In this document: piece after piece, positions 1 through 30,041 of the stretch
How the letters are laid out: each line of letters begins with the position of its first letter
How positions within the stretch are numbered: the stretch's first letter is position 1
Assembly (NCBI GenBank): GCA_003345545.1
Contig: PRDH01000006.1
Coordinates: 1-30,041, forward strand
Source of the DNA: Candidatus Thorarchaeota archaeon
GTDB taxonomy: Archaea > Asgardarchaeota > Thorarchaeia > Thorarchaeales > Thorarchaeaceae
DNA: 30,041 nt
Direction of reading: 5' to 3'
Translations under genes and position numbers: made by a program
Notes under the pieces: generated by a model
The model's input: the letters and a program-made list of their open reading frames with translations, nothing else
What the model was told of the DNA's origin: nothing
Database searches by the model: none

Positions 1-14
1 GCCTAAGAACGGAA

Positions 15-120
15 TGGTGGGCCCGTCGAGACTTGAACTCGAGACCCGCAGGTTATGAGCGTCAGCACACCAGAGAAGTTCTGAGTGTACGGCTGCTCTA
101 CCAAGCTGAGCTACGGGCCC
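15..120 (-). tRNA. tRNA with CAU anticodon, most likely tRNA-Ile2(CAU); 29-nt intron at position 30/31 (nt 61-89); CCA encoded
   Basis: Reverse complement: GGGCCCG-UA-GCUC-AGCUUGGUA-GAGC-A-GCCG|intron|G-CUCAUAA-CCUGC-GGGUC-UCGAG-UUCAAGU-CUCGA-CGGGCCC-A-CCA. Anticodon at + nt 55-57. The GGGCCCG acceptor stem is typical of archaeal tRNA-Ile rather than Met, so the Ile-versus-Met call is an inference. Confidence 0.92.
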
Positions 121-307
121 TTGAATGTGCTCGGCAATGTCTGTGCCTTAGATTCCAGATATTAACGTTGCGAATAGAAACCTTGCATCCATCATGCCAA
201 GTATCTTGCCTCCAGGAAGTGCGCCTGTTCTGTGTTTTGTATAGAGGATTTCTCCGACTTTATATTGATTCACCGAAACTACGAGAAAACGACCGAGACC
301 TGCTTCT

Positions 308-658
308 ATGATTCTCCTGTTCACCTCTGACCACTGTGCATGGTGTGATGTTCTCAAGATGATGCTTGATGATGAATCAGGCGAGCTTGGCATACCTGAA
401 ACGGTATTCGAGGTCGATGTGGATAGGCACCATCATATAGCAGAGGCATATGGAATTCTGGTCGTTCCTACTCTTGTTGCAGGGATGCAGAAGATCTCAG
501 GTGTCCCTACGCACTCTGATCTCAAGTCGTTTCTTCTTCAAGTCAGCCCTACGATACAGTCGACAACAGAGAGAGGGGCTCCCAGTTCAGTGATACGTGA
601 GGCACGAGGTCTGAGAGAATCCCCAGTGGATGAGAAAGCGATTGCTCGACCGATGTAG
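308..658 (+). CDS. Thioredoxin/glutaredoxin-like protein
   Basis: CxxC motif (FTSDHCAWC), EVDVD strand, and the AEAYGILVVPTLV cis-Pro loop of the thioredoxin fold; ~30-aa extra C-terminal tail. Confidence 0.85.
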   Translation: MILLFTSDHCAWCDVLKMMLDDESGELGIPETVFEVDVDRHHHIAEAYGILVVPTLVAGMQKISGVPTHSDLKSFLLQVSPTIQSTTERGAPSSVIREARGLRESPVDEKAIARPM

Positions 659-701
659 AGGGCAGTATCGAGAACAGACTGCAGGAGCACTCTGCACAAT
701 C

Positions 702-708
702 TTAATAA
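702..708 (+). promoter_or_regulatory. Putative TATA box of tRNA-Glu
   Basis: TTAATAA about 30 nt upstream of the tRNA 5' end at 737. Confidence 0.45.
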
Positions 709-736
709 CTATATGACTGACCTCGCTGAAAACACG

Positions 737-843
737 GCCCCGATGGTGTAGCTCGGCCCAGCATCTAGGGTTTTCGACCCTGAGACCCGGGTTCAAAAGA
801 GGTAATGAATGCCATTCCTCTGAGATTCCCGGTCGGGGCACCA
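737..843 (+). tRNA. tRNA-Glu(UUC) with 29-nt T-loop intron at position 59/60 (nt 798-826); CCA encoded
   Basis: Acceptor GCCCCGA/TCGGGGC, anticodon stem TAGGG/CCCTG, loop TTTTCGA (anticodon TTC 773-775), T stem CCGGG/CCCGG, T loop TTCAAA|intron|T, then A-CCA. Confidence 0.93.
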
Positions 844-863
844 TCCTTCCTACTTCACTAGCA

Positions 864-1721
864 TCAATTCAGCGACAGACGCATATTGAAATCTGCAGCA
901 TTATAGGAGTGAGTGAGGGCGCCAGAAGAGATCACATCTATTCTGTAGCGTGCGTAATCACGGACATTCTCTTCATTGACTCCGCCGGAGACCTCAAGGA
1001 TGACCTTCTTACGGAGCCCCTTGTGCTCAAGGACCTCGATGACGCCTCCGATATCCTTTGGCTTGAAGTTGTCTAGGAGGATGATATCTGCACCAGCACC
1101 TATGGCCTCCTCCACTTCCTGTAGGGTCCGGGCTTCGCATGATATCTTCTTACTGAAAGAGACCGCCTCTCTTGCGGCTGTCACTGCAGCATGAACACCA
1201 CCAGCAATAGTGATGTGGTTATTCTTGATGAGGATCATATCATCAAGCGCATAGCGATGTGGGTCGCCTCCTCCCACGATGACAGCACGTTTTTCGAAGA
1301 ACCGGAATCCTGGGGTGGTCTTTCGAGTGCATGCAATCCTGATGCTTGGATTCACCTCTCTCGCGGAGCTCACCATCTTGTAGGTCTTTGTTGCTATTCC
1401 GCTCATTCGCTGGATGATGTTTAGGCACACTCGTTCGATGGTGAGAAGAGTCCTGGCATTTCCTTTCAGCCGCATCACTGGGTCTTGAGGGCTCACCCAA
1501 TTTCCCTCGAACGCTAGAATCTCATGGGTCAGTCCCGAAAACTCTGCGATAGCCGCAATCTCCTCAATTCCTGCCAGCACTGCATTCTCTCTGGCATAGA
1601 TTGTCGCTATTGCTGTCTTGTCAGCAGGGATTGTCAGTTCCGTGGTGAGATCACCAGACCTTACATCTTCAGCAATGTACCTCTTCAGGGTCTCAATGAT
1701 CTCAGGAGGAAGTCTACTCAT
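864..1721 (-). CDS. nadC: Nicotinate-nucleotide diphosphorylase (quinolinate phosphoribosyltransferase)
   Basis: EDV..GDLTT, ERVCLN, RMSGIAT, CTRKTTPG, HRYALDDMILIKNNHI, IILLDN, EVSGG, ISSGALTHS motifs. Confidence 0.97.
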   Translation of the reverse strand: MSRLPPEIIETLKRYIAEDVRSGDLTTELTIPADKTAIATIYARENAVLAGIEEIAAIAEFSGLTHEILAFEGNWVSPQDPVMRLKGNARTLLTIERVCLNIIQRMSGIATKTYKMVSSAREVNPSIRIACTRKTTPGFRFFEKRAVIVGGGDPHRYALDDMILIKNNHITIAGGVHAAVTAAREAVSFSKKISCEARTLQEVEEAIGAGADIILLDNFKPKDIGGVIEVLEHKGLRKKVILEVSGGVNEENVRDYARYRIDVISSGALTHSYNAADFNMRLSLN

Positions 1722-1734
1722 ACACTCGCCTCAA

Positions 1735-2364
1735 CTAACATCTTGCATGCACCGGGTCTCTCAGGATTCCTCCCTTGGGAGTTTCCTCACCAAAGATCTC
1801 TGCCTGAAAGGACATGAACTCTGTCTTTGTATCCTTCCAAGCATCCAGAGGGAGGCCTGCCTTGTTGCAGGTATGCTCCAGGAACTGCTTTGTATCCCAT
1901 CCCCACTCCACGGGCACCTGTGGCAGTAGCAGTCCGCGCCACATTCCTCTTGATGCAATCAGTCCGTCGCGTCCTATCTTGACAGAGTCCATGAGTTCTT
2001 TGGGCTTTGACCAATTGATCTTCTTCGGCGGGGTGAGAATACTCAGCTCTACCAAGATGTTATCAAGTTCCCTCTGTGTGACAGGAGGAAAACGGGGATC
2101 GTTCGTAGATGCGTCTACTGCTGAATCTATCGTTGCCTCCACGAGTGGTTGAGTCGGGTAGGGCCGCCCGATGCACCCTCGGAGCTCAACATGCTCTCCA
2201 GTGACTGAGTTCAGAGTCACAAACACACCCGATTTGGCTGTGAGAGCTTTGGGCACATCATCTGGAACTTCCGGTTTAATCTTCTTGGTGACATACCCAT
2301 CCACTGTCTGTCTTGCCAGCTTCACAAGGTATGTACCGTTTTCATCAGAATATACATGCGACAC
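1735..2364 (-). CDS. AMMECR1-domain protein (AmmeMemoRadiSam system protein A family)
   Basis: GVFVTL, LRGCIG, DPRFPPV, GRDGL, GLLLPQVPVEWGW, CNKAGL motifs; GTG start. Confidence 0.95.
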   Translation of the reverse strand: MSHVYSDENGTYLVKLARQTVDGYVTKKIKPEVPDDVPKALTAKSGVFVTLNSVTGEHVELRGCIGRPYPTQPLVEATIDSAVDASTNDPRFPPVTQRELDNILVELSILTPPKKINWSKPKELMDSVKIGRDGLIASRGMWRGLLLPQVPVEWGWDTKQFLEHTCNKAGLPLDAWKDTKTEFMSFQAEIFGEETPKGGILRDPVHARC

Positions 2365-2409
2365 TTGAGTTCAACCCCGGTTATCTGCGTCGAATCACGG
2401 TTATTTGTC

Positions 2410-3732
2410 TTACAGTTGATAGGGTTTTCGTACTGGCACCTGTCCTGCTATGCCTAGTCTGGCCACGAATTCTTCCTCATGATAGACGACTTCTCCGCCC
2501 ACGATGGTACTAATGGGTCGAGCAAGGACTCGCCGTCCCTCAAAGGGAGTGATCTTGGCCTTTGAATAGAAGTCCGCCCCTGAGATATACCACTCCTGCC
2601 TGCGAACAAGAACAATGTCTGCGTCATATCCCTGTGCCAGAATCCCCTTGTTTGGCAATCCCAGTACCGCTGCAGGTCCCGAACAGCAACATCTGAGGAA
2701 ATCAATCCATGACATTCTTCCCTCAAAGACCTCTGTCAGTACGAGAGGCAGGGTGGTCTCAAGTCCAGGAATGCCTGCTGCTGCTTCCAAGAAGGGTGCT
2801 GTCTTCTCTGCATCTGTGTGTGGTGCATGGTCTGATGCTATGCAATCAAGCACACATTTCGTAGAGAGCGCTTCAGAGAGCATTTTGGCATCATAGGGCG
2901 AGCGCAGAGGAGGGAGCATCTTGGCGCGACCATCATCATGTGCAAAATCACCGCCTGAGAGGAACATGTGATGGGGCGTGACTTCTGCAGTCAAGGTTTG
3001 TTCAGCTCGATGTTCAAGAATCAGTCTGGCCGTTGCGGCACAGCTCACATGGCAGACATGCAGCCTGGCCTCGTATTCGACCTTTGCGTCTAAGAACGAT
3101 TGAAGTGATCTGACCTCGCTCTCACAACTGTGTATGCGAAAGTATTCCTCTTGGCTCTTCGCGATATCGCCCTTACTCGATGAGTCTGGATGAAAGAGGA
3201 GTGGGAGGTTATGGTCCTTTGCAAGTTTCAGGCACTCCTGTATCCGTTTACGATCATAGACTGTTCCTTCTGTGAGCGGCGCATGTGGATAGACCTTGAA
3301 TCCAAGAATGTCCGGTGCCATCGCCGCATCGAAACTCTTGATGTCCTTTGGAATTCCTGCATAGAATCCGACGTTCACATAACGCTTAGACAGGGCGCTC
3401 TTGATCTTCCTATCTAGTACCTCTTTGGATAGAACGGGAGGAACCGAATTGGGCATGTCCACAACTGTTGTGACACCGCCAGCCGCGGCTGCCATTGTGC
3501 CTGACTCATAGTCCTCCTTATTCGACTGATCCAAGTCGCGCAAGTGTACATGCATATCAATGAGTCCTGGAAGGACGTAGAGTCCTCGGCTGTCTAGAGT
3601 CTCTTTGCTCCGGGGCTCCTTGCCATGCTTATAGAAGCCCTCTATTTTGCCCTCATCAATTGCCACAGACCGTACTGACTCTCTATCACTCACTATCAGA
3701 ATGCCATCCTTGAGAACCAAGTCAACAGTCAT
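2410..3732 (-). CDS. pyrC: Dihydroorotase (cyclic amidohydrolase family)
   Basis: PGLIDMHVHLRD, AAAAGGVTTVVDMPN, HVCHVS, EVTPHH, PPLR, ASDHAPH, KITPFEG. Confidence 0.9.
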   Translation of the reverse strand: MTVDLVLKDGILIVSDRESVRSVAIDEGKIEGFYKHGKEPRSKETLDSRGLYVLPGLIDMHVHLRDLDQSNKEDYESGTMAAAAGGVTTVVDMPNSVPPVLSKEVLDRKIKSALSKRYVNVGFYAGIPKDIKSFDAAMAPDILGFKVYPHAPLTEGTVYDRKRIQECLKLAKDHNLPLLFHPDSSSKGDIAKSQEEYFRIHSCESEVRSLQSFLDAKVEYEARLHVCHVSCAATARLILEHRAEQTLTAEVTPHHMFLSGGDFAHDDGRAKMLPPLRSPYDAKMLSEALSTKCVLDCIASDHAPHTDAEKTAPFLEAAAGIPGLETTLPLVLTEVFEGRMSWIDFLRCCCSGPAAVLGLPNKGILAQGYDADIVLVRRQEWYISGADFYSKAKITPFEGRRVLARPISTIVGGEVVYHEEEFVARLGIAGQVPVRKPYQL

Positions 3733-3801
3733 ATGACGACCACGCGGGCTCTGTCAGTGCCTTCTCACTACTGACAGTATACAAGATTATTCAGATGCAC
3801 T

Positions 3802-4605
3802 CTACACCTTAAACTTGTTTGCCACAAAGCGGGTCAAGTCAGTTGCACTAATCATACCGACTAGTCTGTTTCCCTTACCCACCACAGGCAGCGTATTCAG
3901 CTTTGCCTCTATCATCTTAGCAGCAGCTGATGCAATGGAATCTTCTGGGTCGGCCAGCGGCGGTTGTTGAAGCATGGCGTCGACAACCCGGATTTGTCTC
4001 ACCTGATTCGATCGATGTTTATCTGGCACCTCTACAGTGAATTTTGCCATTGCCAATGCGACCAATCTCTCAGTGATAAGGCCGAGGACGCGGCCGCCAT
4101 CGGTGACAGGAAGACCAGAGAAGCCTGCTGCGAGCATGTCACCTCTTGCCTTGACCAGTCTCGCGACAGGATTGACCTGAAGAATGTCCTTCGTTGTCAT
4201 GAGGTCCTTGATCTTCACTTTATCGAACCTGTCAACGAGCTTCACCATCTCCATCTTTGTAATGACACCCAATAGTGCACCTTGGGGATCAACAACAGGG
4301 CACCCACTCATCCCTCTTTCCACCATCATTTGTGCAACATCGGTCACCTCATCATCGGGACCCACCGTTATCACAGTGTCTGTCATTGCACTAGACACAT
4401 GGAGTCTCTGGATTGAGAGTGCCACTACCTTGCTCACCCCTAATCTATCAGCTACATCAGCGTAAGTCAATATACCTGATACAACCCCGTTCTGAACGAC
4501 CACAAGTCTGTCGATGCCTCTCTTCTCAAGTTGCTCAAGAGCGTAGGACAAGCGCTCATCTTTATCGATTGTAACTGGTTCAACCATAATCTGACTTACT
4601 TTCAT
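3802..4605 (-). CDS. CBS-domain protein (two CBS pairs)
   Basis: Four CBS repeats (GILTYAD, GVITKME, GLITERL, GMISATD). Start placed at ATG 4605 (MKVSQIM); the ORF extends to 4644. Confidence 0.9.
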   Translation of the reverse strand: MKVSQIMVEPVTIDKDERLSYALEQLEKRGIDRLVVVQNGVVSGILTYADVADRLGVSKVVALSIQRLHVSSAMTDTVITVGPDDEVTDVAQMMVERGMSGCPVVDPQGALLGVITKMEMVKLVDRFDKVKIKDLMTTKDILQVNPVARLVKARGDMLAAGFSGLPVTDGGRVLGLITERLVALAMAKFTVEVPDKHRSNQVRQIRVVDAMLQQPPLADPEDSIASAAAKMIEAKLNTLPVVGKGNRLVGMISATDLTRFVANKFKV

Positions 4606-4654
4606 GATATCTTCCTCTTGCGTAGTATAATAGTTGATGGACAATTAAAGATGA

Positions 4655-5245
4655 TTAATCTGCATCTTCCGACTCCTCGCGACAGGACTCGCAGAGATAC
4701 TCGCCGTTTTCAAAGACCAGGTCCGCCGAGTATTCCCCACAGTTGTCGCACTCGCCACCGTATGCAACGAGGTCTTCATCTTCTTCTTCTCCAGCCTTGT
4801 TCTGTGCTGCCTCATCACTCTTGAGCCGGAGAGACTCTACAAGGACATCAATAAGTTCTGGGGACCAGCGTAGAATGTCCCTTGATGTTATGATTCCAGC
4901 AAGCGAGTTGTTCTTCAGTACAGCTACACGTCTGATGTTGCTCTTGGCCATCACCCGCATTGCATCAGTGAGGGGTGTACTAGGTTCCACATGGATGATT
5001 GGCGTAGACATTATCTCAGAGGCATGAGTGGTCTTTGGATTCCGCTCGCGTACAATAACGCGTCTGACTATGTCTTCCTCTGTGATGATACCTAGGGGTC
5101 GATCCTCGTCCGTAATGATGACAGAACTGATGTCCATGTCTGACATGGACTTTGCAACTTCGAGTACAGAGGCTTCTAATGGCATAGTCACCACGTTGAC
5201 TGTCATGATGTCTCTCACAAACATCGAATGAGACGGCTCGGACAT
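4655..5245 (-). CDS. CBS-pair protein with C-terminal Zn ribbon
   Basis: VRDIMT, GIITEEDI, GIITSRDIL, then acidic linker and CDNC...CESC. Start placed at ATG 5245; the ORF extends to 5278. Confidence 0.9.
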   Translation of the reverse strand: MSEPSHSMFVRDIMTVNVVTMPLEASVLEVAKSMSDMDISSVIITDEDRPLGIITEEDIVRRVIVRERNPKTTHASEIMSTPIIHVEPSTPLTDAMRVMAKSNIRRVAVLKNNSLAGIITSRDILRWSPELIDVLVESLRLKSDEAAQNKAGEEEDEDLVAYGGECDNCGEYSADLVFENGEYLCESCREESEDAD

Positions 5246-5393
5246 GAATTCTACCTCAATTAGGAGTTGACCAAACACTCAGACAACCCATGGAGCGTCT
5301 GTTCATGATGAATTTCTCCTACTTTGATTTTAAATGTGTCTGTGTTAGTGTGACCGCACATTGTGCATCAAAACGCGCTCTAGAAGAGACGAT

Positions 5394-7418
5394 TCAGGGC
5401 CTATCAACAATACGTCCTTCGCCGGAAGGAAGAACACGCATCATATCTTCCTGAGGAATCTCACTGACAAGGTGTGCTTGTTCCTCAGGGACGAGGCGCT
5501 TGAGATGATCCAGAATCTCCTTCACTATCTGGCCTTTCTTTGTGCCACCCGGCTCTATGCGCACAGAGTAGTTGGTCTGTGGCTCTATGGCCGTCGGGGG
5601 CCCAGAGATCGGGATCGCATAGTCCTCCTCAAGAAGTACCCCCACAGCTAGCTCCACTGGTACGTTACGAAGATAGTTCTTGGTTCCATAGAGCATCACC
5701 GAGCCTGACGGCAGATATTCTCCTGAGGGAGGAGTGAAACTGACCTGCTCAGGATTGACCCAGAAAGCGTCTCCACTTGAGAGTCCATCTAGCCACGCTC
5801 TGGAGAAGGTCACTGCAAACTGTGCAGCCTCTCTGAGAGTCTTTTCGCCCGGGGGTTCATCTGGAACCTTGATCACTATATACGGTGCTCCATGGATCGA
5901 TGCATGGAGGAATACATCATTCGGGCTCATCTGATTCTTTGCCAGACTCTCGTTGCTCTTTGCATCACGCCCTCCTATGATGAGGTAACCCTCTGATGAG
6001 ACGAACCATCTGAACTTCTCATACCACCGCTTCTTCCTAGGCTTGGCCTGAACCTTCTTTGTTTCTGGTTCTGCAATACTTACCTGTAATCGTTCCATCT
6101 TTGCCTTTGTCTTCTCAATCTGCATTCTTGCACCGCTCACTCTGGACTCCGCCTTCTTTGCCTGGTCAAAGGCCATAGACGCATTGTCCTGCACGGTTAG
6201 TCGAATATCGAGACTGACGGCCGTACCTTTTAGATTGACAGTCATTTCTCCCTGAGATGGCATTATTCGTTCTACCAGAGTGGCTGACGGAATTCCTCTC
6301 CTTTTTCCCTCATCTATCCTCTGAATAATCTCATCCCATGCAATACCATCTGCTCTCGCTTTTGTCACTGTTTCAAGCAGCTCTTGTATTGGTGTGAAGT
6401 AAGAATAGATGAGTTCCCCCGCAAGCCGCATTTTCTCAGCCTTCAGTACCAGGCCCCCAATGCTCTCGTTCTGCTTGTCAATGATCACTTGCAGTCGTTT
6501 TTGTTCCTCTGATAGGGCCTCTTGTGCCTGTTCGTCCTCCAACTCACCTTCAGAAACTCCGAAGAACTGATCAATTGCTTGACTAAAGCTATCGAAGGTC
6601 TGAGTAGGCAGTTCCCGATAGAGTTCGAACTTGAAGGGCAAAAAGGCAACGTAGCCCGGCTCTTCTTCCTCCTCAGATGGCTCGCCCTCCAGCACTATAT
6701 TGGGAATGGAAACACCTGCCTTAAGACGTGTAATGAATTCTGTCAGTCCTCTCTTGAGATCCGAGAGTGTCTGATTATCTATATCTGGTATCATGACTTT
6801 AGGGGACACTGATGATAGGGCGCAGATCTCTTCACAACTGAGCGAATCGATGTTCAGTCTACTTGCCAGAGTCCTTACAATATTGGCCTTTGAGTCTGCC
6901 AAAACACTCCCAAAAGACTCAGAGTCAATACCGAACAGGTCTTCTCCTCTGAGAGGTGGGAATTCGAAAAGCTCCTTGGGAACGATATTTCGGTCTCGCA
7001 TTCTCTTGTAGTGCATCGCGGTAAAGATGGTATCCTTCGGGTCCAAGAGAAGAATGTTCCCCGACCCAAACAACTCTGCAACAAGCTTATAGCTCTCAGT
7101 ATCATCACCCACCTCGATGATGACAATTCTATCAAGGTCGTGTTGCTTGATTGAGATAATCCTCTTTTCTCTCAGGTATTTCCTCAGCACCATGCAGAGA
7201 TGAGGAGGCTGACGGGGCGCTTTTCGGCTATACTCTGTGAGATGAATTCGTCGTCCAGGCTCTATGAGCAGTTGATAGTTTCCACCGCCTGATTTGTAGA
7301 GTTTCAAGACAAAGATATCGCCATACTGATAGACATTCTTGATGAAAGAACCCTCTCCTACTTCACGTAACTCAGGCAGGATGAGTCTGATATCAATATT
7401 ACTCATAGAGTCCTTCAT
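5394..7418 (-). CDS. rqcH: Ribosome quality-control protein Rqc2/RqcH (NFACT family)
   Basis: N-terminal MSNIDI, LRKYL, DRIV, ELFGSGNILL; coiled coil; WYEKFRWFVSSEGYLIIGGRDAKSNE, HASIHGAP, PSGEYLPSGS. Start ATG 7418; the ORF extends to 7436. Confidence 0.93.
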   Translation of the reverse strand: MKDSMSNIDIRLILPELREVGEGSFIKNVYQYGDIFVLKLYKSGGGNYQLLIEPGRRIHLTEYSRKAPRQPPHLCMVLRKYLREKRIISIKQHDLDRIVIIEVGDDTESYKLVAELFGSGNILLLDPKDTIFTAMHYKRMRDRNIVPKELFEFPPLRGEDLFGIDSESFGSVLADSKANIVRTLASRLNIDSLSCEEICALSSVSPKVMIPDIDNQTLSDLKRGLTEFITRLKAGVSIPNIVLEGEPSEEEEEPGYVAFLPFKFELYRELPTQTFDSFSQAIDQFFGVSEGELEDEQAQEALSEEQKRLQVIIDKQNESIGGLVLKAEKMRLAGELIYSYFTPIQELLETVTKARADGIAWDEIIQRIDEGKRRGIPSATLVERIMPSQGEMTVNLKGTAVSLDIRLTVQDNASMAFDQAKKAESRVSGARMQIEKTKAKMERLQVSIAEPETKKVQAKPRKKRWYEKFRWFVSSEGYLIIGGRDAKSNESLAKNQMSPNDVFLHASIHGAPYIVIKVPDEPPGEKTLREAAQFAVTFSRAWLDGLSSGDAFWVNPEQVSFTPPSGEYLPSGSVMLYGTKNYLRNVPVELAVGVLLEEDYAIPISGPPTAIEPQTNYSVRIEPGGTKKGQIVKEILDHLKRLVPEEQAHLVSEIPQEDMMRVLPSGEGRIVDRP

Positions 7419-7497
7419 TTCATTTCGTCTTGCCAACAGACCGACATGATTATAACATAGTCGATTGCACCACCGTTTATTGGACCGGTGAGCGATA

Positions 7498-7848
7498 ATG
7501 GACCTTACCCCGCTGAAGAACTTCTTTAACCGCTTGTTTGGCAGATGGGCGCACTCGCCAAATGACCAGCAGTACTATGTCAAGATGTTCTTTGCAATCA
7601 TCAGTGCTTTGATTTGTGGAATTGGGGGGCAAGTCTTTGCTGGCACTAGAGGTGTCATGCTCGGTTTCTTGATATACATCCTGAGCCTGTACGTCATTCG
7701 ATATCTCCTAGACATTGAGCCAGAGAAACTCGGAGGCATGCAGAAGATGATCACAAACTCATTGTTCTCATACCTCATGCTGTGGGTTGTATTATGGACT
7801 ATTCTCTACGCGTTTACTATTCCTGCCGATATCATCAGTACACTATAG
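7498..7848 (+). CDS. EMC6/Rab5ip-like three-TM membrane protein
   Basis: Three hydrophobic segments; IISALICGI, GFLIY and C-terminal LFSYLMLWVVLWTILY match the recalled EMC6 family pattern. Confidence 0.7.
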   Translation: MDLTPLKNFFNRLFGRWAHSPNDQQYYVKMFFAIISALICGIGGQVFAGTRGVMLGFLIYILSLYVIRYLLDIEPEKLGGMQKMITNSLFSYLMLWVVLWTILYAFTIPADIISTL

Positions 7849-7903
7849 CCACAGATTTCAAGGCCTGCTAGCAGACGCTGAGGGCTTTACAGAACGATAT
7901 CGA

Positions 7904-8428
7904 TTAAGCTACTGCAAGAAGCTGTAGTAGGAGGTATGCAGCTAGTACCATTGGAAGAAGCGGAGTGACCCTTGTAACCTCTTTTTTCGGTCTATATCGA
8001 GAGAAGAGGTACGCACCAAGAAGAATGGTTACTAGGAGCAGTCCCGAACCCAGAATACCCTCGAGTACGGGGTCTGACCAGCTTCCGAACTCTATTCCAG
8101 GGCTTAGTATGGCCACAGTGACCACAGCCTTCACATCAGCTCCTCCGAACGCACCTGCCCGAAAGAGCAAATATGCCACAAGGACCATGAACACGCTTGC
8201 TGAAAGATGCAGAAGTGCCTGGTCAACCAGATGCCCTGTGAGGATGACAATAACGAGCCCAGTGAGCCCGCCTGCAACCATTATTCGATTAGGAACAATG
8301 CGTGTTCGCAGGTCAAGCACCGCATAGATGAGCAGTAGTGCTGTTGTCGCAGCGAGAGACAGAATTGAAGGGACTGTTATCTCCAGAACCATCCGGTGCT
8401 CATCTCCACTCGTACTGTAGAATGCCAT
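7904..8428 (-). CDS. A24 family (prepilin/preflagellin) peptidase
   Basis: Polytopic membrane protein with both catalytic Asp motifs, AVLDLRTRIVPN and FGGADVK; C-terminal PLLP. The start may be ATG 8392. Confidence 0.85.
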   Translation of the reverse strand: MAFYSTSGDEHRMVLEITVPSILSLAATTALLLIYAVLDLRTRIVPNRIMVAGGLTGLVIVILTGHLVDQALLHLSASVFMVLVAYLLFRAGAFGGADVKAVVTVAILSPGIEFGSWSDPVLEGILGSGLLLVTILLGAYLFSRYRPKKEVTRVTPLLPMVLAAYLLLQLLAVA

Positions 8429-8543
8429 ATCGTATATAGTCGCCGTGGTACGACAGTAACACAGATTAACTGCCGCGCCGCAGACTGACGCACAACGGGG
8501 AACACACTCTGAACCCCAATTACCCTGTTCAGAAGTTGATCAC

Positions 8544-9431
8544 ATGCAAGACCCATACCAGGTAATCCATGATACAACGTTTCGTCTGCTCAAGAAGGCT
8601 GCCACGGAGCTCCCGAAGGATGTGAAGGAGGCACTGCATGCTGCTGCAGAGCGTGAGACCAACAAGATGGCGAAGACCCAGCTATCAGCTATTCTCACCA
8701 ATATCGAGATTGCTGAGACTGGAGTTCCAATGTGCCAAGACACAGGAATCATGATCTTCTACGTCAAGGTGGGGCACAAGTTCCCGTTTATTGGCGAGAT
8801 TAAGAATGCAATCGAACAGGCGGTTCGGAAGGCAACAGCTGAGGTTCCTCTTCGCCCTAATGCGGTGAATCCAATTGCAGGAGGCAACTCTGGTGACAAC
8901 ACGGGTGTGAAGATTCCTTGGATCAACTGGGAGATTGTAGATGGCGACTCACTCGAAGTGACAGCATTTCCAAAGGGTGGGGGTAGTGAGAACGTCTGCA
9001 TTGTTGGCATGCTCAAGCCAGGGGTCGGTCTCAAGGGTGTGAAGAAACTTGTAGTAGACAATGTGATGAGCTATATGGGTGAGGCCTGTGCGCCAAACAT
9101 CATTGGCGTTGGAATCGGCGGTGGATCTGATATCGCAATCAAGATCGCCAAACAGCAGCTTCTCCGTCCCCTGAATGACAGACATCCGGAACCCGAGGTG
9201 GCAAAGATCGAGCAGGAACTCATGGAGGCAATCAACGCCTCTGGTATCGGTCCCATGGGGTTAGGTGGAGACACGACAGTGCTTGGTGTGAAGGTCGACT
9301 ATGCCATGAGGCATCCCGCCAGTCTGCCCGTGGGAGTTGCTGTGCAATGTTGGGCAGCACGGCAGAGCAAGGCAATAATCTCGAAAGACCTGAAGGTCAC
9401 CTATGTGACACATCCAGTGGAGGGTAAGTAA
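8544..9431 (+). CDS. Fe-S fumarate hydratase/tartrate dehydratase, alpha subunit
   Basis: PMCQDTG, PLRPN, KGGGSEN, GIGPMGLGG, HPASLPV, QCWAAR. Confidence 0.95.
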   Translation: MQDPYQVIHDTTFRLLKKAATELPKDVKEALHAAAERETNKMAKTQLSAILTNIEIAETGVPMCQDTGIMIFYVKVGHKFPFIGEIKNAIEQAVRKATAEVPLRPNAVNPIAGGNSGDNTGVKIPWINWEIVDGDSLEVTAFPKGGGSENVCIVGMLKPGVGLKGVKKLVVDNVMSYMGEACAPNIIGVGIGGGSDIAIKIAKQQLLRPLNDRHPEPEVAKIEQELMEAINASGIGPMGLGGDTTVLGVKVDYAMRHPASLPVGVAVQCWAARQSKAIISKDLKVTYVTHPVEGK

Positions 9432-9432
9432 A

Positions 9433-10041
9433 ATGGCTGAATATCATCTGACCACACCAATCACTGAAGCCGACGCTCGAAAGCTCAAAGTCGGGGATGT
9501 TGTGTATATTTCCGGCAAGCATGTCTATACTGCTCGTGATGAAGCCCATGAACGAGCACTAAAGATGTTCGAGAAGGGAGAGAGACCTCCGGTTGACTTT
9601 GAGGGTAGCGTAGTATATCATGTTGGCCCGATAGCTTGGCAGAAGAAAGGCAAATGGGTGATTGTTTCTGCTGGACCTACCACAAGCCGTAGGATGGAGC
9701 TCTTTGAGGACGAGTTCCTCAGGAAGTATAAGGCTCGGATTATTGTCGGTAAGGGTGGAATGGGTCCGAAGACTCTTGGCGCCTTGAAGGAGGTCGGAGC
9801 AGTCTATTGCAGTTATACAGGAGGCTGCGGCGCGTTGGCGGCAAAAGGCCTGAAGGATGTCAGGGCCTATGAGTGGCAAGACCTAGGAATGCCTGAGGCG
9901 CTATGGGTCATCACAGCCAAGGAGTTTGGTCCTCTTCTTGTAACGATGGATTCTCACGGCAATAGCATACATGCTGACATGGACAAGCTCATCGCCAGTC
10001 GAAAAGCTGACGTGTACGCAAAGATAGGAATCAAGCAATGA
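9433..10041 (+). CDS. Fe-S fumarate hydratase/tartrate dehydratase, beta subunit
   Basis: TARDEAH, GPTTSRRM, GKGGM, DLGMPEALW, FGPLLVTMDSHG; starts 1 nt after the alpha subunit stop. Confidence 0.95.
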   Translation: MAEYHLTTPITEADARKLKVGDVVYISGKHVYTARDEAHERALKMFEKGERPPVDFEGSVVYHVGPIAWQKKGKWVIVSAGPTTSRRMELFEDEFLRKYKARIIVGKGGMGPKTLGALKEVGAVYCSYTGGCGALAAKGLKDVRAYEWQDLGMPEALWVITAKEFGPLLVTMDSHGNSIHADMDKLIASRKADVYAKIGIKQ

Positions 10042-10241
10042 GCTTTGAGGGCAATCAAGGCCCCTGCCTAATATTCAGAATTCTTCTTTGAACAAGAGTG
10101 TCTGGAACCAGGACTACATCACCGAGCTACGATGCGGATCACATTACCAGCCTGCTGTTTTCAATCCCAATAGTAACTCTTAAACGAAGCGCGCAAGCTG
10201 AACCGCTCACCAATGGAGAGCGCTCCACAGGAGGACCCTAG

Positions 10242-11930
10242 TTGGACTACAAGACTATCATGTGTGATGTGCTCATTGTAGGCGCTGGCGGAGCTGGGTG
10301 CCGCGCTGCAATTGAGGCTGCAGAACACAATCTTGATGTCATCATGCTAAGCAAAGAGCTCCTCGGTAAGGCTCATACAGCAATGGCCGAGGGTGGATAC
10401 AACGTATCCCTTGGGAACGTAGACCCAGATGACAACCCTGAAACCCACTTCAAAGATACAATCGTTGGTGGCAACTATCTCAACAACCAGAAGCTGGCAG
10501 AGGTTCTAGTCAATCAGGCTGCACAGAGAGTCTTTGATCTGGAGGACATGGGGGCTGTCTTTGATAGAACTCCTGAGGGCAAGATCGCTCAGAGACCTTT
10601 TGGCAAGCAGACCTGGCGAAGAACTGCCTATGCCTCTGATAGAACTGGCTCAGAGATCATGGTCACTCTGACAGAGGCGATCAGAAAGACATCTGTGAGA
10701 GTCTTTGATGAGGTATTTGCTACAAAGCTGCTCGTGACTGATGGGACTATCTCTGGTGTCTGTGCTGTGGACCTCAAATATGGTGATTATCTTGTTTTCC
10801 GCGCAAAGTCCGTGGTCATGGCCACGGGCGGTGCAGGGCGAATCTACAAGGTCACAAGCAATGCACAACTGGATGTTGGCGATGGCTATGGCATGGCCTA
10901 TGAGGCCGGATGTGACATGATTGACATGGAGATGATCCAGTTCCATCCAACTGGAATGGTCAAACCAGAGTCTGCCAAGGGTCGGTTGGTCACTGAGGCA
11001 GTCCGAGGAGAAGGTGGGATACTCCTCAATACCAAGGGTGAACGCTTCATGAATCGCTACTATCCAGAAGTAATGGAGCTTGCCGGGCGTGACCAAGTCA
11101 CACGGTCAATTATGACTGAGGTTCAAGAGGGACGAGGAACCCCAGATGGTGGTGTCTATCTCAGTATCGCCCATCTACCGAAGTCAATCATAGACTTTCG
11201 CTTGGAGAGCATGGTTGAGCAATTCGAGGATGCCGGTGTCGACATTCGCAATGAGCCCATGGTGATATCTCCAACAGCCCACCACTTTATGGGTGGAATC
11301 AGGATCGATGAACATGCTGGCACAGCAATTCCCGGACTATATGCATCTGGTGAATGTACTGGAGGAGTCCATGGCGGAAACAGGCTCGGAGGAAATGCAC
11401 TAGCTGACACACAGGTCTTCGGTGCAATCTCTGGAGAGAGTGCCGCACAGTTTGCTAAGAAGACAAAGCATCTTGGCGTGAATCGTGATGAGATTGTGAA
11501 GGAGTTTGAGCGTCTTGAAGCAATGCTCAACCGAAAGGAAGGAGTATCTCCCTCAGATGCGAGAAGCGAGCTCACGGAACTCATGTGGGGAAAGGTCCAG
11601 ATCTTCAGAAAGGAAGAGGACCTTCAGTATGCGGTCAAAGAGCTCCGCAGAATGGAGGAGAAGGTCGTTCCCAATATCAAGGTCGATGTTCCTGTGAAGC
11701 GGTTCAATCCAGGCTGGCATCAAGCTATCGAGTTTGTTCACATGGTCACTACCGCAAGGATGGTGGCTGAAGCTGCAGCATTGAGAAAGGGCAGTAGAGG
11801 AGCCCATTATCGCGTGGATGCTGATCCAAGTGACAAAGGTTACTACAATATCGTGATTCGCAAGGGAGAGGATGGTAAGATGATACTGCAAAAGGAAGCT
11901 CTTGTGATTACCAAGATCACACCACCATGA
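10242..11930 (+). CDS. tfrA: Fumarate reductase flavoprotein subunit (thiol:fumarate reductase A type)
   Basis: GAGGAG FAD motif, AHTAMAEGG, QFHPTG, TEAVRGEGG, HHFMGG, HGGNRLGGNAL, SRGAHYR; TTG start preceded by GGAGG. Confidence 0.9.
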   Translation: MDYKTIMCDVLIVGAGGAGCRAAIEAAEHNLDVIMLSKELLGKAHTAMAEGGYNVSLGNVDPDDNPETHFKDTIVGGNYLNNQKLAEVLVNQAAQRVFDLEDMGAVFDRTPEGKIAQRPFGKQTWRRTAYASDRTGSEIMVTLTEAIRKTSVRVFDEVFATKLLVTDGTISGVCAVDLKYGDYLVFRAKSVVMATGGAGRIYKVTSNAQLDVGDGYGMAYEAGCDMIDMEMIQFHPTGMVKPESAKGRLVTEAVRGEGGILLNTKGERFMNRYYPEVMELAGRDQVTRSIMTEVQEGRGTPDGGVYLSIAHLPKSIIDFRLESMVEQFEDAGVDIRNEPMVISPTAHHFMGGIRIDEHAGTAIPGLYASGECTGGVHGGNRLGGNALADTQVFGAISGESAAQFAKKTKHLGVNRDEIVKEFERLEAMLNRKEGVSPSDARSELTELMWGKVQIFRKEEDLQYAVKELRRMEEKVVPNIKVDVPVKRFNPGWHQAIEFVHMVTTARMVAEAAALRKGSRGAHYRVDADPSDKGYYNIVIRKGEDGKMILQKEALVITKITPP

Positions 11931-11943
11931 GGAGGCTAATAGA

Positions 11944-13512
11944 ATGGCGACGATCTTCAAGACCAGTGTGTTCCGATACAACCCTGATAAAGACGACGAA
12001 CCCTATTTCCAAGAATTCGATGTAGAATACGAACCTGGGATGACGGTTCTTGATGCACTCCTTTTCATTCAAGACAAGTACGACTCAAGTCTGGCCTTCC
12101 GATGGGAATGCAGAGGTGGTCAATGTGGTTCCTGTGCAGTACGAGTCAACAAGACTGCGCGAATTGCTTGCCGGACCAAAGTTGAACCGGATGAGAAGCT
12201 TATGCTTGAGCCTCTCGAGAAGATGCCGGTCATAAAGGACTTGGTCACTGATATGTCTCAGGTCTCCTATCGTCTTCGCAGAATCCGGCCATATGTGGCC
12301 CGTGATAAACCAGCTCAGCACCCTGAGATTATTCACTCTGAAGAGATTGAGAAAGTCCGTGAGATTCGAAAGTGTATCGAGTGCAGCGCCTGCCTTTCTA
12401 ACTGCCCTATCGTCCACGAAACATGGGACTATCCTGGTCCCATGATCATCCGACAACTGGCACGCTTGGAGCTTGATCCACGAGATGTTGAGGACCGTGT
12501 TGCTATGGCAATGAATGAGATGGTCTACGCATGCACGACCTGCAAGATGTGTGAGGACATCTGCCCCAAGAGCATCAAGATTCCGTCACTTGCAGTTGAG
12601 CTCCTTAGAGCAAAGGCTGTCGAGGCTGGATATCCTCTTGCAGAGGGTCAACAGGGCTTTATTGATCAGATCAATGCGACTGGGCGATCCGTCCCTGAGA
12701 AGGACAAGTCGCTTCTTAGTGAAATCCCATCTGAGGAATTCCTAGTCGATAATCCTCGTGGCAGGGTCGCCTTCTTCACAGGTTGTCTCATTGACTACAG
12801 GATGCAGAACACTGGAAAGGCTCTGATCGAGGTCCTGAATCGAAATCACATAGATGTCATTGTGCCAAAGGAACAGTGGTGCTGTGCTAGTCCTGCCTTT
12901 AGGACAGGCGATCTCAAGACAGCTCATGCCGCAGTTGAGAGGGTCACCGAGATATTCGAGCATACAATGGAGAAGTACAACCTCGATACAGTTGTAGTTG
13001 CATGTGCGGGTTGTGGGAAGACTCTACGGGAGGATCATCGCCCCATCATTGAGGAGAGGCGCGGTGAGCCACCGAAATTCAAGGTGTATGATCTAGCTGA
13101 GTACATGCTGGATGTCATAGGAAAAGAGAACATAGTCCCTCCCAAGGGCAGGATAAAGCTCAAGGTCACCTATCATGAACCCTGCCATCTGGGCCGTGGC
13201 CAGGGCGTTGTCCGCCAGCCGATAGAGCTTCTGAAGATGATTCCTGGCGTGAAGTACATCGATGACCCTATGAAGAACCGGTGCTGTGGTGCAGGTGGCG
13301 GTGTCCGTGCTGGTCAACGCGAACTGTCACAGAAGATTGCCAACACCAAGAAGGAGTACATTCTAGCGACTGGTGCTGATATGGTCGCAACAGAGTGTCC
13401 ATTCTGTACAATCCAGATCAATGATATGATGAAGGAGGAGAAGATGAAAGTGCGCTACATCCCTGACCTCCTTGCGGAATCCTACAGAAAGGGTGACAAC
13501 AGCGGCAAATGA
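11944..13512 (+). CDS. tfrB: Thiol:fumarate reductase subunit B (2Fe-2S, two 4Fe-4S, two CCG domains)
   Basis: CRGGQCGSC...C, CIECSACLSNCP, CTTCKMCEDICP, followed by HdrB/HdrD-like CCG domains (FFTGC..WCCASP..CAGC; YHEPCHL..CCGAGGG..CPFC). No membrane-anchor genes follow. Confidence 0.88.
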   Translation: MATIFKTSVFRYNPDKDDEPYFQEFDVEYEPGMTVLDALLFIQDKYDSSLAFRWECRGGQCGSCAVRVNKTARIACRTKVEPDEKLMLEPLEKMPVIKDLVTDMSQVSYRLRRIRPYVARDKPAQHPEIIHSEEIEKVREIRKCIECSACLSNCPIVHETWDYPGPMIIRQLARLELDPRDVEDRVAMAMNEMVYACTTCKMCEDICPKSIKIPSLAVELLRAKAVEAGYPLAEGQQGFIDQINATGRSVPEKDKSLLSEIPSEEFLVDNPRGRVAFFTGCLIDYRMQNTGKALIEVLNRNHIDVIVPKEQWCCASPAFRTGDLKTAHAAVERVTEIFEHTMEKYNLDTVVVACAGCGKTLREDHRPIIEERRGEPPKFKVYDLAEYMLDVIGKENIVPPKGRIKLKVTYHEPCHLGRGQGVVRQPIELLKMIPGVKYIDDPMKNRCCGAGGGVRAGQRELSQKIANTKKEYILATGADMVATECPFCTIQINDMMKEEKMKVRYIPDLLAESYRKGDNSGK

Positions 13513-13513
13513 C

Positions 13514-13654
13514 TTGAACAGAGTTGGACAGGTGCTTATATGGTCGGGTCCCAAACACTCCTGCGAGGATAATCCCGCGCGAACTCTGTCCTCACGGAGT
13601 CGAGCCCAATGCCGCTTCTGGGCGGACAGCACTTTGGTGTCCAAGTCTGTCCAG
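13514..13654. ncRNA. Putative structured RNA or inverted-repeat element (unknown family)
   Basis: 13518-13530 pairs with 13638-13650 (12 of 13 Watson-Crick), enclosing GTGCT/AGCAC, ACTCC/GGAGT plus GAGGA/TCCTC, and CCGC/GCGG stems. Confidence 0.4.
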
Positions 13655-13688
13655 CTAACAATGAACGGTGACAAATAGCCTATTCTAG

Positions 13689-13723
13689 GTGTGACTGAGA
13701 GGGCACCACCTCCTCACGCACAC
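13689..13723. terminator. Hairpin between convergent genes, possible terminator
   Basis: GTGTG/CACAC, TGAG/CTCA and AGG/CCT stems directly after the stop of the 423-aa gene. Confidence 0.3.
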
Positions 13724-13727
13724 TCTC

Positions 13728-14999
13728 TCACTTGTCCTTCAGCTGTTCTCTGAGCAGTCTATGGGCCTGCAATGCCGCAAGATGCTCTGCTATGAGCCCA
13801 TTGTCAACGAGTCCCCAGACAGCTTGAGTGAAGATCATCGGATGCGGCTCTTCCATATCACCAGTGATAGCAGCCATGACATACTGCATCATTCTGATAA
13901 TGGGCCAGTCCCGCTCAGCCATGTCGAGCAACTTGTACTCGAATGTTGATGACTTGAGGTCGAACATGGCACCCCAGATGTCCTCGTATTCTGCTGAGAA
14001 CCATTCTCTGACCTTTTTTGAGCTTGGTAGACCTATCTCTGTAGGAAGAACACTCCAGTCCGTGCCAGCGTGTCCAGTCACAAGACTATCAAGTGTGAGA
14101 TCTTCAACACTGATCAGGTCTGCACCAATATTCCTCTGAAGCTTCTTCAGAAGCCAGTGAATTGTTTCAGTATTTACGAGTCCTAGCCGTGCTGCTTCAG
14201 ATATTCTGTGAGCCAGGATTGCGTTATGACCCAGAGTGCCATAGTTTACCACAGAATTCATGAAGAGGTCTCTATTCATTGACAGGTCAGTGGGTCTAGC
14301 CAACTTGCCTATCTTGTCGTCCATGCCGAATTCGTCCGAAGCCTTGGATGGTATCTTCCTTACCAAGAACTCTGTGAGGTGCCATAGTGATGCCATATGT
14401 GGTCTGGTATATTCTGAGGGGGGCAATTCGCTCACCAAGGAGATAGGCATGATAAACGTATGACCAAGCTTGTCCGGTTCTTCTGCAGCTATCGAAGACG
14501 TGGCACGGATGAGCATAGTCTGATCTTCTCCGGCACCCAACACAGCTGCCGCTTTGAGAGCACTCATCTGTACTCTCTCTCTGATAGATTGAACATAGAC
14601 TTGAACTGCATTTCCTCGCGAGTCTAGACGAGTCTCAATATCGTATCTGGGTCCCTGTTCCAAGCGCCAATGGTCAGTATCTGCTAGGTGGTATGCCAAT
14701 CTCTCTATCAATAGTTCCTGAAGGCCCGTCCTCTGTTCATCAGAAAGGTCAATGAAATCTCTCGCTTTCGGCTTATCTGCCACAAGTCCAGAATGCTCAC
14801 CAAGACTCTCAATCATCCGATGAATACTATAGACTGCAATTGTGGCATGTGATGTATCATATGTACGTTCTTCATGCCAGGAAGCAGCATGCATAATGAT
14901 TGCCCAGATGGCTGATGTCCTGACCGAAGGGAGCAGGGATTTGACAGCTTTCACTGCCTCCCTACCATTCGCATGTAGACATGCCTCGAGAAGGTCCAT
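13728..14999 (-). CDS. Hypothetical all-helical protein with four H-x-x-I motifs
   Basis: 423-aa ORF filling the gap; motifs SHATI, GHTFI, GHNAI, PHPMI. Confidence 0.75.
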   Translation of the reverse strand: MDLLEACLHANGREAVKAVKSLLPSVRTSAIWAIIMHAASWHEERTYDTSHATIAVYSIHRMIESLGEHSGLVADKPKARDFIDLSDEQRTGLQELLIERLAYHLADTDHWRLEQGPRYDIETRLDSRGNAVQVYVQSIRERVQMSALKAAAVLGAGEDQTMLIRATSSIAAEEPDKLGHTFIMPISLVSELPPSEYTRPHMASLWHLTEFLVRKIPSKASDEFGMDDKIGKLARPTDLSMNRDLFMNSVVNYGTLGHNAILAHRISEAARLGLVNTETIHWLLKKLQRNIGADLISVEDLTLDSLVTGHAGTDWSVLPTEIGLPSSKKVREWFSAEYEDIWGAMFDLKSSTFEYKLLDMAERDWPIIRMMQYVMAAITGDMEEPHPMIFTQAVWGLVDNGLIAEHLAALQAHRLLREQLKDK

Positions 15000-15027
15000 A
15001 TGGGTGTGTCACCAGGCCATACCAATA

Positions 15028-15570
15028 CTATGTGACTATGAATGATTCTCTGCATACAGAACATGTGACCGTTTCACCCTTGACTGCCACACGTTCCAGG
15101 TCAGTCCTACAATACGGGCAACCATGGATTGTCTTCGGTGCGGGTCCACTACCTGTGCCAAGAATGAGATCGCCTGAATCATGGTCGATTCTGCCTGAGA
15201 TTTCCCGCCCATCAAGAAGGTCTCCTAGAATCTTTGTGACAATCTGAGGTGGAACTCCAGACTCCTGAGATATCCTCTCAATTGGGATCTTTCTCATAGA
15301 TTGGACCGTTCTCTGGACTGCCGTGACGGGATCAACAGTAGCTTTCTTCTGAACGGGGGGCGAATATAGTCTTGCAGATCGTAGGTCGGATGCTTCTATT
15401 TTCTTTGCAGGTGGAGGCGCCCGAACCGGTTCTCCAACGTTCTTAAGCTGCTGCCGAAGGCCTGCTATCTTAGTCTTATACTCGTCTTCTGATACCCATC
15501 CGCGCATGTAATCAAGGTCTAGATCCTTAATTGCGGACTCAAGCTTTGCTACTTCGTCTTCGTGCTTCAT
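15028..15570 (-). CDS. PCI-like winged-helix protein with N-terminal SHOCT-like helix pair and C-terminal Zn ribbon
   Basis: GWVSEDEYKTK (SHOCT-like); IPIERISQESGVP..IVTKILGDLL..EISGRIDHDSGDLIL (PCI winged-helix pattern); CPYC...CSVC. Confidence 0.7.
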   Translation of the reverse strand: MKHEDEVAKLESAIKDLDLDYMRGWVSEDEYKTKIAGLRQQLKNVGEPVRAPPPAKKIEASDLRSARLYSPPVQKKATVDPVTAVQRTVQSMRKIPIERISQESGVPPQIVTKILGDLLDGREISGRIDHDSGDLILGTGSGPAPKTIHGCPYCRTDLERVAVKGETVTCSVCRESFIVT

Positions 15571-15663
15571 TATTGTCAGCTCCTGGGTTCAGATATTGTG
15601 TGTACTACGGCAACTCTGACAATATAAGCGGAGCTATTCTATAGTCAACTACAAAATAGTTTC

Positions 15664-16224
15664 TTAGTCAGTCAGTCGGCGTCCCTCTGGAAGTTCATCC
15701 AGAAGCAATCCTTCCTTCTCGATTCTCTTGACTGCCTTCTTTGCCTTTGCGCCGCCTATGTTTTCAAGAGCGCCAGCAACAGTCTGTCTCACAAAGACAG
15801 ATTCGTCCTCAAGTGAGCTTATCAGTGCGTCAACAGCCTTCGGGTCCTTTCTTTCCCCCAGCTGGGCGGCGACATGAATTCTCATCATCTGTCTGCGGTC
15901 ATGCAGCCCTTGAATCAGTATTCCCGTGGCTCGTGAGTCCTTCAACTGACTCAATCGTTCCACCGCGCCGAGAGCGACCTGTTCATCATCGCTCTGTATT
16001 TCTGCCTGAAGCTCCTTGAGGATATGATCATCCTCTTTGCCTTTTGGTTTCTCTTTGGATTTGGCCTTCTCTGCTGTCTTGCTTGATGTCTTCTTGACAG
16101 TGACAGTGCCCCTTGTTTTAGAATCGGTTGCTCTCTTGGCCGACTTGGGTGTGGCAGAATTGGACTTGCCAGGAGTCTTCTTTGCCTTGCTCTCTTTCTT
16201 GGTGGACCGAGCGGACTTTGACAA
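15664..16224 (-). CDS. HEAT (PBS-lyase-type) repeat protein with Lys-rich N-terminal tail
   Basis: About 60-aa K/S/T/A-rich region, then three HEAT repeats (VALGAVERLSQL, RIHVAAQLGE, VRQTVAGALENIG); TTG start with GAGGAG upstream. Confidence 0.8.
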   Translation of the reverse strand: MSKSARSTKKESKAKKTPGKSNSATPKSAKRATDSKTRGTVTVKKTSSKTAEKAKSKEKPKGKEDDHILKELQAEIQSDDEQVALGAVERLSQLKDSRATGILIQGLHDRRQMMRIHVAAQLGERKDPKAVDALISSLEDESVFVRQTVAGALENIGGAKAKKAVKRIEKEGLLLDELPEGRRLTD

Positions 16225-16356
16225 GACGTCTTCTCCTCTATTTCCAAAAGACAGTTATTGCTTCCAGCATTGACTCATATAAAGTGTCGGGGAGTCTATA
16301 ACCACAACAGAAACGCCTTAACGGAAGGCAGAAGCTAGTCATCAAGGTGTGAGATA

Positions 16357-16749
16357 TTGCACGAGTTCTCAGCTGCATGTTCAATAGTCGATACTGCTCT
16401 TGAGGCTGCAAGAAACAACAATGCCACCAAGGTCACTGTCGTCAATATTGAATTGGGCCAGTTCACATTTATCATTCCTGAGCAATTGGCCTTCAATTTC
16501 GAGATTGCAAGCAAGAACACTATTCTAGAGGGAGCTGACCTCCGAATAAAAAACGTAAAGGGTCGATTAGCGTGCAAGGACTGTAGTTTTGAAGGGGACT
16601 CTGAGGTTGACCGAGATCTCCCGCCCCAACTGGCTATCTTTGCTCCGATGAAGTGTCCAAAATGTGGGAGCAGTTCCACCCGGATAACGGGGGGAAAAGA
16701 CTTCATCATCACTAACATTGAGGCTGAGATTGCAGAGTCGTCTGCATGA
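16357..16749 (+). CDS. hypA: Hydrogenase maturation nickel metallochaperone HypA
   Basis: MHE N-terminus, CKDC and CPKC Zn motifs, ITGGKDFII; TTG start. Confidence 0.93.
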   Translation: MHEFSAACSIVDTALEAARNNNATKVTVVNIELGQFTFIIPEQLAFNFEIASKNTILEGADLRIKNVKGRLACKDCSFEGDSEVDRDLPPQLAIFAPMKCPKCGSSSTRITGGKDFIITNIEAEIAESSA

Positions 16750-16781
16750 AGTCAAATTGGTCTAGACCAACTTTGTCCTGA

Positions 16782-17159
16782 TTAGATCAGAACTGCGTTG
16801 ACTATCCCCTCTTGACCAGGACGGCTCGTGACCTTGGCTCGCCCCTTAGTTGTCTTGATGATTGTGCCTCGTGTAATGACCTTTCTCCGCTGGTAGTCCA
16901 TGTTAGCCGGGTTCATCTCGACATCTTGAATCTCGGCGCGAAGAGTGACTCTCTTATTTGGATCAGTCACATTGACATACTTCACTCTAAAGGCTGGCAT
17001 CTTCTTTGCCTTGCCCTTGCTATCTATCGTTTTCCTCATGATTTCACCCATAAGGGTCTCAGTAGGAGTGCGGCCCATCTCATACTTCCTCTTGCTTCTG
17101 AATCGTTTTATTCGTGCTCCGGTGTTTGTACGATTGGACCTTGTGTGCCAGATGGCCAT
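16782..17159 (-). CDS. rps8e: 30S ribosomal protein S8e
   Basis: TGAR..RSKRKYEMGR, NPAN..Y.RRKVITRGTII, VTSRPGQEGIVNAVLI. Confidence 0.97.
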   Translation of the reverse strand: MAIWHTRSNRTNTGARIKRFRSKRKYEMGRTPTETLMGEIMRKTIDSKGKAKKMPAFRVKYVNVTDPNKRVTLRAEIQDVEMNPANMDYQRRKVITRGTIIKTTKGRAKVTSRPGQEGIVNAVLI

Positions 17160-17316
17160 TTCGGACTACCTCTTTATTTATTCAGTGACGCACGCTGTGG
17201 AGTGGTTTTAAATCTTACTTAGTGGCGAACTCCTTGACTCTCCATAACGTCCGGATAGTCCCCTTCAAATACATCTGAAATGCGTCCTGATACATATCAC
17301 TGTCGGAGGATAACAT

Positions 17317-18330
17317 ATGGCCAAGATTGAGTCCGCTCACGGGGCTGGCGGAAGGATTATGCAACGGCTCCTTGAAGAGATTGTCATTCCATCATTCGGT
17401 CTGAGAAAGATTGGCTCAATCGGTCTTGATGAAATGGATGATGGAGCGACTCTAGAAGTACAGGGCCATCATCTGATAGTGACCACTGATGCACACACCG
17501 TCCATCCTATCTTCTTTCCGGGTGGCAATCTGGGCACTTTGAGTGCCTGTGGGACTGTGAACGACCTTGCTGTGATGGGCGCACGGCCTGTGGCAATGAC
17601 AAACACGGTGATCATTGAAGAGGGTATGGAGATTGAGACTCTTCAGGCCATCCTAAAGTCATTGAACGCGATCATTGAACCCCTCGGTATTGCGATGATT
17701 GCTGGTGATACAAAGGTCATGCCACCAGGAACACTCGATGGACTGGTGATGTCAACGACGGGTATAGGCGAGGTCTATCTTGACCATCCCGTGTCTGATA
17801 CTGGCGCTCAACCGAGTGATGACGTCATAATCACTGGACCAATTGGAGACCATGGTACGGTCCTTCTAGCACATCGAGAGGGCCTGGAATTCGAAACGAG
17901 CTTGACTAGCGATGTGGCTCCTCTCTGGGAACCAATCCGCGACTGTCTAGATGCTGGTGGCATTCATGCTATGAAAGATCCAACAAGGGGCGGCACTGCA
18001 GTTGCATTGAACGAGATTGCCTCCAAATCCAAATTGGAGATGGAGCTAAAGGAAGTCCAGATTCCAGTACGCCCAGCTGTTCAGTCCCTCTGTGATGTTC
18101 TTGGCCTGAACCCTCTGCATATGAGTAGTGAGGGAAGGGCAGTGATGGCGGTGGACTCCAGCAGAACTGACGATATCATGTCAGCCCTTCAAAAGCATGC
18201 TACCACAAAGGATGCACGGGTTGTTGGAACAATAAGGAAGGGGACTCCGAGAGTTCTATTGAAGACAGCAATTGGTGGAAGAAAGGTGATTCAAGTACCA
18301 TATGGCGAGCCGGTACCTCGTGTCTGCTAG
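17317..18330 (+). CDS. hypE: Hydrogenase maturation protein HypE
   Basis: HGAGG, PIFFPGG, GTVNDLAVMGA, GDTKV, MKDPTRGG, and C-terminal PRVC carrying the reactive Cys. Confidence 0.95.
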   Translation: MAKIESAHGAGGRIMQRLLEEIVIPSFGLRKIGSIGLDEMDDGATLEVQGHHLIVTTDAHTVHPIFFPGGNLGTLSACGTVNDLAVMGARPVAMTNTVIIEEGMEIETLQAILKSLNAIIEPLGIAMIAGDTKVMPPGTLDGLVMSTTGIGEVYLDHPVSDTGAQPSDDVIITGPIGDHGTVLLAHREGLEFETSLTSDVAPLWEPIRDCLDAGGIHAMKDPTRGGTAVALNEIASKSKLEMELKEVQIPVRPAVQSLCDVLGLNPLHMSSEGRAVMAVDSSRTDDIMSALQKHATTKDARVVGTIRKGTPRVLLKTAIGGRKVIQVPYGEPVPRVC

Positions 18331-18890
18331 AAGACATCCTGAGCTGCTGATTCTCCCGCCTGTCCTTGGTCTTCAAAGATCTTCTTCATCTTGAATTTCA
18401 GTTGTGCCTTCAACTTCACCCTATCGCTGTCCAGACCAAAGTAGTCGGCGAAGAGAGGAGTTGTTGTCAGGAGTCTGGATCTCCCTTCAGGTGCGGACTC
18501 GACGAATTTCTTCTCAATCAGCTCTTTCACATGGTCATAACAATGGGTCCCTCTCTGTGTTACAAGGTCTGACTGCATTATGGGTTGCTTTAGGGCTATG
18601 AAGACAAGTGTCTGCAGTGTTGCGAACGAGAGAAGTCCCCCGGGTATCAGTCTGCCTACCCTGGGAGTCAGTTCTGGCTTCAGCTGCATTACGTAGCGAT
18701 CTCGAGGAAGAGATACCACCTCAAGCGCTCCCTCTCTCTGGCTATACTCGAATCCAAGGTTGTCTAGTATCTTCTGTGTTGTCGATTGTGACTTACCGAT
18801 GAGATTGGATAACTCCTCAAGTGTCAGTGCCCTGCCGCTGACATAGAGCGCCGCTTCAAGTGTGACCATGTCTTCGTCCACGTTCATCAC
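18327..18890 (-). CDS. scpB: SMC-Scp complex subunit ScpB
   Basis: LEAALYVSG, TLVFIALKQPI, RG...HVKEL, TTPLFADYFGL; directly downstream of scpA. Confidence 0.95.
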   Translation of the reverse strand: MMNVDEDMVTLEAALYVSGRALTLEELSNLIGKSQSTTQKILDNLGFEYSQREGALEVVSLPRDRYVMQLKPELTPRVGRLIPGGLLSFATLQTLVFIALKQPIMQSDLVTQRGTHCYDHVKELIEKKFVESAPEGRSRLLTTTPLFADYFGLDSDRVKLKAQLKFKMKKIFEDQGQAGESAAQDVF

Positions 18891-19596
18891 CCTGCCGTCT
18901 TATCTCGGGCTTTTCCGCTTCCTCTTTGATTTCGGGAGGTTCGCGCATCTTCAACATGATTATGTCATCCTCATCCATCCAGATATCAATGAAACTTCTA
19001 GCATACAGAAACAACAGGGAAAAGAACACTCGAACAATCTCTTTGCGAGTGTGATTCATGAGAATATCGGTGAACTTGACGATTTCGCCTATCTTCACGA
19101 TTCTCTGGAGGTCCTCGTAGACTTCCGCAATCGTTTCTTCAATGTTTGCTTGGTCTGAATCCATTGAGAAGGTCAGTGGGTCTGCGCTACCGCGATACTT
19201 CTGTTTGGTGGGGGCCATCCGTTCTCTTGTTCCCTTGCTCAGGACAAGATCCATGGCAACGAGTAGTTCTTCGAGTGTGACACGTCTATTAGTGAGTCTG
19301 AAGGGCGGTCTGATGAGTGGAATCTCAAGCTCTCCATCATCGCCTTCTTCGCTGGGTGGAAGAACACCAAGCTGCACAAGCTCTCGTGTTTTTCGCATGA
19401 AGATGACGGAGGCTGAGTAGAGCGCATTTCCTGAAATGCGAAAATCAATATCACCTAATCGTTTCATCTCAGTGAGGAATCCAACAACCAGTTTTCCGAC
19501 ATCGACATTCCATGGTTCTACCTTGTCCAGCTGAAGGACATCAGTGAGGAGGATGTAGGGGGGTGTTGCCCAGAATGGAGCATCATCATCCATCAT
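18856..19596 (-). CDS. scpA: Kleisin ScpA
   Basis: EPWNVDV N-terminal motif, RRVTLEELL, C-terminal VRVFFSLLFL winged helix; overlaps the smc stop. Confidence 0.92.
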   Translation of the reverse strand: MMDDDAPFWATPPYILLTDVLQLDKVEPWNVDVGKLVVGFLTEMKRLGDIDFRISGNALYSASVIFMRKTRELVQLGVLPPSEEGDDGELEIPLIRPPFRLTNRRVTLEELLVAMDLVLSKGTRERMAPTKQKYRGSADPLTFSMDSDQANIEETIAEVYEDLQRIVKIGEIVKFTDILMNHTRKEIVRVFFSLLFLYARSFIDIWMDEDDIIMLKMREPPEIKEEAEKPEIRRQGDERGRRHGHT

Positions 19597-22500
19597 GTTC
19601 CAGCTCCGACCTCCTCCAGATCAACTGATACTATCCTTGATATTCCATCCTGATTGGCCACACCAACAAGAAGATCCGCCTTTCGAACGGTCGTGTCCCT
19701 GAGGGATACCACAATGAACTGCGATGATCTCGCCATCTCCGAAATAAGCTGAGCGACATTGTGAGCATTCACATTGTCCAGTGCTGCATCAATCTCATCG
19801 AACACGTAGAAGGTCGAGGGATTGTACATCTGAATTGCAAAGATTAACGCAAGCCCGGTGAGGGTCTTCTCACCACCGCTCATTGCATCAAGTGTCACAA
19901 GTTCCTTGCCAAGTGGTTTTGACCTTACAGTGATGCCGCCCATCAGTGGATATTCGGGGTTCTCAAGCATGAGACTCCCTTCACCACCTGGAGAGAGTTT
20001 TGCGAAGACCTTTGCAAAGTTGTCTGCAATATCATTGTAGACCGTGAGGAATTTCTGAGTCTTTTCTGCTTCCAGTTCCTCCATGAATGCAAGAATCTCT
20101 TTTCGTTCTTCCTCCAATTTGGTCTTCTTGTCTACAATCTCATCATATTTTTCCCGTTCAAGATCGTAGTCTGTGAGTGATTTCAGATTGACAGGCCCCA
20201 TCGCCTCGAGTTCTCTCTCTATCTCTTTGATTTTCTCCTCGAGTTCTTCCAACTCCCGATACGTAGGTTCCCTTGCATCCTTTCTCTCTTCGAGTGCCTC
20301 GTCAACTGCGATGTGGGTCTCCAAGTCTGCAACAAATCCAACAATATCTGTTTCCAGACGATTCTGTTCCGTCTGCAACCTGTACACTGCCTTCTCATTT
20401 GAGGTCTGAGCCTCTCGAATCTCCTCGTGGCGTAGTCTGTGATTCCTAACAGTTTCTTTTAGCTCAAGCTGCTGTACTCTCTTGTCCTTCACTGCCTCAT
20501 CGATTTGTTCTCGTTTCTCCTTCAGCTTGAGGAACTCGTTCTCTCTCTCTTCCAGTCCTAGTTCATGCCTCTTGACCTCTTCTTCAAGGCCTGGAAGTAT
20601 TGAGTCATGTGCCTGAATCTTCGACTCTATCTCAATTGCCTTCGGACCGAGCCGCTCATCGAGAGCAACTCTCAAGGATGTAATCTCGCTCTGGAGCTTC
20701 TCCCGTTGTTTCTGATATTGTTCTTGGACTTGCTTCAGGTCCCTGATGTCTTGATAGGTCTTTGCAGAATCAGACTTTGTGAGGTCTTCGTTGCACTGAT
20801 CACGCTGTGCCATGACTCTCTCGCGTTGAACCGTGAGTTCCTCATCACGTTCCTGAAGGCTCTTGATTTGGATTTCAAGCTCTTCTATTGTCACGCTGGC
20901 TTTCTTGATTCTCTCCTGTAGTGCCTTTGATCTGTTCTCTTGTTCACTCATTCGGTCTTGGAGCTTTTCCAGTTCCAGCCTTGCACGATAGTTCGACTTA
21001 GATAGTTCTTGGAGTTCTCTCTCCAGAGCTCTTTTCTCATCTCGTAGGGTGCTCTGCTTACTTCTCAATTCAGCGAGAATATCTTCAAGTCCCTGAAGCC
21101 GTTTTGCTATCTCTGGGCTAGTGTCTTCTACCTGGAGCGAGAGACCTCCACCACCACCTTTCTGGTAGTATCCCCCTGTCATTAGGCCTGACCGCTCTAT
21201 GAGGTCTCCCTCGAGTGAAACTGCGCGCTGACCTCGGAAACCAAGGCGCTTAGCAGTGTCGAATCCCTTTGTCACTATGGTGTCAGAGAATACGAATTCA
21301 AAGGCTGGTCGCATCTTTGGCTCAAATTTGACAAGGTTCAGTGCGAAATCTATGACTCCATCATCACTCGGTAGTTTCTTCGGAGGTTGGGTCTTTATCT
21401 TATCAAGTGGAATAAACGACGCTCGCCCCACTCTATCACGTTTCAAGATCTCTACGCATGCCGTTGCTGTATCCTCGTTCTCGACGACGATATACGATAG
21501 TCTGTTGCCTCCAGCTATCTCCATTGCGACCGCATAGTCCGGGTCTATTGTACCCAACTCAGCAACAGTGCCATGGATTCCACTAATCTCCCCACTATCC
21601 CTCAGCTCCAACACCTTGGCAATTGCCCTTTGCTTCTTCAAGAACGCGTCCTCTGCCTCCTTGAGAGCGTCTTGGCGAGCCTGAACTTTGATCAGTTCTT
21701 CTCTTGTTGACGCCACGATACGTGCGCTCTCATCCGCCTCCGCGTCAACGGTTGTAAGGTGGCCGGTGACCTCCTCATACTTCTTCTTCTTGGACTCCTC
21801 CAGCGCTTCGTCTCTCTCTAGCACTTGTCGTCTCTCAGGAATGACTTGTTTCAACTCCTTGAGGTCTTGCTCTGCCTTCTCAAGACCATCAGTGGAGTCT
21901 CTAGACTCCTCGTAGGCAAGTCCAAGTTCCCTGTTATCCGATTTTATCGATGAGCGTATCTCTGAAACCCCCTCATCTAGGGCTCGAAGCTGAGTACTCA
22001 GATCCTGCAAGCGGAGAGTTGTTTCGTAATAGGCCGTCTGTTCCTTCTCAGATATCTCCTCAAGGCGTATGACTTGAGCTGCTGTGCTCGATATCTCCTT
22101 CTCGAGCTTGTCGAATTGCACTATCTTCCCTTTCATGAGGTGTTCATTACTGCTCATCTCACTCTGGACAGACTCTAACTCCTTGAGCAGACCGGTCTTC
22201 TCACTACTGGCTCTATCGTACTCTGCCTGTGCACGCTCAAGATTGGAGCGAACATGGCTCACTGCAGCAGAAACTATACCATATTGCTCAGATATCTTAG
22301 CAGAGTCTCCTCCCGTTATCTGATCTATCTCATGGTCGATTGTATCTATCTCTGTGTCCGTCGCAGTGATTCCCGTTTCGACTTCGACAAGCTCCTTTGC
22401 AAGATTGCTTGCCTCCTCTGCTCTCTGAGTGAGAGTTTCCTTAATGGCATCTATTCTGAGTCTGCCCTTGATTATGCTCCACGCAAGTATGTCGATTCTG

Positions 22501-23186
22501 TGTTTCTGTATCTGGGCACTCAGTCCCTTGTGGCGGAGGGCATCCGACCGTTCCTCTTCCAGTTTCTCAAGTTGGCGCCGACGTTCTTGTAGCTGAGCAT
22601 CAACCTTTCCCAAATTACTCTCGCTCTCTGCCAGTTTCTTGAGAGCTCGCTCCTTTTGTTCATCATATGCGGAGATGCCCGCAATCTCCTCAATCATCTT
22701 CCGTCGCTCAGCGGGGCTCACCTTTACCATCTGAGCGATTTCGCCCTGAAGCACAAGATTGTACCCGTTTGGATCAACCCCAACGGCGCCAAGCACATCG
22801 ATGACAGCGCCTCTGGTTACTGTCTTGTTGTTGATACGACAGACAGACTTGCCCGTATCATCCAGTTCTCTCTCAATGACCACTCTGTCGGCATCAATCT
22901 GCAGTTTTCTGTCAGTATTATCGAAATGCAGCTCAACTATTGCAGACTTTGCCTTCGGTGGCATGTTTGGCTTTGGTGGCGAGTAGAGCAGATCCGAGAA
23001 GACTGTCGCACGCAGGGTCTTAGCACTTAGTTGCCCTAGGACGAAGAGAATGGCATCTACCACATTTGACTTGCCTGAGCCGTTTGGACCAACGATGCAC
23101 GTGAAGCCAGGATTGAATTTGATGGTGACAGAGTCTCGGCCAAATGATTTGAAGCCCTTGCATACTAGCTTCTCGATGTGTACCAA
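19593..23186 (-). CDS. smc: Chromosome segregation protein SMC
   Basis: GFKSF, Walker A GPNGSGKSN, hinge (GIHGTVAELG, GRASFIPL, GLMTGG), signature MSGGEK, Walker B FYVFDEIDAALD. Start probably TTG 23186; the ORF extends to 23207. Confidence 0.97.
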   Translation of the reverse strand: MVHIEKLVCKGFKSFGRDSVTIKFNPGFTCIVGPNGSGKSNVVDAILFVLGQLSAKTLRATVFSDLLYSPPKPNMPPKAKSAIVELHFDNTDRKLQIDADRVVIERELDDTGKSVCRINNKTVTRGAVIDVLGAVGVDPNGYNLVLQGEIAQMVKVSPAERRKMIEEIAGISAYDEQKERALKKLAESESNLGKVDAQLQERRRQLEKLEEERSDALRHKGLSAQIQKHRIDILAWSIIKGRLRIDAIKETLTQRAEEASNLAKELVEVETGITATDTEIDTIDHEIDQITGGDSAKISEQYGIVSAAVSHVRSNLERAQAEYDRASSEKTGLLKELESVQSEMSSNEHLMKGKIVQFDKLEKEISSTAAQVIRLEEISEKEQTAYYETTLRLQDLSTQLRALDEGVSEIRSSIKSDNRELGLAYEESRDSTDGLEKAEQDLKELKQVIPERRQVLERDEALEESKKKKYEEVTGHLTTVDAEADESARIVASTREELIKVQARQDALKEAEDAFLKKQRAIAKVLELRDSGEISGIHGTVAELGTIDPDYAVAMEIAGGNRLSYIVVENEDTATACVEILKRDRVGRASFIPLDKIKTQPPKKLPSDDGVIDFALNLVKFEPKMRPAFEFVFSDTIVTKGFDTAKRLGFRGQRAVSLEGDLIERSGLMTGGYYQKGGGGGLSLQVEDTSPEIAKRLQGLEDILAELRSKQSTLRDEKRALERELQELSKSNYRARLELEKLQDRMSEQENRSKALQERIKKASVTIEELEIQIKSLQERDEELTVQRERVMAQRDQCNEDLTKSDSAKTYQDIRDLKQVQEQYQKQREKLQSEITSLRVALDERLGPKAIEIESKIQAHDSILPGLEEEVKRHELGLEERENEFLKLKEKREQIDEAVKDKRVQQLELKETVRNHRLRHEEIREAQTSNEKAVYRLQTEQNRLETDIVGFVADLETHIAVDEALEERKDAREPTYRELEELEEKIKEIERELEAMGPVNLKSLTDYDLEREKYDEIVDKKTKLEEERKEILAFMEELEAEKTQKFLTVYNDIADNFAKVFAKLSPGGEGSLMLENPEYPLMGGITVRSKPLGKELVTLDAMSGGEKTLTGLALIFAIQMYNPSTFYVFDEIDAALDNVNAHNVAQLISEMARSSQFIVVSLRDTTVRKADLLVGVANQDGISRIVSVDLEEVGAGT

Positions 23187-23374
23187 GTCTCGCAACCTTC
23201 CCGGCAAATTCGGTCATTCAGGCGTGTCAGGTTGTGTGTTATTGGGATGTTACACAGTCCTAAATACCGTTGGTATGACCAGAGTAATACCTGAGCTACA
23301 TGTAGATATTGGTCTATACGCCCTGTGTTCAATTCAACAGAGGACAGAAAAGCGTACCTCTAGTGGCCTAAGTC

Positions 23375-23746
23375 TTACTTCTTCCCTAGAATCGAGAGTA
23401 GTGAACGGCGAAGAGCCATCTTGAGTAGTCCCATAGACTCTCGAGCACCTTCTCCAGCTACTGCGGCCATCACAAGCTTCACGTCGCCCAAGATTATAAC
23501 AAGACCATGGTCAGCGGCTATACTCACTTCTCTGAGACCACCCTTGTCGAGCCCAGCGGCCAGCTGAGAGGAATTGGATGCAATCTTCACTGCAAGGTCG
23601 GCGACATCAGAGTGCTTGATGCCCCCTGTGATCGTATGTCCAAAGAGCACCTTTCCCTTTGCATCACAGATGATCATTCCCTGAAGTTCTGCATTACTAG
23701 CCATGGTTTCCGCAACAACTTGTTCAATCTTAGCCTGATCCACCAT
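23375..23746 (-). CDS. Roadblock/LC7 domain protein (1 of 4)
   Basis: Helix, then GMIICDAKGKVL, helix ending LDKGGLREVSI, and MGLLKMALRR C-terminal helix; GGAGG upstream of the ATG. Confidence 0.85.
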   Translation of the reverse strand: MVDQAKIEQVVAETMASNAELQGMIICDAKGKVLFGHTITGGIKHSDVADLAVKIASNSSQLAAGLDKGGLREVSIAADHGLVIILGDVKLVMAAVAGEGARESMGLLKMALRRSLLSILGKK

Positions 23747-23931
23747 CTACGTGTTATCCTCCTTGGAGGTCTCGAATGACTATCTCGGTCTTGAGTGCTG
23801 AAGTCTATATATCTTGTGTGATGGTCATGCACATGGCCGAGTACGCCCATCTTTGATATGAGAGAGTCGTCGATTGACTTAAAACGCCTCGTGCAAAGGG
23901 TGGCCGAGTAATTTTGGAGGCGAATATACCA

Positions 23932-25560
23932 ATGCCTATGTTGCGAACTAGCTCAGAGTCCTTTCCAGCGTCGAAAGATGTTCTGAGTGACATTCCTTAC
24001 GTCTTACGTGTAGAGTTTGGTCACCTCACCCATGAAACGACCAAGATAGTGGGGAAACCTATAGCCTGTCACAAGTGCAACGGTTTCCTACTCAGTGTAG
24101 ATCAGATTCTGGAGAACCCAAAGGTTGGCAAGCATTTCTATTGTCCATTCTGTGGAACTCTGAACGTCATTGAAGGCGAGGTCGTTGTTGCGGGAGATGA
24201 CACAGACTTCGTTGTAGAACCACCACAGATCATGACTGAATCTGACACCGGCGTCGTGTCTGCAGGTGGGAAGTCCTTCCTTGCACTCATTGATGTGTCG
24301 GGTTCCATGAGCGGCGCCAATCTTGCCGCGGTCAAGCGCAGCCTAAACACATCCATTGACAGTCTTGCCTCAAATGCTCCGGAAACGATGTTTGGTCTCA
24401 TCGAGTTCGAGAGTAGCGTCCTTGCTCGAAACCTGGAGACCGGTGAGTCTGTACAGCTACCACAGGCATCCTTTGCTAGTCTTGATGCCATCATCGAGTC
24501 AACCAAGAATCTCCTAGATAAGATTCGACTTGTTAATGTTGGAGAGAACGCCAAGAAGTTGAAGGGGCACATTCAAGCCCTTCGAGACAAGGGCGGGACT
24601 GCCCTTGGTCCTGCAGTTGCAATGGCGTATATCATCGCAAAACACCGTAACGTTGGAAGAGTGGTACTCCTGACTGACGGTCTTGCAAATGAGGGAATTG
24701 GTGCACTCGAGGGCTATCAGGTCACTCCCGCAAACAAGTATTACCAAGATTTGGGGAAGATGTTCCTAGATATTGGAGCCGCAGTCGATGTTGTAGGTAT
24801 TGCGTCGGGCGCAGGCATGGAGCTGAAGACACTAGGTTTCCTTCCTGAAGCCACAGGAGGCCAGATGTACTACGTCACTCCTAACGAGCTCGACCGAAGC
24901 ATCTCTGAACTTGCTGGTGCCACGATGCTGGGCCGTGATGTTGAGGTGCGCCTTGTGACTCCGCCCGGCATCTCAATCAAGGATGTTTCAGGTGTGTCAA
25001 GGGCGGTGGTCGACACCCTGAAAGAAAAGAGTGAGAGTAAGATTGGGGTGGTGGGCAAAAACCATGAGCTCTACTTCGAGGTAGAACCCAACACGAAGAT
25101 CAAAGAACCTGAAGTACCAATTCAAGTCCAAGTGACATACACTGATGGAGAAGGTGCTCGAAGAGTACGCGCACTCACGGCCAAACTTAAGGTTTCAAAG
25201 AAAGAATCCGAGATTATGGCGACCCTCGACCCAACTGTCGGAGCCACTTTTGTGACCCAAAAGGCAGGTGAGGAGTCCTTCAGTGGTCAGCGTGAGAAGG
25301 GTCGGGAACGAATCGCATCCTTCAGGTCTGCGATGAAGCGAAAAGCAGGGGCGGCTCCCAAATCCGTTCAGGTAATGCTTCAGAAGGCTGACGATGCATT
25401 GAATACTGAAGACAAGGAGATTCAGCGCCAAGAGGAGATGCTAAAGGCTTATCCTGCAGCTGCTCCCTCAGGCGTGGCTGATGAGGCCTTTACTGAGAAC
25501 CTCGCTCAGATGAAACGGAGTTCAAAAGCACTCTTCAAGAAAGATGAGGACGAGAAATGA
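23932..25560 (+). CDS. Sec23/Sec24-like protein: Zn finger, vWA trunk, beta-sandwich and helical tail
   Basis: PIACHKCNGFL...FYCPFCGTLN Zn finger, FLALIDVSGSM, GGTALGPAV, RVVLLTDGLANEGIG, ATGGQ, beta-rich IQVQVTYTD..GARRVRALT. Start ATG 23932 with GGAGG at 23916; the ORF extends to 23914. Confidence 0.78.
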   Translation: MPMLRTSSESFPASKDVLSDIPYVLRVEFGHLTHETTKIVGKPIACHKCNGFLLSVDQILENPKVGKHFYCPFCGTLNVIEGEVVVAGDDTDFVVEPPQIMTESDTGVVSAGGKSFLALIDVSGSMSGANLAAVKRSLNTSIDSLASNAPETMFGLIEFESSVLARNLETGESVQLPQASFASLDAIIESTKNLLDKIRLVNVGENAKKLKGHIQALRDKGGTALGPAVAMAYIIAKHRNVGRVVLLTDGLANEGIGALEGYQVTPANKYYQDLGKMFLDIGAAVDVVGIASGAGMELKTLGFLPEATGGQMYYVTPNELDRSISELAGATMLGRDVEVRLVTPPGISIKDVSGVSRAVVDTLKEKSESKIGVVGKNHELYFEVEPNTKIKEPEVPIQVQVTYTDGEGARRVRALTAKLKVSKKESEIMATLDPTVGATFVTQKAGEESFSGQREKGRERIASFRSAMKRKAGAAPKSVQVMLQKADDALNTEDKEIQRQEEMLKAYPAAAPSGVADEAFTENLAQMKRSSKALFKKDEDEK

Positions 25561-25588
25561 TATCCCATTATTGGTCTGTAGACCGAGC

Positions 25589-25630
25589 AGCCGTGCTCAA
25601 GTCAGGCACGGCTCTCTTCTCTTCCTTTGT
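25589..25630 (+). terminator. Hairpin plus pyrimidine tract, putative terminator
   Basis: AGCCGTGCT (25589-25597) pairs with GGCACGGCT (25605-25613), followed by CTCTTCTCTTCCTTT. Confidence 0.45.
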
Positions 25631-25763
25631 AACACACCGTTGTATATGTTCAAAATGCGCATTTTTGTACGTTGCACGGCAACACATCTCCACAAGTCTA
25701 AAATAGTCAACTGCGGCGTAGTTGTTGTTAGTGCACAGCTGAAAGTAGCGAGGATTCCGTGCG

Positions 25764-26063
25764 GTGATCACACAAGAAAAACTCCAGTCCATCCTGTCAA
25801 GGCTCAAGGCACAGGACGGCGTTCGTGGAGTCGTGGTGACCACCATGGAGGGTCTTCCACTGAGCAGTGATTTGGACCCTGAAACAACGGAGAGCGTCGC
25901 TGCAATCATAACCTCTCTCGTGGGTAAAGCCCTCGACGCAGTGAGGGAGCTTCGGGAGGGTTCGCTGTCATTCCTGACCCTGGACACCCACAAGGGTCAG
26001 ATCAACATCGCACCGGATGTGAAAGAGGGCCTAATACTAGTCGTCCTCAAGAACAATGATTGA
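25764..26063 (+). CDS. Roadblock/LC7 protein, dynein light chain roadblock (DYNLRB)-like (2 of 4)
   Basis: 99 aa with no C-terminal helix; LSRLKAQDGVRGVVV..EGLP, TT...A, KA...VR, LSFL, IAPD; GTG start. Confidence 0.88.
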   Translation: MITQEKLQSILSRLKAQDGVRGVVVTTMEGLPLSSDLDPETTESVAAIITSLVGKALDAVRELREGSLSFLTLDTHKGQINIAPDVKEGLILVVLKNND

Positions 26064-26078
26064 ATGGAGTGTACTGGA

Positions 26079-26543
26079 ATGAGTGATCCAAAAGCCTTCG
26101 ATAAGATACTGACCGAGATCATCCGTCAAGACAAAGGCATCAAGAAGGTCATCCTTGTAGACAAGACAGGACTCACAATTGCCAATGTATCCAAGTTGTC
26201 CTATTACCCCGTGGACGTGGACAGCATCGGAGCCATTGCCAGTGCGGTCTTCTGTGCAAGTGAGGAGCAGGGCAAGAACCTGCAGATTGGGGAGCTTGAA
26301 ATAGTCACGTCTGAATTTTCAGAGGGCAAGATCTTCGCCTCGGCCTGTGGGAAAGGTGTACTCTGTGTTGTATCGGAGGCAGAGGTCAACATTGGTCTGA
26401 TTCGTCTTGTCATGAAGAAACAGGGCGTGCAGCTTGCCGATGAGCTCGCCAAGTTCCTGGCGGTAGAGCCATTGTCTCCCAAGGATGCCGAGCTTGACGA
26501 GGAAGACCTCAAGTCAGCCTTGGCAGAACTTGAACGTGTGTAA
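26079..26543 (+). CDS. Roadblock/LC7 (MglB-like) protein with acidic C-terminal helix (3 of 4)
   Basis: VILVDKTGLTIA, IGAIASAVF, LQIGELE, VNIGLIRL, tail ELDEEDLKSALAELERV. The ORF extends to 26064. Confidence 0.88.
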   Translation: MSDPKAFDKILTEIIRQDKGIKKVILVDKTGLTIANVSKLSYYPVDVDSIGAIASAVFCASEEQGKNLQIGELEIVTSEFSEGKIFASACGKGVLCVVSEAEVNIGLIRLVMKKQGVQLADELAKFLAVEPLSPKDAELDEEDLKSALAELERV

Positions 26544-26776
26544 GTTTCGAAGTAATACACACAATTTAACAGGAATCATAGCTTCCGCTATTCAGTTCAT
26601 ATTACCATGCACTGTCAGTTGTGTTGAGGCTGCCTCCATGAAGCCCTGTTATGCCACAAAGGCTTTTATTAGGCTAGATTTTTAACTCAACAAACCTCCC
26701 TGAACATGGGCCTCAGTTCGGATGAGAACCCAAGGTCTGTCTGGAAACATGTCCGGGCTAGCAGTGAAAGAATGAG

Positions 26777-27349
26777 GTGTTAGCAATTCGCAAGGATGAC
26801 AAGGGCCGAATCCATCTGAAACTGGTATTCTATGGCCCTTCGCTTGGTGGTAAGACAACCGCACTTCGTTGGCTCTACGGAAAAGTGGAGGGTCTCCAGA
26901 AGGGCGAATTCACTGCGATTGAGGACGAGACAAACAGAACCCTGTTCTTTGACTATGTTCCGATGTCAGCTGGAGGCCGTGTCCTCTTTGATGTGTTCAC
27001 CGTGGCCGGACAGAAGCGGCACCGCCATCAGAGAAAGGTTGTCCTACAGGGCACCGATGGAATTCTCTTTGTCGCTGACTCATCCCCCGATCAACGTGAT
27101 GAAAACACCGAGAGTTTTGAAGAGTTGAAGCTGTTCCTAGGAGATGCTCTAGGGCGTGAGATTCCCATAGTGGTTATGCTCAACAAGAGAGACTTGCCCA
27201 ACAGAATGTCTCGCGACGAGATGCTTGACCTACTCGGCCTTGGAGGCAATGTCCCCATCTATGAAACCATTGCAGTCCAAGGTGTAGGAGTTAAAAGGGC
27301 GTTCCAAGCAATAGCGCGAGAGGTCATACTCAAAAGAATGTACAAGTGA
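26777..27349 (+). CDS. MglA-like small GTPase
   Basis: KLVFYGPSLGGKTT (G1), RTLFFDY (MglA switch I), FTVAGQ (G3 lacking the canonical Asp, as in MglA TVPGQ), RKVVLQGTDGILFVADS, NKRDL (G4), ETIA (G5). Confidence 0.92.
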   Translation: MLAIRKDDKGRIHLKLVFYGPSLGGKTTALRWLYGKVEGLQKGEFTAIEDETNRTLFFDYVPMSAGGRVLFDVFTVAGQKRHRHQRKVVLQGTDGILFVADSSPDQRDENTESFEELKLFLGDALGREIPIVVMLNKRDLPNRMSRDEMLDLLGLGGNVPIYETIAVQGVGVKRAFQAIAREVILKRMYK

Positions 27350-27366
27350 ATTACAGGTGAAACAAG

Positions 27367-27738
27367 ATGGGAGAGTCCCGTGAAAACACACTCGAAGGAG
27401 TTCTTAATGAACTACAGGGAAGTATTCCTGAGATTGATGCTTGTGCTATTGTGAGTGTTGAAGGACTCCCGATAGTTTCGGCTCTTCCAACAGACGTGGA
27501 TGAGGCAAAGGTTGCTGCTATGACCGCAGCGATGTTGACCCTCGGCGAGAAGGCCGCTATGGAGCTTGGAAAGGGCAATCTTGAACAGGTGAATATCAAG
27601 GGCGTAGATGGCTGGCTTCTGGTGATTCAGGCAGGTATGAATGCATGTCTCACAGTATCTACTACTGCCAATGCAAAACTAGGGCTTATATTCCTAGACA
27701 TGAAGCGAGCCGCCGAGAAGATCGCCCAGATGATTTAG
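27367..27738 (+). CDS. Roadblock/LC7 (MglB-like) protein (4 of 4)
   Basis: CAIVSVEGLPIVSALP, VAAMTAAMLTLGE, ELGKGNLEQV, AKLGLIFLDMKRAA. Confidence 0.93.
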   Translation: MGESRENTLEGVLNELQGSIPEIDACAIVSVEGLPIVSALPTDVDEAKVAAMTAAMLTLGEKAAMELGKGNLEQVNIKGVDGWLLVIQAGMNACLTVSTTANAKLGLIFLDMKRAAEKIAQMI

Positions 27739-27812
27739 AACACTTGCTCAAATAACGTCAACTCTATTAGGGGTCATTTTTCAGATACTCTCACTGCAGA
27801 GAGTGTTACAAG

Positions 27813-28580
27813 TTGAATCTGGCCGGCCCTGTCTATAGACTGTACGAATACTTCCTATACAGACAGTTGGACAAGAGGCTCGCACCCAAGCATGTCGGAA
27901 TAATCTTAGATGGAAATCGTAGGTATGCGAAGAAGCACGGAATGGAAGTTCCCTGGTTTGGCCATCAGAAGGGGGCTGCCAAAGTACTGGAGGTGCTTCG
28001 TATTCTCTGGGAGGCCAATGTCAAAGTCTGCACAATCTATGCCTTTTCGATTGAGAACTTCCAACGAAGCAAGGAAGAGGTCAATCAGATAATGTCTTTG
28101 GCGAAGGAGAAGTTCCGTGAAGTTGTCGGGAACCCCGATGTTCATCGTCACAAGGTGCGAATCAGTGCAATCGGCCGGGTGGATCTTCTGCCCAAAGAAG
28201 TCCAGGATGCGATTCATGCTGCAGAAGAGGACACAAAGGACTACAAGGATCACATTCTCAATATAGCCATTGGATACTCGGGGCGGGCCGAGCTTGTGGA
28301 TGCCGTGCGCGCCATTGGTGAGAAGATAGAAGCGGGGCAGATGAGCGCATCTGAAGTCACTGAAGATGTGATTGAGGAGAATCTCTACACGAGCGGCATA
28401 CCCGATCCTGACCTCATCATTAGAACCTCAGGCGAGGAACGCCTCTCTGGGTTCCTTCTCTGGCAGTCTGCTTACTCTGAGCTATACTTTGCTCAGATTT
28501 ACTGGCCTGCAGTGAGAAGGATAGATATTTGGAGGGCCCTCAGGTCCTATGGCATGCGTTCCCGCAGATATGGAAAATGA
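27813..28580 (+). CDS. uppS: Polyprenyl (undecaprenyl-type) diphosphate synthase, cis-prenyltransferase
   Basis: PKHVGIILDGNRRYA, YAFSIENFQR, GYSGR, PDLIIRTSGEERLSGFLLWQSAYSEL, RRYG; TTG start. Confidence 0.96.
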   Translation: MNLAGPVYRLYEYFLYRQLDKRLAPKHVGIILDGNRRYAKKHGMEVPWFGHQKGAAKVLEVLRILWEANVKVCTIYAFSIENFQRSKEEVNQIMSLAKEKFREVVGNPDVHRHKVRISAIGRVDLLPKEVQDAIHAAEEDTKDYKDHILNIAIGYSGRAELVDAVRAIGEKIEAGQMSASEVTEDVIEENLYTSGIPDPDLIIRTSGEERLSGFLLWQSAYSELYFAQIYWPAVRRIDIWRALRSYGMRSRRYGK

Positions 28581-28605
28581 GGTTTCATATCATCATGACA
28601 CAGTC

Positions 28606-28613
28606 TTTTATAA
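28606..28613 (+). promoter_or_regulatory. Putative TATA box
   Basis: TTTTATAA about 40 nt upstream of the TTG start at 28654. Confidence 0.45.
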
Positions 28614-28653
28614 GATAAATCAGCAGGGTTCATAGACAGGAGACAACTCGTCG

Positions 28654-29850
28654 TTGGCAAGAACTCCAGTTGATGTGTACCGCGGTCTTGTGAAGACTCA
28701 GCTCGGGGATGGTATACAATCACAGGTCGATTCAGTCGTTGCCAGATTTACAGATTGTGTCTTTGCAGGCGAGAAACTCTCGGTCCATGTCACAAGGTTC
28801 CTCCGACTGACTACTCGCCTGAATGCATATCTCAATTCGAGAACCACAGCAGGCCAACCAGATGTCACTCTTGCCGTTGATCTGCTTGACTATCTCACTT
28901 CTACATCAAAATGGTGGACGGTCACTCGACAGGACCCTGTGCTCATCCTCAGACCTGCCTCCCGTGACGCCCGAAGTTTCATCAAATCGATTGCAGACCT
29001 CAATGTGGGTGGGAACACGCTCCAGAGGATCTCAGCAGCCACCGAAAAGCTATCTGGGTTTCTTGAAGAACACGAGGTTGGAAATCAGAAGGAGATGGAG
29101 AATCTCTGCAACGACATGCTGTCCACATGGGTCCTTCTCTGTGCCTTTGCATGCAAGAGTCAAGGCAGAAATGTCACGACGGAAGAGGATTTTGAAACAG
29201 CCTATGATACTACCCGCATTCTTCTCTTCTATGTTGACACAAATGACTACAAGGCGCTGACTGCAATACGCAGACTGGGAACTCATCCTGTTCTTCCTCT
29301 TGCCGCAAGAGTGGCATTCTCTCCGGGTTTCGAGAAGAAGCTAAATGCATCAGTTGCTGCCAATCTTGAGAGAGTTCATGGTGACTATCTTGCAGAGCTG
29401 GCAGTTGCCACGTCTGGCGCCTCTCGTTCAATTTTGACTAACTCTCTAAGACTGCTCGGGCAGCTTCAGGGAGTCAGGCAGGAGCTTGAAAGACTAGAAG
29501 AGGAACACTACGAGTCTATCATTATTGGGTCAATGGAGATTATAGAGGGAGTTGGCGTGTCTTCCGATTTTCTTAAGGACGAGTCTTCGGCGCTCACCAT
29601 CTTCAAGGGTCTGCGTCCAGCCAAGGGTGTTGATGAACGAATTCAGCTCATCACGAGAAGGTTAGAGAGCCTGATCGTCGACGCGACAGGAAACAAGGAC
29701 TTCCTACTACAATACGCACGACTGGTACCACGAATAACAGCATTGCTTCTCCTCTTGGCAAGCAAGACCAAGGAGTCCCCCGAAGCACCCCTTGAGGACT
29801 CTGATGTGAAACGAGGGCTGATTCTTCTCTATGCTCTGATCAGCGGCTAG
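28654..29850 (+). CDS. Hypothetical helical protein, apparently four tandem AAA-lid-like repeats
   Basis: 398-aa ORF with no Walker motifs; repeated helix-loop-helix ends such as QGRNVTTEEDFETAY. Confidence 0.75.
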   Translation: MARTPVDVYRGLVKTQLGDGIQSQVDSVVARFTDCVFAGEKLSVHVTRFLRLTTRLNAYLNSRTTAGQPDVTLAVDLLDYLTSTSKWWTVTRQDPVLILRPASRDARSFIKSIADLNVGGNTLQRISAATEKLSGFLEEHEVGNQKEMENLCNDMLSTWVLLCAFACKSQGRNVTTEEDFETAYDTTRILLFYVDTNDYKALTAIRRLGTHPVLPLAARVAFSPGFEKKLNASVAANLERVHGDYLAELAVATSGASRSILTNSLRLLGQLQGVRQELERLEEEHYESIIIGSMEIIEGVGVSSDFLKDESSALTIFKGLRPAKGVDERIQLITRRLESLIVDATGNKDFLLQYARLVPRITALLLLLASKTKESPEAPLEDSDVKRGLILLYALISG

Positions 29851-30041
29851 GCTTTCTTGTTTGGGTTATCAATTAGAATCCGAGCGTCAACCACAAGAGC
29901 ACCCTCTCCAACCTTGTAGACAAAGGTCGGATTGCAGTCCAGCTCAGTGATTTCCTGATTCTCTTCAACCATCTTTGACACGGAGAGCATAATCTTGACC
30001 AATGCGTCCACATCTCTGGGTGCCTCACCTCGTATTCCCTC
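29847..30041 (-). CDS. ADP-forming acetate-CoA ligase family, ATP-grasp/beta C-terminus (partial, runs off the window)
   Basis: Manual translation, not in the ORF track: EGIRGEAPRDVDALVKIMLSVSKMVEENQEITELDCNPTFVYKVGEGALVVDARILIDNPNKKA*, with the ELDxNP and VDARI motifs. Confidence 0.88.
   Translation of the reverse strand, partial: EGIRGEAPRDVDALVKIMLSVSKMVEENQEITELDCNPTFVYKVGEGALVVDARILIDNPNKKA

Follow-up and report, generated by a model that had tools for sequence, protein, structure and literature searches.

A six-gene locus in Thorarchaeaceae

A Sec23/24-like gene lying among four roadblock genes and an MglA-like GTPase gene raises the question of whether these genes form one system, with the Sec23/24-like protein as a coat-like effector of the GTPase. 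A first-pass annotation had proposed this for the stretch of Thorarchaeaceae DNA analysed here (the window, 30 041 nt). Open reading frames with their Pfam and PDB matches bore out the gene identities that it had read, and the six genes stand in the order it gave, with none interposed. The four roadblocks (RB1–RB4) are indeed different, belonging to separate families with pairwise identities of at most 27%. Positions in the window are as follows.

18327..23207, minus strand: SMC-ScpA-ScpB, conserved upstream neighbours of RB1 that mark the ancestral chromosomal context
23375..23746, minus strand: RB1, divergent full-length roadblock, reading away from the cluster towards SMC
23879..23884, plus strand: TATA-like box, ∼50 nt 5′ of the Sec23-like start (putative function)
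23916–23920, plus strand: GGAGG ribosome site of the Sec23-like gene
23932..25560, plus strand: Sec23/24-like (CPRas-type) gene, 542 aa; C4 zinc finger, vWA, β-sandwich and helical domain
25589..25623, plus strand: hairpin (9 bp) and pyrimidine tract 3′ of the Sec23-like stop, likely terminator
25690..25706, plus strand: conserved promoter-like element 5′ of RB2
25764..26063, plus strand: RB2, short RBLC7-type roadblock without C-terminal helix
26079..26543, plus strand: RB3, MglB-like roadblock with conserved acidic C-terminal helix; start at 26079 likely
26777..27349, plus strand: MglA-family small GTPase (R54, T55, D59, Q79, α5 R181)
27367..27738, plus strand: RB4, classical archaeal roadblock
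27813..28580, plus strand: UPPS (cis-prenyltransferase), 3′ neighbour of the switch, conserved across Asgard

The Sec23-like frame ends at 25560 and more likely starts at the ATG at 23932, after GGAGG, than at the TTG at 23914. A search for Rfam families in the window found none, and the cluster has no notable repeats. A 398-aa gene downstream has a good predicted fold and no Foldseek or Atlas match.

The Sec23/24-like gene is probably a young passenger in an old locus

Four roadblocks with MglA, lacking the Sec23-like gene, were found in seven Asgard families (f2, f4, f8, f12, f15, f16 and f19), and in f7, f13, f22 and f26 the MglA locus has two or three of the roadblocks; the conserved multi-roadblock/MglA switch is thus shared by several Asgard families. 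RB1 keeps its position in f1, f2, f3, f4, f8, f12, f15, f16 and f19, and the gap between RB1 and RB2 is ∼140–350 nt in six genomes (G157, G070, G120, G114, G122 and G094). The arrangement of RB1 divergent from RB2-RB3-MglA-RB4-UPPS, with SMC-ScpAB next to it, is old in Asgard.

The Sec23-like gene is positioned at the switch in Thorarchaeaceae only. In thirty Sec23-like loci of seven other families, the flanks that were fetched contained neither a roadblock nor MglA, and in a single-contig genome (G094) the Sec23-like gene and the switch lie ∼860 kb apart. Synteny, which the first-pass annotation had named as a test, holds inside Thorarchaeaceae and breaks down in all other families examined, including genomes with both parts far apart. 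The absence of unrelated genes within the cluster is likewise true of this genome and not of its relatives, in which foreign genes or long inserts often separate RB3 from MglA, and sometimes RB1 from the Sec23-like gene.

Among Thorarchaeaceae loci fetched around the Sec23-like gene, 39/40 have it directly 5′ of RB2, and this junction is retained in genus g6 (L061/L062), where RB1 and SMC have been lost. SMC, ScpAB, S8e, thiL and UPPS are equally syntenic within the family. Three Thorarchaeaceae genomes have an intact switch without the adjoining gene: it was cleanly deleted in place in one (G003, 31 codons left), broken after codon ∼40 in another (G012) and located elsewhere in the third (G004). 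We conclude that the locus probably comprises two layers, an old Asgard switch of MglA/MglB type and a younger Sec23/24-like gene inserted in the Thorarchaeaceae ancestor. The gene would have entered between the divergently transcribed RB1 and RB2, as a transcription unit separate from theirs. Since it was inserted in one archaeal family only, its position is no sign of a primitive vesicle coat, and the tempting proto-COPII reading of the locus is corrected.

The Sec23/24-like gene has its own putative transcription signals

The earlier suspicion of several transcripts was upheld: the Sec23-like gene is preceded by a TATA-like box and followed by a conserved terminator, and RB2 has its own promoter-like element. 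The box (TTAAAA/TTAATA) has the same spacing in most Thorarchaeaceae orthologues with a correctly placed start, counts being qualitative. The RB2 element is unchanged with or without an adjoining Sec23-like gene (L103, L104, L105 and L107 have no gene here). A scan for sigma-70 promoters gives no useful information on an archaeal genome.

The hairpin noticed at 25589 is real. The stem-loop itself (25589–25613) has a fold z of −4.6 against base shuffles, and its position is conserved across orthologues. In 39 orthologous loci the mean fold z, against shuffles that preserved base content, not dinucleotide content, was −2.2 after the Sec23-like stop, −0.7 after RB3 and −0.4 after RB4. A hairpin pattern scan by itself was not above chance (6 found, 4.0 ± 2.1 expected). 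Folding and conservation make the hairpin the likely terminator of the Sec23-like transcript. Further downstream, the RB2–RB3 gap is −3 to 27 nt, and in Thorarchaeaceae the gap between MglA and RB4 is mostly 3–21 nt, indicating tight coupling.

The GTPase is of the MglA type

The GTPase matched MglA with an E-value of 3e-38, as compared with 7e-12 for Arf4 and 2e-7 for Sar1b. The catalytic set of reference MglA is an Arg finger (R53), T54/D58 and Q82; in the Thorarchaeaceae protein R54 is the Arg finger, shared by 90% or more of the 26 orthologues, and T55, D59 and the catalytic Q79 are invariant. R181 in α5, which aligns to MglA K185, is also invariant. An amphipathic N-terminal helix of the Sar1 type was not found (N-terminal hydrophobic moment 0.13). 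By these residues and matches the protein is a true MglA with its own Arg finger, not a GTPase of the Sar1/Arf type.

MglA conservation is 90–96% in Thorarchaeaceae and 83–92% in families without a linked Sec23-like gene, in which RB2, RB3 and RB4 are conserved as strongly as in Thorarchaeaceae. The Sec23-like protein (52–63%) drifts like SMC. An extra partner as the cause of the extreme conservation of MglA in Thorarchaeaceae was rejected, MglA being equally conserved in families without the linked gene. We also rejected for this locus the DENN/roadblock/GTPase operon of Liu et al., as the GTPase has no DENN-sized neighbour. Contig C78 carries a DENN candidate that is unsupported by Pfam.

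Four roadblocks as candidate regulators of MglA

The RB1 match in Pfam is weak (E 0.04), while its family profile matched the roadblock PDB entry 9jq8 at E 9e-23. RB2 matched 7f8f (E 1e-25) and DYNLRB (E 1e-13), and is a probable, DYNLRB-like orthologue of Odin-RBLC7. RB4 matched 7f8m (E 1e-23). The top matches of the RB3 profile were MglB (E 2e-6, core only), and the acidic C-terminal tail helix of RB3 is conserved. These features point to RB3 as the best candidate GAP/GEF of MglA. Against RB3 as the cognate GAP, it is RB4 that is coupled to MglA in Thorarchaeaceae, several families retain an MglA with no RB3 nearby, and one genome (G061) has MglA far from all four roadblocks.

By analogy with Myxococcus, an RB3 dimer would bind MglA-GTP along the β2 strand and set R54 and Q79 for hydrolysis; its tail helix would dock on α5 (R181), speeding nucleotide exchange. 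RB4, RB1 and RB2 may be accessory roadblocks that tune or localize the MglA/RB3 core. Because MglA has no membrane-inserting helix, it would most likely mark cellular position via partners, as happens when bacteria control their polarity.

The four roadblocks might alternatively form a unit, a Ragulator-like hetero-oligomer that provides a platform to MglA and possibly to other GTPases; RB3/RB4 could, for instance, pair in the manner of LAMTOR2/3, and RB2/RB1 in that of LAMTOR4/5. The four distinct families do stay together across Asgard, even in a genome where MglA lies 142 kb away (G061), and RB2 and RB3 are closely spaced. There are also weak LAMTOR matches: Pfam LAMTOR5 for RB2, MAPKK1_Int (LAMTOR3) for RB3, and LAMTOR2 among the PDB matches of RB3. 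However, RB2 resembles dynein DYNLRB, and RB3 resembles MglB, far more than either resembles a LAMTOR, and the crystals of Odin-RBLC7 and Thor-RB are homodimers. Many families, moreover, retain just one to three of the four roadblocks, and the locus has neither a LAMTOR1-like tether nor a Rag GTPase. We consider such a platform unlikely; it would be compatible with the Sec23-like gene being a passenger.

To our knowledge, no native regulator of an Asgard small GTPase has been reported. MglA and RB3, with RB1, RB2 and RB4, offer a concrete and very conserved candidate set amenable to reconstitution in vitro, and the locus allows a test of whether Ragulator-like roadblock hetero-oligomers predate eukaryotes. 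As the first-pass annotation noted, Asgard Sec23-like proteins and Asgard MglA and roadblocks have each been published, separately. We found no description of the four-roadblock locus in the open literature, which does not prove that none exists.

The Sec23/24-like protein resembles CPRas-type proteins

The protein has the Sec23 arrangement of zinc finger, trunk, β-sandwich and helical domains, and ends in helices. Its predicted fold matched COPII Sec23/Sec24 (Foldseek E 5e-30; Z 26–30, rmsd ∼4 Å over 486–503 residues). The whole model (1–542) aligns to residues 8–640 only of yeast Sec23, and the Thorarchaeaceae reading frame stops there. No gelsolin-like C-terminal domain was found in this protein, in agreement with PMC11914678; 52 homologues are similarly short (509–623 aa). 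Pfam detected no GTPase domain within the 542 residues. The vWA domain has an intact MIDAS (D121, S123, S125, T223 and D249). Nine positions of the C4 zinc finger and MIDAS are invariant in 52/52 Asgard sequences; the Cys and DxSxS/T/D positions are also invariant in the eukaryotic CPRas-type alignment. The genome has one full-length gene of this kind, and a GenBank ‘SEC24 family transport protein’ of SMTZ1-45 is 79% identical.

Against eukaryotes, the Asgard profile scored 200–247 bits with CPRas-type ZnF-VWA proteins, 66 with Sec24 and 28 with Sec23, although bit scores alone may mirror fast Sec23/24 evolution. These eukaryotic relatives surfaced in a 50%-cluster search; the family-alignment search listed Thorarchaeaceae orthologues only. 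Asgard and eukaryotic CPRas-type clades were separate in a tree from which Sec23/Sec24 rows and an outgroup were left out. Because the Asgard ‘Sec23/24’ proteins are tied more closely to MIDAS-bearing CPRas-type proteins, the comparison suggests that, among eukaryotic proteins, this family rather than COPII itself has stayed closest to the ancestral state. The product is most likely a MIDAS metal-dependent protein-binding scaffold of the CPRas/ArnB type, neither a COPII coat nor an obligate part of the switch.

Eukaryotic CPRas proteins fuse the same ZnF-VWA module to a Ras domain, an observation in favour of the first-pass annotation. As the closest eukaryotic family is partly fused to Ras, some small-GTPase partner is plausible. 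The protein could serve another small GTPase (Rab/Ras-like), its place beside MglA being incidental: the genome has 24 small-GTPase-like matches above the cut-off, a different, non-MglA small GTPase lies 126 nt upstream of a Loki-type copy (G087), and Sec23 itself binds Sar1. Yet the fusion occurs in 17/66 eukaryotic relatives and the other 49 have no GTPase; finding the gene close to a small GTPase in 2 of ∼11 independent placements is within chance (P 0.06–0.12), and an Asgard Arf showed no nucleotide-sensitive binding. Such a partnership seems doubtful.

That the protein is an effector of this MglA is less probable still. In Thorarchaeaceae the gelsolin-less, MIDAS-bearing scaffold would have been recruited as a GTP-dependent effector of the four-roadblock MglA switch, or as a binder of roadblock dimers, and its gene moved beside MglA accordingly. 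The near-constant linkage within the family favours this, as does the joining of the module to a circularly permuted Ras in eukaryotes. A further point in favour is that the Sec23-like protein has helices at its C-terminus, helix binding having been proposed for dimers of the RBLC7 type, to which RB2 belongs. The GTPase of that fusion, however, is a RAS-family protein and a later eukaryotic derivative, not MglA. The gene is unlinked in the seven other families, was lost or moved three times without any change apparent in MglA, has a separate promoter and terminator, encodes no gelsolin domain and is no more syntenic than its housekeeping neighbours. The effector proposal of the first-pass annotation thus finds no support in a synteny confined to one family and a GTPase that is MglA, not Sar1/Arf, and we regard it as very unlikely. 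If true, a GTPase and a coat scaffold would have been paired in archaea in the way that was later fixed in Sar1-Sec23 and in the CPRas fusion.

Comparison with known systems

Over its 542 residues the protein is like COPII Sec23/Sec24 in its fold and in the order of its domains, and unlike them in lacking the gelsolin GAP domain, retaining the MIDAS and being a single full-length gene. In Sec23 the gelsolin-like domain, which carries an Arg finger, is used on Sar1. The neighbouring GTPase also differs from Sar1, being an MglA without an amphipathic helix. Sec23/24-like proteins were reportedly first described in Thorarchaeota by Zaremba-Niedzwiedzka in 2017. The present protein is of the same family as the Asgard Sec23/24-like proteins (zinc finger, trunk/vWA, β-sandwich and helical domains, no gelsolin) in PMC11914678, the available part of which does not mention the Thorarchaeaceae-only position in an MglA/roadblock locus, the invariant MIDAS or the closer CPRas tie.

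With eukaryotic CPRas1-type ZnF-VWA proteins (PMC2430557) it has the C4 zinc finger and MIDAS motifs in common (Atlas TM 0.82), at ∼24–25% identity; the archaeal protein has no fused Ras, whereas the GTPase fused in CPRas1-type proteins is a circularly permuted RAS-family member. Sulfolobus ArnA/ArnB (PDB 8s05, PMC12852372) likewise combine a vWA(MIDAS)-β-sandwich-helical scaffold with a zinc finger, there on a partner protein (Z 25, rmsd 4.0, 360 residues). In the Thorarchaeaceae protein the zinc finger is on the same chain and no FHA partner was seen; ArnAB regulates motility by phosphorylation, with no GTPase.

Like Ragulator (LAMTOR2–5), the locus has four different roadblocks, one of the short RBLC7 type. 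It differs in having MglA instead of Rag, no LAMTOR1 and a full-length RB1.

Unlike MglA-MglB, the Thorarchaeaceae locus has four distinct roadblock families beside SMC-ScpAB and UPPS, Gln in MglA in place of K181 of the Myxococcus protein, and neither RomR/RomX nor motility genes nearby. The MglB interface residues, which we take to be A64/G68, are not kept, being C/E in RB3. MglA-MglB of Myxococcus xanthus and Thermus thermophilus, with the accessory roadblocks MglC and RomY (PMC6785124, PMC13408092, PMC9481161), nevertheless have in common with the locus an MglA with intrinsic Arg finger and catalytic Gln, an adjoining MglB-like roadblock with an acidic C-terminal helix, several roadblock paralogues and a basic α5 residue (R181 here, corresponding to K185).

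Gene content of the cluster

ORF calling recovered the six ORFs described in the first-pass annotation: the roadblock gene RB1 on the minus strand and, on the plus strand, a gene for a 542-aa Sec23/24-like zinc-finger/vWA/beta-sandwich protein (the Sec23-like gene), RB2, RB3, a small GTPase gene and RB4, followed by UPPS; SMC-ScpA-ScpB lies beyond RB1. Pfam assigned Robl_LC7 to RB2, RB3 and RB4, Arf/Ras to the GTPase, and Sec23 trunk, beta-sandwich and zinc finger to the large product. The RB1 match was weak, and a family profile confirmed this gene as a roadblock (PDB 9jq8, E 9e-23). Ribosome sites and orthologue lengths indicated two likely starts:

23932 (+), ATG of the Sec23-like gene
26079 (+), ATG of RB3

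The window's family (f1) was taken as Thorarchaeaceae (Thor) because close orthologues sit in records named Thorarchaeota. Besides RB1, the window's own genome has 11 roadblock matches, and 24 matches of small-GTPase type pass the cut-off; given these totals, four roadblocks and a GTPase inside 4.4 kb are no chance cluster.

Three further genes of the window were noted:

15028-15570 (-) and 15664-16224 (-), genes for a small PCI-domain protein with a weakly CdvA-like coiled coil and an adjoining HEAT-repeat protein; the pair is syntenic in other Thor loci
28654-29850 (+), a 398-aa protein whose gene invariably follows UPPS in Thor; identity to the f2 counterpart is 18%

The 398-aa protein had no match in Pfam, Atlas or Foldseek. 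Its confident model (pLDDT 92) is all-helical, with what look like four similar repeats recalling AAA+ lid or histone-like units.

The Sec23-like protein

The best PDB match of the AlphaFold model (pLDDT 86) was Sec23/Sec24. The alignment with yeast Sec23 takes up the whole protein (542 residues) within positions 8-640 of the yeast sequence, so no gelsolin-like GAP domain is present. Asgard Sec23-like proteins have been reported already; PMC11914678 describes all of them as lacking the gelsolin-like domain and the Sar1 contacts, and binding of one to an Asgard Arf as not nucleotide-sensitive. The four zinc-finger cysteines and five residues of the vWA metal site (MIDAS) were invariant in 52/52 Asgard sequences.

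In a profile search of 1.84 billion proteins, the next family beyond the Asgard sequences scored 200-247 bits, as compared with 66 bits for Sec24 and 28 bits for Sec23 under the same profile. Its named members are all eukaryotic, one being annotated CPRas1-like, and 17 of 66 carry a Ras domain, with motifs mostly in circularly permuted order; ZnF-VWA proteins of this build (CPRas) were described in PMC2430557. An Atlas search agreed with this relationship. A tree parted Asgard from eukaryotic sequences; because it contains neither Sec23/24 nor an outgroup, orthology to the CPRas type is only suggested. The tree also contained a second, divergent Thor clade (L072:2183-3763 in G029; 36-41% identity, other neighbourhood) as sister of the in-locus clade. 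A search of the open literature found no published description of the CPRas relationship or of the four-roadblock locus.

Synteny and history of the locus

Searches at differing E cut-offs recovered MglA from 177 of 201 Asgard genomes, RB3 from 147 and the Sec23-like gene from 75. The first-pass annotation had proposed the Sec23-like protein as effector of the roadblock-switched GTPase. Synteny, the test named for it, held within Thor, where the gene lies directly upstream of RB2 in 39 of 40 loci, but not in the other families examined. RB1|RB2-RB3-MglA-RB4, in many cases flanked by SMC-ScpAB and UPPS, is complete without it in f2, f4, f8, f12, f15, f16 and f19; f7, f13, f22, f26, f5 and f14 have part of the arrangement. 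Neighbours are unrelated and lineage-specific at 30 loci of the Sec23-like gene in seven further families (some contigs being short). Within Thor, SMC, ScpAB, S8e, thiL and UPPS keep their places about as strictly as the Sec23-like gene does. The effector model draws on the lasting linkage in Thor and on the fusion seen in CPRas proteins; we consider it improbable.

In G094, a single-contig Freyarchaeia genome, gene and switch lie 860 kb apart. They are likewise apart in the sister family f2, and parsimony thus places insertion of the Sec23-like gene in the ancestor of Thorarchaeaceae. The insertion was undone in three Thor genomes: the gene is deleted in place in G003 (96% complete; no second copy found), broken in G012 (98% complete) and located elsewhere in G004. 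Two loci (L033, L060) carry independent inserts between RB1 and the Sec23-like gene, TnpB/IS200-IS605-like by N-terminal sequence; this intergenic region accepts insertions. Outside Thor, the Loki-type genome G087 is an exception (L094:7794-10255), with a 223-aa non-MglA small GTPase 126 nt upstream of the Sec23-like gene on the same strand. Placements near a GTPase number two of about 11, within chance. In G061, all four roadblocks still adjoin ScpB-ScpA-SMC (L213:7938-16332), with MglA 142 kb distant.

Upstream of the Sec23-like gene is a TATA-like box, and downstream of it there is a hairpin with a T tract (z averaging -2.2 over 39 loci). RB2 has its own conserved upstream element, which is the same where the Sec23-like gene is missing. 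RB2-RB3 and MglA-RB4 form tight pairs; in Thor the RB3-MglA gap can be widened by inserts as long as 3.9 kb, and in several other families it is <100 nt. Judged from these signals, the Sec23-like gene is most likely expressed independently of the switch.

MglA and the roadblocks

By its matches (Myxococcus MglA, E 3e-38; Arf, 7e-12; Sar1, 2e-7) the GTPase classifies as MglA. The intrinsic Arg finger R54, T55, D59 and Q79 are kept across 26 Asgard orthologues, and no amphipathic character was found in the N-terminus. RB2, a roadblock of the short RBLC7 type, has its nearest matches in Odin-RBLC7 and dynein DYNLRB, and RB4 is a classical archaeal roadblock.

The own genome encodes a second MglA paralogue (50% identity; L211:5087-6010, contig C44) with a long N-terminal extension; most Thor genomes have this paralogue, and no roadblock gene is its immediate neighbour. 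On contig C78 (L212:5111-7573), three genes in a row encode a roadblock-domain protein (315 aa), a 306-aa protein with no annotation and a GTPase related to MglA. They could represent the DENN/roadblock/GTPase operon of Liu et al.; a DENN domain was not confirmed by Pfam.

RB3 orthologues are interrupted near codon 46 in two genomes:

L120:10090-10165 (-), G070, 29-nt insert
L114:9722-9797 (-), G122, 31-nt insert

With either insert taken out, the reading frame is intact again. Both fold into hairpins that are closed by pairing between exon sequences and resemble a small archaeal tRNA-type intron. The RB3 match in G085 likewise begins only at position 47, and the window's RB3 has no comparable insert.

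The four roadblocks might instead form a Ragulator-like hetero-oligomer, as their retention together without MglA in G061 would favour; published homodimer structures (PMC10933270) speak against this, and we regard it as rather unlikely. Gene identities, motifs, the missing gelsolin-like domain and the distribution of the genes are established here. The locus is probably an ancient positional switch of MglA/MglB type, among whose genes a MIDAS scaffold gene with its own expression would have landed. The switch would mark position in the cell, with RB3 as putative GAP/GEF and the three other roadblocks as accessory, presumably pairing, partners.

Asgard MglA/MglB pairs have been mentioned already (PMC10933270; PMC13408092). 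MglB was the first match of RB3, whose C-terminal helix is acidic and conserved. The RB3 match in Loki-type families ends short of this tail, and their MglA is diverged and unlinked, which would fit co-evolution of tail and GTPase. In Myxococcus, the MglB C-terminal helix binds K181/K185 of MglA alpha5 and promotes exchange (PMC6785124); K185 aligns to R181 of Asgard MglA, where R181 is invariant.
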